Shown: piece after piece, positions 1 to 64,000 of the stretch
Position numbering within the stretch: the first letter of the stretch is position 1
How the letters are laid out: every line of letters begins with the position of its first letter
Source of the DNA: an uncultured Candidatus Saccharibacteria bacterium
Lineage (GTDB): Bacteria > Patescibacteriota > Saccharimonadia > Saccharimonadales > Saccharimonadaceae
Reading direction: 5' to 3'
NCBI GenBank assembly: GCA_964488555.1
Contig: CAZAUF010000002.1
Coordinates: 49,407 to 113,406 of the forward strand
Length of the DNA: 64,000 nucleotides
Notes under the pieces: generated by a model
Database searches by the model: none
Seen by the model: only the letters and a program-made list of their open reading frames with translations
What the model was told of the DNA's origin: nothing
Translations under genes and position numbers: made by a program

Positions 1-275
1 GGACCTTTGGTCGGTGGTTGCTTCTTGGCGTCAGCCAAACTGAATTGACGACCGCCATAGCCGTTATAAATCGACTTGTTGACCGGTATGTTAATCATAT
101 GCTGACTGGCACGCAAGTTGACGTTTTCACTCGTACGCCGCTGTGCGCGGAACACCTCTCCCTTGCGAATACTCGTGTTATTCAGTACGGTATTGTTTGA
201 TTTCGGGCGTTTTTGGCCCTGAGGACGCTTGCTCTGATCATCAGGGCGAGCATTAGCGAGTCTTCGTTGACCCAT
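1..275 (-). CDS. hypothetical protein, N-terminal part only (continues past the window start)
   Basis: Absent from the ORF track because no stop lies in the window. ATG at 275-273 with AGGAG at 286-290. Translation MGQRRLANARPDDQSKRPQGQKRPKSNN... is basic and stays open to position 1. Confidence 0.4.
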   Translation of the reverse strand, partial: MGQRRLANARPDDQSKRPQGQKRPKSNNTVLNNTSIRKGEVFRAQRRTSENVNLRASQHMINIPVNKSIYNGYGGRQFSLADAKKQPPTKG

Positions 276-407
276 ATAATTTTTGCTCCTTATTGTTTAA
301 TAATTTCATTTCTAATTTGATTCAAGACGAGGGATTGCGGACAAAGGCAGTCGTTCCCTCTCAAACAGTACATTCACTATAGCAAACTTTGCCTGTTTTT
401 GCAAGTG

Positions 408-983
408 CTACAGCTTCTTAATGACTTCGGGAACCCTTAGAAAGTCATCGATGAGCGTCTGTCGCATACTGCCGTTATACAGTGCTGCCGCAGGGTGGTA
501 CAAGGGCACGATGACGATCTTTTTTTCGCCAAATTGAACACGTTTAGCCTGTCCGTGGATATGACTGATTTTCATATCTGGCAGGAAATATTCCATGCTA
601 TGTCGCCCAAGTGTGATGACAACCTTTGGCTCGATGACTTGCAGTTGTTTGACCAGGTATGGCCAAAACGCCTTTTTCTCTTCTGGCAGCGGATCGCGGT
701 TATTGGGCGGGCGATACTTGACGATATTCGTGATGTAGACATCGCTTCGGTCCATACCAGCGGCGGCTAGCATTTCGTTGAGAAACTTCCCTGCGGCACC
801 GACAAACGGCAGACCCTGCTCGTCTTCGCTCTTGCCAGGTGCTTCACCGATAAACACTATTTCAGCATTGAGATTGCCGTCGCCCATCACCAAATTTGTT
901 GCTTGCGATGCCAGCTCAGGGCATACGCCTTCGCTCAGAATTGCTTGTTTTATCTTATCTAGCTTGGTTTGCTTGTCTACCAT
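408..983 (-). CDS. uracil-DNA glycosylase, family 4-like (only one Cys in the protein)
   Basis: 191 aa with GEAPG..ED..G.PFVG.AG and C-terminal HPAA motifs typical of family-4 UDG. The usual four Fe-S cysteines are absent. Confidence 0.8.
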   Translation of the reverse strand: MVDKQTKLDKIKQAILSEGVCPELASQATNLVMGDGNLNAEIVFIGEAPGKSEDEQGLPFVGAAGKFLNEMLAAAGMDRSDVYITNIVKYRPPNNRDPLPEEKKAFWPYLVKQLQVIEPKVVITLGRHSMEYFLPDMKISHIHGQAKRVQFGEKKIVIVPLYHPAAALYNGSMRQTLIDDFLRVPEVIKKL

Positions 984-1475
984 CTAAATGTCTCGTACTG
1001 GTCCGTCGTCATGCAGTTCTTCGACAATTCGCTTGCCATCTGACTCCAGGCTGTATTCGATCCGGTAGTTTTCCATGAACACATCGCCGTTTACCTGCAA
1101 ACGATACGCAATCTGGGCGTTACGCTCGTTTTCGTTGTCAGGAATTTTGCCATCGTACAAGGTGATTTCGCGCGCGTCACGCGGATTGACGAGCTGATTA
1201 TGCGTGCGTTTTTGCTTGAGCAGATGGCTCGTATCAATACGAATGACCTGATCTGGTGAATTATTGGCAATCCATGCTTTGACGATCAACCGATCACTAC
1301 CCTGTCGCTGCGAGCGTATGTTTCTGAAACTGATATCGGGTATAATCTTGAGACCGCGTTCGTTGAGCACGCCATTACTTGCCTGCGAAGTGTTCGCTGG
1401 CGTCGACTGATTCTGTGCAGCCGGACCAAGCGGCTTACCCATGAACGCTTTGCCTAATTCTCCTAAAAATCCCAT
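984..1475 (-). CDS. hypothetical protein
   Basis: 163-aa ORF whose stop abuts the UDG start, suggesting translational coupling. N-terminal amphipathic MGFLGELGKAFMGKP. No recognisable domain. Confidence 0.5.
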   Translation of the reverse strand: MGFLGELGKAFMGKPLGPAAQNQSTPANTSQASNGVLNERGLKIIPDISFRNIRSQRQGSDRLIVKAWIANNSPDQVIRIDTSHLLKQKRTHNQLVNPRDAREITLYDGKIPDNENERNAQIAYRLQVNGDVFMENYRIEYSLESDGKRIVEELHDDGPVRDI

Positions 1476-1521
1476 GCTCTTATTGTATCAAGTATGGTGA
1501 GTAGATGACGGGTTATCGTGC

Positions 1522-3639
1522 CTACGCCTCGACGTCTTTGATACTAAGGCTCAGACGACCACGCTCGTCGATACCGGTTAGCTTCACTTTGACTTCTTGA
1601 CCTTCGTGCAGCACGTCCTCTACCTTTTCGATACGCTGCTCAGATAGTTTGCTGATATGAACCATACCGTCAATACCCGGCAGGATATTCACGAACGCAC
1701 CGAATTCTTTGATACTGACGACCTTGCCGGTATACGTCTTGCCGACTTCTGGCTCCTCGGTCAAACCACGAATCCATTCGAGCGCAGCTTCGATCTTGGC
1801 AGTATCGGATGCCGCGACAGTGATAAGACCATCGTCTTTGATGTCGACTTCAGCACCAGTTTCTTTGGTGATTTTATTGATAACCTCACCGCCTTTGCCG
1901 ATGACCGCACCGATCTTGTCCGGGTTGATCTTGATCTTTTCGATGCGAGGTGCGTACGGGCTAAGAGTCTGTTTCGGTGCAGCAAGCGTTGTCAGCATGT
2001 GCTTCAGGATGAATTCACGACCTGGCTTTGCCTTTTCGATAGCTTGACGCAAAATCGCGACGGGCAGTCCATGAACCTTCATATCCATCTGCATGGCGGT
2101 GATACCCTTTTCGGTACCCGTGACCTTAAAGTCCATATCTCCTGCAAAATCTTCTGCATCGGCGATATCGCTCAATACATACGGAGTGTCACCATCCATC
2201 ATCAGACCCATAGCGATACCGCTGACAGGTCGTTTGATCGGCACGCCAGCATCCATGAGTGCCAGACAGCTTGCACAAGTTGCTGCCATCGATGTCGAAC
2301 CGTTCTGACTCATGATTTCGGTGACAGAACGAATAGTATACGGGAACTCCTCTTCAGTTGGCAGCACTGGAACCAATGCACGTTCAGCCAAGTAGCCATG
2401 ACCAATCTCGCGTCGTCCTGGACTGCCAAGACGGCGAACTTCACCGACGGTATAGCCAGGTGCGTTGTAGTGGTGCATGTAGCGACGCTCGTAGTCATTC
2501 TGCTCCATAGTGTCAACCATCTGCGCGTAGCTCAGTGGTGCAAGCGTGACGATGTTCATACCTTGCGTCACACCACGCGTAAAAATGCTTGAGCCATGCG
2601 CACGCGGCAATATGCCGACTTCAGATGAAAGTGGGCGAATTTCGTCGAGTTTACGACCATCAGGACGCGTACCGTTCTTGATAATGCCGTGGCGAACATC
2701 TTCATGCAATGCTTTGGTGAACGCCTCGTCATACTCATCACGCAGATCAGCGTACTCTTCCTCGCCGACTTTTTCGGCCATTTCTTCGTGAAACGCCCAG
2801 CGTAGGTTGTTGACCATCTCGTTACGCTCTGGATACGGATGGTGCAGTGCTTCACCCAGTTTGCCATCAGTCCACTCGTTGGCTACCTTCTGAATCTCTT
2901 CGTTAGGCAATACCAATTCGTATTCTTGAGCAGCAGGTGCGATCTTTTCTGCCAGTTCTTTCTGTAGCTGAATGGCTGGCTGGTACTGCTCGTATGCCCA
3001 TGCCAGTCCTTCGGTAATAACATCTTCGGAAACCTCGTTAGCACCCGCCTCTACCATGGTGATACCGCTTTCAATGCCAGCTACCACCAGGTCAAGATCG
3101 CTTGCTTCGCGCTCTTCGGGCGTGAGAAACGCTTTGAATTCACCGTTCACACGACCGACGCGGATACCAGCCACAGGACCGTCAAACGGCGTGCCAGTCA
3201 GCATAAGCGCGCTTGAGGCAGCAATCATCGCGATGCTGTCAGGACGGAAATTCGGATCCATCGACAGCACGCTCGCGACCACCTGTACTTCCTGTCGGTA
3301 GCCTTTTGGAAACAGTGGGCGAATTGGACGATCAATCAAACGACCGATCAGGATAGCTTCGTCACTCGGGCGACCCTCGCGCTTAATAAACCGACTGCCG
3401 CTGATTTTGCCAGCTGCATAAAATTTTTCCTCATAGTCGATCGACAGCGGAAAATAATCTAGCTGTATGGGTCGGCTGCCGACCATAGCCGTGCCAAGCA
3501 CGACAGTATCACCGTACTTGACCAGCACGCTCGCTGTCGTACGAAAGCCGACGCGATTGACCTCAAGTGTCAAAGTTTTACCGGCAAGTTCAGTACTAAC
3601 GCTAATAATCTCCTTGCCGTTAGGATTGATTGTAGACAT
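1522..3639 (-). CDS. pnp: polyribonucleotide nucleotidyltransferase (PNPase)
   Basis: Two RNase PH-like domains followed by KH (GKGGEVINKI) and S1 (GKVVSIKEFGAFV). Start moved to the ATG at 3639, which is preceded by GGAAGGAG. Confidence 0.95.
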   Translation of the reverse strand: MSTINPNGKEIISVSTELAGKTLTLEVNRVGFRTTASVLVKYGDTVVLGTAMVGSRPIQLDYFPLSIDYEEKFYAAGKISGSRFIKREGRPSDEAILIGRLIDRPIRPLFPKGYRQEVQVVASVLSMDPNFRPDSIAMIAASSALMLTGTPFDGPVAGIRVGRVNGEFKAFLTPEEREASDLDLVVAGIESGITMVEAGANEVSEDVITEGLAWAYEQYQPAIQLQKELAEKIAPAAQEYELVLPNEEIQKVANEWTDGKLGEALHHPYPERNEMVNNLRWAFHEEMAEKVGEEEYADLRDEYDEAFTKALHEDVRHGIIKNGTRPDGRKLDEIRPLSSEVGILPRAHGSSIFTRGVTQGMNIVTLAPLSYAQMVDTMEQNDYERRYMHHYNAPGYTVGEVRRLGSPGRREIGHGYLAERALVPVLPTEEEFPYTIRSVTEIMSQNGSTSMAATCASCLALMDAGVPIKRPVSGIAMGLMMDGDTPYVLSDIADAEDFAGDMDFKVTGTEKGITAMQMDMKVHGLPVAILRQAIEKAKPGREFILKHMLTTLAAPKQTLSPYAPRIEKIKINPDKIGAVIGKGGEVINKITKETGAEVDIKDDGLITVAASDTAKIEAALEWIRGLTEEPEVGKTYTGKVVSIKEFGAFVNILPGIDGMVHISKLSEQRIEKVEDVLHEGQEVKVKLTGIDERGRLSLSIKDVEA

Positions 3640-3812
3640 AAACGTCTCCTTCCTTTGCGGAGAGTAACAGGTGCGAAGATTTGCCTTGCAAATGCTCCCA
3701 TCTATCACCTTCCGCGTTAATTGCTGTATCTATTATACCACTTCTTGCTTTTTTACTCCTCGTAGATGGTATATGATGAGTGGCAGTTCTTTTACACAAC
3801 CCGAGGAGTGAG

Positions 3813-4244
3813 ATGTCTCAAACAGATCCTAGACCACCATGGTGGCGTTTTTTCGCCCGCCGCAAGTGGGATATCGAGGAGAACGAGCGGGTGATAGCCG
3901 CAATGGTCAAACTAGATACCGACCACAGCACGAACACGCGCCTCTTGTTTCTCATGAACATTCTTCAAAACACTCGTCATCCTTTGTATCACTTGCACCA
4001 AGCCCTCGTGGAAACAAAGGTAGTCGACGGCGAGTCGTTAACGACCTTCCGCAGGTGGAATCCTGATGAGTTGCGGTGGACGCTCATAGCAGCCGCCATA
4101 GAAGACAACATCCTACGTAAGGCCTGTTATGACTTGCACGATGAGGACACGGGTGCAGATGATCAAGCACGCGCGCAAGCCGTCATCGATGCCTATGCCC
4201 AAGACATTGCGGAGAAACTCAGGCAGGCTCGCGAAACAGCATAA
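3813..4244 (+). CDS. hypothetical protein
   Basis: ATG at 3813 preceded by GAGGAG. No recognisable domain. Confidence 0.5.
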   Translation: MSQTDPRPPWWRFFARRKWDIEENERVIAAMVKLDTDHSTNTRLLFLMNILQNTRHPLYHLHQALVETKVVDGESLTTFRRWNPDELRWTLIAAAIEDNILRKACYDLHDEDTGADDQARAQAVIDAYAQDIAEKLRQARETA

Positions 4245-4312
4245 CGAGCCGTAGACATTGAAGAGACCCTCACCCTCGAGAGTCAAAGAACAAAGCGTAC
4301 GGGTGATATTTG

Positions 4313-5017
4313 ATGCCGCGTACGCTTTTTCTTTTGGCTTATAATCGTTGTGTGCGCCTTGTTATCGCAACCTCTACCGTTTCCGACGGATCAATGAAAT
4401 CAGTCGACCAAAACTATGCGTCGGTTTTCCCTATGCGAACTGCGTTTTTGCAAAAACACGCGATACGGTCGGAGGACACGACACTCGTGCAGGTGACATA
4501 CGGAGGTGATGATTATTGCCGCTTCTCGACTTTGACGAGTAGCAACAAGGGCGACGGAATTACCCGCAATGCAACGATAAAAGCTGACGCACTGGTCGTG
4601 ACGGAGCCAGACCATGCACTCTTTCTGCCGCTTGCTGATTGCATAGGTGCCGTGATTCATGACTCGACAAATAACCTCCTCATGCTATCTCATCTGGGTC
4701 GGCACAACCTGGAGCAGTATGGCGGTACCAAATGTATCAAATATCTTGTAGCTAAACACGACGTCAATCCTAAAAATCTGTCCGTGTGGCTATCGCCTGC
4801 CGCAGGTAAAGAAAACTACCCGCTCTATGCGTTTGACAACCGTAGCCTGCACGATGTCGCAGTGGAGCAACTCATTGCTGCGGGCGTAAACCCTGCCAAC
4901 ATCACCGCGTCGCCAGTTGATTCATCGACCGCTCCAAACTATTTCTCGCATAGTCAATTTCTCAAAGGCACGCGAGAGACCGACGGACGCTTTGCCGTGG
5001 TCGCAGTCCTACGCTAA
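4313..5017 (+). CDS. YfiH/PgeF-like (DUF152, polyphenol-oxidase-like) protein
   Basis: LADCIGAVIHD, SHLGRHNL and C-terminal NYFSHSQ resemble the ADC.P / H.GWRG / FFS.R motifs of the YfiH family. Confidence 0.55.
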   Translation: MPRTLFLLAYNRCVRLVIATSTVSDGSMKSVDQNYASVFPMRTAFLQKHAIRSEDTTLVQVTYGGDDYCRFSTLTSSNKGDGITRNATIKADALVVTEPDHALFLPLADCIGAVIHDSTNNLLMLSHLGRHNLEQYGGTKCIKYLVAKHDVNPKNLSVWLSPAAGKENYPLYAFDNRSLHDVAVEQLIAAGVNPANITASPVDSSTAPNYFSHSQFLKGTRETDGRFAVVAVLR

Positions 5018-6402
5018 CGCCAACTCGGCAGCCACATATGCTGCGCAATATCATTGGGCAACATCGGCCAACCATAGCTAAGCGGTAAGAAATACAAGAA
5101 GCCGAGCACAATCACTGCTACTATCATCCAATACGTTTGAACCGCTGCTTTACGCCCATATTTCTGGCTTTGCCAGTCAAAAAGTAGTGCCAACATGACA
5201 CAGGTAGCAAGTATGCTAAACAGCAATGCGAACAGATAGTGATACAGAAACATCGGTCGCATGATAAACGTAAATGGTACGAAATTGAGTGCATATCCGG
5301 TCAGCAAAAATGCTACAAGTTTGCGATGCCTGCCCAACCACACAGGACGAGCTAGCCACACAACAAGTGCCGTCACTACACCAACTGCGGACAACCACCA
5401 TACCGCCGGATTACCTAGGAAATAAATATTTCCCTGCTTACCACTCTCGAGTATGTCACCTTGCCAGTAGTAGACGGGTCGGATCTCCAGCGGCCATGTA
5501 TACCACTTCGATGCATAGGGATGCTCAGTATCATTGAGTGAACTCTGTGCGTTATACATTTGACTGTTCAGTTCGACAAACTTATCCCAAAACGACATTT
5601 TCACCGCAGGATCGTACTGCGGACTACCCACTAGCGTTGACTGGAATTTATCCGACATAAACGCGTCACCCTCGCCACTATGCGTCAATAGCGCGAAATT
5701 CACGGCGAAGCTGCCGATATAGATTGTCGCCATAATCGCAATGACTGTCACAGCTTCACCTACCAAGCGTATCCAGTTTTGTCGACGCAACAAGCCGTCA
5801 ACCGCCCATGCGATTGCCAGCAATCCAGCAATGGCCAGTCCCGTCCATTTGGTAGATACGAGCACACCAAGCAGCACGGCGGTCACAATAACCCATACCC
5901 AACGCCATACACCCTTGCTGTTTCTGAGTTTCAAATAGCTACTGAGTGCTCCCATACCCGACAGAAGCAATAGACTATCCATCAGGACAAACCGAGACTC
6001 AACGAGCAGCGCATTGTCGAGCAAGACAAGTAACGCACCGAACGTGGCGATGCGTCGTCCCAGTCCGAACTGACGTATGATGACATACATCAGTGGTACG
6101 AGTGCTGCACCGGCGAGAGCCGGTAACAAACGTAATATGATGCCGCCTGGGTCTCCAGCAGCTACCTGCTCAGGCGTCAGACCCGTTAGTGCGCCAACAC
6201 CAGCAAAAAGCAGCTTGATAAGTGGCGGATGAATATCGAAAAAAAACTGACCGCTCAAATAACTAGCCGCGAAATCACGAAAATATACTTCGTCAAAGAC
6301 AAGAGACTGCGGCCACCCTATCTGCCAAAAGCGCGTCAACAGGGCAAGTCCTGACAGTATCCATAGTTCCGGATACCGAAACAACCGGCGGTATAGTTTC
6401 AT
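5014..6402 (-). CDS. PMT-family (GT39-like) phospholipid-carrier-dependent glycosyltransferase
   Basis: 462 aa, polytopic. N-terminal loop motif FDEVYF.. and the overall architecture match dolichyl-phosphate-mannose protein mannosyltransferase-like enzymes. Confidence 0.75.
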   Translation of the reverse strand: MKLYRRLFRYPELWILSGLALLTRFWQIGWPQSLVFDEVYFRDFAASYLSGQFFFDIHPPLIKLLFAGVGALTGLTPEQVAAGDPGGIILRLLPALAGAALVPLMYVIIRQFGLGRRIATFGALLVLLDNALLVESRFVLMDSLLLLSGMGALSSYLKLRNSKGVWRWVWVIVTAVLLGVLVSTKWTGLAIAGLLAIAWAVDGLLRRQNWIRLVGEAVTVIAIMATIYIGSFAVNFALLTHSGEGDAFMSDKFQSTLVGSPQYDPAVKMSFWDKFVELNSQMYNAQSSLNDTEHPYASKWYTWPLEIRPVYYWQGDILESGKQGNIYFLGNPAVWWLSAVGVVTALVVWLARPVWLGRHRKLVAFLLTGYALNFVPFTFIMRPMFLYHYLFALLFSILATCVMLALLFDWQSQKYGRKAAVQTYWMIVAVIVLGFLYFLPLSYGWPMLPNDIAQHMWLPSWR

Positions 6403-6413
6403 ATACTCAGTTT

Positions 6414-6444
6414 AGCAAAATAAAAGAGCCCCGTTGTCCGGGGC
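6414..6444 (-). terminator. rho-independent terminator downstream of rpsO
   Basis: GCCCCG/CGGGGC stem (6428-6433 / 6439-6444) followed on the minus strand by TCTTTTATTTT. Confidence 0.6.
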
Positions 6445-6449
6445 GGCAT

Positions 6450-6716
6450 TTATTTCCTGAGTCCTAGGTGCGTAATCAGTGCCTTGTATCCAGCGAAATC
6501 TTTTCGCTCCAGATAGCTCAGCAGTCGCTTGCGACGACCGACCATCTGTATCAGACCGCGACGGGCCTTGTGGTCATGCTTGTGCACACGAAGGTGCTCA
6601 GTGATTTCGGTGATGCGAGCTGTCAAAATAGAAACCTGAACTTCGGCACTGCCGACGTCTTGTTTGCTCTTCTGAACCGCCGCGATAGCTTTGGCTTTAT
6701 TCTCTGCTGTAATCAT
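6450..6716 (-). CDS. rpsO: 30S ribosomal protein S15
   Basis: 88 aa with ...LTARITEITEHLRVHKHDHKARRGL... Confidence 0.95.
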   Translation of the reverse strand: MITAENKAKAIAAVQKSKQDVGSAEVQVSILTARITEITEHLRVHKHDHKARRGLIQMVGRRKRLLSYLERKDFAGYKALITHLGLRK

Positions 6717-6771
6717 TAAGTACGTATTGTAGCAACTTTTTCCGTAAGTTGCAAGGGGTGAAGTTTACTTT

Positions 6772-7440
6772 CTAATCCGTTATGCCGAATGCCGCGAGCG
6801 TCTGAGCGTTTTCGACATGCCAATCAGCGATGGCTGTTCGCCGCAGCTGAGTACAGTAAGCTTCCGTACCCAGTGCTTTACCGATATCAATCGCCAGGCT
6901 ACGAATATAGGTGCCGCTACTCACGTGTGTGCGAATCTTGAGCTCAGGATAGCTATAATCAACGATATCCAAGCTATGAATCGTCACTGTTCGCTCCGGC
7001 ATTTCGACCTCTTTGCCCGCCCGTGCCAGATCATATGCCCGTCTGCCATTGATCTTGATCGCGCTATGAGCTGGAGGTGTCTGCTTAATCTCCCCGGTAA
7101 ACATGCCTAGCACATCCTCGACAGTACTCAAGGACGGACCTTGAGCACCGGGAGGCGTAGTGTCGGTGATCTCGCCTTCCGGATCACCAGTGGTGCTGGT
7201 TTGCCCTAGGCGAAACGTCGCTTCGTAGACTTTGTCATGCTTCATGTATTCACCGGCGTGCTTGCACTCGCTACCGACGCACAGTATCAGTAGCCCCGTG
7301 GCAAACGGATCCAGCGTCCCGCAATGTCCTACCTTCGTCTTCTTGCCGTTCTGCTCGCTCAATACTCGTCGAACGCGCGCCACCACGCCAAAACTGGTCA
7401 TCCCAGCAGGTTTATCAATCAAAAGGATCCCATCTGTCAT
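6772..7440 (-). CDS. truB: tRNA pseudouridine(55) synthase
   Basis: GILLIDKPAGMTSF and GHCGTLDPFATGLL motifs. Confidence 0.93.
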   Translation of the reverse strand: MTDGILLIDKPAGMTSFGVVARVRRVLSEQNGKKTKVGHCGTLDPFATGLLILCVGSECKHAGEYMKHDKVYEATFRLGQTSTTGDPEGEITDTTPPGAQGPSLSTVEDVLGMFTGEIKQTPPAHSAIKINGRRAYDLARAGKEVEMPERTVTIHSLDIVDYSYPELKIRTHVSSGTYIRSLAIDIGKALGTEAYCTQLRRTAIADWHVENAQTLAAFGITD

Positions 7441-7460
7441 CCTTCCAGTATACTAGAGGT

Positions 7461-8144
7461 ATGCAAAAGATACTTTTCGGCATATTCGCCCACCCAGATG
7501 ACGAGGCATTCGGTCCTGTCGCGACACTGGTAAAAGAGATTGAGAGTGGCACGGAACTACACCTCATCACCCTGACCGCTGGCGAAAACGGCACTAACCC
7601 CGATAACCTGCCTAACCTCGGTGAAGTAAGGCTGCAGGAGTGGCAAGCAGCAGGCAAGCTCATCGGCGCGTCATCTATGACACATCTGGGGTATATAGAT
7701 GGTACGCTCAATAATCTCAACCATCTGGAAATCGCGATCAAAGTCGCAGAAATCGTCAATGACACGGTGGCGGGTCGTGAAGACATAGAAATCGAATTCA
7801 TGAGCTTAGACCTCAACGGCTACACCGGTCATATAGATCACATCGTCGCCAGCCGCAGCGCGTGTCTGGCGTTTTACCGACTGCGTGACACCGGACTGCT
7901 GATGAAGCGCGTCCGACTCGCCTGCCTAACGCGTGAGGAAGTCCCTGATGTCAACACCGGCTTTGTCTACATGGAACCGGGCAAAACACTCGACGAAATT
8001 GATGAAACTATCGATGGACGTGAATACACCGAGAAAATCCACGAAATCATGCGTTGTCACCACACCCAGCGCAACGATTACGAAACTGTCATCAAATATA
8101 AGGGCAAAAATCTCGGCATTGATCACTTTGTAACTCGAGACTAA
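7461..8144 (+). CDS. PIG-L/LmbE-family deacetylase
   Basis: N-terminal FAHPDDEAFG motif. Confidence 0.75.
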   Translation: MQKILFGIFAHPDDEAFGPVATLVKEIESGTELHLITLTAGENGTNPDNLPNLGEVRLQEWQAAGKLIGASSMTHLGYIDGTLNNLNHLEIAIKVAEIVNDTVAGREDIEIEFMSLDLNGYTGHIDHIVASRSACLAFYRLRDTGLLMKRVRLACLTREEVPDVNTGFVYMEPGKTLDEIDETIDGREYTEKIHEIMRCHHTQRNDYETVIKYKGKNLGIDHFVTRD

Positions 8145-8329
8145 AGAAATCGTCTGTTTGAGTGCAGTGCGCATTTTCTTCTCGAGAAACACAACGAACC
8201 GTATCCGACATACGGCTCGTGGCTCGTGATCCGTTCGCGGCACGGCGTGCTTTGCACGACGACAGGTGAACGGAAGCTCATGTAGTATCACAGAGAAAAA
8301 ATGTGAAATGTGCCAAGCAGACGATTTCT
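8145..8329. repeat. 12-bp perfect inverted repeat enclosing a 161-nt hairpin-rich spacer
   Basis: AGAAATCGTCTG at 8145-8156 and its reverse complement CAGACGATTTCT at 8318-8329. Inner hairpins include CCGTAT..ATACGG, CGTGC..GCACG and CCGTTC..GAACGG. Confidence 0.6.
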
Positions 8330-10073
8330 ACTGGCCGGGAATCTTAAACTGACCAGGCTCGTTCGTAGGCGCAGGAGGCGGTGGAGTGGTATTGCTATCG
8401 CCAAACACATCACCCGATACCGCACCAGATGGCATTGCGCCGCCTCCATTGCCGAATACTGGTGGCGGCGGAGGTGGTGGAGGTAGCGGTGGCATATTGG
8501 CATCATTTGGCATTGGAGGTAGCGGTGGCAGTGGCGGTAGTTCCGGCATCTCCGGATCAATCGCTTGTGCCGGTGTGATAGCTGGAGGTGGCGTTGGTGC
8601 TGCTGGCTCAGCGGGTGGTTCCACTGGTGGCTGACTCAACGGCTGCACGACATGAGGACCCGTAGGTGGCGGGGCGGTTGCAAGCATGTTTGCACCCTCC
8701 GGTGTGCCTTCAGTACCTGTAGGCGCATCTCCCTGTGGTGCTGCGGGCATATTGAAAGGATCGACCATTGTTTGCTCATCGCTCTCTGTCTGGATACTGT
8801 TGATTGGCGATGCATCCCCTTGTGGCATAGAGGTCATAGGTCCATGATCATTAATAATCGTCGGTGGTGGCCCTGCCGGAGCAACGTCTGGCTGAACGTC
8901 AGGTGCTGGCACTGCAGCAGGATCAGGAGCAGTGGGCGTTGCCGGATCAACTGTTGGCAACGCAGGCGGTGGCGTACCTTCTGGTACAGGGTCTGCAGTC
9001 GCACCACCTGTCTCTGCCTGTCCATTGGCGACTTGTTGCAACTCCTTCTCCATGTCTGCAAGTGTGGCACCGCTGTCTGCAGCAGGTGTAGAAAGTCCAG
9101 CAAGCTGCTTCTCTAGCTCTATTTGATCGGCATCTTCTGTCGACGTTTCCGGTTTTGGAGGTTGATCAGGGAGCGGCTCGATCACCTTCTCTTTCGGCTG
9201 AGAAGCTCCTTCATCTCCTTCTCGTTCGATAACCAGTTCAGTACCGTCGCCGCCCTCACTCTGCGTGTTTGTATCTGCAGGAGGGTTATCCGAATCAGGA
9301 TTTTTACTCGGTGCGATATCATGTGCTTCTTCTAACTTGGCAGCGATAAGTTGCTGGTTCGCTCCAGCAGCCATAAGTTGCGCCGCCATAGTCATAGTGT
9401 GCGAGCTGGTACGGTCATTGCTAAATCGATCCGTCGCAGAGACGATACCGGTCAGCAGTGCTGTCGATACTTGCTCGTCGAGAAGCGGATCAGTCTCTTT
9501 CAGTTGATCTGCGAGTCCGACAATCATTTCCGAAAGACTACTCACATCTTTGCCATGCCAGTCGACACTTCCAAGTTTACTACCCTTATCACCCGAAGTG
9601 ATCGTCACCACTTTGGCATCATGCAAAATCTTGCCATGAGCATCCAGTGCCTTGTCTAGGTGGTCCTGATCGCTCACACCGAGTGCAATAACCAGTTCGA
9701 CGTTGTAATCACCCTGGCTAAACTCAAGATCCTTTTCTGAAAGTGTCGTTTTGTATGGCGTAATAAAAATCTTAACGACATCGCCATCTACCTTATAGCG
9801 CAGGTGGTCGGCCTTTTCTTTGTCGAGCGCAACAATGAAATCACGCAAACTATCCGGACTACCCTCAAAAGTCTTTTGTGGATCCAAAAACGTAATGGCG
9901 GGCGGAATATTACCGCTAAATACAGAGGTAACACGTTTATCCATCTTGTCGAGCAGCAATGTCAAGCCAAGTGCCGCAGACAGCTCATCAACCGAAGGAT
10001 TCGTACTTACGGTTACCAGAATATTGCTTGTGGCTTTGATGCTTTCGACTATCTGTTGTTGGGTGGCGTCCAT
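8328..10073 (-). CDS. DHH-family-like protein with degenerate catalytic motifs and a ~320-aa Pro/acid-rich C-terminal region
   Basis: The N-terminal ~260 aa have the layout of an NrnA-like DHH/DHHA1 protein, but motif I reads NPSVDELSAALG and no DHH triad is visible. The C-terminal half is low-complexity and proline-rich. Confidence 0.45.
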   Translation of the reverse strand: MDATQQQIVESIKATSNILVTVSTNPSVDELSAALGLTLLLDKMDKRVTSVFSGNIPPAITFLDPQKTFEGSPDSLRDFIVALDKEKADHLRYKVDGDVVKIFITPYKTTLSEKDLEFSQGDYNVELVIALGVSDQDHLDKALDAHGKILHDAKVVTITSGDKGSKLGSVDWHGKDVSSLSEMIVGLADQLKETDPLLDEQVSTALLTGIVSATDRFSNDRTSSHTMTMAAQLMAAGANQQLIAAKLEEAHDIAPSKNPDSDNPPADTNTQSEGGDGTELVIEREGDEGASQPKEKVIEPLPDQPPKPETSTEDADQIELEKQLAGLSTPAADSGATLADMEKELQQVANGQAETGGATADPVPEGTPPPALPTVDPATPTAPDPAAVPAPDVQPDVAPAGPPPTIINDHGPMTSMPQGDASPINSIQTESDEQTMVDPFNMPAAPQGDAPTGTEGTPEGANMLATAPPPTGPHVVQPLSQPPVEPPAEPAAPTPPPAITPAQAIDPEMPELPPLPPLPPMPNDANMPPLPPPPPPPPVFGNGGGAMPSGAVSGDVFGDSNTTPPPPAPTNEPGQFKIPGQ

Positions 10074-10231
10074 GGTATACCTACTATGTTTTTGTTTCTC
10101 TAATGAGTTTGGTTAGACTATACCATGAGCGTTATAGTCTCGTCAACGGTTTTCACCACTTTACAAGAACCGTGTTTTCATCTATAATCTCTTTTTGATT
10201 GCAATAACAACGTATAAGAGGTAATTCATCC

Positions 10232-10615
10232 ATGCCAATCATCAAAAGTGCTATCAAGCGCATGAAGCAAACTGTGGCTCGTCGTGAGCGCAATGTCGGT
10301 ATCAAAAAAGATATCAAATCAGCTACCAAAGCTTTCGCTGCCAAACCAAGTGCAGAGGCACTCAGCAAGGCTCAGAGCGAACTCGACAAAGCTGTCAAAA
10401 AGGGTTTGATCAAAAAGAACACCGCTGCTCGACGCAAGTCTAGCTTGGCTCGCACCGCCAAGGAAAGCAACGTCAAGCTTGCAGCAGGCACTAAAAAAGC
10501 AGCCGCAAAAAAACCGGCTACTAAATCAACGACCGCAAAGAAGCCGACCGCAAAAGCCGCTCCAGCGAAAAAAGCACCGGCTAAAAAGCCAGCCGCCAAG
10601 AAAACGACGAGATAA
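10232..10615 (+). CDS. rpsT: 30S ribosomal protein S20 with Lys/Ala/Pro-rich C-terminal extension
   Basis: MPIIKSAIKRMKQTVARRERN... is a typical S20 start. About 44 extra C-terminal residues carry AKKPA-type repeats. Confidence 0.9.
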   Translation: MPIIKSAIKRMKQTVARRERNVGIKKDIKSATKAFAAKPSAEALSKAQSELDKAVKKGLIKKNTAARRKSSLARTAKESNVKLAAGTKKAAAKKPATKSTTAKKPTAKAAPAKKAPAKKPAAKKTTR

Positions 10616-10627
10616 ACTACTGCCCAC

Positions 10628-10661
10628 AAAATTAGCCTCTCAAGAGGCTAATTTTATTTTT
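10628..10661. terminator. bidirectional terminator between rpsT and holA
   Basis: 12-bp stem AAAATTAGCCTC / GAGGCTAATTTT with loop TCAA, followed by a T-run. Confidence 0.6.
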
Positions 10662-10670
10662 CGAGTCGTA

Positions 10671-11576
10671 TCATGCGGCAACTTCATAAAGTGTTTTTTC
10701 GATAAGTATCCACGGGTCAGTCGCGCTCGATTTCATAGCTGTGTCGGTATCGGCAAATGTTTGCACGATTTTTCTAACCTCACTTCTGCTCAGCTTTTTG
10801 GCATGTGGCGCGAGCTTGCCAAGCGCGTACGGGTGCGCGCCTATATCGCTCGCCACGGTCGAAGTAGGATGATCAGTCGATGCCAGTGCCGCTATTTGAA
10901 ACACTTGCCCTGCTAGGAGACCAAACGTCATGTACGGATCTTGTGCGCGCTGAAGTGTCTTTACCATGGCTGAAACCTTTTTCGTGTCGCCACGTAGTGC
11001 CGCGTCGAGCAGGTTAAATACATTCTCGGTCGGATTCGCCTCGACGACCTGCTCAATAGTTTCTGTCGTCACTTCATCAAGTACTGCGAGTTTTTGGAGA
11101 GCATGATACAGCTGCCACTGATCCAGCCCCACCCGCGCCACAAGCAGTTGAATACTTCTTTTGTCCAGCTGGAGCCCCTCTTGCCGTGCTTCTTCAGCCA
11201 GCCAACGCTCAGCTGCCTGAACGTCTCGATCGCCCCATGGATGAAACTCACGTACATCCGCAAGTTTTTTTAGGTCCTTGTATGTCTTGGTGCGCTTGTC
11301 CGGTTTTGGCTCTACAAGCACCAAATGTACGTCGTCATCCACTTTGTCTAGCCACTCAGAAAGAGTCTCCCAAAGCTGCTTATTCTCAGACAATCCGTGT
11401 ATAACGATCAATCGCTTGCTCGCGAATAGCGTCCCGCCAAGCAGCAAATCCGGTAACTGCGACAACTCCATGTCGCCGCCATCAACCTTTTCTGCCTGAC
11501 CATCAAATCCTGCGATCACCGCATTAAGCGCGCGCGTCAGTTCAAATGAGTTCTCTCCCGTCAGTAGCGTGATCAT
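10671..11576 (-). CDS. holA: DNA polymerase III subunit delta
   Basis: MITLLTGENSFEL... start and overall HolA-like sequence. The ATG at 11576 was chosen to avoid overlap with mutM, whose stop is at 11582. Confidence 0.7.
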   Translation of the reverse strand: MITLLTGENSFELTRALNAVIAGFDGQAEKVDGGDMELSQLPDLLLGGTLFASKRLIVIHGLSENKQLWETLSEWLDKVDDDVHLVLVEPKPDKRTKTYKDLKKLADVREFHPWGDRDVQAAERWLAEEARQEGLQLDKRSIQLLVARVGLDQWQLYHALQKLAVLDEVTTETIEQVVEANPTENVFNLLDAALRGDTKKVSAMVKTLQRAQDPYMTFGLLAGQVFQIAALASTDHPTSTVASDIGAHPYALGKLAPHAKKLSRSEVRKIVQTFADTDTAMKSSATDPWILIEKTLYEVAA

Positions 11577-11581
11577 TATTC

Positions 11582-12454
11582 TTATTTTAGCATCTGGCAC
11601 TGCGGACAGATATGTGTGCCGCGGCCAGCGGCTTTGAATTTGATAATCGTCTCGCTGCAGCGCGGACACGGCTGGCCTTCGCGGCGAAACACGCGCGCAA
11701 AATCCATATATGTGCCCCTTTTGCCTTCGGCGTTGACGTAGTTTTTGTCAGTCGATCCGCCCTTTTCGATCGCCAGGTTCATGACTTCGCGTAACTCTGA
11801 GTACAGTTTTTTGAACTCATTTTTTGTCACGTCACCGACTTTGGTCAGCGGATGAATTTTGGCACCCCAAAGTGATTCGTCGGCATAAATATTCCCCACG
11901 CCCGCCACGACCGTCTGGTCCAGCAGTGCGGCCTTGATCGGTGATTTGGCGCGACGCTTGAACCGCTCAGTAAACTCCTCCACCGTAAAATCAGCCTCCA
12001 GCGGCTCTGGACCGACCTTCATCATGAAATCTATATTCGGTACTTCGATGGTCGGCATAAGTCGAACCCAGCCAAACTTACGCTGGTCATTAAAATACAG
12101 ACGCGAACCGTCTTCGAAAGTGAACGTCACTCGTGTCGAACGATCAGGCAGCTCGCCGATCAGACTATCATTTGGATGTCCGGCACCGAATGCAACAGTT
12201 TTTGCTCGATACACCATCTGTCCTGTCATTTTCAGATGAATAACCAGCGTGTACTGCGTCGATAGATCGATCAATAGCACTTTGGCACGGCGGCGCACGT
12301 CAACAACGCTCGCGCCGATGAGAAAATTTTTCACATCAGCGGCAGCATTCGGGAAGCTTTTCGCCGTGTCGTGCTCGACCGCTTTTACCTTGCGACTGAT
12401 AATCAGTTCATGTAGTCCACGACGGACCGTCTCGACTTCTGGCAGCTCAGGCAC
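11582..12454 (-). CDS. mutM: formamidopyrimidine-DNA glycosylase
   Basis: MPELPEVETVRRGL N-terminus and a C-terminal CPRC..CPQC zinc finger. Confidence 0.95.
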   Translation of the reverse strand: MPELPEVETVRRGLHELIISRKVKAVEHDTAKSFPNAAADVKNFLIGASVVDVRRRAKVLLIDLSTQYTLVIHLKMTGQMVYRAKTVAFGAGHPNDSLIGELPDRSTRVTFTFEDGSRLYFNDQRKFGWVRLMPTIEVPNIDFMMKVGPEPLEADFTVEEFTERFKRRAKSPIKAALLDQTVVAGVGNIYADESLWGAKIHPLTKVGDVTKNEFKKLYSELREVMNLAIEKGGSTDKNYVNAEGKRGTYMDFARVFRREGQPCPRCSETIIKFKAAGRGTHICPQCQMLK

Positions 12455-12851
12455 GTGTTAGCTCCTGTATTTTCTGGATTGTTTCATTGGTATCTCGATG
12501 CCACACGGCTTTCATGCCTACACCCTCTGCGGCGTCGCAGTATCTTTGTACATCATCAACGAAAACACATTCCTGAGGCAACACCCCCAGACGATTCGCC
12601 GTCAATTCATAAATAGCCGGATCGGGCTTCATCGTGCCTGTTTGATAAGAAAGCACCACGTCGTCAAATAACTCTACCTGCCACTTCTCAAACAGCTCGT
12701 CCAACATGTTTCCCCCCGCGTTACTCAACATCCCTATCTTATAGCGTGGTTTCAAATCATCCCGTATGAAGGCAAAAAGCGTTTCGTCAGAACCGCTCGC
12801 ATAAATGCTCGTTAGCACGCCAAAACAATCAAAAACAACCGCCTTTATCAT
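12447..12851 (-). CDS. HAD-superfamily hydrolase
   Basis: Motif I-like AVVFDCFGVL and C-terminal VFVDD. Start set at the internal ATG at 12851. Confidence 0.65.
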   Translation of the reverse strand: MIKAVVFDCFGVLTSIYASGSDETLFAFIRDDLKPRYKIGMLSNAGGNMLDELFEKWQVELFDDVVLSYQTGTMKPDPAIYELTANRLGVLPQECVFVDDVQRYCDAAEGVGMKAVWHRDTNETIQKIQELTRA

Positions 12852-12892
12852 GCTTTTAGTATAGCAGTTACTACTGTTATACACTCACCGGT

Positions 12893-13507
12893 CTACGAAT
12901 TCAGACCAACCGCCCGGACTAATTCGGCATATTGAGGGATTTGTACTTGGAATAGTCGAGTCACCTGAGTGAGATTCGCTCTGAGGGATCCTCGCGAACC
13001 GGCGCATGTCGTTGTCCAGAGTTTTTGCACGGTATTGTCGCCTTGCATTACTTCAAATTCGTACAGATAACCGGTCGCACAGACACCCCTCGTATCGTTT
13101 GCATCCTCGCTAAGCGGTGTACCCTCCATCAAGTTAGCGCGGCTAAGCGCGTGCACAAACTGCGTGTATGCCTGGCTTGTATTGCGCAGTTGCTCGCTAT
13201 CGACTTCTTCTCGACCATAACCTGAAGCAGTTGTCATATTGCGACTGTCGGGACTGATGGTAATGGTATAGCTACGGAAATTTTCATCTGCTACAAGCGG
13301 TCCACGGACCGACATGCGAACACTCCGATTCGACTGTGTTTCGACGAGAGCTTGTTTGCCGGTGTTAGCAGGTGTCTGCGTCGGCTCCGACGCATCACCC
13401 CCGCTGAAAATCATCCGTCCAAGCGAAACAAGGGCCGCGATCGCAAGCACGACAATAATCAGGACGAGGATGACAGGAATCAACCGCTGCAGTCCACTTC
13501 TGTTCAT
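12893..13507 (-). CDS. hypothetical membrane-anchored extracytoplasmic protein
   Basis: N-terminal TM segment LIPVILVLIIVVLAIAALVSL. No recognisable domain. Confidence 0.5.
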   Translation of the reverse strand: MNRSGLQRLIPVILVLIIVVLAIAALVSLGRMIFSGGDASEPTQTPANTGKQALVETQSNRSVRMSVRGPLVADENFRSYTITISPDSRNMTTASGYGREEVDSEQLRNTSQAYTQFVHALSRANLMEGTPLSEDANDTRGVCATGYLYEFEVMQGDNTVQKLWTTTCAGSRGSLRANLTQVTRLFQVQIPQYAELVRAVGLNS

Positions 13508-13557
13508 GTATTTATTTTATAACTTTTGTGTAGTATTGTCAATTTTATCAGCAATTT

Positions 13558-13992
13558 TTAGTGCTTCGTACTGCCAAAACCACCCTCGCCGCGCTCTGTG
13601 TTGTCTAGCACGTCTCTCTCTTGCCATGTCACTTGCTCATAGCGTGCAACTATCATTTGCGCTATACGCATGCCAGGCTCTACGACAAACGGCTCCGTGC
13701 TTAGATTAATCATCAACACCCCTACTTCGCCCCTATAATCTGCGTCTACTGTACCGATGCCATTTACCATGGTAATACCATGCTTGATACTCAGCCCACT
13801 TCGTGCACGTATCTGCGCTTCATATCCGACCGGCAAAGCCACGGCAATACCTGTCGGAATCATTCGTCGTTCCATCGGCGCGAGTGTTACCGGTTCATCC
13901 AGGCAGGCATGCAGATCCATGCCAGCTGCCTGTGCTGTCTGGTATTCCGGCAAAATAGCACTGTCTTTTAGTTTTTTTATGTGCACATTCAC
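13558..13992 (-). CDS. dut: dUTP diphosphatase
   Basis: GIGTVDADYRGEV and RGEGGFGST motifs. Confidence 0.95.
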   Translation of the reverse strand: MNVHIKKLKDSAILPEYQTAQAAGMDLHACLDEPVTLAPMERRMIPTGIAVALPVGYEAQIRARSGLSIKHGITMVNGIGTVDADYRGEVGVLMINLSTEPFVVEPGMRIAQMIVARYEQVTWQERDVLDNTERGEGGFGSTKH

Positions 13993-16527
13993 CTACAGTT
14001 CGCCCCAGTTCTTGCCAATGGTCACGTCGACTTTGAGCTTAATCGGTAGCTCGGGCGCGATGTTTTCCATCGTTTCTTTCAGAATCTTGCTTACTTTTTC
14101 GGCATTTTCTTTTGGACACTCCACGAGCACGCTGTCATGAATCTGAAGGATTTGCTCGCCGAGACCAGCGATTTTTTCCTCGATCTGCAGCATGGCAAGT
14201 TTCATCAAATCGGCTTCAGTGCCTTGAATCGGCATGTTCGCCGCCTGACGTTTTGCCCCTTCGCGTACCATGAAGTTACTGCTGTTCACGTCTGGCGTCG
14301 GACGACGACGTCCGTAGTATGTTTCTACGAAACCTTCTGTCTTTGCTTTTTCAAGCGTAGCGTCGATATAGCGACGAATCGGTGCTCGTAGTTCGAAGTA
14401 ATGATCGATGTACTTTTTTGCTTCGAGCACGCTCATACCGGTCGCCACCGACAGTCCGTGCGGACTCATGCCGTAAAGCACGCCAAAATTAATAACTTTG
14501 GCATCACGCCGCTGTGCTTTTGTCACCTCTTCCATCGGTATACCATTGGCATCAGCCGCTGTCTTGGTGTGGATATCAATGTCACCGTTAAAGTCTTCGA
14601 TGAGCTGCTTATCGTCAGCCAGTACGGCAGCCAGGCGCAGCTCGAACTGACTGTAGTCAGCACCTACGAGCACGTTACCTTTTTCTGGTATAAATGCTTC
14701 GCGTATACGGCGGCCCAGATCGGTACGGACCGGAATATTCTGCAAGTTCGGGTCGGCGCTCGATAATCTTCCGGTCGCCGCGACATCTTGATTGAACGTC
14801 GTGTGAATCCGATCGTTCTCGTCAGCGACAAGCGGCAACGTATCAACGTAGGTATTTTTGAGCTTTGCCAACTCTCGTGTTCGTTCGATAAGCTCTATAA
14901 TCGGATGTTGTCCGCGTAGTTTATCAAGCGTCTTTTGATCGGTGCTCAAGCCGGTCTTGCCCTTTTTTACACCAGCGGTTGGCAGTTGCAGTTTCGTAAA
15001 CAACACTTCGGACAATTGTGCCGGACTACCGATGTTAAACTCATACCCCACCATCGTATACATTTCTTGTTCAAGCTTGGCATGCTCATCACCCAGTTCT
15101 TTGCTCATGACAGAAAGGAGTTTCTTGTCGATTTTTATGCCGCGGTGTTCGACCAGAAACAGCGTGTAGATCAATGGGAAATCAAATTTATGCGCAATCT
15201 CGGATACATGCGATAGTTCCTTGAAGCTTTCGCATTGCCAGTCATATATCTGCCACGACGCAGCGATTTTTTCTATCTCTGTTTCCAACTGGCCACCGAT
15301 AAGCGAATTGAGGCTTCGATCACGCCTCAATGGATCGATCAAAAACGCCGACTGACGGATATCGTGAATCGTTTCAAAATGAACATCCAGGATGCCCCGT
15401 GCCGCAAGCTCATGATAAAGCTGCTTGACGTCATATGCCACCACGGTAGTCATTTCCAACGCGCGCCATGCGGTTTTGTCGACTTTAGCCACAGGCAAAT
15501 GGTGCACCGTCGAACGATCAGTCGACAACCACAAATCATCACCCTCCAGGTGTAAAACAACCGTGCCGTTTAGCATCAACTGCTCTGGCCACGGCTTCTC
15601 GCTCATATCAGCCGTCGCGAGACTATTGACCGCTAACGCGCGACCAGCATGCTCGTCCTGCATGTGCTTAGGCAGTCGCTTTACGAGCGAATGAAACTCA
15701 AATTTTTCGAGTACCGCCGCGACTCTGCCAAGGTCAGTGTGATGAATATCCGCCTCTTCCCAGTCAAGCTCTATCGGCGCATCAGTGTAAATCCGCGCTA
15801 CCTCGCGACCAGCAAACGCAACGTCTTTGTCCGCTAGCAAGTTTTCTTTTTGCGCGCCTTTTAGCTCGTCTATGTGCTCGTAAATCCCCTCCAGGCTACC
15901 GTACTGTGCCAGCAATTTCTGCGCGGCGATAGGTCCGATTTTGCGCACGCCGGGTATGTTGTCACTCGTATCACCCACCAGCGCCTTATAGTCCACGAAC
16001 TGTTCGTGCTGAATCTTGTATTTTTCTACGAATGCTTGCTCGTCGTACTGCATCATATCTGAGCCGCCCTTTTTGGTGATGTACACGCTTGTCGAGGGCG
16101 AAATCATCTGCAGCATGTCGAAATCGCCAGATACCAGACATGTCTCGATGTCCTTTTTGTCCGCCTCTTTGGCGAACGTTCCCATGATGTCGTCTGCTTC
16201 ATAATTGTCAACTTCATAAAGCGGCCAATGAAATGCATCCAATAGCTCACGAAGTAGTGGAATCTGCGCATGAAAATCCGGTGGTGCTGGCTTACGCGTC
16301 GCTTTGTATTGCGGCAATATCTCTCTACGCTTCGCGATGCTCGTGCCCTTGATATCCCAGGCCACTGCTACGTAGTCTGGCTCGAGCCGCTTGATAATCT
16401 CGATCGCGATACTCGCAAAACCATACACCGCGTTTGTCGGTGTCCCATCACGCAAACTAAACGGAGGCATAGCGAAATACGCTCGGTAAAATACCGATTT
16501 GCCGTCGATAACAACCAGGCGCTTCAT
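13993..16527 (-). CDS. polA: DNA polymerase I
   Basis: 5'-nuclease N-terminus and family-A polymerase motifs (DYSQFELRLAA, QIHDSVLVE). The proofreading-domain DxE motif is not evident. Confidence 0.95.
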   Translation of the reverse strand: MKRLVVIDGKSVFYRAYFAMPPFSLRDGTPTNAVYGFASIAIEIIKRLEPDYVAVAWDIKGTSIAKRREILPQYKATRKPAPPDFHAQIPLLRELLDAFHWPLYEVDNYEADDIMGTFAKEADKKDIETCLVSGDFDMLQMISPSTSVYITKKGGSDMMQYDEQAFVEKYKIQHEQFVDYKALVGDTSDNIPGVRKIGPIAAQKLLAQYGSLEGIYEHIDELKGAQKENLLADKDVAFAGREVARIYTDAPIELDWEEADIHHTDLGRVAAVLEKFEFHSLVKRLPKHMQDEHAGRALAVNSLATADMSEKPWPEQLMLNGTVVLHLEGDDLWLSTDRSTVHHLPVAKVDKTAWRALEMTTVVAYDVKQLYHELAARGILDVHFETIHDIRQSAFLIDPLRRDRSLNSLIGGQLETEIEKIAASWQIYDWQCESFKELSHVSEIAHKFDFPLIYTLFLVEHRGIKIDKKLLSVMSKELGDEHAKLEQEMYTMVGYEFNIGSPAQLSEVLFTKLQLPTAGVKKGKTGLSTDQKTLDKLRGQHPIIELIERTRELAKLKNTYVDTLPLVADENDRIHTTFNQDVAATGRLSSADPNLQNIPVRTDLGRRIREAFIPEKGNVLVGADYSQFELRLAAVLADDKQLIEDFNGDIDIHTKTAADANGIPMEEVTKAQRRDAKVINFGVLYGMSPHGLSVATGMSVLEAKKYIDHYFELRAPIRRYIDATLEKAKTEGFVETYYGRRRPTPDVNSSNFMVREGAKRQAANMPIQGTEADLMKLAMLQIEEKIAGLGEQILQIHDSVLVECPKENAEKVSKILKETMENIAPELPIKLKVDVTIGKNWGEL

Positions 16528-16546
16528 GTTACTAGTATATCCTAGA

Positions 16547-17581
16547 CTACGAATCGCTGGCCATTAGATCTTTAAGGCGTTGATACTCCTTATCCTCATC
16601 TTCGTCATCAGACGGACGAGCTAATTTCGCTTCAGCTACTTGCTGAATCTGGCGAATACGCTCTCGTGTTAGACCGTGCCTCGTCCCTATGTCGTTGAGG
16701 GTTTGAATTGCAACGCCGTTCAAACCATAGCGACGTGCGATTATGTCATATTCTCTTTCATCGAGACGTGTCCGCAAATATGCCTCCATGCGCTCATGCA
16801 GTTCACGGTATTCCAACTGCTCTTCGATCGTTAGTGCATCCGCATCCTCTATAAAGTCGCTCAGCTGTGCACTTTCGTCTTCACCAACAAGCACGTCGAG
16901 ACTCACCGGGTCTTTGTAGCTAAGAGCCTCTTGGACTCTTTCTTCTTCAACTTTCGCTTCTTCAGCAATCTCTTTGATGGACGGCTCGCGCCCAAGACTT
17001 TCATGTAACTCACGTTCTACGCGCTTGACCTTAGTGATGGTTTCGACCATATGTGTAGGGATACGAATCGTGCGCGACTGATCAGCAAGTCCTCGCGTGA
17101 TAGACTGACGAATCCACCATGTGGCGTAGGTGCTAAGCTTGAAACCCTTCATGTAATCAAACTTTTCCACGGCGCGAATCAACCCCATACTGCCTTCTTG
17201 TATCAAATCGGGTAGGTCCATGCCTTTGCCCTGATATCGCTTTGCCATAGACACCACTAAACGTAAATTCGCTTCCAGCATGTGATGCTTTGCACGCTCA
17301 CCATCACGAGCAACATATTGCAGATCTCGCCTTTCTTCAGTAGTAAGCGTCACCTCATCGGGATTTACATCTTCCAGTTGAGGCACGTTCTCACCGGCAA
17401 CCCGGGCGAGGTATTTTTGCGCATACAAACCTGCCTCAATACGCTTTGCCAGCTCTACTTCTTCAGCCGCATCCAGCAGAGCGACCTTGCCGATCGCCTG
17501 CAAATATGTACGCAAAGGATCACGGCTGGACTCTCTATTATAAACTTGTTCATCAGAAGAATTAATTTTTCTTTCGCTCAT
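16547..17581 (-). CDS. RNA polymerase sigma-70 family factor (group 1/2-like paralogue)
   Basis: [31 protein letters not shown] and [10 protein letters not shown] motifs. ATG at 17581 preceded by GGAG. Confidence 0.85.
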   Translation of the reverse strand: MSERKINSSDEQVYNRESSRDPLRTYLQAIGKVALLDAAEEVELAKRIEAGLYAQKYLARVAGENVPQLEDVNPDEVTLTTEERRDLQYVARDGERAKHHMLEANLRLVVSMAKRYQGKGMDLPDLIQEGSMGLIRAVEKFDYMKGFKLSTYATWWIRQSITRGLADQSRTIRIPTHMVETITKVKRVERELHESLGREPSIKEIAEEAKVEEERVQEALSYKDPVSLDVLVGEDESAQLSDFIEDADALTIEEQLEYRELHERMEAYLRTRLDEREYDIIARRYGLNGVAIQTLNDIGTRHGLTRERIRQIQQVAEAKLARPSDDEDEDKEYQRLKDLMASDS

Positions 17582-17667
17582 AAACACTCCATTTTAGAGT
17601 ATTTTACTATTTTTGTGTACATAAATCAATTACAACAACACTAAAGCTACTACAAAGCTAGGAGCTT

Positions 17668-18660
17668 TTATTGGTGTGGGTCGTATGACTCACCTATTCG
17701 CTGCAGATCCTTCATAGCTAAACGATGTAGTGACCTGACGCAGGATTCGCTCACATCAAGCTCCTCTGCAATCTCCGCATACGTCTTTGCCATTCCGCTC
17801 TCGTCGAGACCAAACATGCCTCGCACGATGACTTCTCGTCGCTCTGTCAGTTGTGACAAGAGACCGTCGACAGAAGATGTTTTTGTACTTTTCGAAGACG
17901 GTATTTCCGCTTTGTTTTCAAGCACATCCGCAAGTGTCATATCACCATCTGCACTCAATGGAGCCTCTAGGTAGAGCGGCTCTTGGTTGATATACATCAA
18001 TTCATCGACATGCTCGACCGTCACTTTCATAGCTGTCGCAATTTCTTCGCGAGTGGGTGTTCGGCCAAGCTCACTCGTGAGTTGGTCTTGAATATGCGAC
18101 ATCTTGCTGACTTGTTCGGCATCTATTCTTTGTAATGAGTTCCTCCGCCCCTGGTCATAGAAACTACGTATAATTCTCGTGCGAATCGCACTTGTCGCAT
18201 ATGTGCTGAACTTAAATCCACGCGTGTGGTCGAATTTGCGAGCCGCTTCCAGCAGTGCCAGGTTACCCTCTTGTATCAAATCTGAAAATGGCACGCCTTT
18301 ACCGCGATAGCGTGTGGCTACCGGTAATACCAATCGCAAATTCGCCGTCACCATGGTTTCGATGGCACGACGACCAACGAGCATGGAAAGTTTAAGTGTT
18401 CGCTTTTCTTCGCTTGTCAGTACCGTTTCTGCCGCAAGCGTAGCTTCCGCTTGTTTGCCCGCTTCAATGTCTTTTGCGAGCGCAGCTTCCTCTTCTTTGC
18501 TCAGACGTGCGATTTTTCCCGATCTATCCAGGTAGAGACCCACACCATCAACCGTCTCGCTTTCGTGCAATTCGTCCGCATCGAAAAAAACGACCTCTTC
18601 ATCGTGTCGCTCATCATATCTCTTTGATACGGTTATCTCTGCGCTCATGGTCTTAGTCAT
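17668..18660 (-). CDS. RNA polymerase sigma-70 family factor (divergent paralogue)
   Basis: ANLRLVLPVATRYRGKGVPFSDLIQEGNLALLEAARKFD (region 2) and a region 4 HTH are present. Region 2.4 is divergent (YATSAIRTRIIRSF). Confidence 0.75.
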   Translation of the reverse strand: MTKTMSAEITVSKRYDERHDEEVVFFDADELHESETVDGVGLYLDRSGKIARLSKEEEAALAKDIEAGKQAEATLAAETVLTSEEKRTLKLSMLVGRRAIETMVTANLRLVLPVATRYRGKGVPFSDLIQEGNLALLEAARKFDHTRGFKFSTYATSAIRTRIIRSFYDQGRRNSLQRIDAEQVSKMSHIQDQLTSELGRTPTREEIATAMKVTVEHVDELMYINQEPLYLEAPLSADGDMTLADVLENKAEIPSSKSTKTSSVDGLLSQLTERREVIVRGMFGLDESGMAKTYAEIAEELDVSESCVRSLHRLAMKDLQRIGESYDPHQ

Positions 18661-18744
18661 TCAATATACGCTGCTTGCCGCATATAGCAAGCATAAGCAT
18701 AGGCATTTGACCCCTATTTCTACTCAGCGTAGTATGAAAAGACA

Positions 18745-19449
18745 ATGTCAGAAACGCTTCATATCGCCATCATACCCGACGGCAACCGCCGTTGGGCAAA
18801 ACAAGGCGGCCTGAAGGGCTATTATGATCTCTACCAGCGCGGCGTCGATGGACTGCTCGACATCACAGAGGCGGCTTTCGATAACGACGTCACTCACTTG
18901 TCACTCTGGGGCAGCTCTCACTCCAATATGGCAAACCGTTCGTCTGACTTTGCAAGCAATATCGATCGCGTATTTCGTGACAATATCGACCGCTTTGCCA
19001 CTCACCCTGTCATAGAAAAGTACGACGTCAAAATCGATATCATCGGCGAATGGCGTGACAGTTTGACCTCAGAAACCGTCAAAGCAATGGAGAGTGCCAT
19101 CGTCAAAACGGCACATCGCAAAGGTCGCGTGCTGACGCTTCTCATCGACTACAGCGGCACTCGGGAGCGAAAAGCCGCCGTAGAGTCGCTCATCGCTGAT
19201 CCTGTCAGCAGCACCCCTGCCGAACAGCTACTCCGCTCGCGTTCCTGGACCGGCCACTTGCCAGAGCTTGATCTTGTCGTCAGAACCGGATCTTGGACCG
19301 ATCCGCACAATAGCGCAGGCTTTATGAGTCTGCTTGCAGATGAGGTACAGTATGCTTTTCCTGAGCTGCTCTGGCCAGATTTTACCGGCAATCACCTCCA
19401 GGCTATCATCAAAGATTTTCACTCGCGAGAACGTCGTCGCGGCAAATAA
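18745..19449 (+). CDS. uppS: isoprenyl transferase (undecaprenyl-diphosphate synthase family)
   Basis: IIPDGNRRWA motif and cis-prenyltransferase layout. Confidence 0.88.
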   Translation: MSETLHIAIIPDGNRRWAKQGGLKGYYDLYQRGVDGLLDITEAAFDNDVTHLSLWGSSHSNMANRSSDFASNIDRVFRDNIDRFATHPVIEKYDVKIDIIGEWRDSLTSETVKAMESAIVKTAHRKGRVLTLLIDYSGTRERKAAVESLIADPVSSTPAEQLLRSRSWTGHLPELDLVVRTGSWTDPHNSAGFMSLLADEVQYAFPELLWPDFTGNHLQAIIKDFHSRERRRGK

Positions 19450-19468
19450 TCTGATACAATAGACGGTA

Positions 19469-20047
19469 ATGTCTGAGCGTAAAGATGTAAAAATCGTCGC
19501 CTTCGTCGGATTACCGGGCGTAGGCAAAAGTTCTGCTGTCGACTACCTAACCGAGAAAGGTTATCCAAAAGTTTACTTCGGCGGCGTTGTATTGCAGGCT
19601 TTAAAGGACGCACAAATGGACGATACTCCTGCCAATGAAAGGTACATGCGTGAAAAGCTCCGCGCAGATGAAGGTAAGGACGTCATCGCCAACCGTATCG
19701 TCAAGCAAATACGTGATCTTATAGATGCAGGTCAACGTCGAATCATTGCAGATGGACTCTATAGTTGGACTGAGTATAAAATTCTCAAACATGAGTTTCC
19801 TGGAGAGTTGACTGTCGTTGCCATCGTCGCACCCAAGCATCTGCGGCACCGTCGACTTGCCACGCGTCCAATACGCCCACTTACGGCCACGCAAGCCAAT
19901 GAACGTGACTGGTCAGAGATCGAAAATCTTGAAAAAGGCGGTCCAATTGCGATTGCAGACCATACGATCATCAACAACAAAGACTTGGATCATTTATACT
20001 CCCAGCTCGACGACGAACTGAACCATATAAAGTTCTATACAAATTAA
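19469..20047 (+). CDS. P-loop nucleotide/nucleoside kinase-like protein (dephospho-CoA-kinase / dNMP-kinase-like)
   Basis: Walker A GLPGVGKSS near the N-terminus. Its ~190 aa size fits small kinases. Specificity is unknown. Confidence 0.5.
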   Translation: MSERKDVKIVAFVGLPGVGKSSAVDYLTEKGYPKVYFGGVVLQALKDAQMDDTPANERYMREKLRADEGKDVIANRIVKQIRDLIDAGQRRIIADGLYSWTEYKILKHEFPGELTVVAIVAPKHLRHRRLATRPIRPLTATQANERDWSEIENLEKGGPIAIADHTIINNKDLDHLYSQLDDELNHIKFYTN

Positions 20048-20071
20048 AGCTCCGCCGAAAAGCGGAGCTTT
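20046..20071. terminator. bidirectional terminator between convergent genes
   Basis: AAAGCTCCGC / GCGGAGCTTT stem with loop CGAAAA. Confidence 0.65.
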
Positions 20072-20090
20072 ACTGTTGATTTTCGAGCAC

Positions 20091-21095
20091 TTAACTCAGA
20101 TATTCGTGCAACTTCTTCGCGTCCTTGTGCTTGCGTAGTTTCGCAAGTGCTTTGGCTTCGATTTGACGAATACGCTCACGAGTCACGGCAAATTCCTGTC
20201 CCACCTCTTCGAGTGTGTGCGATTTGCCGTTTTCCAGTCCGAAACGCATCTTAATGATTTTTTGCTCGCGGTCACTCAGAGTTGAGAGTACGGACTGAAC
20301 TTGCTCTTTGAGCAGTTGTTCGGTGGCGGAATCCTGTGGCGTCTTGCCGTCTTCGTCTTCGATGAACTCGCCGAGAGTACTGTCTTCATCCTCACCATCA
20401 CGACCGACACCAGCGTCAAGCGACGTGATGTCCTGCTTGATCTTGATGACATACTCTACCTTTTCCGGCTCCATTTCCAGCTCTTTTGCTAACTCTTCGA
20501 TAGTTGGCTCGCGGTTAAGCTCCTGTGTCATACGACGCTGAGTGCGCAACAGTTTGTTGATCGTCTCGACCATATGCACGGGTATACGAATCGTGCGTGC
20601 CTGGTCAGCAATAGCGCGAGTGATCGCTTGGCGAATCCACCAAGTCGCATAGGTACTAAACTTAAAGCCCTTGTCCGGATCAAACTTTTCAACCGCACGC
20701 AACAGACCTGTATTACCCTCTTGGATAAGGTCCAGAAAATCAAGCCCGCGGCCGCTGTAACGTTTGGCAATCGACACAACCAGACGCATGTTCGCCTCGG
20801 CCATCTTGTCTTTTGCACGCTTGTCGCCGGCTACGACTTTTTGTGCCAGTGCCAATTCCTCTTCACTGGTCAGAAGTGGAATTTTGCCAATTTCACGTAG
20901 GTACAATCTCACGCTATCATCGCTGATATCATCGAAATACTGGCTGTTATTCAGCGTCTCGTCGTCGATTTCTTCCTCTTCCTCGAGCTCGTCCAGCACT
21001 GGCTCTTCAATGTCAGTGATGTCTTTTGTCGTTTCTTCGGGCGCGTCCGTAATGTGATCGTCCCTTACTTGCAGATCATCGTCATTATCTGGCAT
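20091..21095 (-). CDS. rpoD: primary RNA polymerase sigma factor
   Basis: Acidic N-terminus and the canonical [34 protein letters not shown] string. Lies directly downstream of dnaG with a 1-nt overlap. Confidence 0.9.
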
Positions 21096-22855
21096 TATTT
21101 CTCTCCTCTTATAAGTGTGCTTAGTTGGCGTAAATATTCTTTTGCAGCAGCTTCGTCGCCACGCTCCAAGGCGGCTTCTTGTTGCTGTAGCAGATATTCT
21201 TTGCTGTTCGTTTTTTGGTAGTTTGCTTGCAACGATCGCAGGGCTTCGGTGGCTGTACTAACGCGATTTTCTTCGCTCCAGTTCACACCATCTACGTCGG
21301 GTTTTACTAACAACATTGTAACATATTCTATATAGTTTTGTAAGCTCTCTGGAACTTGGTCCACCACATTTCCCCTGTTTTGTGCGATATACGATGCCAC
21401 GGCCTGTCGATAATCGCCTCGAAAAACTTTTGGATCAACACCTGCTATCTGCTCCTGCACTCTCACGTCGACAAGCGCGACGGCAAGGAGTGTGTCCTGT
21501 ATGGGGTCTGGTGTTATGACAATTGACGCTTCATGCTTGCCAGACTTCACCGTGCGGCGAGGCTTAGCTTGCTCTTCATCAGAAGTCATCATTTTAGCGA
21601 CCAACGCCTTGCGTGTCGTATCAGTCATAGCTGCTATTTTCGTAAGATAGTGATCTTGCTCTACGGGATCTTTCAGCATGCGCACTATACGCAAAGCGGC
21701 AGTCGTAAAAGCTCGCTTACCAGCTATTGCTTTGATGTCTTCTCTGGCTGCGAACTGTTCTATAACCCAATCCACGACCGGCTGTGATGAATCGATGGCA
21801 TTTTTCCATAGCTTAGGATCGCGCTGGATCAGCTCATCAGGATCTTTCGCTTCGTCTGGCAGTGTCACGATAGTGAGCTCCACACCGACAGATTGAGCAA
21901 TGGGAATCGCACGTTCAGTCGCCGCGACGCCTGCTTTGTCTCCATCAAATGCCAGCTTGATATGAGATGTCAAACGATTCAATGCACGAAGATGATGATC
22001 AGTCATGGCGGTACCGGCCGTCGCGACGACGGCTTGCATGTCTACTTGATGGCTACTCACTACATCCAAATTCCCCTCTACTATGACCACGTGGTCAGCC
22101 TTCCGAATTGCTTCTTTGGCTTGTGAAAGTCCAAACACATGGCGACTTTTGTCGTATAGCAATGTTTGTGGAGTATTCAGGTATTTCGGTGCGCCTGGGT
22201 CGTCCTTGATGATGCGTCCGGTAAACCCAATAACCTGACCGGTTCCATCCATGAGCGGTACCATCATACGACCTCGGTAAAGATCTCCTCCGAAACGGTT
22301 CGTGAGACCGGCATCCTTGATCTCTTGCTTACTAAAGCCCTTTTTGGCAAGGAATCCCACGAGTGCATCGTTGCTATCCGGTGCGTATCCTATACGAAAA
22401 TCTTGAACAACTTTTTTACTCAACCCCCGTTTTCTAAAGATGTACTCCTGTGCGTGGGTATTACTGAGGAGGCTTTTCTGGTAGTACGTCGCTGCTAATT
22501 CATTTGCTTCAAAAAGTCGCTTCTTGCGCTGAGCGAGGTCCTTTGATCCGCTACTTTGATAGAGTGATAGATCAACACCTGCTCGTCGCGCAAGCAATTC
22601 CAGCGTTTGGCGAAAATCCAAACCTTCGACTTCCATGACGAAACTGAAAAGATCACCACCCTTCCCCGAGCTAAAATCATGCCATATGTGCTTGTCGGGG
22701 CTGACGAAAAAACTCGGCGTCTTTTCTCCCGAAAACGGACTGAGACCCTTGAAGTTACGTCCTGCACGCTTGAGCTGTACATACTCGCCTATCACATCTT
22801 CGATGTTGAGTCTGGCGCGTACTTCCTCTTTAGCATCGTCACGCATATTTTGCAT
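21095..22855 (-). CDS. dnaG: DNA primase (zinc-ribbon ligands substituted)
   Basis: EKTPSF motif and a TOPRIM region ([17 protein letters not shown]). The CHC2 positions read S, S, D, S. Confidence 0.88.
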
Positions 22856-22911
22856 ATCTGTATTGTAACACTCTTTACCTCTGTAATCGGTTATGCTTTA
22901 ATGTAAAGGAC

Positions 22912-23679
22912 ATGGACCCAAACCAACAACCGAATCAGGCACCCTCTCCCTCTCCTGCGCCACAGCCAGGCGGACCCCAGTCGCCCACGACTCCGGTTGC
23001 AGCACCATACACACCATCGGCACAGGTGCCCTATCAGCAACCTACACCGCAGCCCCCTACTAGTTATGGTGTCGAGCCACAGCCAGCATACGATCCAAAC
23101 TATCTGGACTCTATCGCACCCGTAGCACCTCGACCGACATTTTTCAGTGGTAGCTTCGGCAAAATATTTTTTGCCATGATTGGGGTATTCGTCTTGGCTG
23201 TCAGCCTCATTATTGCATTTAGCGGCAAGGACAACACCGCGGATCTGCAGCAAATTGCCGTAAGGCTCGACAATCTCATCAAAGTAGTCAAAAAAGTACA
23301 GCCTGACTTAAAAAGCAATAATCTTTCAACGACGAATAGTAACTACACTATTTGGATGACAGACAGCCTGCGAGACGCAAACGATTTATTGAGTCAGGCC
23401 GGTGTCAAGAAAACCCAGTACAACAAAGAGATGGTCTCAGAAGAGGCGACGCTGGCTGACGAACTAGCCGAAACATTCGAAGATGCACGCCTCAATGCAA
23501 CTCTTGATCGCGTCTATGCACGTACTATGGCATCAGAAGCAGAAAAGTTGATGAACATGTTTAACCTGATGGCGAAGCAAAGTGGCGCACCAGCCATACG
23601 CGACTACGCCAAAACAAGCAGTGCAAACCTGGAACCTATTCAAAAATCATTCGATGACTACATCGATGACGGCAACTAA
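22912..23679 (+). CDS. hypothetical single-pass membrane protein with Pro-rich N-terminus
   Basis: About 80 aa of P/Q-rich sequence, then the TM segment IFFAMIGVFVLAVSLIIAF, then a helical C-terminal domain. Confidence 0.5.
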   Translation: MDPNQQPNQAPSPSPAPQPGGPQSPTTPVAAPYTPSAQVPYQQPTPQPPTSYGVEPQPAYDPNYLDSIAPVAPRPTFFSGSFGKIFFAMIGVFVLAVSLIIAFSGKDNTADLQQIAVRLDNLIKVVKKVQPDLKSNNLSTTNSNYTIWMTDSLRDANDLLSQAGVKKTQYNKEMVSEEATLADELAETFEDARLNATLDRVYARTMASEAEKLMNMFNLMAKQSGAPAIRDYAKTSSANLEPIQKSFDDYIDDGN

Positions 23680-23688
23680 CCGGATCTG

Positions 23689-24024
23689 CTATAGTGTCCC
23701 GCCTACAAGCTGGTAGCTCAGGCGGGTCAAGTCAAATATTTCATCGTCGGTCAGCTGACCACTGCATATAATTGTGTTCCAATGCTTTTTATTCAGGTGA
23801 TAGCCTGGTAAAACACTTTCGTACTTTTCACGAAGATGTTCGGCCAGCTGCGGATCACACTTTAGGCTGACTCTGAGTGGCGTACTACCTTCCGCGACGA
23901 TCGCGACAATTTTTCCATCTGGTTTATCGCCGTATTTATACACAGCAGTACCTTCGCCAAACGGATAGTCCAGCCAGACCTTTGGCAATTCAAGTATGAA
24001 TTCTTCGAATTCTTTATGTGTCAT
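23689..24024 (-). CDS. MmcQ/YjbR-family protein
   Basis: 111 aa; LDYPFGEGTAVYKYG...KIVAIV and the overall pattern fit the YjbR family. Confidence 0.6.
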   Translation of the reverse strand: MTHKEFEEFILELPKVWLDYPFGEGTAVYKYGDKPDGKIVAIVAEGSTPLRVSLKCDPQLAEHLREKYESVLPGYHLNKKHWNTIICSGQLTDDEIFDLTRLSYQLVGGTL

Positions 24025-24569
24025 AGCCGTACTTTACCCAGATAGTACTTCAATTCCATTATACTGCCACGAACGTCATCGATTGCACGGTGCATCTCTG
24101 GTTTTGCGAATCTTTTGTCGTATTTACCGTCAAACACAACCTTCCAGGCACTGACATCAAGCATGCGGTAGTGCAAGCGAGCGTTAAATCGCGTCCACTC
24201 GTTTTCGATAAACTTGCGGTCTTGGTGAATCGAATTACCTGCCAGGATAACTCGCTCGTCCGCATCAAAATGCTTGTCGATAAACTCCAGTAGTTCATTT
24301 TCGACCGTTCGACCGTTTTTTGCCCTGTCAGAGTTGTTCTGGGCGATGAGCGCGTCACGTACCTCGGGAAACTTGTCCCAAAAATCCGGTGCCGCTTTCA
24401 TGCGTTTCGCAACGAGGTTCGGTCCGACTTTTTTGGCTGCTTCGTACGTGGCTATCTCTTTAAAATCCCAGTCTGTCGCAATAGCAGCAACTTCAAGTAT
24501 CCGATCCTCAACAGGATCAAGTCCAGTCATCTCCAAATCAATCCATAACACCTTGGCGCGTTTCGTCAT
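24021..24569 (-). CDS. orn: oligoribonuclease
   Basis: LWIDLEMTGLDP...ILEVAAI is DEDDh exonuclease motif I; HRAIDD is motif III. Confidence 0.88.
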   Translation of the reverse strand: MTKRAKVLWIDLEMTGLDPVEDRILEVAAIATDWDFKEIATYEAAKKVGPNLVAKRMKAAPDFWDKFPEVRDALIAQNNSDRAKNGRTVENELLEFIDKHFDADERVILAGNSIHQDRKFIENEWTRFNARLHYRMLDVSAWKVVFDGKYDKRFAKPEMHRAIDDVRGSIMELKYYLGKVRL

Positions 24570-24586
24570 AGGACCATTATACAGAT

Positions 24587-24985
24587 TTACGAGTGGCTTG
24601 GGTCAAACTTCAAACTCAACGAGTTGATACAGTATCGTTGGTCTGTCGGCGTGCCGTAGCCTTCTCCCTCGAACACGTGTCCCAAATGACTACCACATGC
24701 GGCACATGTGACCTCTGTCCGACTCATACCTAAACTATCGTCTGGACTCAGCACCACGGTTCCAGGAATCGCATCATAAAAGCTTGGCCAGCCACAGTGT
24801 GCATCAAATTTTTTGTCACTTTCGAATAGCCTTGCTCCGCATGCACCGCAGCTGTAGGTGCCAGGATCAAACACACTGTCATACTTACCACTAAACGCTG
24901 GCTCCGTGCCCTTTTCTCGTAGCACATGGTACTGTTCGGGCGTGAGCTCTTTTCTCCATTGCTGGTCAGTTTTAGCCACCTTCAT
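24587..24985 (-). CDS. msrB: peptide-methionine (R)-S-oxide reductase
   Basis: Two CxxC pairs and GHVF...RYCINS. Confidence 0.95.
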   Translation of the reverse strand: MKVAKTDQQWRKELTPEQYHVLREKGTEPAFSGKYDSVFDPGTYSCGACGARLFESDKKFDAHCGWPSFYDAIPGTVVLSPDDSLGMSRTEVTCAACGSHLGHVFEGEGYGTPTDQRYCINSLSLKFDPSHS

Positions 24986-25078
24986 ACTTCCATTTTACAA
25001 GGTATGGACGGTTCAATCACGCCTACAACAAATATTGCAGAGAAGTACAGAACAAGATATCTGATTGCGAACAGCTGT

Positions 25079-25501
25079 TTATTTTTTCTTATCGAGCTGA
25101 TCCAGCTTGGCTACTTTCACCAAAATATAGACGACAAAAATCGTTGCGGTGAGCGTAATCACTGATGAAAGAGCGGCACCCCATTGAAAATCAGCCGTAC
25201 GCCCCCATAGTTCAACATGCCATGTCTGCTGCTCGAGGTTGTCATGCGTACCCACAAGAAACTGTACGATCGGCGTAATAAATCCTTCGACGATTGTCTT
25301 TACAGTTCCACTGGCGACCGTACCAATCGCGAGACCAACTGCCAAGCCGACGATTCCTTGCGTGCGTATAAAATCAATGAAGCCGGATGCGTGTCCGGCG
25401 GCTTTTTTGACGACAGCCTTTTCTCTTGCGGTACGTGCTCTCTCGGCGGCGCGCGCTTTGGCCGCTGCGACCTTGCGCTTTGCTGACTTAGTATCTGCCA
25501 T
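25079..25501 (-). CDS. mscL: large-conductance mechanosensitive channel with basic N-terminal extension
   Basis: GFIDFIRTQGIVGLAVGLAIGT matches the MscL TM1 region. ATG at 25501 has GGAG 11 nt upstream. About 37 Lys/Ala/Arg-rich residues precede the conserved core. Confidence 0.8.
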   Translation of the reverse strand: MADTKSAKRKVAAAKARAAERARTAREKAVVKKAAGHASGFIDFIRTQGIVGLAVGLAIGTVASGTVKTIVEGFITPIVQFLVGTHDNLEQQTWHVELWGRTADFQWGAALSSVITLTATIFVVYILVKVAKLDQLDKKK

Positions 25502-25566
25502 ACTTCTCATATCTCCATTCATCTGGTAATATTTCTTATTCTATAAGTTCTCTCAGATGTATACAA

Positions 25567-25604
25567 GCGGTCAGGAGGGGGTGGTGTGTGCCCCTCCTGA
25601 CCGC
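25567..25604. other. perfect 14-bp GC-rich hairpin in the mscL upstream region
   Basis: GCGGTCAGGAGGGG (25567-25580) pairs with CCCCTCCTGACCGC (25591-25604). The loop is 10 nt and no T-run follows on either strand. Confidence 0.6.
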
Positions 25605-25696
25605 AGTGACGATAACCCTGTTTAGGTGTCTCGCCACCGATGCCAGGATCACCAGCATCGAAGTAATGTACGCCGCGCGGATGGTAAGCCCTCGAA

Positions 25697-25722
25697 CAAA
25701 AAATCTCGCCGGTGTCGGCGAG
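25697..25722 (-). terminator. rho-independent terminator about 115 nt downstream of argS
   Basis: Minus strand reads CTCGCCG-acac-CGGCGAG followed by ATTTTTTGTT. Confidence 0.6.
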
Positions 25723-25837
25723 TTGTTCTGTGCGGTGAAAACAGGAACTAACTCGCCGGAACGCCAATAATCACGAGGAGAGCCTCGCGGTTAGTGATTG
25801 CGTTTTGGCGGAAGTTATTTCCCATGCATTCAGAATA

Positions 25838-27472
25838 CTATATTTTTTCAGGGGCGGCAATGCCGAGAATCATGAGTCCTGCGCGTAATGTGTCTGCATA
25901 TACTGCTACTAGTCCTGCGCGATGCGCTTCATGCTCGCTGCCGACCACCTGGTTTTTTTCGTAGTATCTGTTAAATTCCTGCGCTAGCTCAAACAAGTAG
26001 CTACAAATATGATGTGGTTCAAGCGTCCGCGTAGCAAGCTCCACCACTTCGCGATATTCTCCCATCTTCCGTACCAGCATACGATCTTCGTCGTGGACTT
26101 CTGTCGGTCGCTGTATGTCGCCACTGGAGACTTTTTCCAAAATACGACGTGCCCTCGCATGTGCATACTGCAAGTAACTTCCCGTGTTACCGGTCAAGCT
26201 CACCGCATCATTTACGTCAAATACCACATCTCCGCCAATCTTTACCTTGAGGAACTGATATCGGAGGGCACCTGCGATAATGTCATCGGTCGGATCACCG
26301 CCTCGCTCCGTAATAGCGTGTCTAAACTGGTCGAACAGCCAGTCTATCTCGATGACTTCTCCGGTTCGAGAACTCATCTTGCCCGTCGTTAGCTTGACTA
26401 GGCCTGTCGGATAATTCTTCAATTTACCCTTCAGCTCAGGTATCGCAAGCTCGCTAGCCGCGATGACACCCTTGAAATATGCAGCTTGTTCTCCGCCAGT
26501 CACGACAATACTTTCATCCATATTCGGATAGTCCGCATACTTCAGTCGAATCAATCCCATATCGTGCGCACCATAGAGACCATTTCCATGCGAACCAATA
26601 TAGACGTTGTCAAATGATCCGTATTTGCTGCCCTCAAACACATACGCACCATCAGACTTAGTAAACACCTCTGGCGTGTGTTCGATGATTAACCTTTTCC
26701 CTGGCTCTTCTGTTTCACTTTCCACATACCGACGCTCTGTCGGCACGTTACCAAGTCGTGCTACGATAGCATCGATTTCGTCGTAGCTCCATTTCGCACA
26801 CAGGTCATACACAGCTTTATATGTCGGATCATCGAGCACAAACGACTGTTTTGCTAGTTCGTCTACTTCTTTTTTTACCTCTTCGGACTCTTTTGCCGCT
26901 CTTGACCCGTCGGCATACATTCGACTCATGAACCGGTTGCGCTCATCCGCTGGTATAGCTTCCAGTTTGGAGATGTCTCCATCTGTTTCACGTAGGATTG
27001 CCCACATACTCTTCCCCACATGCGTCCCTACGTCGCCATGATAGCTCACGCGATGTACTTTCGCACCGTCGACGGCTAGGAGGTTCGCTATCGTGTCGGC
27101 CAAGATTGCGTTATACGCATGTCCGATATGCATAGCCTTGAATGGGTTGGGGTTGTTTGTCTCGATGACAACCGTCTGCCCAGCCCGTCCTGGTATTGGT
27201 TCGCGTCTCGTCAAATCGAGTAGTGCCTCACGAGACAAAGTGAGGTTGATGAATCCAGGACCTGCGACCTCTACTTGTTCAAACTCGCCAGTCTCGCGGA
27301 GCCTCTCTGCTAGTCGCTCGGCGATTTCGCGCGGTGGCTTGCCAACTCGACCTGCCAGTTGCATTGCCACATTGGTGGCATAGTCGCCAAACTGAGGTTC
27401 AGGGCGCGTCAAGGTCACGATGACATTCACATCGAATTCATCTGCGACCAGCTGAGCAATTTTTGTATCCAT
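25838..27472 (-). CDS. argS: arginine--tRNA ligase
   Basis: Class I HIGH motif (AMHIGHAYN), the ArgS N-terminal add-on domain and the DALR-type C-terminus. Confidence 0.93.
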   Translation of the reverse strand: MDTKIAQLVADEFDVNVIVTLTRPEPQFGDYATNVAMQLAGRVGKPPREIAERLAERLRETGEFEQVEVAGPGFINLTLSREALLDLTRREPIPGRAGQTVVIETNNPNPFKAMHIGHAYNAILADTIANLLAVDGAKVHRVSYHGDVGTHVGKSMWAILRETDGDISKLEAIPADERNRFMSRMYADGSRAAKESEEVKKEVDELAKQSFVLDDPTYKAVYDLCAKWSYDEIDAIVARLGNVPTERRYVESETEEPGKRLIIEHTPEVFTKSDGAYVFEGSKYGSFDNVYIGSHGNGLYGAHDMGLIRLKYADYPNMDESIVVTGGEQAAYFKGVIAASELAIPELKGKLKNYPTGLVKLTTGKMSSRTGEVIEIDWLFDQFRHAITERGGDPTDDIIAGALRYQFLKVKIGGDVVFDVNDAVSLTGNTGSYLQYAHARARRILEKVSSGDIQRPTEVHDEDRMLVRKMGEYREVVELATRTLEPHHICSYLFELAQEFNRYYEKNQVVGSEHEAHRAGLVAVYADTLRAGLMILGIAAPEKI

Positions 27473-27502
27473 TGCTCACAATTATAACAGATAACAAGGG
27501 GT

Positions 27503-27700
27503 TTAGACGTCTGCTTCGAAATCAAATTCCTGGCTTGCCTGCGCTTCTATCTCTGCCAGTTCGTACTGACTTTCAAGTGCTTCGCCCAAGACACCGCCCG
27601 ATACGGCACTAATGCCTTTGATGTTGTGAAGCAGATATCGCAACACACGGTTGTCATCATGATAGTTTACTGGTTCGTTGTTGGTACTAAAGTTGTTCAT
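27503..27700 (-). CDS. hypothetical small acidic protein
   Basis: 65-aa ORF between pyrG and argS on the same strand. No recognisable domain. Confidence 0.35.
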   Translation of the reverse strand: MNNFSTNNEPVNYHDDNRVLRYLLHNIKGISAVSGGVLGEALESQYELAEIEAQASQEFDFEADV

Positions 27701-27764
27701 GCTGTTTATGTTTTACCTTTATAGATAGATACATAATAGCACTTGTGTTTAAAAATGTCAAGTC

Positions 27765-29342
27765 CTACAACACTGAACGGATCAGTCCGACAAAGAGCGG
27801 ATGCGGACGATTAGGACGAGATTTCAGCTCGGGATGAGCTTGTGTAGCAACAAAATACGGATTATCCGACGCTTCGACGAACTCAACTAGCCGTCCGTCA
27901 GGTGACGTACCGCTAATCGTTATACCTCCCTGCTCTATCGACGCCTTAAACGCTTGATTCACCTCATAGCGGTGACGATGCCGCTCCACAACGTCGGTCG
28001 CGCCGTATGCTTCGGCCGCCTTGGTTCCAGCTTGCAACTGAGCTTCGTAGTTACCGAGGCGTAGCGTCCCGCCGGTGGATTCCTTGCCCTGCTGACCATC
28101 CATGATATAGACCACGTTGTGTGGTGTGTTCGGGTCAAATTCTGTACTATTTGCGTCCGATAGGCCTGCTCGACGGGCAGCCGCGATGACTGCCACCTGC
28201 AGCCCCAGGCATATGCCCAGATACGGCTTGCCGTGCTCCAACGCGTACGAGGCGGCGGCAATCTTGCCCGATACGCCGCGTTCGCCGAATCCACCAGGCA
28301 CCAACAGCGCGTCCACGCTGGCAAAGTCATCCTCTGTCGCTGCTTCGGCATTGATCCACTTGATTTCCACACCTACATCTTCTTGCCAACCAGCCGCTTT
28401 GAGAGCTTCAAGTACAGAGATATATGTGTCTTCGTTGTCCATATATTTCGCGACCATACCCACGCTAACAGTTCGCTCGTGCTGTTTGGTTTGCTTTTCG
28501 ACTATCTCTTTCCACTTGGTCAAATTCGGCTCGTTCTGATTGCCGGTAAATTTTGCCAAAACATCATTGATACCACTGGCAGCGATAGAAAGCGGTACTT
28601 CGAACACTGTCGAGGCATTCGGCAGCAGCACAACCGCCTCTTCGCGAACACCGCTAAACAGACTAATCTTGCGTGCTACACCCGCCGGAGCCGGACTGTC
28701 GGTCCGCACAATGACACTGTCTGGAACGATACCGAACCCGCGCAGGTCGTTGAGTGCGTTTTGAGCCGGTTTCGTCTTGAACTCTTTGCTTGTGCCGATG
28801 AATGGCACGTACACGACATGGACATACAAGCAGTTTTCGCGACCGACCCGCCCTGCAAACTCACGAATCGCTTCGACGAAGCTCAAACCCTCGTAGTCAC
28901 CGACCGTACCACCAATTTCGACGATATGCACATCGGCACCGTCAGCCGCATCCTGAATGGCATCTTGGATAGCTCCAGTCAAATGAGGTACCAACTGGAC
29001 AGTTTTGCCGCCAAACTTTCCCGCTCGCTCATCCGCAATCAATTGTTGCAATAGTCGCCCGCTGAGAGTGGCGTTCTTTTGCGTTAGTTCCAAATCTAAA
29101 AATCGTTCGTAATGACCCAGATCCAAATCTGTTTCGGCACCATCAACGGTCACGAAACACTCACCATGTTCGGCAGGATTTAAAAGCCCCGCATCTACAT
29201 TAAGATACGGGTCGCATTTTTGAATCGAAACTTTTGCACCTTTGGCTTGTAACACCGCACCAATACTTGCCGCGCTGATACCTTTACCGACACCCGACAG
29301 AACACCGCCTGTTACAAAAATAAACTTTTGATTTTTCTCCAT
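27765..29342 (-). CDS. pyrG: CTP synthase
   Basis: KFIFVTGGVLSGVGKG N-terminus and glutaminase GICLGLQ. ATG at 29342 chosen because GGGAGAG lies upstream. Confidence 0.95.
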   Translation of the reverse strand: MEKNQKFIFVTGGVLSGVGKGISAASIGAVLQAKGAKVSIQKCDPYLNVDAGLLNPAEHGECFVTVDGAETDLDLGHYERFLDLELTQKNATLSGRLLQQLIADERAGKFGGKTVQLVPHLTGAIQDAIQDAADGADVHIVEIGGTVGDYEGLSFVEAIREFAGRVGRENCLYVHVVYVPFIGTSKEFKTKPAQNALNDLRGFGIVPDSVIVRTDSPAPAGVARKISLFSGVREEAVVLLPNASTVFEVPLSIAASGINDVLAKFTGNQNEPNLTKWKEIVEKQTKQHERTVSVGMVAKYMDNEDTYISVLEALKAAGWQEDVGVEIKWINAEAATEDDFASVDALLVPGGFGERGVSGKIAAASYALEHGKPYLGICLGLQVAVIAAARRAGLSDANSTEFDPNTPHNVVYIMDGQQGKESTGGTLRLGNYEAQLQAGTKAAEAYGATDVVERHRHRYEVNQAFKASIEQGGITISGTSPDGRLVEFVEASDNPYFVATQAHPELKSRPNRPHPLFVGLIRSVL

Positions 29343-29428
29343 AGGTTTTGTCTCTCCCATGGGAGTTCATTGTATCATCAAGCGTCGTGCTTACGCCAGC
29401 ATCACAGAGGTGAAAAAGTTATAGTATT

Positions 29429-31204
29429 TTAGTGATGCGTTGCGAAATAACGCAGTATATCGATAGTTGCGTTTGGTATGTTTCCAGGTATCGGAATACC
29501 AGGCAAACCGTCAGCCATCGGATATGCTAAGTGGTAACGGTACAGGTCGGGAGCCGCTCGTAGCAAGTCAGACTGACTGATCTCAAAGCCAGCCTTCTGT
29601 GCAGCTTCGTACATACCCATACCACTATGCGCGTATACGTCACTCATGCCTGTATGGAGCTCCATGACGTATTCTGGAGCAGCTGGAGGTACGTCACCGC
29701 CAGCCACTGGCGGACCCTCTCTCAGCGGAGGATCTACATTTGGTGCAGCTGAGGCATCCGTCACCGCATCATGAGACAGCAGTCCCTTTGAACCATCGAA
29801 CCAGCCGCCTGGAAGCGTGTGTGTACCAGCACCAATAGCACCAGCCACAGCATAGCTACCGAGCGTGTAGTTTCTCGTCTTCGATTGTGCTTTACTGATA
29901 CGATTTTCGAAATCACTGCGAATTCGTGCGTGCATGTATTCAAATGCTTCATCAGTACTTGCATATTCTTGCATCAACTCGTCTGCATCAAAATTCAGCA
30001 TATTGGCACCGTCAGCACGCTGCTGGCGTTGGCGTGCGTTGAAACTTGCTGCCATCAGAGTACCTGAAGTAGCAAACGTGCCGGCACCACCAGTAAAGAA
30101 TCCTGCAACCGCTGATGCACCAACGCCTAGGATAACCTTGGGAACGACGTGCAAGCGGCCATATTTTTCGAGCAGCTTACCGAATTTGGTGTTGGAATTT
30201 CTGTAACTCTCCAGTATGGCAAGGTCAAGCTTCTTGGCTTCGTCGACGGTGTGTTCAGCGATTTTTCTAATCTTGTCAGTCATGGTCAAGGTCGCATCAC
30301 GTGCGATATCTGGGTTTAGTAAGCGGAAAACATCCAGAGAAGCGGCGTGGTACTTTGCGTATAACGCCTTGTTCTTGGGGCTATAACGAGCGTCACCCTT
30401 ATAGGCATCGATACCCCACATACGCTTCTCTCGTTTGGCGTTCAGCGTAGCCAGTTCTTGGCGCAGCTCATCCAATTTCTCGTTGGCTGCATCCAACATT
30501 TCTTGTTGTTCCGGCGTGCGAGCGGTCTCAGTCGTCGCTTCGGTACTTGCTGGCGTGGATCGCTCTTTTGACAGCATGCCGTATGTCATCGCAACGTAAC
30601 GCGTACGCATCATTTGCTCGAATAAGCTCAGTTTCGCGGCTTTCGCCTCATCGGATTTATCGTCCTTCTCAAATGCCGTCACGAAAGTGGCCAACGCTTC
30701 ACCAGTCGGTTGCGGCAGTGTACTGTCGGGTTGCGCATACTCTGATGTGTATTTGACCGCACGAAGGGGCAAATCATAATTTTTGCGCATTGGCTCAGGA
30801 ACGCTCTCGCGAGCTTGAGTGATACTTTGGAGTAACGTCGAGGCAGCTTCTGTCACCTGATCGTCGTTCATATCGAGTGCTGCCTGCTTGTTGTTGAAAT
30901 CAATCTGATTTTGGATATACTCCAGTACACCCAACTGATAGCCATCCAGTTTTTTATTCTGGTCGTTATCAAAATCTTCGCCGAAGCTGTCGAGCATACG
31001 CGCGTACACCGCGCTATCTGTATTACTTTCGGTGTCATTGAGCCACTCAGACGGGTCGAAACTCGAACGAGGGTTGTTGCGAAGTGCAAACTCCAGTTCT
31101 ATGAGTTTTTCACGAAACATCGCAACAGTCGGCATGTTGTCGTGGCCGCGTTCCGGAGAGGCGGTCGTCACTGTTTCGACAGATGGGGAAAGATTCTTGT
31201 TCAT
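29429..31204 (-). CDS. hypothetical membrane protein (591 aa)
   Basis: Long helical/acidic N-terminal part and two Gly/Ala-rich hydrophobic segments (VILGVGASAVAGFFTGGAG; LGSYAVAGAIGAG). No recognisable domain. Confidence 0.5.
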   Translation of the reverse strand: MNKNLSPSVETVTTASPERGHDNMPTVAMFREKLIELEFALRNNPRSSFDPSEWLNDTESNTDSAVYARMLDSFGEDFDNDQNKKLDGYQLGVLEYIQNQIDFNNKQAALDMNDDQVTEAASTLLQSITQARESVPEPMRKNYDLPLRAVKYTSEYAQPDSTLPQPTGEALATFVTAFEKDDKSDEAKAAKLSLFEQMMRTRYVAMTYGMLSKERSTPASTEATTETARTPEQQEMLDAANEKLDELRQELATLNAKREKRMWGIDAYKGDARYSPKNKALYAKYHAASLDVFRLLNPDIARDATLTMTDKIRKIAEHTVDEAKKLDLAILESYRNSNTKFGKLLEKYGRLHVVPKVILGVGASAVAGFFTGGAGTFATSGTLMAASFNARQRQQRADGANMLNFDADELMQEYASTDEAFEYMHARIRSDFENRISKAQSKTRNYTLGSYAVAGAIGAGTHTLPGGWFDGSKGLLSHDAVTDASAAPNVDPPLREGPPVAGGDVPPAAPEYVMELHTGMSDVYAHSGMGMYEAAQKAGFEISQSDLLRAAPDLYRYHLAYPMADGLPGIPIPGNIPNATIDILRYFATHH

Positions 31205-31281
31205 AAATTCCTATACGGAATATATGATATCAATAAATTGCAAAAAAGTCAAGAGTTTATGCTAATAAAAATCTCGTCGCC

Positions 31282-32583
31282 CTATCTGTTGATGACATCG
31301 AGTGCTTTGCTGCCAACCGGATAGAACTTTATCTCCGACTCATGCCGCCAGGCTTCTTGTAGCGGTGTCACGACTTCCCAGGCACGCAGCACCTCGCCAC
31401 TGGTCGCAAACAGGCTTTTGCGACTGCCGATAGCGTCGACCAGTATTTGTTCGTACGCATCGGGCATACGTGCGTCTGCGGGATATGTGTAGCTCAAACT
31501 TTGATGCTCGACCTCTCTGTCGTAGCCGGGTTTTCTGGTTACTAGGTCGATAGCTATGCCTTCGTTGGGCTGAATTTTAAATATCAGATAATTACTCTGG
31601 CTGTCATGTGCTCGGCGAAAATGTACTCTCACCTCTGTTTTTTTGTGACTAAGTGCTTTGCCAGTCGTGAGCGCGAGCGGTACGCCCTGCCACATGGGGT
31701 CAGTCGATTCAAGTGCTAGCGACACAAACGTTTCGACCATACTGTCGGGATTGTTCACTTCATCGCGGTAGCCATCATACTGCGCACGAACACTTCGAGC
31801 TGGATCAGCTGGTGCCAGCGCGTCAAGTGCCGCTTGCCGCCGGGCCGGTAGACTATCCCAGTCAAGCTCTTCGCCTTCTGGCAGCGGTAGTAACACCAGT
31901 GCCAGCAGTTGCAGCAAGTGGCCTTGTACGATATCGCGCAGCGCACCTGTCTGCTCATAAAACGCCGCTCTGCCCTCGATACCGATCGATTCAAGCGCGA
32001 GCACGTCGATGCGCTCGATATACTTGTTGCTCCACAGGTATGAAAAGATGGCGTTTCGTGCTCGAAATGTTACGAGATTCTGTGCCATCTCCTTCGCCAG
32101 GTAGTGATCGATACGGTATATCTGTTCTTCGTTGAAATACGCTGCAGTGTGATTGATCATCGTCTGCGCCGACTCGGTATCGGTGCCAAACGGCTTTTCA
32201 AAGAGCAACTTGCTGCTAGATCCATTGAGACCGGCCTGACCGAGATTTTCCACGATACCCCCTGCAGAATCTGGCGGTACCGACAAATAAAAAAGTACCT
32301 GTTCGTCGGGTTGTTGATCTATGTACTCACGTAGTTTCTCATAGTCGTCGGCATTATCCAGATCCATCTGAAACATAGTTGTAGTACCACTGAGGCTGCC
32401 GTGGTGGTCGCCGAGCACCTGAAATTGCTCGACGGGTCGGCGCGACACACCGATGATTGACAGTTCGTCGCACTTCCCCGCTTCAATGACATTCGCCAGC
32501 GCAGGCAGCAGTTTGCGCCGCGACAAGTCACCGGTAATACCAAAAATAACGAGTTTCGTCTTCACTCTTTTCAGTATACACAA
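31282..32583 (-). CDS. zwf: glucose-6-phosphate dehydrogenase
   Basis: FGITGDLSRRKLLPAL and RIDHYLAKE motifs. The start codon is uncertain (TTG at 32583 or GTG six codons later). Confidence 0.88.
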   Translation of the reverse strand: MCILKRVKTKLVIFGITGDLSRRKLLPALANVIEAGKCDELSIIGVSRRPVEQFQVLGDHHGSLSGTTTMFQMDLDNADDYEKLREYIDQQPDEQVLFYLSVPPDSAGGIVENLGQAGLNGSSSKLLFEKPFGTDTESAQTMINHTAAYFNEEQIYRIDHYLAKEMAQNLVTFRARNAIFSYLWSNKYIERIDVLALESIGIEGRAAFYEQTGALRDIVQGHLLQLLALVLLPLPEGEELDWDSLPARRQAALDALAPADPARSVRAQYDGYRDEVNNPDSMVETFVSLALESTDPMWQGVPLALTTGKALSHKKTEVRVHFRRAHDSQSNYLIFKIQPNEGIAIDLVTRKPGYDREVEHQSLSYTYPADARMPDAYEQILVDAIGSRKSLFATSGEVLRAWEVVTPLQEAWRHESEIKFYPVGSKALDVINR

Positions 32584-32708
32584 CTTTCATCTTCGCGACC
32601 CGCTGCGTCAACGCCTGCGTTTCGATGCTCACGTATCCTTTATACGCTGCACTTCGATACTCGGCTTTTCCTTGCGTGTCATCGAAGCATAAAAGTTGTT
32701 AGTCATCT

Positions 32709-33422
32709 TTAAAGTGAGAACTTTAGTCTGCGAATGATAAGCAAAGTTACGATCCAAAACATCACGCCCCAGGCAAGCGCGAGCGGCAAGTAGAGCGGTT
32801 GCAAAAGGTAGAATCCACCCACCCACAGGACAGTCAGCGGTATATAAATCACCACGCGATCAAACGCCCGCATGAGTGGCGCGAACTTTCGAACGACCAG
32901 CCAGTACACCACGGGAACCACCAGACCAAGTGGTATAAACAGTTGTGATGCAAACCAGCCAAGTACTGCACCGACAGACAAAAACATCACCAGTAGTGTC
33001 GACCGGTCCGTCACACTGAAACTGCGCTCTGCATCATATGCTTTTAGCTGCTTAGTCAGGTCTTTGTAGCTATCGTACTCGATGATCGTGTCGGCGATAC
33101 CATCAAACACCGCCTTGTGGTGCACCCCACGCTTTTTGACCACAATGACCGGCTTTCGTAGTGCGTATGCCATACCGGCTTCGACCATACGACCGCCAGT
33201 CGGTTGATCAGAAATATCTATAAGCAGGGCGTCACAACTACCGAGTTCGTCATAGGCGCGATCCCAGAGCTGCTTCGGATCATCAAACGTATGCTTATAC
33301 TGTTCGACATCGCGCACAAAGCAAAAATCACGCATTTTCGCTTCGCGTACCGCTGTACATAGCTCCTCTATTTCCTGCTTGTTATTCGCTCCCGCAAAAC
33401 GCGCCGTGACGTATACTTTCAT
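32709..33422 (-). CDS. nucleoside 2-deoxyribosyltransferase-like domain fused to a C-terminal multi-TM domain
   Basis: The N-terminal ~140 aa (MKVYVTARF...DALLIDISDQPTGGRMVEAGMAYALRKPVIVV) fit the NDT/Rossmann-like pattern. The C-terminal ~95 aa carry about four hydrophobic helices. Confidence 0.5.
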   Translation of the reverse strand: MKVYVTARFAGANNKQEIEELCTAVREAKMRDFCFVRDVEQYKHTFDDPKQLWDRAYDELGSCDALLIDISDQPTGGRMVEAGMAYALRKPVIVVKKRGVHHKAVFDGIADTIIEYDSYKDLTKQLKAYDAERSFSVTDRSTLLVMFLSVGAVLGWFASQLFIPLGLVVPVVYWLVVRKFAPLMRAFDRVVIYIPLTVLWVGGFYLLQPLYLPLALAWGVMFWIVTLLIIRRLKFSL

Positions 33423-33435
33423 TGCCCTCAGTATA

Positions 33436-34245
33436 TCACTCGCCGAGTTGCAATAGTGCCAGGCTCATCGCCATGACTGCCATGCCAGCCACTGTGCCGT
33501 AAATCGCCTGGTGCGTCGATGTAGAGTATCTGCGTGCTGCCGGGAGCAACTCGTCCAAACTGATAAACACCATCATGCCGGCTACCATGGCAAATAACGT
33601 TCCGATTAGGCCCTCCGGCAGGACAGCTATCAGTGTAATGTAACCTATCAGCGCACCTGCAGGTTCCGCGAGTCCGGCAACAGCCGTGTACATAAACGCC
33701 TTTTTGCGGCTCCTCGTCGCGGCATATACCGGTGCTGCCACCGCGATACCTTCAGGGATATTATGAATGGCAATTGCCACGGCAAGCATGATACCCAGCT
33801 GCGGATCTTGCATCGCACCTATAAACGTCACCAGTCCTTCAGGAAGGTTATGCATACCAATCGCGATCGCGACCAGTATGCCGCTCCGCATGAGCCGCTT
33901 TGTCTCTGTTTTTGTCAGACCATCGTTCGGCTCGTTTTCTCTGCCTTCGCGCTTGCTGGGGTTAACAGCCCTCGGCAATAATCGATCGATGATTGCCACC
34001 ACAACCATGCCAGCAAAAAACGCCCCGAGTGTCACCGCAAATGCAAAGTCTCCATACTCGGACACGATAGACGCTTGAGCTGCGGGAAGCATCTCGACAA
34101 ACGACACGAGCAACATAGCACCCGCTGCAAATCCAAGTGCCATAGCAAGCACATGTCGCCGGATCATGCCCTTGTGCATGGCAAGCAAGCCGCCTATGAG
34201 TGTCGAAAGTCCCGCCAGTAGTGTCAGTATCAGCGCGAAAAGCAT
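33436..34245 (-). CDS. zupT: ZIP-family metal transporter
   Basis: Polytopic, with HNLPEG and HNIPEG motifs. Confidence 0.85.
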   Translation of the reverse strand: MLFALILTLLAGLSTLIGGLLAMHKGMIRRHVLAMALGFAAGAMLLVSFVEMLPAAQASIVSEYGDFAFAVTLGAFFAGMVVVAIIDRLLPRAVNPSKREGRENEPNDGLTKTETKRLMRSGILVAIAIGMHNLPEGLVTFIGAMQDPQLGIMLAVAIAIHNIPEGIAVAAPVYAATRSRKKAFMYTAVAGLAEPAGALIGYITLIAVLPEGLIGTLFAMVAGMMVFISLDELLPAARRYSTSTHQAIYGTVAGMAVMAMSLALLQLGE

Positions 34246-34257
34246 GGTGTTACACCT

Positions 34258-34758
34258 TTATTTCTGGAGTCGCTCTTCCGGCTCGACGACAGCACCAAAA
34301 TGCTTGTCGTGCAGTTTAAACGATACATCCTCGCCAACGTACTCAACATATGCATTCAGCTCGTTCGCGAGACCCTTGGTGTCAAAAGCAATGTCAGTGT
34401 GCTTTGCAAGAAAACGAGACAGTGGCAATGCGGTTACGAAAAACGCACAGTCCAGACCCTCTTCGTATTCTCTACCCGGTTTTGGCTGGAGAAGTTCGAT
34501 GTACGGAATATTCCAATGATCAGTCTTGAGCGGCGGATCGACCGCCAGGATACTCACCAAACGTCCGTTTACTTCGCGTTCACTCAATACCTTTGCCGAC
34601 TGAGCCAGTTTTTGCTTCACTTCTTCGTAGCGTTCATTACTGTTTACTTCGTAAGCCAGCGTGTCGCACTGTGTCAGCTCATCTCTATTGATAGAGAGTT
34701 TATCCAATAGACCCTCTGCCTTCGACATAAACTCGCGATAATCTCCCAAAGTCTCCAT
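34258..34758 (-). CDS. YecM-like VOC-superfamily protein
   Basis: The pattern ...EREVNGRLVSILAV...HWNIPYIELLQPKPGREYEEG... resembles my recollection of E. coli YecM. Confidence 0.45.
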   Translation of the reverse strand: METLGDYREFMSKAEGLLDKLSINRDELTQCDTLAYEVNSNERYEEVKQKLAQSAKVLSEREVNGRLVSILAVDPPLKTDHWNIPYIELLQPKPGREYEEGLDCAFFVTALPLSRFLAKHTDIAFDTKGLANELNAYVEYVGEDVSFKLHDKHFGAVVEPEERLQK

Positions 34759-34908
34759 ATTTGTATCCTAAATTAGTGTTATCTACTAAGGTGAAGAAGG
34801 TTAGGAGTTCGGATGAAGTGCAAGGCGACAGCGAAGCCACGACCGAGGTGTATCTAACATACACCCCCGGGAGGACTGGAGCTGACAACACAGCAATTCG
34901 CCGAAATA

Positions 34909-35895
34909 CTAGTCCTTCTTCGCGCCGTTTACTTCGTAACTGGTATTTGTCGCCTCAAAGAAATTCACGAGTTCAAGCGTATCGTTTGCCGTCGCCATCC
35001 ATTTGGCTGGGTTGCTGACGTTGTAGTGCGCATCAAAACCGAGCTCTTCTAGGCGTCGATCCGCCAAGTACTTCACATACTGGTTGATGTAGTCCGCGTT
35101 CAGACCCAAGATACCGTTTGGCAGCAGATCCTTGTTGTACTGCTCCTCCATTTCCACACCGTCGAGAATCATCTGCTTGATTTCGGCAGCAAACTCTTCA
35201 GTCTGCAGGTCTTCGTTTTCCTCAAGTACCGTTAGGATGAGATTGATACCAAATTTTAGGTGCAGTGATTCATCACGAACCACCCAGTTGATAAGGTATG
35301 CGAAATTACGCAGCAGGTTGCGCTGGCGGAAGCTCAGTGCCACCATGAAACCGCTGTAGAACCAGATACCTTCGAGGATGATGTTGTAAGCGACCAGGTT
35401 GCGAATGAAGTCCTTCTTGCCTTCGGTCGTCGTGATGTCCAGCGTGTCTTCGGTCATACGCTTGATAAACTTCGTCTCGAACTCTTCCTTGCGTGCCATT
35501 GATTCCACTTCCACGTGCGCAGCGTACGACGCCTCGCGGTCGATTGGAAATGTTTCGAGCACGTACTCAAATGCCATGCAGTGATTGGCTTCTTCCCACA
35601 TCTGCTTAGCGAGGTACAGGTGCGCCTCTGCCGCGTTGACGTATGGGTAAACACCGAAAGCCAGTGCCTTGTTCACGAGCAATTCATTCGGGTTGAAGTA
35701 GCTCATCAGGAACGTCACTGCGTGGCGTTCCTCGTCACTCATTTTTTTCCAGTCCGCCAGGTCTTGGCCGAGCTGGATTTCGTTTGGAAACCACGTGTTG
35801 GCGACCGCTTGATTGTAGAGGTCGTATGCCCACTGGTATTTAACTGGTTTGAGAAGTAATCCGTCTTGGATACCTGTTCCGAGAATGCCTGCCAT
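34909..35895 (-). CDS. nrdB: ribonucleotide reductase small subunit, class Ic-like ligand set
   Basis: Metal-site motifs are NPNELLV, EEANHCMAF, ILEGIWFYSGF and RDESLH. Glu replaces the first Asp, and Phe sits at the radical-Tyr position (H+4). Confidence 0.9.
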   Translation of the reverse strand: MAGILGTGIQDGLLLKPVKYQWAYDLYNQAVANTWFPNEIQLGQDLADWKKMSDEERHAVTFLMSYFNPNELLVNKALAFGVYPYVNAAEAHLYLAKQMWEEANHCMAFEYVLETFPIDREASYAAHVEVESMARKEEFETKFIKRMTEDTLDITTTEGKKDFIRNLVAYNIILEGIWFYSGFMVALSFRQRNLLRNFAYLINWVVRDESLHLKFGINLILTVLEENEDLQTEEFAAEIKQMILDGVEMEEQYNKDLLPNGILGLNADYINQYVKYLADRRLEELGFDAHYNVSNPAKWMATANDTLELVNFFEATNTSYEVNGAKKD

Positions 35896-35956
35896 GGTAA
35901 TTCGCAAATCCTTTCCTTAATATTTCAAACAAACGTGTCATATCTATCGTAACCCT

Positions 35957-36130
35957 TTACTCGCAACCGTCGCAAATCGTCAGCATGGCTGGATCAAGCG
36001 GTGCAGCGATAGAACCGCTTTTTTGCGCTTCTTCCTGTGCCTGCTCCTGCGCAGCTTTCATAGCCTTGTCGATCGCGTCCAATTTCTCTTGCAGAGTCAT
36101 GTTGTCGTCGATGATTTGTGATGCGTTCAT
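35957..36130 (-). CDS. unannotated 57-aa ORF between nrdA and nrdB ending in CDGCE
   Basis: Read by hand from the sequence because it is below the ORF-track cutoff: MNASQIIDDNMTLQEKLDAIDKAMKAAQEQAQEEAQKSGSIAAPLDPAMLTICDGCE. AAGGGG lies 11 nt upstream of the ATG. Confidence 0.45.
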   Translation of the reverse strand: MNASQIIDDNMTLQEKLDAIDKAMKAAQEQAQEEAQKSGSIAAPLDPAMLTICDGCE

Positions 36131-36244
36131 AGTATTATTTTCCCCTTATACCCTTTTCTTTTCAGTTATGTTTTTCATGTGTTCTTTTCGTTCAGAGCGT
36201 ACCCATAGGCTATGTCTCCACCCTTACATCCCATGAAACAGGTT

Positions 36245-38653
36245 TCATGGGGACCCCGTTGCTTGTTTTTTAGCAAATCCGAACCCAGTCTTACGCGGAC
36301 CGCCGCCCGCCAGTGCCTCGGCTTTGTTTACTTTCACTGTACTTTGCTCATTGGTATGGCGCGGTTTGACGTGCAGATAGTAAGTCGTTTTGAGACCCTT
36401 TTTCCAGGCGGCCGCGTAAATCTTTTCGTACTCGTCGATGTCTCGTGTCTCCAGATACATATTGCGGCTGATCGCTTGGTCGACCCACTTTTGCGCGCGG
36501 GCGGCAACTTCTATAAATGCGTACGGGCTTAGCTGGAAACTCGTCTTGTATACATCTTTAATGTTCTGCGGAATCGCTTCGATCTGCTGGATATCGCCCT
36601 GGTAGCGCAAGACTTCGTCTTTTACCTGCTCCCAGAGACCCAGTCGCTTCAAGTCGTTGATCATATTCACATTGACCTCGAGGAACTTGCCGTTCAGTGT
36701 GGCGCGGCTAAATATCTGGGCAAATTGCGGATCGATGCCTGGCGTCGTACCACTGACATGCGCATTGTTTGCAGTCGGTGCGATAGCCATCAGAGTCGCG
36801 TTGCGCATGCCTTTTTTCACCTTGGCGCGCAGCTTTTCCCAGTCCAGACGTTTCTTGCGTGTGATATCGAGTTTGATCTTGCGATCAAGCTCTAGTTGAT
36901 CGAGCGTGTCGATCGGCAAGATGCCCTTGCTCCAACCACTGCCCTTGAATGTCGGGTAGCTTCCGCGCTCCTTAGCAAGATCCGCACTGGCATCAATGGC
37001 GTGGTAGCTGATAAATTCAGTCAACTGATCCATCAAATCGTACGCCTCTTCGGACTCATAGCTATAACCAAGCTTTTCGATGACATCGGTAAAGCCCATG
37101 ATACCAAGACCCACGGCGCGGTTTTGCTGATTGCTGTGCATCGCCTGTGGAATCGGCGTGTTGGTCAGATCAACCAGGTTATCGAGCTGGCGGATCGATA
37201 CGCGGACAGCACGCTCCAGACGATCCCAGTCCCATGTCTTGTCCTCGCGCAAGTGAACCGACAAGTTGATGCTCGAGAGGTTACAGACAGCCGTGTTGTC
37301 TTTGTCTTGTGGCAGCGTGATTTCCGTACACAGATTACTGTGGTGAATCGTGCCGGTATTATTGTTGAGCGCGCGCACATTCATAGTGTCTTTCCAGGTG
37401 AGCCATGGATGGCTGGTCGCCTGAAGGATAGTCAGAATTTGACGGTATTGCTCACGAGCGTTCACGACGGCAAAGTCTCGCATTTTGCCTGCCTTGGCCA
37501 GCTTGACGTATTCGTTGTAACGCTTGGCAAACGCATCACCATACAGTTCGATCAAATCAGCTGTCTCGGCCGGATCAAACAAATACCAATCCTGCTCCTT
37601 CTGCACGCGACGCATAAACTCATCACTCAGGATGACCGCCGTGTTGGCAATTCGCGTACGAAGGTATGGGTCACCAGAGTTTTGCTTGAGGTCCAAAAAC
37701 TGTGGGAAATTCAGGTGCCAGTTTTCCATGAAGACAGCGGCCGCGCCTTGCTTTTTGCCCTTGCGGCTGACCGCGAACAGTGCCGTGTCGATCATCTTGA
37801 TAAATGGAATCGGACCGGTTGATTCGCTATTGGTCGTCTTGACCGGACTGCCAGCAGCACGAAGTTTGGTGATGCCGATACCGATACCGCCGGTACCCTT
37901 GGCAATCCACATAGTGTCACGCACGCCGCGTGCAATCGCTTCCATGTCATCCTCTATGTCAAACAAGAAACAGTTGCTCAGCTGTGGGAATGAACCGCCA
38001 GCGTTGATACGAGTCGAACCTGCCGGGTTGGCGTCGAGCTTGCTTATGTACTCGTAAAACTCCAACGCCGTAGCGGTTGGGTCCTTTTCGAGAAGGCTCA
38101 GCCCCATGGCGATACGCATAGCAGTAAACTGCGGAACTTCGATGGAATCACCGCTGTTTTGGCGCAAACTATAGCGGTTGCGGCTGGTGATAACGCCGAG
38201 ATAACGCATCAGACCGTCCCGCGACGGGTCCAGTGCTGCCGCCAGCTTCTTGAGATCAAATGTCTTGCTGGTCATGCGCTTGTCGAGCAGACCCAGAGCG
38301 ATACCATTTTTCAGATACTCTGGGAACTTTTTGGCGTGCAACGCCTTTAGCTCTTCTTGGCTTGAGTACGCACCTAGAACCTTCTTATATATATTCTTTA
38401 GCAGCAGATTTGCCGCGATCTTATCAAAGTCAGGATCGTCTTTGACGTTTTGCAGCGCGGTGTGTATCAGTGCTTCGTCCAACTGCTCGGTGGTGATACC
38501 GTCAAACAGCGTCAGTTGCAGCTCGGTCGCAACCTGTACGACTTTGCTAATCTGGTCAGGTAGCCCCTCACTGGCTTCGACCAGGGCGAGATTGATTTTG
38601 TTGGCGTCGAATGGTTCGCGGGTGCCATCGCGTTTAACCACATTGATGCTCAT
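36245..38653 (-). CDS. nrdA: ribonucleoside-diphosphate reductase large subunit
   Basis: N-terminal ATP-cone (VVKRDGTREPFD), SNCFL, NLCTEI and AVCNLSSINL. No Cys occurs in the last ~130 residues. Confidence 0.95.
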   Translation of the reverse strand: MSINVVKRDGTREPFDANKINLALVEASEGLPDQISKVVQVATELQLTLFDGITTEQLDEALIHTALQNVKDDPDFDKIAANLLLKNIYKKVLGAYSSQEELKALHAKKFPEYLKNGIALGLLDKRMTSKTFDLKKLAAALDPSRDGLMRYLGVITSRNRYSLRQNSGDSIEVPQFTAMRIAMGLSLLEKDPTATALEFYEYISKLDANPAGSTRINAGGSFPQLSNCFLFDIEDDMEAIARGVRDTMWIAKGTGGIGIGITKLRAAGSPVKTTNSESTGPIPFIKMIDTALFAVSRKGKKQGAAAVFMENWHLNFPQFLDLKQNSGDPYLRTRIANTAVILSDEFMRRVQKEQDWYLFDPAETADLIELYGDAFAKRYNEYVKLAKAGKMRDFAVVNAREQYRQILTILQATSHPWLTWKDTMNVRALNNNTGTIHHSNLCTEITLPQDKDNTAVCNLSSINLSVHLREDKTWDWDRLERAVRVSIRQLDNLVDLTNTPIPQAMHSNQQNRAVGLGIMGFTDVIEKLGYSYESEEAYDLMDQLTEFISYHAIDASADLAKERGSYPTFKGSGWSKGILPIDTLDQLELDRKIKLDITRKKRLDWEKLRAKVKKGMRNATLMAIAPTANNAHVSGTTPGIDPQFAQIFSRATLNGKFLEVNVNMINDLKRLGLWEQVKDEVLRYQGDIQQIEAIPQNIKDVYKTSFQLSPYAFIEVAARAQKWVDQAISRNMYLETRDIDEYEKIYAAAWKKGLKTTYYLHVKPRHTNEQSTVKVNKAEALAGGGPRKTGFGFAKKQATGSP

Positions 38654-38814
38654 TTATACATTCTCCCTTGTTTTAGTTTTGTTGATACCTTTACACTTCT
38701 CCCTTACTCCGCGCGTCTCTCATGCGCATTTTTGGGGTGCAAGAAGAGACCTCATCTGATAACAGACGTGGCGGTGGCTCTTGCTGCTTGCAAAATGTGT
38801 ATTTTTGTTGAACT

Positions 38815-38862
38815 ACTACATATGTAGTGTCTATATAGCACTATAGACCCTATATATGTGGT
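38815..38862. promoter_or_regulatory. NrdR-box-like tandem palindromes upstream of nrdA
   Basis: ACTACATATGTAGTGT (38815-38830) and ACCCTATATATGTGGT (38847-38862). Each matches ACACTATATATAGTGT at 12/16, and their centres are 32 bp apart. Confidence 0.5.
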
Positions 38863-38904
38863 TTTCAAGCATTTTGCCTGTGTTTTTTTCACCACAAGCA
38901 TAAT

Positions 38905-38952
38905 AACACCTTATAGTGTTGTAAATAAGAAACACTACGCTATATATGGTGT
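38905..38952. promoter_or_regulatory. second NrdR-box-like pair in the nrdA / 39080 divergent region
   Basis: ACGCTATATATGGTGT (38937-38952, 14/16) and the shorter palindrome ACACCTTATAGTGT (38906-38919). Centres are 32 bp apart. Confidence 0.45.
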
Positions 38953-39079
38953 ACCAGTTTTGTTCGAAAAGTGCGACCCATACCATAATGATGCGCTTGT
39001 ATGTTGCAAAAATATAATTTTTATGGTAAAATAACAGCGTCCTAGAGGTGCCTGTACAACCCACCAAGGAGATGCAAAA

Positions 39080-39451
39080 ATGCGCTTCATCCTCAACCTG
39101 GTCATCGCAACAGCGTTGCTACTCCTCTTTAATGCCTTTGGCTGGCTAACGCTCAGTCACGACGGCAAGCAAGTGGAATTCGATGATCTCACCTGGCCAA
39201 TCTTTGGCAGCGTCTTGCTGGTGGCAGTCGTCATGTGGCTGGCCGGCATCGTCGTCGGTTTGCTCTACGGCGTAAGTGTGCTCCTGACATTCGGTTTGAT
39301 GCTGCTTGCCTACCCCTTCATCGGGTGGTTCGTACTCAAGGCGGCCGAGCACTTCATGTCGGACACGTTGACGCTGCACGGTTTCTGGATTTCGGTGCTT
39401 TGTGGTTGGCTGCTGCTCATCGTAAAGATCCCATCAGGAAGCCGCAACTAG
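39080..39451 (+). CDS. DUF360 / YvlD-like (phage-holin-4 superfamily) membrane protein
   Basis: 123 aa with 3-4 TM helices. The C-terminal HGFWISVLCGWLLLIV resembles the GFW...lilsiv end of YvlD-like proteins. AAGGAG RBS present. Confidence 0.45.
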   Translation: MRFILNLVIATALLLLFNAFGWLTLSHDGKQVEFDDLTWPIFGSVLLVAVVMWLAGIVVGLLYGVSVLLTFGLMLLAYPFIGWFVLKAAEHFMSDTLTLHGFWISVLCGWLLLIVKIPSGSRN

Positions 39452-39472
39452 CACTTACCCGCTCAACTCTAG

Positions 39473-39510
39473 GATACCCCCGCCATCAAAGCGGGGGTAT
39501 CTTCGTATTA
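39473..39510 (+). terminator. rho-independent terminator
   Basis: GATACCCCCGC / GCGGGGGTATC stem followed by TTCGTATT. Confidence 0.55.
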
Positions 39511-39598
39511 CAAAAGTTCTTCTTGCCATTCATTCCATAGCACATTGAAATTATATACAATTATTCAGCAGCATAAATAGCGTATGAATTACAAATAA

Positions 39599-39614
39599 AC
39601 ACTATATATAGCGT
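39599..39614. promoter_or_regulatory. single NrdR-box-like palindrome upstream of a secreted-peptide gene
   Basis: ACACTATATATAGCGT matches the 16-bp consensus at 15/16. It lies just upstream of a putative -35 TTGGTA (39619-24) and -10 TATAAT (39643-48). Confidence 0.45.
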
Positions 39615-39691
39615 TTTTTTGGTATTTTTGAATCAAATTTGTTATAATGGTTATGCTCCTTAAAAACAGGGTGAGCAATAGGGGGTTATAT

Positions 39692-40018
39692 ATGCGTATA
39701 AATGTCAAGAGGCATATATTTAAAATTGTGGGTGGTTTGTTGGCTATTCCACTTGTAGGCGGAATGCTTTTAGCACCCACGGCAAGTGCAGCCGTGTGGG
39801 ACTGTGTCACAAAATTCGAACCGATAGGACCCACAGGATACTGTGGATCTGGCGACTCAACACACTTCAAAGCAAACATCATGTGTATCAATATTTTTAA
39901 TCAAACCCATGTCATTTCAGGACCTTGGCAGCCAGTAGGAGGAAATACTCCATCCGTCATCGGCAGCTGTCCACCTTTCGAGAGTTATCACGGTCCTATC
40001 TATATGACCGGAAACTAA
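39692..40018 (+). CDS. small secreted cysteine-containing protein
   Basis: ATG at 39692 follows AGGGGG. Signal peptide ...LLAPTASA/AV. The mature ~78 aa carry four Cys. The gene has its own promoter and terminator. Confidence 0.55.
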   Translation: MRINVKRHIFKIVGGLLAIPLVGGMLLAPTASAAVWDCVTKFEPIGPTGYCGSGDSTHFKANIMCINIFNQTHVISGPWQPVGGNTPSVIGSCPPFESYHGPIYMTGN

Positions 40019-40051
40019 ATTTTAAATATTGCATACCCCTGACATAGGAGC

Positions 40052-40086
40052 GACCCAACCGATATATACCGGTTGGGTCTTTTTTG
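40052..40086 (+). terminator. rho-independent terminator
   Basis: GACCCAACCG / CGGTTGGGTC stem followed by TTTTTT. Confidence 0.7.
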
Positions 40087-40101
40087 CTGACAGCTAGCCG
40101 T

Positions 40102-41967
40102 TTACTCTCCTTTGAGATCTTTTGTTGGGTCCCCGTCAATACCCTTTTGTAACGGCGCAAGGACACTCACCAAGCCCGTTGCCACCGTGGCAGCACCAAT
40201 CAATAAGATGCTCTGAATATTTATTGCGTAAAATTCCATGGTAATAGATTTATCTAATACGCCGTACGTTAATCTCATGGCGACTGTCGTATCCACAACT
40301 AATACTGCATGAGCAATGATTGCTAAAAGCTGGCCAATGACAATCGCAATAACGACTGCAAATAGTGATAATACCAGCGCATATCCCATGTATATTAGCG
40401 TTATGTCGGTGCGTGTGGCACCAACCACCTGAAATACCGCTATATCGCGTCTCTCATCTGCAATGATTTTGCCGAACGTCCCCGCCATAATGATAATCGC
40501 AACCACAACAATTGCTCCGATAATGTAATTCGATACGGTAGATACCGTATCTCTGAAATCAAGCAACGCTACCGCATTGCTACCAAAAGCCGTCAGTTGA
40601 AACGGATATTTACTTGTTCCACAAGCCGCTCCTTGGATTCTGTCACATGACTGTTCCTTGATAAACTGCCGCGCGTCTTCGGGATTGGTAAATTCAACTA
40701 AATAGGTATCGGTAGGTAGTATATTTATCAAACCGCCTTTTTGGAAAAGTGATTTGAGCTGCGCAGATAGCCCATCATATGCCTGCGTCGTGATGGTTGC
40801 CTGCCCCAAAAGAGCCGGACCAAACAGCAGTCGTACTGCGTCACTCGCATCAAATTTGGATGAATGTGACACCCACGAATCATCCGGAACCAAACCAACA
40901 ATCCTAAACGATACCTTTTGTTGCACTGGTGTATGTTGTATACCAAACCGCTCATCAAACTGCTGCTGCTTTTCGGTTTGTGCACGTTCTTGCTCCGTCC
41001 TTGTATCCTTCACTACGTTGGCGGCTCCACACGAGGTCGCATCTGGTAGTGAATATTCAATCGAAGAAGCGGAGCCATTGTCTTCTCTATTAGTTGCTTG
41101 ATCGATCTGCGCCTTGGATGTCGTATTGCGGTAACATGCCGTAAACGCGACACCAATTGCGTGTTTGTGCAGATATTCCAAACGCTCGAGCTTTTGCATA
41201 GAAGTGGCGTCTCTCCCGAGGCTATCCAGCCCTAAGATTGTCGTCGCAGCCGAATACGGCAAAAGAACTGGAACTTCTTCCGACGAGGTTTGCACATTAC
41301 TGTCTATAAATGATTGCATAACTGAATTGTTCATCAATCGTAAAGGTGCACGAGCTAAGAAATCGTACGACATGTCTATCGGTGCATCAATCGAAGGGAA
41401 TACTTCTTTGCCATCTAGCATTAGACTCATTGCGCCATCTCTTACATTGATTCCGCTTAGCGACATAACTTTCGCCGGTGCGTACGGCTCTGCTAGCTTT
41501 TTCAGATCATCTATACCTATGCCGGGGTGTGCGGCACGATACTCTTCTACCGCCTGCATGGCCGCTGGAGCGGTGAGATCGAGCACCGTCTCGCCCTTGT
41601 TGCCCCCAGGAACCTGTTTCAGCGGTTCGGCGACGGTCCTCGGATCAAAATCTATACCCAGCCTTGCAGCTTCAGACTTCTTGGCTGTCAGATCAGCATC
41701 ATAAATTGCCTTGGCTTTTTGCTGCACCCACTCATTATTAGTAAGGGCACTCGTGTCCTCTAAGTAGCTTGCCTGCACATAGTAGTGGCCACCAAACTTT
41801 GCCTCGCTAAACTTTGCAGCACTATCAAGACCAGCGTCGACAATTGTCATCCCGGCTAGAGCAATACCGAATAGTACGCTCGAAATACCGACGATAATGG
41901 CCGACCGACCAGGTCGTGCGCGCAGTTTCGCTTTCAACAACGGATACATGTACTTCAACCGAATCAT
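40102..41967 (-). CDS. ABC transporter permease, FtsX/MacB-like with large extracytoplasmic domain
   Basis: N-terminal TM, a ~430-aa external domain and a C-terminal FtsX-type TM bundle. Overlaps the upstream ATPase gene by 4 nt. Confidence 0.7.
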   Translation of the reverse strand: MIRLKYMYPLLKAKLRARPGRSAIIVGISSVLFGIALAGMTIVDAGLDSAAKFSEAKFGGHYYVQASYLEDTSALTNNEWVQQKAKAIYDADLTAKKSEAARLGIDFDPRTVAEPLKQVPGGNKGETVLDLTAPAAMQAVEEYRAAHPGIGIDDLKKLAEPYAPAKVMSLSGINVRDGAMSLMLDGKEVFPSIDAPIDMSYDFLARAPLRLMNNSVMQSFIDSNVQTSSEEVPVLLPYSAATTILGLDSLGRDATSMQKLERLEYLHKHAIGVAFTACYRNTTSKAQIDQATNREDNGSASSIEYSLPDATSCGAANVVKDTRTEQERAQTEKQQQFDERFGIQHTPVQQKVSFRIVGLVPDDSWVSHSSKFDASDAVRLLFGPALLGQATITTQAYDGLSAQLKSLFQKGGLINILPTDTYLVEFTNPEDARQFIKEQSCDRIQGAACGTSKYPFQLTAFGSNAVALLDFRDTVSTVSNYIIGAIVVVAIIIMAGTFGKIIADERRDIAVFQVVGATRTDITLIYMGYALVLSLFAVVIAIVIGQLLAIIAHAVLVVDTTVAMRLTYGVLDKSITMEFYAINIQSILLIGAATVATGLVSVLAPLQKGIDGDPTKDLKGE

Positions 41968-42659
41968 ACGATACTTCCCTCGCGTAGCGTGATCGTTCTG
42001 TCGGCATGCGACGCCACGTTCCTATCATGTGTCACAACCACGACGGTGGTATTAAACTCGCACCTCATTTTGTCGAACAATTCGATGATATTCGCTGCAC
42101 TTTTCGGGTCAAGATTACCTGTCGGTTCGTCCGCGAGCAAGATAGGCGGATTGTTCGCAAGTGCGCGGGCTATTGCAGCGCGCTGGATTTGTCCGCCAGA
42201 AAGTTCGCGCGGTAAATGCTCTAGTCTATCAACGATATTCAAACTCTTCGCTAGCGTATCAACATGATTTTTGTCTTCGTTTTTGTTCGTCACAAACATC
42301 CGAGGTAACTCAATGTTCTGGCGTAGCGTCAAAAAAGGCTGCAAGTAGAAAAATTGAAATACAAATCCAATATTCGTACGACGGAACAGCGTCCGTTTCC
42401 GTCCGTTTAACTTTGCTATGTCAGTATCACCGATCATGACACTGCCTGTTGTCGGTATCTCCAGCCCGCCAAGAATTTGCAGCAGCGTGCTCTTACCACT
42501 TCCGCTCTCACCGACAATAGCGATAAACTCACCCTTGTTGATCGTCAGTGAAATATTACGAAGAGCAGTGATCTCTTGCGACTTTCGTCGGTAGATTTTC
42601 GATAGTCCCTTTACCTCGATAATCGGACTTGATTTTGCGACGCTATTCTCACTGTTCAT
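41964..42659 (-). CDS. ABC transporter ATP-binding protein (MacB/LolD-like)
   Basis: Walker A GESGSGKST, signature LSGGQIQR and Walker B ILLADEPT. Confidence 0.9.
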   Translation of the reverse strand: MNSENSVAKSSPIIEVKGLSKIYRRKSQEITALRNISLTINKGEFIAIVGESGSGKSTLLQILGGLEIPTTGSVMIGDTDIAKLNGRKRTLFRRTNIGFVFQFFYLQPFLTLRQNIELPRMFVTNKNEDKNHVDTLAKSLNIVDRLEHLPRELSGGQIQRAAIARALANNPPILLADEPTGNLDPKSAANIIELFDKMRCEFNTTVVVVTHDRNVASHADRTITLREGSIV

Positions 42660-42729
42660 CCATCTTCACTTTAGCATAAGTGGAAACTGAATTTATCTGA
42701 CGAGTTGGAGGCGGCGGACGTTGCGTCGC

Positions 42730-42906
42730 CTACTGTTTGTTTGTTTCAATCTTTTCATATAGTGCATCGATGCGATCCTGTTCGTGCACGACCACGACCG
42801 AAAGTATAGCAGCTACCGTGAGAGCTGCCGCTGCGACGAAAAGTGCCAATACAGGTAGCATTGGACGCCTTAATACTGAGTGATTGTTCTTCTTATGCTT
42901 AGCCAT
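42730..42906 (-). CDS. hypothetical small membrane protein
   Basis: 58 aa from the internal ATG at 42906: MAKHKKNNHSVLRRPMLPVLALFVAAAALTVAAIL... Confidence 0.35.
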   Translation of the reverse strand: MAKHKKNNHSVLRRPMLPVLALFVAAAALTVAAILSVVVVHEQDRIDALYEKIETNKQ

Positions 42907-42934
42907 GCGTTCAGTATAGCAAAATATCTGAAAA

Positions 42935-44407
42935 TTACGCTCCATGCAGACAGCCGTACTGTAAACGTTCCGATGGGGCAAAATTGTCGGTATAGAGTGG
43001 CGAACCGGATAGTTTCAATTGCTTTGATTGAGGCCATTGTATCGACTGACGGCTATAGGTAGCGACAATATTCATATGTTTTTCGTCTTCCGTGTCCTCT
43101 GATTTGTATTGGACATAGCCAAAATGCGCTCTATACGGTGCGTCGAGTGCCTCTAGTAATTGCCTACACTGACCCTTGAATCCAGCCATCAGATTGCTCA
43201 CGACTATACCGGTCGGCTTTACTATGCGTGCCAGACTTTGCCCATACTCTCGCGTCATAAATGTAAACGGCACCTCTATATCGCCATACACGTCCACAAG
43301 TACCACATCATAACGCTTATGAGTTTGGTTGATATACGTGCGTGCGTCTTGAAACACGAGGTTGACGTTTGGCGGATCGTCGTAATGAAAATGTCGTCTC
43401 GCAATTTCTGCAAGCTGCGGATCAATTTCTACGACATCAATCGTCGTATCCGGGTATTTGTGTGCCAGATACCGCGGAACCGTAAAGACGCCGCCCCCCA
43501 GCATAAGTATTCGGTCTCGCTCGGGTGCGTACTCTACCACTTCAGCCATTTTCTGGGTGTACCAGTACACCAGCTCGTCGCTGTTACTCATATTCACCCC
43601 TGATTGCACGCCGCGTGGTCCAGTAAGCAGCATGCGCACGCCGTCGCGCTCGACGATTTCGTAATGCGCGGTGGGCGTATCGATAGATATACTGTGCGCG
43701 TTTGGCGTGAGCAGTGATAGACCTGCCGGTAGCAACACGGCCACACTGAGACCGATCCGTTGCCATACCTGTACGCGCGGTGCCATCAGCCAACTGATAG
43801 CCATCACGCTCACAGCAATGATGACAAGAGTTTCGCGTGATCCTATATAACTAAATAAGATAAAGCCTGTGATAAACGTTCCCGTGATACTACCAAGGGC
43901 ATTGAATGTACTCAGCCCGGCAATTGAACGACCTGTCATCTTGAGCGAATGGACTTTTAGCTTAGCCAGATAAGGGCTGACAACACCGAGCAGAAAGCTT
44001 GCTGGAGCAAATAGAAGCAGCGATGTCACGACACCTTGTATGCGCGCATCTGCGAACATGATCGTGACCCATGGCATCACAGCCTCATACGACACCATAG
44101 TTCCCACGACCGCAACAGCAATAAGCAGCAGAAACCGCGCTACATCTATGGCATATCCTCTGCGATCCGCCACTTTGCCGCCGACCCAGTAGCCCAAGCT
44201 AAGTGCGGCGATGATAACCCCGATGACGCTCGTCCATACATACATAGAGCTACCAATGCCAGGAGCAAGTATGCGCGCACCCGCTAATTCATATGCCATC
44301 AACGCAAAGCCGCTCGCAAACGCCACGACCTCGAGCTTGCCTATGCCTGTGCGCAATCTCTTCACTACTATTAGTGTAGCAGGCTGCTTGTCGCTCCGTG
44401 AGTTCAA
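42935..44407 (-). CDS. spermidine-synthase-like methyltransferase-fold domain fused to an N-terminal polytopic membrane domain
   Basis: About 210 aa with multiple TM helices, then [14 protein letters not shown]...IDVVEIDP...[11 protein letters not shown] (aminopropyltransferase-like). Confidence 0.7.
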
Positions 44408-44420
44408 ATCCTGCCGTCAA

Positions 44421-44451
44421 GAAAAAAGACGTCCAAATGGACGTCATTTTT
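44421..44451 (-). terminator. terminator downstream of tRNA-Ser
   Basis: Minus strand reads GACGTCC-attt-GGACGTC followed by TTTTTTC. Confidence 0.6.
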
Positions 44452-44453
44452 CT

Positions 44454-44543
44454 TGGCGGAGAGAACAGGATTCGAACCTGCGGTACGATTGCTCGCACAC
44501 ACGCTTTCCAAGCGTGCTCCTTCAACCACTCGGACACCTCTCC
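44454..44543 (-). tRNA. tRNA-Ser(GGA), CCA encoded
   Basis: Folded by hand: acceptor GGAGAGG/TCTCTCC, anticodon arm CACGC-TTGGAAA-GCGTG, long variable arm, T-arm GCAGG-TTCGAAT-CCTGT. TATAAT lies about 10 nt upstream. Confidence 0.88.
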
Positions 44544-44589
44544 GTATATGTAAATTATACCCTAGCCGATTCTCTATCGACATATACGG

Positions 44590-44721
44590 CACGCTTGGTC
44601 CAGGCGTGGTCACGTTCCGCGACCCCTCGAGTCAGTCGGATAAACAAGTTTATCCGTGACATCGCCTTGCGAACTGCCACTGGCAGTTCTCACCTTCAAC
44701 CACTCGGACACCTCTCCGTAT
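44590..44721 (-). pseudogene. partial, decayed duplicate of the tRNA-Ser 5' half
   Basis: A 29-nt exact direct repeat (44693-44721 = 44519-44547) covers tRNA positions 1-25. An anticodon-arm-like hairpin CACGC-CTGGACCAA-GCGTG sits at 44590-44608. No T-arm or 3' acceptor strand is present. Confidence 0.5.
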
Positions 44722-44825
44722 CGGCGTTGTCGCTTTCATCTATTCTAACAGATAGGGCCTGAGTTGTGATTATCACACGTGCTTACGGTTGCCCAGAGTG
44801 TTGACCGGCCTCTATAATATAGGCA

Positions 44826-45638
44826 ATGACGGTTGATAAAACATCTCCGGTTATTGCTCTTTCAGGCCTTACGAAAAGGTACGGCTTAGGTGAGGCCGAA
44901 CATACTGTACTGGACGGTCTAGATCTGACCATCGAAAAAGGAGAATTTATCGCGATCATGGGTCCAAGCGGCTGTGGCAAGACGACTCTGCTCAACATAC
45001 TGGGACTTCTAGACCATCCCGACGACGGCGAATATCTGCTCGATGGTCGCAACATAGAGACCATGGGGTCGGGTCGACGCGCTCGTATACGTAGCAACCA
45101 TATAGGCTTCGTGTTTCAAAGTTTCAACCTCGTACCGCGCTTGAGTGTCATCGAAAACGTCGCTCTGCCCCTCACCTATCAAGGCATGCGCAAAGTCAAA
45201 CGCCTTCAGTCAGCCAGCAAGGTCCTCAAAACGTTTCATCTGAGTGAACGTGAGTACTACATGCCATGGCAGCTCAGCGGCGGACAAACCCAACGCGTGG
45301 CAATAGCGCGTGCGCTGGTAAACAATCCTTCGATCGTGCTGGCCGACGAACCGACAGGCAACCTGGATAGCCGATCATCGCACGTTATCATGGAGGAACT
45401 GGCCGACATCCACGCGCGCGGCAACACCATTATCATGGTGACACACAATCCCGACTTGACCAGTTACGCCAGTCGTGTCATCCACATGGTCGACGGACGA
45501 ATCGCGAGCGATACCAAAAAGCCCCGACCCAAAAAAGCTGCATCCGCCCCCAAGCGACCCCTAAACAAAGCCACCAAACCACGTAAAAAACCTGCCAAAA
45601 AGAAACCTGCCGCCAAAACCAAAAAGGAAGCCGCCTAA
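44826..45638 (+). CDS. ABC transporter ATP-binding protein (MacB-type) with Lys/Pro-rich C-terminal tail
   Basis: Walker A GPSGCGKTT, signature LSGGQTQR and Walker B VLADEPT. The last ~42 aa are KKPRPKK...KKPAKKKPAAKTKK. Confidence 0.9.
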   Translation: MTVDKTSPVIALSGLTKRYGLGEAEHTVLDGLDLTIEKGEFIAIMGPSGCGKTTLLNILGLLDHPDDGEYLLDGRNIETMGSGRRARIRSNHIGFVFQSFNLVPRLSVIENVALPLTYQGMRKVKRLQSASKVLKTFHLSEREYYMPWQLSGGQTQRVAIARALVNNPSIVLADEPTGNLDSRSSHVIMEELADIHARGNTIIMVTHNPDLTSYASRVIHMVDGRIASDTKKPRPKKAASAPKRPLNKATKPRKKPAKKKPAAKTKKEAA

Positions 45639-46873
45639 TGCCCCTACTCCTCAAAAACCACATCGAAAACGCCGTGGAGTCGCTTCGAAGTAATCGCCTG
45701 CGTACTGCACTGACCGTCCTTGGTGTCACTATCGGTATTGCGAGCATCACGGTCATCCTGTCACTGAGCGTCGGTGCTGCCCGCATCGTTGCCAGTCAGA
45801 TAAACGAGATTGGTAGCGGGCTCGTCGTGGTGCGCTCCGGATCACCCCATCAGAACGTGCGCCTCGACAACCTGACCGCCACTCTAGCGGGCAGTCAAAC
45901 CGCAAGCAGCCTCACAGAAAACGACCTCGACAACATACAGGCACTTCCGGGAGTCAAAGCAGCCGCACCACTCATGCTCATTGGTGGTGGCGTAGCTGCA
46001 GACGACAGCAAGCCAAACGATGTCGCTATCGTCGCCACCACTCCATCACTGCCCGAGGTAACCCCTCTTCCACTCAGCAACGGTCAATTCATAGACACGG
46101 TCACCCGGCGTGACACAGCCGTCATCGGTGCGCAGCTATCGGTAGATTTGTTTGGCACTGAGCAGTCCATCGGTCGCACATTCGACACGCACGGCATGAC
46201 ATTTACCGTCATCGGCGTGCTCAAGCGGCTCAACGATCCTGTCAACTACAACAACGTCGACTTCGACCGGGCTGCCATCATCAGCCTGGAAAGCGGCAAA
46301 ACTTTCCATCAAAACATCGCTGTTTTTCAGCAAATAAACATCCGAGCCGAGTCACAGGACAAGCTGGCCAGCGTCATGTCACAGACAGACAAAATCCTAG
46401 AGAGCAACCACAAAGGCGAGAAAGACTATGTGATCGTCAGCGGTGAATCCCTCGCGCAACCTACCAATGAACTGTTTACAGCAGTAGCTGCCACACTCAC
46501 GACCGTCGCTGGTATATCGCTGATAGTCGGTGGCATAGGTATCATGAACATTCTGCTGGTAGGCGTGGCTGAGCGCACGCGCGAAATCGGTATTCGCAAA
46601 GCTCTCGGCGCATCCAACGCGCACATCGTCTGGCAATTTCTCATAGAATCGCTCGTCATGAGCCTGACAGGCGGTATCATCGGCTACGTCGCTGGTTATC
46701 TGATGGCATTTTCTATAGCACGCAGCTTCCTGCCGTTTGACCCGGCCTTCACCTGGGGTATTGCCGGAGCCGCACTGGGCACATCACTCGTGGTCGGCCT
46801 GCTCTTCGGCCTCTACCCCGCCATCCGCGCCGCCCGCAAAGATCCCATAGAAGCACTGCGTCAGTATCATTAA
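45638..46873 (+). CDS. ABC transporter permease (MacB_PCD + FtsX)
   Basis: 411 aa with a typical MacB-like layout. The start overlaps the ATPase stop. Confidence 0.85.
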   Translation: MPLLLKNHIENAVESLRSNRLRTALTVLGVTIGIASITVILSLSVGAARIVASQINEIGSGLVVVRSGSPHQNVRLDNLTATLAGSQTASSLTENDLDNIQALPGVKAAAPLMLIGGGVAADDSKPNDVAIVATTPSLPEVTPLPLSNGQFIDTVTRRDTAVIGAQLSVDLFGTEQSIGRTFDTHGMTFTVIGVLKRLNDPVNYNNVDFDRAAIISLESGKTFHQNIAVFQQINIRAESQDKLASVMSQTDKILESNHKGEKDYVIVSGESLAQPTNELFTAVAATLTTVAGISLIVGGIGIMNILLVGVAERTREIGIRKALGASNAHIVWQFLIESLVMSLTGGIIGYVAGYLMAFSIARSFLPFDPAFTWGIAGAALGTSLVVGLLFGLYPAIRAARKDPIEALRQYH

Positions 46874-46968
46874 ATTGGTGTAGAATAAACAACAAATTTG
46901 TGTATCTAGACAGATTGGCACACAAACAAAAAACGTCCAATTTCTAGAGAGCGTCAAAACCACCTAGG

Positions 46969-47016
46969 ACACTGTATATAGTGTCTATTGTCTTAATTAT
47001 ACACCATATGTATGAT
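46969..47016. promoter_or_regulatory. tandem NrdR-box-like palindromes overlapping a putative promoter
   Basis: ACACTGTATATAGTGT (46969-84, 15/16) and ACACCATATGTATGAT (47001-16, 11/16), centres 32 bp apart. They flank or overlap -35 TTGTCT (46988-93) and -10 TATGAT (47011-16). Confidence 0.5.
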
Positions 47017-47043
47017 GAAGGTGTCATTTAAAAAGGGGGTGGT

Positions 47044-48546
47044 ATGAGTGACATTTTCATGAACAAATTCATCAAAAAGAAAAAGGGAGCAAAACCAAAA
47101 ACAGGGCTACTCCGGCGACTGAGTCTATGGCTACTAGCAATAGTAGGGTCACTAGGCTTCTCGTTGTCGCCAATGAGCAGCGTCTTCGCCGCAAGTATTT
47201 ATGATGATGTAGTGCATCCTGTTTCTATTTTGACACTAACAAAAATAGACGGATCAGATAGCGAAGCTCTTACCGACCCCATTATAAGTTTCATGCGGGA
47301 TTACTGTGCTACAGAGATTTACAATGCATTCGAATCCACAATCAAAGACGAAGATGGAAATTGGGCAATAGCACAAATAAACAACGCAGGTATAGCAAGC
47401 GTAGCGGTTTACTGGACAACCACACCCAACGCGTCAGCATCCTTCATAAGTGTTAATGGGCTTACGGTTCCTGTCGAAGGACAGGCCATCCTAGGGTTTG
47501 ACTCCAGCGACTCACGAACGTGTGCGGGCGGTATCGTAAATACCAATGGAATACTTGCAACCGGTTGTTCACCATCTCCATGCACTCCTCTCTTTGCACC
47601 GTTTCTCTCTACATATCCTCTTACTTATCCTACCGGATATGATGGCGAGGAGGTCCCAGCAGGGTTGGGAGATATAGACGGTGACGGCTTAACTCTTGCG
47701 CAAGAAATAACACAAGGAACATCTGACGGCGACCCCGACACAGACGGCGATGCGTTGGATGATGATATCGAATCGATTTGGAATCCAGATAGAGACGACA
47801 TTTTCTGCGGCACAAGTTGCGCATACCCTAATCCGTTAGTATGGGATCTCTACGTGGAGATTGACTGGTTGAGTGATGGTACAACATCTTACGAACCAAC
47901 ATACTCTCAGCTTGCATCGGTCAAAAATAAGTTTGCTTACCTCAACATCCTTTTTCATGCAGATACCGGTTTGTTCGGTGGTGGTAACGAATTGACTGTT
48001 GCGAATTTCAACAATCCGCTCGACGTGCGTGATGAATTTTATAGTTTCAAGTGGGGCTATAATACATCGGACCCTGCAAACTTTAACGAAAATCGTTATC
48101 ATATATGGCACTATATGATTTCAGGGTACAATTTTGATGACGGCACTCTTGGTTCTACTACTTCATCTGGTAAGGCAGAAGGAGGAGGTGACGATACGTT
48201 CATTTCGTACGGGTACTTAAAGGATAATCAAAGCGGTTTTGGATATGCAAATTTTGACGATGCAGTGACCGGAACAATCATTCACGAGTTGGGCCATAAT
48301 CTATGCCTCACGAATACATCATATTTCGGGCAAGATTCGTCCTGTTTATTTAGTGGTATAGACGATTACTCTGCATCTTCAAATTATCAGAGCGCGATGA
48401 ACTACCACTACCAGTTTACCAACAACTATTCGTATTCTGACGGAACACATGGTACTGGTGATCACAATGACATAAATGCAATCGTCATAGGTATAGATGA
48501 CTTTTTAGACGATGACGACTCTTCTCTGGGAGGTCCAAGTGTCTAA
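47044..48546 (+). CDS. secreted zincin-like (HExxH) protein with Asp-rich Ca-binding-type repeats
   Basis: Signal peptide ending SVFA/AS. DIDGDGL...DGDPDTDGDALDDD repeats, HELGHNLCL, and a SAMNY Met-turn-like motif. Confidence 0.55.
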   Translation: MSDIFMNKFIKKKKGAKPKTGLLRRLSLWLLAIVGSLGFSLSPMSSVFAASIYDDVVHPVSILTLTKIDGSDSEALTDPIISFMRDYCATEIYNAFESTIKDEDGNWAIAQINNAGIASVAVYWTTTPNASASFISVNGLTVPVEGQAILGFDSSDSRTCAGGIVNTNGILATGCSPSPCTPLFAPFLSTYPLTYPTGYDGEEVPAGLGDIDGDGLTLAQEITQGTSDGDPDTDGDALDDDIESIWNPDRDDIFCGTSCAYPNPLVWDLYVEIDWLSDGTTSYEPTYSQLASVKNKFAYLNILFHADTGLFGGGNELTVANFNNPLDVRDEFYSFKWGYNTSDPANFNENRYHIWHYMISGYNFDDGTLGSTTSSGKAEGGGDDTFISYGYLKDNQSGFGYANFDDAVTGTIIHELGHNLCLTNTSYFGQDSSCLFSGIDDYSASSNYQSAMNYHYQFTNNYSYSDGTHGTGDHNDINAIVIGIDDFLDDDDSSLGGPSV

Positions 48547-48601
48547 TGAGGTACCGGTTCGCACAAGCCCCTGCGGCAGAAACTTGTGTTACTATAAGCT
48601 T

Positions 48602-49009
48602 ATGGTTAAAGTAATTCTTTCATCCCTAGAGAGAACGGCTACTCTACATAGAGCGACCTCACTTGCGACAATTCTTTCCTTGATTTTTTGCGTAACTATA
48701 CCGCCTCTGGGAGTAAGTGCGGTTTTTAAGCCAGGAGAAAACAACAATGTTAATCCTGAAGAAATAAAAAGGCATAAAAGCCCTGATGACAAAAGAACTT
48801 TAAGTTCGCCCACTGCCAATAATAATTCTTCTGCAAACACCACAAGCAATGACTCTTCAATACATGAAGAGGTTGAAAATAATAATACGAAAAATGCTAC
48901 GAATAACGTAAAAACAACCAACGACATGAACCTCTGGCTCATCAGTGGAGGTGTGGCGTTGGTTCTTGTGATAGCCAGTGCTATCGTGTGGCGACTGAAG
49001 AAGCGGTAG
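48602..49009 (+). CDS. hypothetical Asn/Ser-rich protein with N-terminal signal-like segment and C-terminal TM anchor
   Basis: Internal ATG at 48602. C-terminal LWLISGGVALVLVIASAIVWRLKKR. Visibly AT-rich coding sequence. Confidence 0.4.
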   Translation: MVKVILSSLERTATLHRATSLATILSLIFCVTIPPLGVSAVFKPGENNNVNPEEIKRHKSPDDKRTLSSPTANNNSSANTTSNDSSIHEEVENNNTKNATNNVKTTNDMNLWLISGGVALVLVIASAIVWRLKKR

Positions 49010-49037
49010 CCTCTTTGCCTCTGTCGTATGAATCTGT

Positions 49038-50081
49038 TTATTGCGTCAGTTCGATTTTGAACTTCTCTACCAGATCTACGGGTGTTGGGTCGACGCCGTT
49101 GAGGATGGCGACGTAGATGCTCACGAAATCTGCCAATATGCAGCCCCAAAGCATTTGCGCCAGTAGATTATCACCCTGAAGTTCGACGGGTACGGCCTTG
49201 GGGCGCATGCCGCTGAGCAACCTGTCGGACACCTCGAAACGCTTGAGTATACGAGGGTGCTCAAACGAGCTTTTCAGATCGAACACCGCAAACGGCTTAT
49301 CGACAGGATGTGACGACCAACCGATAAATTCGTTGTGATTTGTCTCTGGGTACACGTTTGTATATGCCACGTTTTTGGCATTTTCGTTCCAGCTGATTTT
49401 CCATTTGTATGCCACCGGACCAGTCAGGCGACCGCCATAAAATATCGGTGTCTTGCCCACTGCAAGCAGTGCCAGCTGCTTGGCGTAGTTTTTGTCGGTC
49501 GGGATATCTGGAGCCCACTGGGCAGACTCTGCCTGCAGCCACTCTGCCGGAGCCACTACCTGCTCCACGACATCCTGAGGCACCACGCCGAAATGTGCCA
49601 ATAACTCCACCAGCGCACGCAGATTGGACAGCATAGCCATGCGTGGTTGCAATCCAGCAGGCACGACGACACGTGCCATCTTGCTGGCCTCTGCTCGCTC
49701 TACCAGCTTGCCACCGGCCGCGATGACGCCTATCTGCGCTGAACGCTCAAGTGCCTGATCCAGGCAGCTGATGGTTTCTTCTGTATTGCCCGAGTAACTA
49801 CTGGCAATCACAAGGGTAGATTCGTCGACGTATTCCGGCAAGTCGTATTCTCGAACCACCTCAAACGGCACCTTCAACATAGTGTAGAGTCCGGCTTTTG
49901 CCACCAACGCGGCGAGCGCGCTACCGCCCATACCAGCCACAATAACCCTGGTAATAGGACGTCCATCATGATCGCCATCCACCACTTCTGCCGCCAGTTG
50001 TACCTGACTCCACTGCTCGGCAGCTACGCCAAGCGCGTTTTGCGGATCTCGCTGTTTCAGCACGTTTACATCGTCAAGCAT
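49038..50081 (-). CDS. bifunctional phosphoglucose/phosphomannose isomerase-type SIS protein
   Basis: SIS motifs (VIVAGMGGSALAA, ASSYSGNTEET) and a C-terminal PGI/PMI-family domain. Confidence 0.75.
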   Translation of the reverse strand: MLDDVNVLKQRDPQNALGVAAEQWSQVQLAAEVVDGDHDGRPITRVIVAGMGGSALAALVAKAGLYTMLKVPFEVVREYDLPEYVDESTLVIASSYSGNTEETISCLDQALERSAQIGVIAAGGKLVERAEASKMARVVVPAGLQPRMAMLSNLRALVELLAHFGVVPQDVVEQVVAPAEWLQAESAQWAPDIPTDKNYAKQLALLAVGKTPIFYGGRLTGPVAYKWKISWNENAKNVAYTNVYPETNHNEFIGWSSHPVDKPFAVFDLKSSFEHPRILKRFEVSDRLLSGMRPKAVPVELQGDNLLAQMLWGCILADFVSIYVAILNGVDPTPVDLVEKFKIELTQ

Positions 50082-50177
50082 AGTCTCCTCCTCTCACAGA
50101 TTCTGTTGCGAGTTTCACTGTATATATGATACACTTTGCACAGACAAAAGCATAACTAATATGTACGTGAGGTGGGC

Positions 50178-50705
50178 ATGACTGCAGAGACAGACGAACA
50201 GGATTTAGTAAAGGCACTCGATAGTGTCGCCGGTACCGCTGCGAGTATCGGGGGTGTTCCTGCGTCAGATACTGCGACCGCGACCGCTCCAGTGGCGGGC
50301 GCAGTGGAGTCACCTTTTCCTGGAACTTCCACTCCTTCCACGGAGCAACCTCTAACCGTCACCTCGACTCCTTATCTGGATCCTGCAAATACAAGCACCC
50401 CCTCGTCGACGCTCCCCCAGCCTACGGACAATCCATCGAACACTGACAGTGGCGATAATGGTCCGCTAGAGTCAATCAAGCAGGACGCGCTGGTAGCACT
50501 ACGTCCACTCGTCGACAAGCTTGACCTCGCGCCAGAAGAAAAGTTCGATACCTACCTACTGCTTATTCGTAGCACCGACGACAAGGATCTCATCGCACCA
50601 GCTCATGAAGCTGCCAAATCCATAGAAGACGAGACAAAACGCGCCGAAGCACTGCTCGATATCATCAAAGAAATCGACTATTTATCACGGCAAAACAAAT
50701 CATAA
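50178..50705 (+). CDS. hypothetical protein
   Basis: ATG at 50178 follows GAGGTG. The N-terminal half is Thr/Pro/Ser-rich and the C-terminal part is helical. Confidence 0.45.
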   Translation: MTAETDEQDLVKALDSVAGTAASIGGVPASDTATATAPVAGAVESPFPGTSTPSTEQPLTVTSTPYLDPANTSTPSSTLPQPTDNPSNTDSGDNGPLESIKQDALVALRPLVDKLDLAPEEKFDTYLLLIRSTDDKDLIAPAHEAAKSIEDETKRAEALLDIIKEIDYLSRQNKS

Positions 50706-50707
50706 AC

Positions 50708-50735
50708 AAAAAGCTCCTCGGACGAGGAGCTTTTT
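50708..50735. terminator. bidirectional terminator between convergent genes
   Basis: AAAAAGCTCCTC-ggac-GAGGAGCTTTTT. Confidence 0.7.
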
Positions 50736-50749
50736 CGTTACGTGAACAA

Positions 50750-52072
50750 TTATTTTTTGTGTTCAGAATGCGACTTGACTTCTTCGTCGATGTCAACGAT
50801 AGTCGTCGAATCAGCAGTATTCGTGCTATGACTGCTTGAACCGGTGCGGGTCTGAGCATGGAGGAGCGTGTCTTCCAATTCACGACGGCTCTTGAGGTAG
50901 TAGACGATACCGAAGGTAATCGCACCGATACCCACCATTCCAGCTATGACTTCCACGGGACCAGTGGTCGGTAACTCACACTCGCCGGTAATCGTCACGC
51001 TCGCCGCATCTTTCAGGAAACCACTCTTGGTTTCCACGGCTGCAGTATTCTGCAGAGTCGTACAAGGCACACCGTTCGCTTTGGCGCGGAACACCAGATA
51101 TCCGGCTGCACCTGGGTTGTAGTCACCCACGTTTAATCCTGACGTGCTGATTCCATCACCCACGGCTTTGTCGGTAATGGTACTACCGGCGGTCAGGCGT
51201 GATGAACCTTTGATATAATCAAGACCTTTTGGCAACTCATCTTTGAAGGTGACGTCCTTTTGAGTGACTGTGTCGCTGGTGTTTTTGTAGCTCAGCAAAT
51301 ATTCGACTTCCGTACCTGGAGCAACCTTGATGGCGTCTTTCCACTCCTTGGTACCGCTCTTGCGCACTTCTTTTTTGAAGGTGAAGTTCGGCTGATCAGC
51401 CTGGACATCAAAGGTGATGTATCCCGAATATTCGTTACATCCTGGCAGGTTGCCGTTGAGCGAATCATAACCAAGCGGCACGCCGTTCGCGCTTAGTATA
51501 GTGTCTGGCATAACTTTTTTGTTCACCGCGCCGAAGCTATGAATGACGGTAGAGCCTGGCACGTAGTGCAACGCGATGTCTTTGCCCGAAGAGTTAGTAA
51601 ACTTCACTTCATCGTATACGCTCTTGGGAGTGGCGTTGCTCGCGCCCACATACCCTGCCATTTCGGTAGGTACGCCGTTTTTCACGATTGCTGGCACTTC
51701 AGCACGCGCATAGGCGTTTTTCGCAATTCCTGTGCCATTGGCATTGAGACTTTCTTTCGCATTGTTGTGATAGAAAATCATGACGGTGTACTTCTTGCCA
51801 GGTGTCAGTGCGACATTGTCTGAGTACGAACCATCATTGGCTGTTTTCTCCTTGGCGCGCATGAAGTTACGCTCATCGCCATGAGTTGGGTTGTCCGTAA
51901 TCGAGTTGAACGTCACGTACGATGCAGGATTCTGCATAGTGAACGTCGTGCGAGACGGACCCCATGCCATGACAGCGGCGGGGATAAGCCCGACAAGCGC
52001 GATGCTCAATATACATACGCTCAATGTGCGTATCCGGAAACTGGTAGTGAGATTACTGATAAACGTGCGCAT
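50750..52072 (-). CDS. LPXTG-motif surface protein
   Basis: Signal peptide, beta-rich repeats, then ELPTTG + TM (VIAGMVGIGAITFGIVYYL) + KSRR, followed by an unusual extra ~45-aa tail. Confidence 0.7.
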   Translation of the reverse strand: MRTFISNLTTSFRIRTLSVCILSIALVGLIPAAVMAWGPSRTTFTMQNPASYVTFNSITDNPTHGDERNFMRAKEKTANDGSYSDNVALTPGKKYTVMIFYHNNAKESLNANGTGIAKNAYARAEVPAIVKNGVPTEMAGYVGASNATPKSVYDEVKFTNSSGKDIALHYVPGSTVIHSFGAVNKKVMPDTILSANGVPLGYDSLNGNLPGCNEYSGYITFDVQADQPNFTFKKEVRKSGTKEWKDAIKVAPGTEVEYLLSYKNTSDTVTQKDVTFKDELPKGLDYIKGSSRLTAGSTITDKAVGDGISTSGLNVGDYNPGAAGYLVFRAKANGVPCTTLQNTAAVETKSGFLKDAASVTITGECELPTTGPVEVIAGMVGIGAITFGIVYYLKSRRELEDTLLHAQTRTGSSSHSTNTADSTTIVDIDEEVKSHSEHKK

Positions 52073-52092
52073 ATGTTTGTTTTCCTTTTTGT

Positions 52093-53958
52093 TTATGCCG
52101 GTGGACCTTGGTCGCCGCTTAAATCATTTGTGCCGCTGACTCTTTCTACCGGGCCGCTCTGCCCTACGCCGGAGTCAGGGGTGATACCGTGTTCGGTTCC
52201 TGGAGGAGCCATGCTCGATGCGCCGCCAGGAGCGGTTTGCTCAACGACAATTGGTGGTGCCGGTGGGGCCGTATGGGCTGGAGCTGGCTTAAATGTACCG
52301 TCACCAGGATGAGGGAAGTGATTCTGCTTGGGTGGCTCAGGCTCAGGTGGAGGCGATGGTGGCGGAGGTACCTCCGGAGGCGTAATTGGCGGTGGAGGTG
52401 ATGGAGGCGGTGTCTCTGGTGGTGCCACTGGAGGTCCCTGTGGCGGAGGTGAAGATGGAGGTGTATACGGAGGCGGTGTCTCACTCGGAGGTGTGTACGA
52501 AGGTGTCGGCGTAACCTCGACAGGAGGTGGCGGCGCAGCAGGAGCTGGGTTGATGAAATGACTCCACTGCCAGCCACAACTCATATGTGCATAGTGTTTG
52601 GAGCCGTCCTTGAGCTCTATAACCACAAAGTCATTGCCCTGCGGTCCATACTTATGTATGTTGCTTGCTGAATCAACATAACCATCGTACGATACCGTAA
52701 CCGTACCATCGGGGTTCGCGACAGCGAAGTAGCTACCATAATCGCGCGCGTCCGTCACCACGCTGACGTTTTTGACCTGTTCGCCCAGGTAATCCATGAG
52801 TTCCTGATGTTTCTGTTGGAATAGGTCTGGGTCATTGATCATTTGTTCAGCAAGTCCTCGAATGGATGCATCATCCTTGCCATTCAAACCAAACTCGCTC
52901 AACGTCGCGCTTAGTTCGCCCGGGCTATCGGGGAGATGATTGTTGAAGAAGTCGTGCCAACCAGCTGGCTTGTCACCATCTTCCGGACTTGCTTCCGGCA
53001 TAGTACCCCAATCGTTGCCCAACTTCGCTGGGTCACGTGCCGGGTCTTCATTCGGATCATAAGCATAGTCATGAGGTGGTGGCGTTTCCACTTCTGCCTC
53101 CGGACTGTCCTGACTGTCATCATCCGTATGGCCGTCTTCGGGGCTCTGGCTCTGATCTCCGCCGCCAGAATGGTCTTCGGTGCTGTTGTTGCCATCGCCT
53201 ATACCTGGCATAAAATCAAACGCGTGACCCCTGTACGCAAGATAAAGTGCAGCTGCGCCAAATAGCGACAGATGGACATTGCGAAGGGCGCGCCGTTCAT
53301 GCTTCTTGCGCTCCTCCGGGCTCATGCCGCGGAACTTATCGTTCCAACGTTCATCCCGGCTAGCGGTACTCGAGTGCAATATAAATTTCGTTGCGAAATG
53401 TTGCGAAGCAGCAATCGGTGAGCTAAGTGCCCATTTTGTGCCTTCACCGATACCAGCTAACCTCTTGCCCAAGCGACGCAGGATGGATTTGCTACGGCTG
53501 GCCTCCACGGCTTCTGCCGTGGTTGGAACTCCTACCGGCGCACCTTCCGGTAGTTCATGTGACCGCTCACTATCGTCAGCTTCGCCAGTAGGTATGCCAA
53601 ATGCGCGTCTGAGCTTATCCACGAGATCGGGGTTTTGCTCGACAATTTCGCCAAGTCCTGTATTCATCATGTTGAGTGCTTGACCGTGCAATCTCTCGGA
53701 ATTATATATGCGATCCATCATCGCAGGAGATATGCTAGCAGCTATAGTCGGGCCGAACGCTTTTTCAAAATCAATCGGCTCACGCTTTTCCTTCTCAGGT
53801 GAATCAGACGTGTGCTCATCATCTTTCGAGTCATGTTTCTCTTGATCATCCACAGCTGGCTTTTCGGGCTCGCTTCCGATAACTTCGGTTTTAGCATCAG
53901 CAAAACCGCTCGGCGCGGTAAAGCGTCGCTCTTCGACTGGGTCAGACTCGTGTTTCAT
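52093..53958 (-). CDS. hypothetical membrane protein with long proline-rich C-terminal region
   Basis: 621 aa with an acidic N-terminus, one TM (LSLFGAAALYLAY), a globular part and a ~120-aa PPxP-rich tail. Confidence 0.5.
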   Translation of the reverse strand: MKHESDPVEERRFTAPSGFADAKTEVIGSEPEKPAVDDQEKHDSKDDEHTSDSPEKEKREPIDFEKAFGPTIAASISPAMMDRIYNSERLHGQALNMMNTGLGEIVEQNPDLVDKLRRAFGIPTGEADDSERSHELPEGAPVGVPTTAEAVEASRSKSILRRLGKRLAGIGEGTKWALSSPIAASQHFATKFILHSSTASRDERWNDKFRGMSPEERKKHERRALRNVHLSLFGAAALYLAYRGHAFDFMPGIGDGNNSTEDHSGGGDQSQSPEDGHTDDDSQDSPEAEVETPPPHDYAYDPNEDPARDPAKLGNDWGTMPEASPEDGDKPAGWHDFFNNHLPDSPGELSATLSEFGLNGKDDASIRGLAEQMINDPDLFQQKHQELMDYLGEQVKNVSVVTDARDYGSYFAVANPDGTVTVSYDGYVDSASNIHKYGPQGNDFVVIELKDGSKHYAHMSCGWQWSHFINPAPAAPPPPVEVTPTPSYTPPSETPPPYTPPSSPPPQGPPVAPPETPPPSPPPPITPPEVPPPPSPPPEPEPPKQNHFPHPGDGTFKPAPAHTAPPAPPIVVEQTAPGGASSMAPPGTEHGITPDSGVGQSGPVERVSGTNDLSGDQGPPA

Positions 53959-54108
53959 GTGGTGGTTCCTGAGAAAGTACTTTTTGTTTTTTGTTTGTTT
54001 TTGTGAACTCTACTTGGATGCTAGCATAAACGGAATGCCATGTCAATATGGTGCATGATGCAGCAAACTCCGCCTACTGACGGAGTTTGCAAAGTATATG
54101 GATATCTA

Positions 54109-54528
54109 TTACTGAGCAGGGCTCTGAGGCGTACCATCTGACGACTTATCGGATGACTGTTCGCCTCCGTCGGCTTCAGGCTGTGTCGGTAGCGTCGGTG
54201 GCGTACCTTCGTCGCCAGTCGGCTCGGCACTCACGCTGTCAGGCACATCGAGCGTTGGAGGCTCTTCATCTGGACCGACGGTCGGTACCGGAGTAGAAAG
54301 CTCAGGCGCTCCCTCGGTACCGTTCGGCGTTGTCACGTCTGTACCGCCCACAGGAGTCGGCTCTACCTCACTGCCTGTTGGCGCATCAAGCTGCGGTGGC
54401 GGGGTCTGCGACTCATGTGACTGTGCGGGAACTTCCGGTTCCTTTGGCTTCTTGCCGAAGAGTTTTGCCCAGAATCCTTGCTTTGGTGGTTCTGGCGGGG
54501 TGATGTTTGTGTTGTCTGCTGGAGGCAT
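54109..54528 (-). CDS. hypothetical Pro/Thr/Glu-rich protein
   Basis: 139 aa, disordered-looking, with N-terminal amphipathic GFWAKLFGKKP. Confidence 0.4.
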   Translation of the reverse strand: MPPADNTNITPPEPPKQGFWAKLFGKKPKEPEVPAQSHESQTPPPQLDAPTGSEVEPTPVGGTDVTTPNGTEGAPELSTPVPTVGPDEEPPTLDVPDSVSAEPTGDEGTPPTLPTQPEADGGEQSSDKSSDGTPQSPAQ

Positions 54529-54580
54529 GGTATTTCCTTGCTTAGTTCTCCTTAAACACTAGCTTTTTCGTAAAAGCCTG

Positions 54581-55726
54581 TCAACCAAGCCACTGCGACA
54601 AATTACCTGGATGTACCAGTATGGCCTCTGTATTGGGATAAGTGTCACTAAAATATTTCGGCGTTGTGAGCTTTTTGTCAGCATACGAAAAATCATATGC
54701 AGCATACGTGTCGTTCCTTGCCTCCACAAGATCCAACTCGCTACCAAGCGACCGCCAATAGTAACGCTGAACCCGTTCATCACGCGCTTGCCAATACTTC
54801 ATGCGCTCGTTCATGCAGAAATTTTCCCATAACGCATCACGATCAGTACGGAGGTCGAGTGGCTGCAACGACTCAATAAGTGCATTTCGGATACCTAGAT
54901 CGTAGAAGTAAACCTTGCGCTTGCGGTTACTCAACATGCCTTGCTGTGTACCAGTAAGCGCGGGGAGACGATACACCACAAATGCCATCTCAAGCAATGT
55001 GATGTAGCGTTCGATCGTCTCTGTCTTCACGCCAAACGTCACGCCAAGTTCGTGATACGACACCTCTTGCCCTATTTGGAGAGCCAACGCCTGTAGTAGT
55101 CGTGGGAGTAACTGGCGTTGCCGAAGTTCCACAAGCTCCAGACTGTCTTTGTATACATAATTATTGGCAAGAGCCACAATCTCTTCATCGGCACGGCTGT
55201 CATCGGTCAATACAATACCCGGATAACTGCCGAGGCGCAGAAGTCGCGGCAACAACGTTTCCATCTGTAAATCGCTATAGCCAAAGTAATGTTTGATCTC
55301 CGTGAGTGAAAGCGGAGTGAGCATAAACTCATACGCTCGACCAGTGAGTGGCTCCTTGACCTTGCCTGCCAGATCGAACGATGAGCTGCCAGTCGCGATG
55401 ATGTCGAGCTCAGGATGAGTGTCGATGAGGAGTTTGAGCGTGAGGCCGATATTTTCTACCCTCTGAGCCTCGTCGATAACGACACGTTTCGCTTGTCCGA
55501 TCACGCGCTCAAGCGCGGCCAAACTAGTTGGCTTAAGCGCGTCTGCCGTCACCATTTCATCACAGTTCAAGTACAGCCGCTCCTCTGGGGCTGCCTCACT
55601 CAAAAGCTGCTTGGCTACCGTGGTCTTGCCGACTCGCCGCGGCCCATAAAGCACGATCACCCGCCCTCGTCCCAGGTGGGAGCGGATAAGCGGGGTGATC
55701 GTTCGTTCTATCATTTTCTCTGCCAT
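54581..55726 (-). CDS. AAA-type ATPase (AAA_14 + DUF4143-like)
   Basis: Walker A GPRRVGKTT and Walker B VVIDEAQ. Size and C-terminal region are typical of the DUF4143 family. Confidence 0.75.
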   Translation of the reverse strand: MAEKMIERTITPLIRSHLGRGRVIVLYGPRRVGKTTVAKQLLSEAAPEERLYLNCDEMVTADALKPTSLAALERVIGQAKRVVIDEAQRVENIGLTLKLLIDTHPELDIIATGSSSFDLAGKVKEPLTGRAYEFMLTPLSLTEIKHYFGYSDLQMETLLPRLLRLGSYPGIVLTDDSRADEEIVALANNYVYKDSLELVELRQRQLLPRLLQALALQIGQEVSYHELGVTFGVKTETIERYITLLEMAFVVYRLPALTGTQQGMLSNRKRKVYFYDLGIRNALIESLQPLDLRTDRDALWENFCMNERMKYWQARDERVQRYYWRSLGSELDLVEARNDTYAAYDFSYADKKLTTPKYFSDTYPNTEAILVHPGNLSQWLG

Positions 55727-55774
55727 ACTGGAAATAATAGCATAAGTTATTTCCAGTAGACTAGAGATTTTGGA

Positions 55775-57424
55775 CTAAAAGCCCATGCCACCAGGCATGC
55801 CGCCGCCCATAGGTGCGGCTGGAGCCTCTGGCTCAGGGATGTCAACCACGAGCGCGCCCATCGTCGCGGCAGTCGATGCGATAGATACGGCGTTTTGCAC
55901 CGCTTCTCGAGTGACTTTGACGGGGTCGATAACGCCCGCCTTTTTGACATCGATCAGTCCTGCATCAGGACTATTCACATCGATACCCTGTCCTGCCTTG
56001 GCAGCTTCTACTTGCGCGAGTAGTGCCTCACTGTTTAGCCCGGCGTTGCTCGTGATGAGTGTAAATGGCACGCGGAGCGCGTTTTTCAGAATCTGACGAC
56101 CTGCACTGATACTGTCGGAGCCCTCTGCAGAGATAGTTGCAGCCAGATTGACAAGTGTCACGCCGCCACCGGCTACGATACCTTCCGCTAGTGCAGCCTT
56201 GGTAGCAGCCACAGCGTCATCCACACGGAATTTCTTTTCTTCGATTTCGGTTTCGGTTGCACCACCGACTTTGATCACGGCTACTTTACCACTCAGTGCT
56301 GCAGCACGTTTTTCGTACTGTTCTTTGTCGTATTCACTGCTGGCGTTTTCTGCCTGAGCAACGATTTGAGTGATACGTGCGGTTACATCGCTTGGCTTGC
56401 CTGCACCCTCGATGATAGTCGTCGCGTCTTTGCCTACGATGACCTTGCGCGCGCTACCGACAGCCTCCAAACCAACGTTTTCAAACGTCAGGCCTTGCTC
56501 ATCGCTGATCACAGCACCGCCAGTCAAGATAGCGATATCTTCCAGAATCTCTTTGCGACGATCACCGTACGACGGTGCCTTGACCGCCACGGTGTTGAGT
56601 ACACCCTTGAGCTTGTTGAGGATCAGCACGCTGAGTGCTTCACCTTCCACGTCGTCGGCAATGAGCACGACATCTTTTTTCCCGGCAGCGGCCAGTTTTT
56701 CGATAAGCGGCAAGAATTCAGAAACATTGGCGATCTTCTTGTCAGTGATGATGACCGACGGCTTCTCATACACAGCCTCTTGGCGGCTAGCATCGGTGAC
56801 AAAGAACGGCGACGACCAACCCTTGTCCAGGCTGAAGCCTTCGACGACCTCGGCCTCGAGCTCTAGTCCCTGCCCTGCTTCGACGGTTACCACGCCATCC
56901 TTGCCCACCTTTTCGATCACACCGGCGATGAGCTTGCCGATTTGTGCGTCACCCGCGCTGATGGTTGCGACCTCAGCCACACGCTCGGTGTTACCTTCGA
57001 TACTTTCCGAGAGTTTGTCGAGCTGCTTAGTGATTTCCGCCCCGGCCTGCTCGATACCTTTGCGAAGTTCCATCGGGTTGTGGCCTGCCGCAATCAGACG
57101 GTTGGCTTCTTTGAGAATGTTGTATGTCAGCACAGTCACAGTGGTAGTGCCGTCACCTGCAGCCTTGTTGAGCTTCTGTGCAGCTTGCTTGATAAGCTCC
57201 GCACCTACTTTGTAGCCAAGCGTTTCATCGTCTTGCTCTGGCAGGCTCACGCTTTCGGCAACAGTCACGCCGTCGTGTGTCACCGTCGGACCACCGTATC
57301 CCTTGGCAATTACCACGTTGCGACCCTTTGGACCGTACGTTACCTTCACTGCATCGTAGAGTGCTTTCGCGCCGCCGAGCACACGCTCGCGGGCGTCATC
57401 ATCATAAAAAACTTTTTTAGCCAT
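55775..57424 (-). CDS. groL: chaperonin GroEL
   Basis: AKKVFYDDDAR..., GDGTTT and a C-terminal GGM repeat. Confidence 0.97.
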   Translation of the reverse strand: MAKKVFYDDDARERVLGGAKALYDAVKVTYGPKGRNVVIAKGYGGPTVTHDGVTVAESVSLPEQDDETLGYKVGAELIKQAAQKLNKAAGDGTTTVTVLTYNILKEANRLIAAGHNPMELRKGIEQAGAEITKQLDKLSESIEGNTERVAEVATISAGDAQIGKLIAGVIEKVGKDGVVTVEAGQGLELEAEVVEGFSLDKGWSSPFFVTDASRQEAVYEKPSVIITDKKIANVSEFLPLIEKLAAAGKKDVVLIADDVEGEALSVLILNKLKGVLNTVAVKAPSYGDRRKEILEDIAILTGGAVISDEQGLTFENVGLEAVGSARKVIVGKDATTIIEGAGKPSDVTARITQIVAQAENASSEYDKEQYEKRAAALSGKVAVIKVGGATETEIEEKKFRVDDAVAATKAALAEGIVAGGGVTLVNLAATISAEGSDSISAGRQILKNALRVPFTLITSNAGLNSEALLAQVEAAKAGQGIDVNSPDAGLIDVKKAGVIDPVKVTREAVQNAVSIASTAATMGALVVDIPEPEAPAAPMGGGMPGGMGF

Positions 57425-57437
57425 TGCGTTTCACCTC

Positions 57438-57701
57438 CTATACAGTTGCCAGTACGTCATCTTCACGTACGATGATATATTCCGTGCCGTCCACCTTGAG
57501 CTCGGTCGTCGTGTAATCTTTGTAGACGATGCGATCGCCCTTTTTGATACCTTTTACATCTGGACCGATTGCCTCTACAGTCGCCATGACCGGTTTTTCC
57601 TTGGCCGTATCAGGCAAGTAAATGCCGCTCGCAGTCTGGGTTTTCGCCTCCTCACGGACAGCGACCACACGGTCAGCAAGCGGTTTGATTGGACTACTCA
57701 T
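57438..57701 (-). CDS. groS: co-chaperonin GroES
   Basis: 87 aa with IKPLADRVV... Confidence 0.95.
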   Translation of the reverse strand: MSSPIKPLADRVVAVREEAKTQTASGIYLPDTAKEKPVMATVEAIGPDVKGIKKGDRIVYKDYTTTELKVDGTEYIIVREDDVLATV

Positions 57702-57753
57702 ATTTGTGCTCCTCCGTGTTTTTACTTTGTATATCTCATTGTAGACAAAAAAA

Positions 57754-57780
57754 TTAGCACTTGCAAGGGCAGAGTGCTAA
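57754..57780. promoter_or_regulatory. CIRCE (HrcA operator) upstream of groES
   Basis: TTAGCACTT-N9-GAGTGCTAA. It overlaps a putative -35 TTGCAA, with -10 TACAAT 17 bp downstream on the minus strand. Confidence 0.85.
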
Positions 57781-57793
57781 TTTATTCTTTTGC

Positions 57794-58468
57794 CTATTTT
57801 CGTGGGGCGTTTCGTATGGTGATATGAGAGTCAAAAACTTCGTCATCAACGTCATCGTCTTCTACATAGCTATGATCAAGCGTTGCTCGCTTTGCCATGG
57901 CGTTTTTGATTTCTCTTTTGGTCTTGAGACCGAAGTCACTCGTACGCGGCAACTCCCCTTCCTCAATCTCTATCGATGCTTTTATAGAGTCCAGCTCTGC
58001 TTCAAGTTCGTCTTTGATGCTATCGAGCTCTGCCTGACTCATCGATTCACCATCGGCAGTTCTCGGAAGTTCATTGAGTTGATCGACAATGTGTGCCGCT
58101 CGGCTATATAGATAATCTATGTACGCTTCTTCGTCATCAAAATCATCTTCGCCACGATAGCGACCGTCTTCAAAATCTTTGACGTTTTCTAGAGACTCTG
58201 TTTCGATTTTTTCACTGGCTTCTGCAAATTTAAGCTCATCCGAAGTCAGATCTGCATGCAGACCATCTTGAATAGCTTCCTTCATGTACGTTTTATCAGC
58301 GGCAATAGGCCCACGCTCATTCCAGCGTTTACGCCAATCCTTACTCACAAAATCATTTTGCTCGGCACGCCCACGACGTTGTGCAGCTTCACCGTGATTT
58401 TGCTTGCCACTAAAACGATTAAACGATTTTGCTCTTTTGGACTGTGGTTTTTCCATCATACTGGTCAT
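57794..58468 (-). CDS. hypothetical acidic protein
   Basis: 224 aa with a basic N-terminus and a highly acidic helical remainder. No recognisable domain. Confidence 0.45.
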   Translation of the reverse strand: MTSMMEKPQSKRAKSFNRFSGKQNHGEAAQRRGRAEQNDFVSKDWRKRWNERGPIAADKTYMKEAIQDGLHADLTSDELKFAEASEKIETESLENVKDFEDGRYRGEDDFDDEEAYIDYLYSRAAHIVDQLNELPRTADGESMSQAELDSIKDELEAELDSIKASIEIEEGELPRTSDFGLKTKREIKNAMAKRATLDHSYVEDDDVDDEVFDSHITIRNAPRK

Positions 58469-58490
58469 AGCAAAGGTCCTTTCTGCTGCT

Positions 58491-58874
58491 CTAAACGTCG
58501 TCGCTATCTGGATCGCCGAGCTCGTCTTTCAAATCCTCGGGGAGCTCATCGTGATCTTCGTCAATGGCTGATTCGGGTCGAGTTGAGTCATGGATGGTAA
58601 ATCCAGCGAACAATTCATTTCGAACCTCTTCGTCTTCGGCATCACGGATGGCAGTTTCTGCTGCGCGGTCAAACTTCTCAGGATCAACGACTGCATCGGT
58701 CGCTTCAGCTTGGCTCTGCCTGTACTCTTCTCGTGTGGCTATGCGACCAAGCGCAGGAATCTTGAACATTTCAACTGATTCCTGTTCTGGCAGTATGTCG
58801 CCGCGATTGAGGCTTGGATTCTTCTCGTTCATGTTTGATGGTTTTGGAGCTGTTGGTTTTTCTATGGTGGTCAT
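58491..58874 (-). CDS. hypothetical acidic protein (apparently leaderless)
   Basis: 127 aa. The ATG lies 7 nt after a consensus -10 box. Confidence 0.45.
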   Translation of the reverse strand: MTTIEKPTAPKPSNMNEKNPSLNRGDILPEQESVEMFKIPALGRIATREEYRQSQAEATDAVVDPEKFDRAAETAIRDAEDEEVRNELFAGFTIHDSTRPESAIDEDHDELPEDLKDELGDPDSDDV

Positions 58875-58881
58875 GCTTACA

Positions 58882-58909
58882 ATTATACATATTTTTACAT
58901 AAATGTCAA
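58882..58909 (-). promoter_or_regulatory. near-consensus sigma-70 promoter
   Basis: Minus strand reads TTGACA - 16 nt (ending in TG) - TATAAT, then 7 nt to the ATG at 58874. Confidence 0.55.
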
Positions 58910-58940
58910 TACTGTTTATGCTCTCTACCTCTGTAAACCT

Positions 58941-58975
58941 ATGAAAAGAGGGGCGGCCAGTTGCGACCGCCCCTC
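58941..58975 (-). terminator. rho-independent terminator overlapping the stop of the ZAS-like gene
   Basis: GAGGGGCGG / CCGCCCCTC stem followed by TTTTCAT on the minus strand. Confidence 0.6.
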
Positions 58976-59180
58976 ATGTTCCTGATGCTTCCGCCTGCTT
59001 ATTGCTCTGGATTTTTTCGTGAATCATTTGACCGATTGTCGCTTCGCAACCAGCACATTCGCGAGTATGCTGCGCTACGACGGTGATGTCGTGTTCGGTC
59101 AGTTCAGAGTCCGCGATGACATCGCGGAAAAATTTGCAGACAGGCGGAACCGTATCAGGCGAAACCCATTCGCCAGACAT
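58974..59180 (-). CDS. small ZAS-type (C...HxxxCxxC) putative anti-sigma factor domain protein
   Basis: 68 aa with C15, H38, C42 and C45 (HTRECAGC). The spacing matches the zinc-binding anti-sigma motif. Confidence 0.5.
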   Translation of the reverse strand: MSGEWVSPDTVPPVCKFFRDVIADSELTEHDITVVAQHTRECAGCEATIGQMIHEKIQSNKQAEASGT

Positions 59181-59245
59181 ATTCCACCTCCATATCGTTC
59201 AGGAACGCTACAATTATAGTACAATAATATGCCTATAAAATCAAT

Positions 59246-60262
59246 CTATTCATCGAGCATTTGGTGGATGGTACGTCGCAGCTTGTCTTGGCCGGTTGGA
59301 GTGTAGTCAAACCCTTCCGCAGGAATCTCGCCAAACGAATTGGCATTCAATATATAGTGCGGAAAGTCACGTCCATCCCTGCTTTTCATTTCGGTGAAAT
59401 AATATGGCGGCGCATTTGCTGCGTCTACCCACTCAAGCCCTTGCAGTTCAGCGATTGTTCGCAGGTATGAGCCGCGTGTTTTTGTGTCCACAAGAATAGT
59501 CTTGTCATCTTCTTTACGCGTTACGATCATATCTATACCCTCCAGGTCTGAATCGGTGTCATCGGGTATAGCAACATCCAGTCGTGGGTCAGCGCGCAAA
59601 CCGTTTTCCGGTGCGACTTCATACGAGGTGCCGTTCATGATCGTGGTCAGCTCATCGATGCGCGTTTCTGGGTCTTTACCAGAAATCTCGGAGCTATGGC
59701 CAATCTCTTTGTTGAGTGCCAAACTTTCCAGCTTGAGTGCTTCCACGATCGCGGTCTTGTATCCTGGTTTCAACTTAGGTGGAAGACTGCGCACGATATC
59801 ACGAACCATATCGTTGTACTGCGACAGCACAGCCTTGCTCTCATGGCGGCGACGATGCTTCAACGCATCGGACACCTGTGGCGCAAACAGAACCGCCTTT
59901 GCCATGAGCTCGTGTGTCAGCTGGCTTCGCGTCATGTCATCTGTTATCCGTTCGTCATTGAGGCGTGCATTTTGTGCGATATAGGCCAGACGCACCGTAT
60001 TGGTATTCATCGGTAGCTTGACGCCCTTTTCGCGCTGATATATATCACGGACACGACGCAGATGATCGAGTGCAGCATTGCGCGTACCCATCCGCAGCTC
60101 GTCAGTGAGCGACAGTTGCCGCTCGCCGTCTCTGCCAATTCGCGGCGGTCTGACATCCACACGGTCAAGCACCCGCGCCCCCGCGTGACGATCACGTCGC
60201 ACGTCCGGGTCACGATGCGCGTGCTCATGATTGCGAGGGTGATTCTCTATGTGGCGTGTCAT
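59246..60262 (-). CDS. hypothetical protein with possible PD-(D/E)xK-like motif
   Basis: 338 aa with a His/Arg-rich N-terminus. GIDMIVTRKEDDKTILVDTKTRG resembles D...(D/E)xK nuclease cores, but only weakly. Confidence 0.4.
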   Translation of the reverse strand: MTRHIENHPRNHEHAHRDPDVRRDRHAGARVLDRVDVRPPRIGRDGERQLSLTDELRMGTRNAALDHLRRVRDIYQREKGVKLPMNTNTVRLAYIAQNARLNDERITDDMTRSQLTHELMAKAVLFAPQVSDALKHRRRHESKAVLSQYNDMVRDIVRSLPPKLKPGYKTAIVEALKLESLALNKEIGHSSEISGKDPETRIDELTTIMNGTSYEVAPENGLRADPRLDVAIPDDTDSDLEGIDMIVTRKEDDKTILVDTKTRGSYLRTIAELQGLEWVDAANAPPYYFTEMKSRDGRDFPHYILNANSFGEIPAEGFDYTPTGQDKLRRTIHQMLDE

Positions 60263-60301
60263 GTTTTAAAGGTGTTTATGTTAAATGGTTATGCTTAAAT
60301 T

Positions 60302-60319
60302 ATACACAAAATTGTGTAT
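60302..60319. promoter_or_regulatory. palindrome upstream of the 59246-60262 gene
   Basis: ATACACAA-aa-TTGTGTAT, with core ACAC-N6-GTGT. Confidence 0.3.
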
Positions 60320-60342
60320 TTGTCAATGTGGTTATGTTTTAG

Positions 60343-60777
60343 CTATTTTGTGATAAGCTTGCCTTTTTCGACAGCTGGCAAGAAGTTACCCGCCTCAATG
60401 AGCTGATTGACCTCCGTCAAACCTGACTCGGCCATAATCGGTGCAGCCATGAGGTCATAAAGTGTCACTATCGTCAGACTTTGAGCAGCATCTCGATCTA
60501 CGAGTGCGCCGCCTGCGGCTTTTGCTTCTCTGATAGCAGCCACGAGTGCTGCTTGGTCCCCTGTACCGGCATCTATGACAGTTCGTCCCTGCAGCAGCAG
60601 ACCCTCTACAAACGCGCGCGCGCTGGCTTCGTCGGCGTCCTCTGTTTTGACGACCACCACGTCGCGCTCTTCCGGTAGCCATTCAGCAAAGGCTTTGCCA
60701 GCGTTCCAAATGTATTCGGTCGTGCCGGATTCGCCGATACGACCACGGATGTCGGTGGATGAAAAGATAGTTCCCAT
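60343..60777 (-). CDS. stand-alone phosphoglucomutase/phosphomannomutase domain-I-like protein lacking the phosphoserine motif
   Basis: IFSSTDIRGRIGE corresponds to the FGT.GIRG start of PGM_PMM_I. No T/SASHNP-type motif is present. Only 144 aa. Confidence 0.45.
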   Translation of the reverse strand: MGTIFSSTDIRGRIGESGTTEYIWNAGKAFAEWLPEERDVVVVKTEDADEASARAFVEGLLLQGRTVIDAGTGDQAALVAAIREAKAAGGALVDRDAAQSLTIVTLYDLMAAPIMAESGLTEVNQLIEAGNFLPAVEKGKLITK

Positions 60778-60824
60778 TACTTAATATGATACCAGATGCG
60801 ACAGATTCTTAGTACAATAGGTCC

Positions 60825-61862
60825 ATGACCGTACGCTTCGCGACAGACGACGAAATAAATATCTGGAATGAAAAAATCCTTGCCAATCCTGATGGCGGTA
60901 GCGTATTTCAGGGTGAAGAGTTTGCCCAGCAAAAAAAGATTTCCGGCTGGACACCTCGCTATGTCATGGCGGACGATATAGCGTTGACTATCCACGAAAA
61001 GCAAGTTTTTGGTCTCGGTAAATTGTGGTATCTCCCCAAGGGTCCCGGTGTAACCAGCCCCGTCCAGGTGGGCGACAGGATTCCTGAGCTTCGTAAGCTC
61101 GCTCACGAAAATGGCGTGTTCGTCGTCAAGATGGAACCGGAACTCCACAAGACCGATGATGCCATGAAGGCACTCACCGAGCTGGGTTTAGTGCGCGTAC
61201 AGCACGTACAGCCAAGTTCAACCATCTTGGTGGACTTGTCCCCCGACCTCGACACGATCCTGGCAAAATTGAACCAAAAGGGCCGCCATGCCCTGCGCCG
61301 GGCTGAGCGGGACGGAGTGAAGGTAAAGCGTGTCGATGCTTCAGACGAGAACTGCAAAATCTTTTATGATCTGCTCGCCGTCACCGCCAACGGATCTTTT
61401 GCTATCAGAAAATACGAGTACTACCGTGCCTATTGGCAGCGTTATGTCGACGCTGGACTTGGCCAGCTATTTTTCGCCTATGCTGGTAACGACTTAGTTG
61501 CCGCGGCATTTGCCATGGTGTTTGGTCAGAAGAGCACCTACAAGGACGGCGCAAGCGTCCGTGAACGCCCTGTTTATGGTGCGAGTCACCTGCTCCAATG
61601 GCACGTCATACAGTGGGCCAAAGAGCAGGGGTCACTACAGCACGACCTCTGTGGCACACCACCGAGCGACCGTATCAAGGACGAAACGCATCCGTTTTAT
61701 GGGTTCGGGCGATTCAAAAGTAGCTTCAACAAACAAGTGACAGATTACGTGGGTACGTTCGACCTGGTCGTCCACCCTCGCCAATACCGACTTTGGACGA
61801 AGTTTGTCCAAAAGGTCGTGCGCCGACTCTGGTGGCATCGCCATCACGAAAACTGGTATTAG
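60825..61862 (+). CDS. FemAB-family peptidoglycan bridge-forming aminoacyltransferase
   Basis: 345 aa. Overall FemX-like pattern (LNQKGRHALRRAER..., FFAYAGNDLVAAAFAMVFG, YKDGAS). Confidence 0.8.
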   Translation: MTVRFATDDEINIWNEKILANPDGGSVFQGEEFAQQKKISGWTPRYVMADDIALTIHEKQVFGLGKLWYLPKGPGVTSPVQVGDRIPELRKLAHENGVFVVKMEPELHKTDDAMKALTELGLVRVQHVQPSSTILVDLSPDLDTILAKLNQKGRHALRRAERDGVKVKRVDASDENCKIFYDLLAVTANGSFAIRKYEYYRAYWQRYVDAGLGQLFFAYAGNDLVAAAFAMVFGQKSTYKDGASVRERPVYGASHLLQWHVIQWAKEQGSLQHDLCGTPPSDRIKDETHPFYGFGRFKSSFNKQVTDYVGTFDLVVHPRQYRLWTKFVQKVVRRLWWHRHHENWY

Positions 61863-61863
61863 C

Positions 61864-63153
61864 CTATTTGGATTCCAGCAGTTCTTTCACGACGTCTGCG
61901 TCGTTCCAAGGTATCTTCTTGCCGTTTTCTATACGAAACTTCTCGTGTCCCATACCGGTGATAAGCACCATATCGCCCTTTTTCACGATGTCGAGCGCCT
62001 TCTTGATAGCATCGCGACGATCCGGTACCTCTGTCGTCTTGGCTTCACCTTTGGCATCTCGGATACCCTGCATAACCTCTGCTCGGATAGCATTTGGGTC
62101 TTCACTGTAACTCTCCTCGTCGGTCAGGATAATCCTATCGGCGAGACGAGCGGCAATTTCGCCCATGATCGGACGCTTACCCTTGTCTCGATCACCAGTC
62201 GCGCCAAATACCAAAATGATGCGGTTTTTGGTTATCGCCTTGGCTGCACCGAGGAACTTCTCGAGCGCGTCAGGCGTGTGCGCATAGTCCACGATCACAT
62301 CGTATCCTAGTCCTTCTACGACGCGTTCGAATCGTCCCGGCACTACCTCTAGGTTCGCGATACCTTCTACGATATCGTTCAGATCAACGCCCAACAGATA
62401 CGCGGCAGACGCGGCCGCCGTCATGTTCGCTATATTGAACTCACCGGGTAACGCCGTGGCTAGCTCCAGCTTGTTCGTATGGTCTATCACTACAGTCGCC
62501 TCGCTCCCCTTGCGGTAGAGCTTGGTGTAGTCAATCCTCGCCTCAGCCTCATCATGCTTTCCGTAGGTGATTTTTTGCGCACCTGCCTGGTATTTATCGA
62601 AGTATTCATACCATTCATCGTCGCGATTCAGCACGATATAGCGCGGCGTGTGTGCAAACAGCTTGCTCTTGGCAGCCGCGTAATCCTCCATAGTCTTGTG
62701 ATAGTCCAAGTGGTCCTGTGTTAGGTTGGTCATGATGGCCATGTGGATCGGCACCCCGTCCAGCTTATGCTGATCAAGCGCGTGGCTTGTCACCTCGAGT
62801 AACGTGTACTCCACCTTGGCTCGTCGAGCCTTGGCAAAAAATCGTTGCATCTCAGCCGTACTCGCGACCGTAGCGTTCAGGTCATTGATCTTGCGCTCAC
62901 CTGCCACCTCTATGACCGCCGTCGTAAACATTGCTGTTTTGTGGCCTGCTTCCTTGAGAATCTCATTTAGATAGTTCAGGGTTGTCGTCTTGCCGTTCGT
63001 CCCGGTCACCGCGATGACTTTCAGCCCCTTTGACGGATTGCCGTACCGCGCGCGCACCACTCGCACCCGCCCCCTTCTGTACGTTCCCTCTAGTTTCTTG
63101 ACCGCCTTTTTTGGCAGTACTTTGCGCGTTACCCTCACCAATCGCTGTTTCAT
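61864..63153 (-). CDS. murE: Mur ligase, MurE-like, with short N-terminal region
   Basis: VTGTNGKTTT, EVTSHALDQHK, DYAHTPDAL and GATGDRDKGKRP. Only ~45 basic residues precede the ATP-binding domain. Confidence 0.78.
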   Translation of the reverse strand: MKQRLVRVTRKVLPKKAVKKLEGTYRRGRVRVVRARYGNPSKGLKVIAVTGTNGKTTTLNYLNEILKEAGHKTAMFTTAVIEVAGERKINDLNATVASTAEMQRFFAKARRAKVEYTLLEVTSHALDQHKLDGVPIHMAIMTNLTQDHLDYHKTMEDYAAAKSKLFAHTPRYIVLNRDDEWYEYFDKYQAGAQKITYGKHDEAEARIDYTKLYRKGSEATVVIDHTNKLELATALPGEFNIANMTAAASAAYLLGVDLNDIVEGIANLEVVPGRFERVVEGLGYDVIVDYAHTPDALEKFLGAAKAITKNRIILVFGATGDRDKGKRPIMGEIAARLADRIILTDEESYSEDPNAIRAEVMQGIRDAKGEAKTTEVPDRRDAIKKALDIVKKGDMVLITGMGHEKFRIENGKKIPWNDADVVKELLESK

Positions 63154-63216
63154 AAAACTATTTTAGCACCGTTCCAGTCGTTTATCGTGCTAGTCGAACA
63201 TGCTATGCTGTAAGCA

Positions 63217-64000
63217 ATGACTAAGCAAAAGCAGGATCGCCGCGCGAAGACACTTCCGACTAGCCATCCACAGAGGCTAACCGTCCTCATAGCCTCGGCT
63301 TGTACTGGTGTTATCGCGCTTTACTTTTCCATCCTCGCCATCGGCAACTTCCTGTCTCTCTTTGCATATGTTATCTTTTTCTGTAGCTTGGTGGCACCCT
63401 TCATTACAACCCGTCGCATCGGAAAGGGGTATGCAATTGTGACGTTAGCCGTCACATGCGTAATGATATTTATTCTAACTGCCGAAAGCTGGGGTCGAAC
63501 GCTACCAATTTTAGGCGCCCAGTGTCACGGATATATGTACTCGCATCCATTATGTACGTATAGTGCCAAATCGTTTACATGGGCGCTCGGATCCGCCTTA
63601 ATTCCGTGGCTTAGCATCTTATGCACCACATCAACCATGGTACAGATCGTCAATCACCGCAAGGGAGTATTGTTCGATTCTTCTTATTTTAAATTAAAGC
63701 TACACAATCCGTTCGACAAAAAGTTAACAAAACTGCTGTGGACTTATGCTGGTTGGTTATCGATAGTTTTATGGATTGTAATCATCGTCATGGCAAGTTC
63801 TAGCGGATTTTTAGGCAAGCTCTTGCCACCAATGCACACAGAGGACTCCAATTTTGTAGCGAAGTGTATATTGCTCATTCCTATTGCAATTACTTCTTTC
63901 CTGCTTGTGTATAAAATGGATTTTCGTTCATTTACTGTGTCGAATAAGCCCCCCACGCTACGCCTTTGGTTGCGCATATTATCTGGAATACTTGTTACGG
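63217..64000 (+). CDS. hypothetical polytopic membrane protein, partial (runs off the window end)
   Basis: Read by hand from the ATG at 63217 and open to 64000: MTKQKQDRRAKTLPTSHPQRLTVLIASACTGVIALYF... Several hydrophobic helices and visibly AT-rich. Confidence 0.45.
   Translation, partial: MTKQKQDRRAKTLPTSHPQRLTVLIASACTGVIALYFSILAIGNFLSLFAYVIFFCSLVAPFITTRRIGKGYAIVTLAVTCVMIFILTAESWGRTLPILGAQCHGYMYSHPLCTYSAKSFTWALGSALIPWLSILCTTSTMVQIVNHRKGVLFDSSYFKLKLHNPFDKKLTKLLWTYAGWLSIVLWIVIIVMASSSGFLGKLLPPMHTEDSNFVAKCILLIPIAITSFLLVYKMDFRSFTVSNKPPTLRLWLRILSGILVT

Follow-up and report, generated by a model that had tools for sequence, protein, structure and literature searches.

In class I RNRs, the large subunit ends in a tail that bears a cysteine pair, C754/C759 in E. 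coli and a CX2C motif in eukaryotes. Most enzymes of this class carry a C-terminal CXXC, according to a review of RNR extensions (PMC9669993), and the role expected of the C-terminal tail is to pass electrons on from a redoxin to the disulfide of the active site (PMC9669993; PMC6382339). Split RNRs have also been described: in the split class II RNR of Pseudomonas aeruginosa, NrdJb binds near the C-terminus of NrdJa and carries out thiol–disulfide exchange for it (PMC4520616), and in the class Ia enzyme of Aeromonas phage Aeh1, a homing-endonuclease insertion in the barrel, between active-site residues, splits the large subunit into NrdA-a and NrdA-b, whose oppositely charged tails at the break were proposed to aid assembly (PMC3045599). 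Full-text searches of the literature returned no account of a split class I tail, of the small protein presented here, or of a relevant Saccharibacteria RNR, with the reservation that most subscription journals lay outside the scope of these searches and that a prior description is not fully excluded. Here, we report on a locus in which a 57-aa protein, hereafter the mini-protein, is in our judgment likely to be the redox-shuttle tail of class I NrdA, which an ancient fission of the gene seems to have separated from NrdA in the Saccharibacteria lineage and which is predicted to be made separately from an nrdA–mini–nrdB operon.

The window, that is, the whole stretch of 64,000 nt that was analysed, carries nrdA, a 57-codon ORF (the mini gene) and nrdB head to tail on the minus strand (table 1), and its closest genome locus, at 95% identity, belongs to a Candidatus Saccharibacteria MAG. 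An initial annotation had pointed to a 57-aa ORF between nrdA and nrdB that ends in CDGCE and is preceded by an AAGGGG ribosome-binding site, and both observations hold, the translation (MNASQIIDDNMTLQEKLDAIDKAMKAAQEQAQEEAQKSGSIAAPLDPAMLTICDGCE, ending in ...PAMLTICDGCE) being identical. The 114-nt gap that it described has the right length but extends from the nrdA stop to the start of the ORF and does not lie before nrdB. As for the ORF having been called unannotated, some public records list homologues as “hypothetical protein,” and the gene is therefore uncharacterised rather than never annotated. The start of nrdB could alternatively be a TTG at 35907. The sole promoter-like site of the nrdA–mini–nrdB unit is the one upstream of nrdA; on the minus strand, the spacer between nrdA and the mini gene lacks promoter-like and terminator-like sites, and no terminator-like site was found between nrdA, the mini gene, and nrdB. 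An RNA element in this spacer was considered and ruled out, given that the spacer folds no differently from shuffled sequence (z = -0.05) and that an Rfam search of it gave no match. Read-through or recoding of nrdA into the mini ORF was rejected as well: the two share a frame in the window, but three in-frame stop codons stand between them, and among relatives the frame relation is 0, 1, or 2, a variation that excludes read-through and makes the shared frame of the window a coincidence. Thioredoxin and glutaredoxin genes were searched for in the 64-kb window without any being found, and none adjoins the bacterial mini–nrdAB operons, a point against the shuttle mechanism proposed below.

Table 1. 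Features of the nrdA–mini–nrdB locus, with positions given in the coordinates of the window
Feature	Position	Strand	Remark
nrdA, class I RNR large subunit	36245..38653	-	802 aa; Pfam PF03477, PF00317, PF02867
Mini-protein gene, 57 codons + TAA, ATG start	35957..36130	-	Homology to unsplit NrdA C-termini
nrdB, small subunit, 328 aa from ATG at 35895	34909..35895	-	Pfam PF00268
Spacer from nrdA stop to mini gene, 114 nt	36131..36244	-	Contains Shine–Dalgarno AAGGGG
Shine–Dalgarno AAGGGG of mini gene	36147..36142	-	11 nt before ATG
Promoter-like site TTGAAA-17-TATAGT, upstream of nrdA	38840..38868	-	Consensus match only
Mini gene codons 11-25 (MTLQEKLDAIDKAMK), start of conserved amphipathic helix (predicted)	36056..36100	-	L13, K16, L17, I20 conservation
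Mini gene codons 44-57 (PLDPAMLTICDGCE), flexible reactive tail (putative)	35960..36001	-	Aligns end to end with unsplit NrdA tails
Mini-protein C53 codon	35974..35972	-	
Mini-protein C56 codon	35965..35963	-	
Span of the three catalytic Cys codons of nrdA	37283..37972	-	Conserved in 122/122 relatives
NrdA C228 codon	37972..37970	-	
NrdA C442 codon	37330..37328	-	
NrdA C457 codon	37285..37283	-	
RKTGFGFAKK, conserved basic/aromatic motif, NrdA residues 787-796	36266..36295	-	Near truncated C-terminus

By Pfam, the NrdA of the window consists of an ATP-cone, an all-alpha domain, and a barrel, and its closest PDB entry is 5im3, a P. aeruginosa-type NrdA that is its closest solved relative. It passes the NCBIfam model NF005101, but over model positions 1-790 of 822 only. 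The protein has three cysteines in total, C228, C442, and C457, which sit in the motifs SNCFL, NLCTEI, and AVCNLS that had been listed as catalytic from the outset, all of them being present, and which match E. coli C225, C439, and C462 (E. coli numbering: PMC3045599). The initial remark that its last ~130 residues hold no cysteine is true but understated, the Cys-free stretch being the last 345 residues. In an alignment of 122 NrdA relatives, the three catalytic positions are the only universally conserved Cys columns, when the next most frequent one is found in 77 of the 122 and is occupied by Val in the NrdA of the window. It had been stated beforehand that the use of another internal Cys pair by orthologous NrdA proteins would refute a tail supplied in trans; with only three catalytic cysteines here and no further conserved Cys among the 122 relatives, no such pair is available. 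Tail cysteines are also missing from all of the 120 closest NrdA clusters (82-91% identity), and the end motif [RK][RK]xGFGFAK recurs in each of these 120 as well as in the genome loci. Its version in the window, RKTGFGFAKK, is the point beyond which unsplit relatives, in which the homologous segment reads GKRGFAVLRDK, run on into a linker and a tail. By direct count, four basic and zero acidic residues are found among the last 23 residues of NrdA.

Judging from its conservation and substitution pattern, the mini ORF is a real gene under purifying selection. A word-indexed search retrieved 91 mini-protein clusters with 59-100% identity, almost all of 57 aa, and a profile search against 1.84 billion representatives gave ~125 clusters at the 50% level, nearly all of 42-87 aa, the final position of the mini profile coinciding with the last residue of the matched proteins; homologues number more than 200, with lengths of ~42-87 aa. 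A C-x-x-C-x-stop end is found in 184 of 214 short sequences, the final residue being Q or E (C-x-x-C-[QE]-stop), and the remainder resemble truncated or frameshifted fragments. Among 97 diverse members, whose consensus leads from MxAxxIxxDxMTLEEKLxAIDxAM over a variable stretch to PxDPADLxxCxGCQ, residues L13, K16, L17, and I20 are each conserved in at least 90%, as are D46 and P47, and C53 and C56 are invariant. The median dN/dS across 793 pairs of mini genes is 0.13, a rough value because dS is near saturation (median 1.6). The G-rich Shine–Dalgarno is kept at a similar distance in most relatives, the other spacer sequence diverging. A lack of conservation of the ORF had been named as a further way in which the trans hypothesis could fail, and the two invariant cysteines together with a dN/dS of ~0.13 run counter to it.

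Nothing in this conservation is accompanied by membership of a described family: searches of Pfam, NCBIfam, and PDB with the mini-protein gave weak coiled-coil noise only and no family, neither the mini-protein nor the 97 family members matched the redoxin models PF00085, PF00462, and TIGR02194, and no ferredoxin or chaperone family was matched by the mini-protein. The protein is acidic (11 acidic and 4 basic residues by direct count, net charge ~ -7). AF2, run on the family alignment, predicts a single helix over residues 13-38 (pLDDT ~75), on one face of which L13, L17, I20, and M24 would form a hydrophobic stripe, and assigns low confidence to residues 39-57 (mean pLDDT ~50, below 50 for residues 54-57), all of this being prediction only.

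The genomic neighbourhood of the mini gene was surveyed in a scan of one genome per species, which gave 349 tblastn-confirmed stretches with mini relatives, the best 80 of which were analysed. Seventy of these best 80 are labelled Saccharibacteria or one of its subgroups, and, of the other 10, one is labelled Verrucomicrobiia and the rest only generically. The initial proposal of looking for homologues of the 57-mer next to nrdA is met by a conserved association, with nrdAB accompanying the mini gene in 74 of the best 80 of the 349 loci. Two gene orders are found among these best 80, nrdA–mini–nrdB in 38 loci and nrdA–nrdB–(132-aa PNPOx-like gene)–mini–pyrG in 36, hence the mini gene stays with nrdAB through rearrangement. 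Five of the remaining six loci end at contig ends, and the last one (L047) is not flanked by RNR genes. In all of the 74 informative loci the mini gene is separate from nrdA, and in 36 it comes after nrdB. An apparent nrdA–mini fusion (L072) and an apparent nrdA–nrdB fusion (L082) were discarded as artefacts of tblastn alignments that overrun a stop codon.

Relatives in which NrdA is unsplit were retrieved with a chimeric query made of the last 60 residues of NrdA and the mini-protein, which returned ten NrdA C-terminal fragments at 97-98% query coverage. The fragments P0393-P0424 and the full-length P0428 read ...GLKTTYYLHMKPRH..KVNKAEALGKRGFAVLRDK, then a variable linker of 40-70 aa, then ...LPEDPMDALLCEGCQ-stop or close variants. 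An unsplit NrdA C-terminus is of the form ...DPMDALLCEGCQ-stop, with the same motif as the end of the mini-protein, and the motif shared by unsplit C-termini is ...DPxDxxxCxGCQ-stop (also ...DPxDxxLCEGCQ-stop); P. aeruginosa-type NrdA ends in ...ACSIDNPDCEACQ-stop (CEACQ). The P0428 protein has 864 aa, a core 58% identical to the NrdA of the window, and cysteines at 860 and 863; on its contig, 16 nt separate nrdA from the nrdB that follows, without any mini gene, and the nrdA–nrdB pair of locus L139 likewise lacks it. The mini profile aligns to the very last residue of 11 of 11 unsplit NrdA sequences (16-26 bits), and unsplit tails and mini-proteins are 55-67% identical over 15-23 residues, always anchored at the C-terminus, as illustrated by the pairs HG-PVDPNDALLCDGCQ versus HGFPVPVDPDDALMCEGCQ and ACPVDPQERLQCDSCQ versus ACPIDPAERALCEACQ. 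The break point immediately follows the GF motif, whose surviving form in the truncated NrdA is GFGFAKK. From the loci of unsplit relatives, the distribution of the mini gene appears complementary to that of tailed NrdA. Since the homology to unsplit NrdA tails is anchored at the end and the mini gene is missing where these tails exist, the mini-protein is best read as the detached tail of NrdA. The linkers of unsplit NrdA contain nothing that clearly corresponds to its conserved N-terminal helix, and part of the mini-protein may therefore have an unrecognised function.

When run against the 1.84 billion representatives, the mini profile gave no match of NrdA length. Fused tails match this profile over ~20 residues only, and other sequences probably stand as representatives of the clusters to which they belong.

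As for the small subunit, the best PDB match of the nrdB product is 1syy/4d8f, which we take to be the R2 of Chlamydia trachomatis. In the alignment to 1syy, NrdB has a Phe where the chlamydial protein, too, carries Phe in place of the radical Tyr (EEANHCMAF vs. EEAVHTHTF) and a Glu at the first metal ligand (NPNE vs. STAE). NrdB is, by this alignment, class Ic-like, its metal content being inferred from the alignment only.

Mini genes are also present outside bacterial operons. Mini relatives with 36-75% identity are encoded by 41 IMG/VR viral contigs and the gene is carried by two further phage-like contigs, making 43 phage-like loci in all, none of which has nrdA or nrdB within 6 kb of the mini gene; a tblastn search of INPHARED phages with the 57-mer gave no match. 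Its neighbours on the viral contigs include RusA, an amidase, and an exonuclease, and on one related contig a 13-tRNA array directly follows it. In 16 of the 43 phage-like loci, an NrdH/glutaredoxin gene overlaps the mini stop codon or lies one gene downstream. The redoxins of L113-L120 and L015 have the motifs CVQC and WSGFRP, those of L113 and L015 scoring 86.2 and 84.4 bits, respectively, against the NrdH model TIGR02194 (cut-off 85.75), and other glutaredoxin-like genes are found at L123, L124, L128, and L129-L132. Two loci (L111 and L112) have a tandem second, divergent mini-like ORF. The NrdH neighbours are an independent association of the mini gene with a hydrogen-donor family specific to RNRs. 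The absence of RNR genes within 6 kb of the phage copies fits a diffusible shuttle, and also a more general thiol-redox or regulatory role. We tentatively put forward, as a conjecture to which we give somewhat less than even credence, that the tail has turned into a diffusible, exchangeable redox protein, the type of a new class of minimal “tail-only” electron shuttles, and that phages of Saccharibacteria captured it as an auxiliary gene, frequently as a mini–NrdH cassette, to drive the RNR of the host without subunits of their own. If this were true, it would be a previously unrecognised viral route to more dNTP and a natural proof that an RNR tail works fully in trans.

The following mechanism, from translation to docking, electron transfer, and phage purpose, is inferred from established class I RNR chemistry. 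With each turnover, a disulfide would form between C228 and C457 in the active site of NrdA. The mini-protein would then dock on NrdA by its conserved amphipathic and acidic N-terminal helix (MTLEEKLxAID), for which the basic RKxGFGFAKK end of the truncated NrdA may be the docking site, although this is a mere guess. Its flexible tail of ~15 residues, which contains PxDP, would bring C53-x-x-C56 into the active site and reduce the C228/C457 disulfide, and the oxidised mini-protein would in turn be re-reduced by a thioredoxin-fold redoxin, whether of thioredoxin, glutaredoxin, or NrdH type. For these two redox steps, support is indirect and comes solely from the NrdH/glutaredoxin genes near the mini gene in 16 of the 43 phage-like loci. 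Because the tail would be a free protein, it could be supplied from another genome, and phages may do so, often together with their own NrdH/glutaredoxin, presumably raising the turnover of the host RNR. Such action in trans has precedent in the NrdJa/NrdJb split and in yeast, for which Zhang and colleagues are said to have found in 2007 that the CX2C tail of one Rnr1 protomer regenerates the neighbouring protomer. The proposal of the initial annotation that a mini-protein supplies the redox-shuttle tail in trans is thus supported, by comparative evidence alone (conservation, linkage to nrdAB, the lack of an alternative Cys pair in NrdA, unsplit relatives, and redoxin neighbours in phages), all of which points the same way; this support is genomic and not biochemical, and translation, binding to NrdA, and thiol–disulfide exchange are inferred.

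Other readings of the mini-protein have to be weighed against this one, starting with a general small thiol–disulfide carrier, a partner or substrate of NrdH/glutaredoxin with several targets rather than a protein dedicated to NrdA. Such a role would suit a free-standing protein whose gene adjoins glutaredoxin-fold genes and occurs on 41 IMG/VR and two phage-like contigs without RNR genes within 6 kb, as well as at the bacterial locus L047 without RNR genes in its flanks. We nevertheless hold it to be unlikely, for 74 of the 80 bacterial loci (the best 80 of 349) keep the mini gene with nrdAB despite rearrangement, its distribution appears complementary to that of tailed NrdA, its end motif is that of the NrdA tail, and NrdH is itself a redoxin family dedicated to RNRs. 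A service to NrdB, in which the mini-protein would chaperone metal or donate electrons to assemble or maintain a class Ic Mn/Fe cofactor, possibly with two copies sharing a metal or an Fe–S cluster through four Cys, is a distinctly unlikely reading, even though E. coli offers an analogue in YfaE, a small ferredoxin whose gene follows nrdB. The homology of the C-terminal segment of the mini-protein to the redox tail of unsplit NrdA, at loci that lack the mini gene, counts against it, as do an NrdA without tail cysteines of its own, phages that carry the mini gene with NrdH/glutaredoxin but without nrdB within 6 kb, the presence of two cysteines only, and the absence of a match to any ferredoxin or chaperone family; what remains in its favour is the position of the gene inside the RNR operon, downstream of nrdB in half of the loci, a NrdB that is class Ic-like, and a C-terminal CxxC able to bind metal next to a helix that could dimerise.

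One may also think of a regulator or inhibitor of RNR, a mimic of the tail that would compete for the active site or for a docking site, in the manner of the eukaryotic inhibitor Sml1, which disturbs the regeneration carried out by the R1 C-terminus, and whose phage copies would manipulate dNTP synthesis in the host. The small size of the protein, its acidity, its partial disorder, its place in the RNR operon, and its presence in phages are compatible with this idea, which would however leave NrdA without any shuttle. Moreover, both cysteines are invariant and their C-terminal position is exact, which points to chemistry rather than mere binding, and NrdH as a partner is in keeping with a chain of electron carriers; we consider a regulatory role very unlikely. 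Finally, next to no credence can be given to a non-functional remnant, be it the leftover 3′ end of an nrdA broken by a stop or a chance ORF. The frame that the mini ORF shares with nrdA in the window is all that recommends it, against three intervening stops and a frame that varies among relatives, an ATG and a Shine–Dalgarno of its own, a dN/dS of ~0.13, retention after a move downstream of nrdB, and acquisition by phages, and the conservation data have already refuted this reading. A detached redox tail of NrdA thus remains the reading that we prefer.

Saccharibacteria are episymbionts with reduced genomes. If the mini-protein is indeed the NrdA tail, a C-terminal Cys pair that is treated as integral to class I large subunits would here be made separately in a whole bacterial lineage, relatives of the mini-protein being found in hundreds of species-level genomes. 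A widespread “hypothetical” small protein of Saccharibacteria would thereby be assigned a function, as inferred from sequence, context, and precedent, and RNR annotation in this lineage would be incomplete without it. More broadly, the locus would show that a catalytic part missing from an essential operon can be hidden in a small ORF between its genes, and a novel type of auxiliary metabolic gene is suggested by the copies found in phages, often with NrdH alongside. The Saccharibacteria RNR may also provide a tractable system in which to ask how a tail finds the active site, whether it serves its own or a neighbouring protomer, and which redoxin recharges it.

With regard to known systems, thioredoxin, glutaredoxin, and NrdH share with the mini-protein a small size, a CxxC dithiol, a genetic association with RNR, and carriage by phages. 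Thioredoxin-fold redoxins have their CxxC at the N-terminus of helix 1 within a fold of ~75-110 aa, when the mini-protein shows no thioredoxin fold and no match to a redoxin model and is predicted to form a single helix. Phages, moreover, encode the mini-protein beside NrdH/glutaredoxin and not instead of it, and its most likely place in the electron chain is one step after the redoxins. It also differs from the YfaE-type [2Fe-2S] ferredoxin, with its four cluster-binding Cys, in having two Cys and no ferredoxin match. As in Aeh1, a class I large subunit would be assembled from two polypeptides, with a basic NrdA end facing an acidic N-terminal part of the mini-protein; unlike in Aeh1, the catalytic core is intact, the redox tail alone is detached, and no mobile element is found at the junction. 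Like the tail of class I enzymes, the mini-protein has a flexible segment with a Cys pair among its final five residues, and it shares its end motif with P. aeruginosa-type NrdA (...DCEACQ-stop), but it is not covalently continuous with NrdA, has a separate gene with its own start and Shine–Dalgarno, and adds a conserved amphipathic helix at its N-terminus, of which unsplit linkers show no evident trace. The NrdJa/NrdJb pair is class II and AdoCbl-dependent, whereas the NrdA studied here is class I (Ic-like) and accompanied by NrdB, and in contrast to NrdJb (architecture per PMC9669993), the mini-protein is a 57-aa helix and tail with two Cys and no recognisable domain. In both cases, a catalytic protein without C-terminal Cys has a neighbouring gene that encodes a Cys-bearing piece, and NrdJa/NrdJb is the closest precedent for the split between NrdA and the mini-protein.

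The mini gene, a short ORF read as the detached redox tail of NrdA, is also found away from nrdA and nrdB, where it overlaps the start of a gene for an NrdH-type redoxin on viral contigs from IMG/VR and on a single metagenome contig (L113–L120 and L015). These redoxins carry the CVQC and WSGFRP motifs and score 86.2 bits (L113) and 84.4 bits (L015) against TIGR02194, and on all of these contigs the 6 kb flanks of the pair are free of RNR genes. The arrangement looks like a two-gene cassette composed of a tail plus NrdH. In other phage groups, the mini gene is paired with a different glutaredoxin-like gene, matching PF00462 at 49.6 bits with the YruB family as top NCBIfam match, the position of which relative to the mini gene depends on the group (see table).

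Further copies occur in other settings. Immediately 3' of the first mini gene, L111 and L112 harbor a second, divergent mini-like ORF ending in ...IPIDPMDELQCDSCQ, the N-terminal part of which is unlike that of the first copy; the tail protein has been tandemly duplicated in phages. On the phage-like contig L005, which also encodes SSB, DUF7249, and DUF7022, a mini gene of 55 aa with a GTG start is followed by an array of 13 tRNA genes. Finally, one Saccharibacteria genome locus (L047) carries the mini gene amid small ORFs, with both nrdA and nrdB absent from the 3 kb upstream and the 5 kb downstream, and this copy may be of prophage origin.

Coordinates of features at the mini gene, its relatives, and the RNR locus
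Feature	Locus	Coordinates	Strand
Mini gene	L113–L120	~6001–6171	
NrdH-like ORF	L113–L120	6165–6410	
Mini gene/NrdH-type redoxin region	L015	452–861	
Glutaredoxin ORF overlapping mini stop codon	L123, L124, L128		
Glutaredoxin ORF one gene downstream of mini gene	L129–L132		
Second mini-like ORF	L111	6159–6308	
Second mini-like ORF	L112	304–480	
Mini gene and tRNA array	L005	6303–7838	
Mini gene amid small ORFs	L047	3108–3287	
PNPOx-like gene	L022 (similar gene at 35 other loci)	4543–4941	
PNPOx-like gene	L016	116–523	
[RK][RK]xGFGFAK motif	window	36266–36295	−
Region of nrdA stop codon and inverted repeat	window	36200–36262	−
nrdB	window	34909–35895	−
YecM-like gene	window	34258–34758	−
Zip-family metal transporter gene	window	33436–34245	−

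As for the origin of the mini-protein, an N-terminally extended reading of its ORF (the 73-aa forms P0049 and P0050, MQPTTRNKPRHKEKKTMNANEII...) is colinear with the linker of the unsplit NrdA P0394 (RDKPKMEE..TLVTASVVEE...); the two are 31% identical across 68 residues. This similarity, a weak signal, hints at an origin of the helix region in place from the old NrdA linker. At the other side of the split, every tail-less NrdA ends with a strikingly conserved [RK][RK]xGFGFAK motif, whereas unsplit relatives have a less regular GKRGFAVLRDK. What the motif does is unknown, and that it docks the mini-protein is only a guess. The residues beyond GFGFAKKQ are variable in all relatives, and a 10-bp inverted repeat (CCCATGAAAC..GTTTCATGGG) encloses the nrdA stop codon. 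In the close relatives L020 and L018, GGTGGAGACATAGCCTATG contains this stop, but in the window it is spacer sequence, so a small indel has displaced the very 3' end of nrdA.

In the second gene order, a gene of 132–135 aa encoding a PNPOx-like (FMN-binding split-barrel) protein separates nrdB from the mini gene, which is followed by pyrG. In the window, nrdB is followed by the YecM-like and Zip genes; at L016, the mini gene is adjoined by the same Zip gene and by a superoxide dismutase gene. A metal or oxidative-stress context for a class Ic RNR is a possible reading of these Zip and superoxide dismutase neighbors. The window NrdB is itself class Ic-like, with Phe at the radical-tyrosine position and Glu as first metal ligand, and the RNR probably uses a Mn/Fe cofactor; the top PDB match of this NrdB is 1syy, the R2 protein of C. 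trachomatis.

Follow-up and report, generated by a model that had tools for sequence, protein, structure and literature searches.

The window, by which we mean the whole 64-kb stretch of DNA analysed here, belongs to a Candidatus Saccharibacteria (TM7, Patescibacteria) genome. It carries the genes of a class I ribonucleotide reductase (RNR), nrdA and nrdB, the CTP synthase gene pyrG, and a gene for a 500-residue protein that is preceded by two 16-bp NrdR-type boxes. We refer to the last of these as the target gene; the positions of all features are collected in Table 1. The target protein and NrdA have all their close homologues in Saccharibacteria or Saccharimonadales MAGs, and the identical locus is also found on two Logan contigs (SRR7082968 and SRR7082982).

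Around the target gene the order is macB-ftsX-[target]-small ORF-pgi, and the ORF list of the window contains none that diverges from the target-gene spacer. The small ORF has weak homologues directly after the target gene in two related loci (L003 and L166), and in two others (L001 and L002) a gene is called at the matching position; it is probably an operon partner, co-transcribed with the target gene. No synteny between the target gene and nrdA was seen in the 80 related nrdA loci checked. The ORFs at 39080-39451 and 39647-40018 found no homologues among the related loci searched.

Table 1. Genes and sequence features discussed in the text, in window coordinates
Feature	Position	Strand	Remarks
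pyrG (CTP synthase)	27765-29360	-	
nrdAB span, class I RNR	34909-38653	-	canonical NrdR target in the same genome
nrdB	34909-35907	-	Pfam Ribonuc_red_sm
nrdA	36245-38653	-	Pfam Ribonuc_red_lgC, ATP-cone
Proximal NrdR-box pair, nrdAB promoter	38815-38862	-	boxes 38815-38830 and 38847-38862, 32 bp apart
Distal nrdAB-region box ACGCTATATATGGTGT	38937-38952	-	partner degenerate in this genome
Conserved 13-mer TAGAATAAACAAC	46881-46893	+	88 nt upstream of box 1
NrdR-type box 1 ACACTGTATATAGTGT	46969-46984	.	1 mismatch to ACACWATATATWGTGT; palindromic, canonical
16-bp linker	46985-47000	+	with predicted -35 TTGTCT (46988-46993)
NrdR-type box 2 ACACCATATGTATGAT	47001-47016	.	11/16 match; T13/G14 variant
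Short 5' leader	47017-47043	+	with ribosome-binding site AAGGGGG (47033-47039)
Target gene	47044-48546	+	500 aa, predicted to be exported, zincin-like as far as evidence goes
Downstream small ORF	48512-49009	+	membrane-anchored, Asn-rich; overlaps the 3' end of the target gene

The target gene, its product and its promoter

An initial annotation of this DNA had taken the target gene for one encoding a secreted metalloprotease-like protein rather than a subunit of RNR. The product does begin with a signal-peptide-like segment. Its N-terminus combines a Lys-rich n-region, a hydrophobic helix (residues 20-41), a VFA/AS site and an invariant A49, which suggests a signal peptide cleaved around VFA/AS. 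The N-terminal domain is beta-rich, and the protein contains TSP3-type calcium-binding DxDxDG repeats, with Pfam TSP3_bac recognised in 15 of 25 family members. The C-terminal domain holds the residues H414, E415, G417 and H418, invariant in 25 homologues, which form a HELGH sequence of the HEXXH type; in the AF2 model, which is confident (pLDDT 82.9), this motif is carried by a helix spanning residues 404-420.

Assignment to a known peptidase family was less straightforward. Pfam returned nothing above threshold for the target protein, with sub-threshold hits to M57, M35, M12B and M66. Compared with PDB, a family profile weakly matched the zinc-site helix of adamalysins and serralysins, and only that helix, at E-values of 0.0035-0.1, and a Foldseek search with the full-length AF2 model gave no PDB match with E<=0.001. 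At +6 after the second His (HELGHNLCLTN), where metzincins have their third zinc ligand, neither His nor Asp is found; D440 and M452, both near-invariant, are no more than candidates for a third zinc ligand and a Met-turn. The family occurs mainly in Saccharibacteria; distant relatives that contain TSP3 are found in archaea and myxobacteria. As far as this evidence goes, the product is a putatively exported zincin-like hydrolase. Of the original description, the signal-peptide-like N-terminus stands; the metalloprotease-like character is based on the invariant HEXXH and the sub-threshold zincin matches, and the protein reaches no curated peptidase family.

The two boxes lie exactly where they had been placed, and recounting gave the same agreement with the consensus, 15 of 16 positions for box 1 and 11 of 16 for box 2. 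Their starts are 32 bp apart, as previously reported, which leaves the linker of 16 bp. A promoter scan of 46700-47200 recovered the single sigma-70-like site that had been proposed, TTGTCT and TATGAT (47011-47016) with a 17-bp spacer between them; this promoter is a consensus prediction. Box 1 ends 3 bp 5' of the predicted -35, and box 2 contains the whole of the predicted -10 together with the 3' part of the spacer. The boxes therefore flank the -35 and cover the -10 predicted for what proves to be a conserved consensus promoter. The ATG of the target gene (47044) follows the AAGGGGG sequence of the leader.

Recurrence of the box pair at nrdA, pyrG and the target gene

To score the boxes we used a palindromic 16-bp weight matrix (PWM) built from the upstream regions of nrdA in the same lineage. 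The source was a set of 80 metagenomic loci around Saccharibacteria nrdA, with NrdA identities of 75-91%, from which 72 non-identical nrdA-upstream regions supplied 226 boxes; the target locus was excluded. On this matrix box 1 scored 16.8 bits and box 2 scored 14.1 bits. We counted as a tandem pair two boxes of at least 8 bits each, 30-33 bp apart. Only two such pairs occur in the window, the proximal pair of nrdA (38815/38847) and the target pair, and both have a distance of 32 bp.

The initial annotation had proposed a comparison with shuffled sequence, and by this measure the boxes lie well outside what chance produces. Matches to the consensus with at most three mismatches number four in the 64-kb window against 0.51 expected, a count that none of 100 shuffles reached. 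In 200 dinucleotide shuffles of the window the mean was 0.005 tandem pairs, and no pair had both boxes at 14 bits or more. When the search was confined to intergenic DNA (6.0 kb, 43% GC), sites of at least 10 bits were limited to the nrdA region, position 39599 and the target promoter. Markov resamples of this intergenic DNA contained 0.039 sites of at least 14 bits, and a pair arose in one of 1000. As a negative control, unrelated loci of archaea and bacteria (491 kb) contained no tandem pair. The AT-rich spacers therefore do not abound in 16-mers of equal quality, the circumstance that had been named as refuting the idea. The box pair of the target gene is thus confirmed to be far beyond chance.

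The statement that the same motif class occurs upstream of nrdA in the window also held, since both a proximal pair and a distal box were found there. This arrangement is general in the lineage. Essentially every Saccharibacteria locus (about 70) shows the same nrdA layout, in which a TTGAAA (-35) is followed by a box P1, a 16-bp linker with the -10, and a box P2; P1 reads ACCAyATATmTAGGGT and P2 reads ACACTACATATGTAGT. Beyond these, at a distance of about 90-110 bp upstream, stands a distal box, ACGCTATATATAGCGT, whose weaker partner is 31 bp away. The operator of the target gene therefore shares both motif class and tandem geometry with the nrdAB operator of its own lineage. The window holds, in addition, a strong box at 39599, which is positioned upstream of a core promoter and not over it.

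In the 1.39 Mb of Saccharibacteria DNA scanned, tandem pairs were found upstream of nrdA (in nearly all loci), of pyrG (about 25) and of the target family; the only others were two isolated cases. This distribution indicates that the regulator of the RNR promoter has a tiny and specific regulon which includes the target gene. The pyrG pairs are phased by 31-33 bp and are sometimes common to a divergent type IV pilin gene; they show that the regulon in Saccharibacteria already reaches beyond RNR. The pyrG operator of the window itself looks decayed.

Conservation of the operator among orthologues

Conservation of the boxes upstream of orthologues, another check proposed at the outset, was seen for box 1 in five loci and in part for box 2. 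Box 1 stands at about -75 in L163 and L164 (each 53% identical to the target protein), L003 (48%), L005 (37%) and L008 (35%); it reads ACACTATATATAGTGC in L003 and is a perfect ACACTATATATAGTGT in L005. In L163 and L164 box 2 matches that of the window exactly; in L003 it reads ACACTATATGTATCAT, in L008 it can still be recognised, and in L005 it has decayed. The 16-bp linker spacing is the same in L003, L163 and L164. Over the six sequences, pairwise column identity was 0.85 for box 1, 0.77 for box 2, 0.65 for the linker and 0.50 for the remaining spacer. All six have C4, T9, T11 and G13 in box 1; position 6 is G in the window, A in four of the five orthologues and C in L008. The orthologues also keep a -35 (TTGTYT, TTGATT or TTGTTA in all five, and in L004, which has no boxes) and the leader GGTGTCATT...AAAGGGRGG.

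The order macB-ftsX-[target] is common to the window, L003, L005, L163 and L164, and pgi follows the target gene in the window, L003 and L005. Since FtsX is only 63-78% identical across these syntenic loci, they represent different species, not strains of one. Our data thus show that the target operator is under purifying selection in the syntenic orthologues. Boxes were present in 6 of about 14 family members examined and absent from eight more distant ones (L004, L009/L165, L014, L166, L179, L181, L182 and L183); in L004 the promoter is kept and the boxes are gone. Together with the decayed box 2 of L005, these box-less members imply that the regulatory link belongs to a single orthologous clade and is open to loss.

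These comparisons bear on the view that the boxes have no regulatory role today and are either an AT-rich palindrome that arose by chance or a neutral relic left by the copying of an nrdA-type promoter, a view that we consider very improbable. Chance is excluded by the shuffles, the resamples and the control loci. Promoter copying would fit the likeness between the nrdA region of L151 and the target-gene region of L003, which by eye agree at about 41 of 50 positions when the linker is counted in, and a relic would also accord with the losses in L004 and L005. Yet no part of the spacer is better conserved than the boxes, in species as far apart as the FtsX identities indicate, and a neutral relic would not be expected to persist in this way.

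Further upstream in the spacer, the 13-mer TAGAATAAACAAC keeps a fixed distance of 86-88 nt in the orthologues, and the same 13-mer forms the linker between the pyrG boxes in many Saccharibacteria. A TAGAAT that resembles a -10 element is conserved 88 nt upstream of box 1. The 13-mer may be a second -10-like element, and its membership of the target operator is uncertain. Two other readings of this region were rejected. A distal box pair around TAGAATAAACAAC (46866-46881 and 46897-46912, 31 bp apart) scored -12.8 and -13.8 on the PWM. A conserved leader hairpin with an ACAGAT loop (46898-46929) appeared compensatory by eye in four of six sequences, and RNAalifold assigned it -0.38 kcal/mol and no convincing covariation.

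Box 1 might also act as RNA, either as a hairpin that terminates macB-ftsX transcription or as an attenuator in a leader that starts from a promoter near 46881. The -10-like TAGAAT at its fixed distance would supply such a promoter, and a terminator scan does flag 46967-46986, followed by a T-rich tail. The predicted hairpin is, however, weak (-9.1 kcal/mol, z = -1.95), and we rejected box 1 as an intrinsic terminator also on comparison with L003, which has a separate strong terminator upstream yet keeps the boxes. An RNA element would moreover account neither for box 2 nor for the 32-bp phasing, no conserved structure of the leader emerged from RNAalifold, and the nrdA boxes sit between -35 and -10, where they are not transcribed. 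We therefore consider this possibility very improbable, and retain the view that the boxes act as a DNA operator.

Probable NrdR-type control and its relation to known operators

A mutational study from 2026 sets out what NrdR needs in order to bind (PMC13584703). Two boxes are required, separated by a linker of 15-16 bp (14-17 tolerated) whose sequence is irrelevant. [quoted passage not shown] High in vitro affinity is kept when one box adopts the G13T,T14G geometry (a 9-bp C-G distance) and falls 4-10 fold when both boxes have G6, and in one mutant a 7-bp C-G geometry abolished binding of E. coli NrdR (PMC13584703).

Judged by its sequence, the target pair satisfies these in vitro rules. Its 16-bp linker falls within the published range, and each box retains five of the six conserved positions: box 1 has C4, A8, T9, T11 and G13 with G6, and box 2 has T13 and G14, the variant that is tolerated in one box. 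The AT content between C4 and G13 is 7/8 (88%) in box 1 and 6/8 (75%) in box 2. The G6 of box 1 in this strain is the only departure of note, and it affects a single box. The original reading of the boxes as an NrdR sequence match with tandem spacing is therefore in agreement with the experimental rules (PMC13584703). What follows the boxes is not an RNR operon but the exported zincin-like gene; by our analysis, and as topA illustrates, an RNR operon appears to be the usual location of NrdR boxes rather than a mechanistic requirement.

Does the lineage possess NrdR? Regular-expression searches, tblastn with the E. coli and B. subtilis proteins and an NrdR HMM found no nrdR in the 64-kb window, nor in 1.39 Mb of related Saccharibacteria loci; the latter cover about 2% of each genome, so that this result says little. 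The only NrdR-like matches were the ATP-cone of NrdA and a chance 33-residue match in an alternate frame (42948-43046), both of which we discarded. A homologue search with B. subtilis NrdR returned Bacillaceae only. A scan of viral contigs brought up a CPR locus with nrdR-nrdDG (L170), whose homologues belong to Falkowbacteria and Patescibacteria, and an NrdR profile search yielded 150 representatives, of which ten were looked up and one received a label, Parcubacteria. None of the database matches was labelled Saccharibacteria, and a literature search found no paper that joins NrdR with Saccharibacteria, Patescibacteria or TM7. Sequence homology thus clearly places NrdR in other Patescibacteria. 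Because a conserved NrdR-type double operator precedes nrdAB, we think it highly probable that NrdR is encoded in this clade as well.

A different regulator, one that co-controls nrdAB, pyrG and the target gene through a real operator, is in our judgement unlikely. Such a protein would account for the failure to find nrdR in the 1.39 Mb of related loci, and the near-invariant 7-bp C-G geometry of the nrdA box P2 (ACACTACATATGTAGT) hints at a somewhat different mode of recognition. Against this, the loci searched are too small a part of each genome for the absence of nrdR to be informative, and the box length, the positions C4, A6, A8, T9, T11 and G13, the 15-16 bp linker, the tandem layout and the location at RNR together constitute the universal NrdR signature. 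NrdR itself is present in 77% of bacterial genomes (PMC13584703), as well as in the other Patescibacteria noted above. NrdR is thus the regulator that we expect to bind at the target boxes.

We consider it likely that the two 16-bp boxes are a working NrdR-type operator on the promoter of the exported zincin-like gene. Since box 1 adjoins the predicted -35 and the predicted -10 lies within box 2, bound NrdR would exclude RNA polymerase, and the effect at this promoter would be repression. When dNTPs become scarce relative to ATP, NrdR would shift to ATP-only oligomers and release the DNA, and the target gene would then be transcribed with nrdAB and, in many relatives, with pyrG. Saccharibacteria rely on hosts for nucleotides. 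Co-induction of an exported hydrolase with the genes of dNTP supply is therefore plausible, and the product may act outside the cell on host or environmental substrates.

An NrdR-bound operator could also serve another purpose, such as activation or the control of an antisense or upstream transcript. Activation has a precedent in P. aeruginosa, where NrdR activates topA via a single box (PMC4409342), and the strong 39599 box of the window shows that a box may stand clear of a core promoter. At the target gene, however, the boxes flank the -35 and cover the -10 of the one good promoter predicted in the spacer, which is the classical geometry of a repressor, and no ORF diverges from that spacer. 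A purpose other than repression is, in our estimate, distinctly improbable; the geometry favours repression.

Our verdict is that a real NrdR-type operator on a non-RNR gene represents a lineage-specific expansion of the NrdR regulon. More tentatively, Saccharibacterial NrdR might govern a nucleotide-status regulon in which the dATP/ATP ratio sets the expression of RNR, CTP synthase and, in one clade, an exported zincin-like hydrolase with its membrane partner, so that an episymbiont without de novo nucleotide synthesis would switch on a secreted factor directed at host or environment when DNA precursors run low. From the operator it appears that a secreted factor of these minute symbionts may be under the control of nucleotide supply; if the product acts on the host, the operator would tie the dNTP status of the symbiont to host exploitation.

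NrdR is generally regarded as a repressor of RNR genes only, and its use as an antibacterial target is being explored. To our knowledge, its known non-RNR targets are DNA-metabolism genes such as topA, and in the literature we found no precedent for an NrdR operator on a gene for an exported protein. The target operator challenges the RNR-specific label; as a conserved tandem operator on a secreted-protein gene it indicates, together with the pyrG pairs, that the NrdR regulon can be rewired in reduced-genome lineages. Gene regulation in Saccharibacteria and the candidate phyla radiation is almost unstudied. The link described here is among the first concrete, testable connections between a transcription factor and its target in Saccharibacteria and the wider candidate phyla radiation.

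Comparison with known systems shows which parts of the arrangement are familiar. The zincins (M10/M12, M35, M57) resemble the target protein in the invariant HExxH carried by a long helix (H414, E415, H418), and metzincins differ from it in having the third His or Asp at its usual position. Among operators, those of E. coli nrdAB, nrdHIEF and nrdDG, S. coelicolor nrdAB and nrdRJ, and L. monocytogenes nrdAB have the same two 16-bp boxes and 15-16 bp linker, and their boxes overlap the core promoter as those of the target gene overlap a predicted one. Box 2 of S. coelicolor nrdAB even has the same T13/G14 geometry as box 2 of the target gene, and L. monocytogenes nrdAB has two pairs, 113 bp apart, comparable to the two pairs about 90-110 bp apart at nrdAB of Saccharibacteria. 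Unlike all of these RNR operators, the target pair serves an exported zincin-like gene that belongs neither to RNR nor to nucleotide metabolism. The topA gene of P. aeruginosa is similar in having an NrdR box outside the RNR operons (PMC4409342), but there a single box activates a gene of DNA metabolism, whereas here a tandem pair lies on the predicted core promoter of a secreted-protein gene. The pyrG pairs of Saccharibacteria share with the target pair the PWM, a phasing of 31-33 bp and the lineage; pyrG, which acts in nucleotide synthesis, is a metabolically obvious member of the regulon, while for the target gene no nucleotide-related function is apparent. The mechanism, in sum, is conventional, and it is the target that is both unusual and conserved.

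CTP synthase and other sites beyond RNR

In about 25 related Saccharibacteria loci, all among the nrdA-containing metagenomic loci L083-L162, tandem NrdR-type box pairs lie 5' of pyrG, which encodes CTP synthase, and some of these pairs are common to a divergent type IV pilin-like gene. The pyrG upstream region of the window itself carries only degenerate boxes. As read from sequence, the pairs at pyrG are a predicted extension of the regulon past RNR. The pyrG leaders also contain an inverted repeat, CCCATGG...CCATGGG, which covers the ribosome-binding site together with the start codon and may act as a translational or attenuation hairpin.

Two isolated box pairs were found at other sites. 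One is followed by a unit of about 150 nt with a terminator at its end and then by an argS-like ORF, and the other, weaker pair is located 5' of an ORF that resembles an Nramp transporter and lies at the end of its contig.

Coordinates of boxes and associated features
Feature	Locus	Position
Example pyrG-upstream box pair	L112	19701-19749
Example pyrG-upstream box pair	L158	15552-15600
pyrG upstream region, degenerate boxes	window	29361-29480
pyrG-leader inverted repeat (also in other pyrG loci)	L112	19750-19800
pyrG-leader inverted repeat, minus strand	window	~29361-29400
Region of isolated box pair	L131	6822-7060
Region of isolated box pair	L157	18708-18987
7-bp C-G box	window	38815-38830
Weak partner of ACACTATATATAGCGT	window	39568-39583
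Box ACACTATATATAGCGT	window	39599-39614
Cys-rich ORF	window	39647/39692-40018
NrdR-like stretch, minus strand, alternate frame	window	42948-43046
Spurious ORFs, putative tRNA gene(s)	window	44400-44760
13-mer TAGAATAAACAAC	window	46881-46893
Box pair 5' of nrdR	L170	5850-5910

Promoter elements within the window

The top-scoring single box of the window, ACACTATATATAGCGT (23.5 bits), has a weak partner and is followed by an extended -10, TGTTATAAT. Downstream of both comes a small Cys-rich ORF whose product carries a predicted signal peptide; a search of related loci returned no homologues of this ORF. At the target gene, the predicted exported zincin-like protein, the 13-mer TAGAATAAACAAC is kept in the orthologues 86-88 nt 5' of box 1, the NrdR-type box on its promoter; in the orthologous locus L008 it has diverged and lies 81 nt 5' of that box. 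The 13-mer is identical to the linker separating both pyrG boxes in many Saccharibacteria, and its flanks in the window contain no boxes. It may be a remnant left by promoter copying, or else a -10-like element.

NrdR candidates and box geometry

A 33-aa stretch resembling the NrdR C-terminal ATP-cone (E=0.01) lies out of frame within the spermidine-synthase-like gene, is broken by stop codons and was judged a chance match. Between that gene and macB, spurious ORFs with GFEPA-type translations were observed, which suggests one or more putative tRNA genes there. A CPR (Falkowbacteria-like) contig, L170, classed as viral in IMG/VR, encodes nrdR-nrdD-nrdG, and its nrdR is preceded by an NrdR-type box pair, ACCACATATGGTGGTA and GCACAAGATATGGTAT, separated by 15 bp.

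One box of the proximal pair on the nrdAB promoter has a 7-bp C-G geometry, with a counterpart about 150 bp upstream of nrdA in L083-L162. The same geometry in an nrdEF mutant abolished binding of E. coli NrdR (PMC13584703); the half-site tolerance of Saccharibacteria NrdR may be somewhat different.
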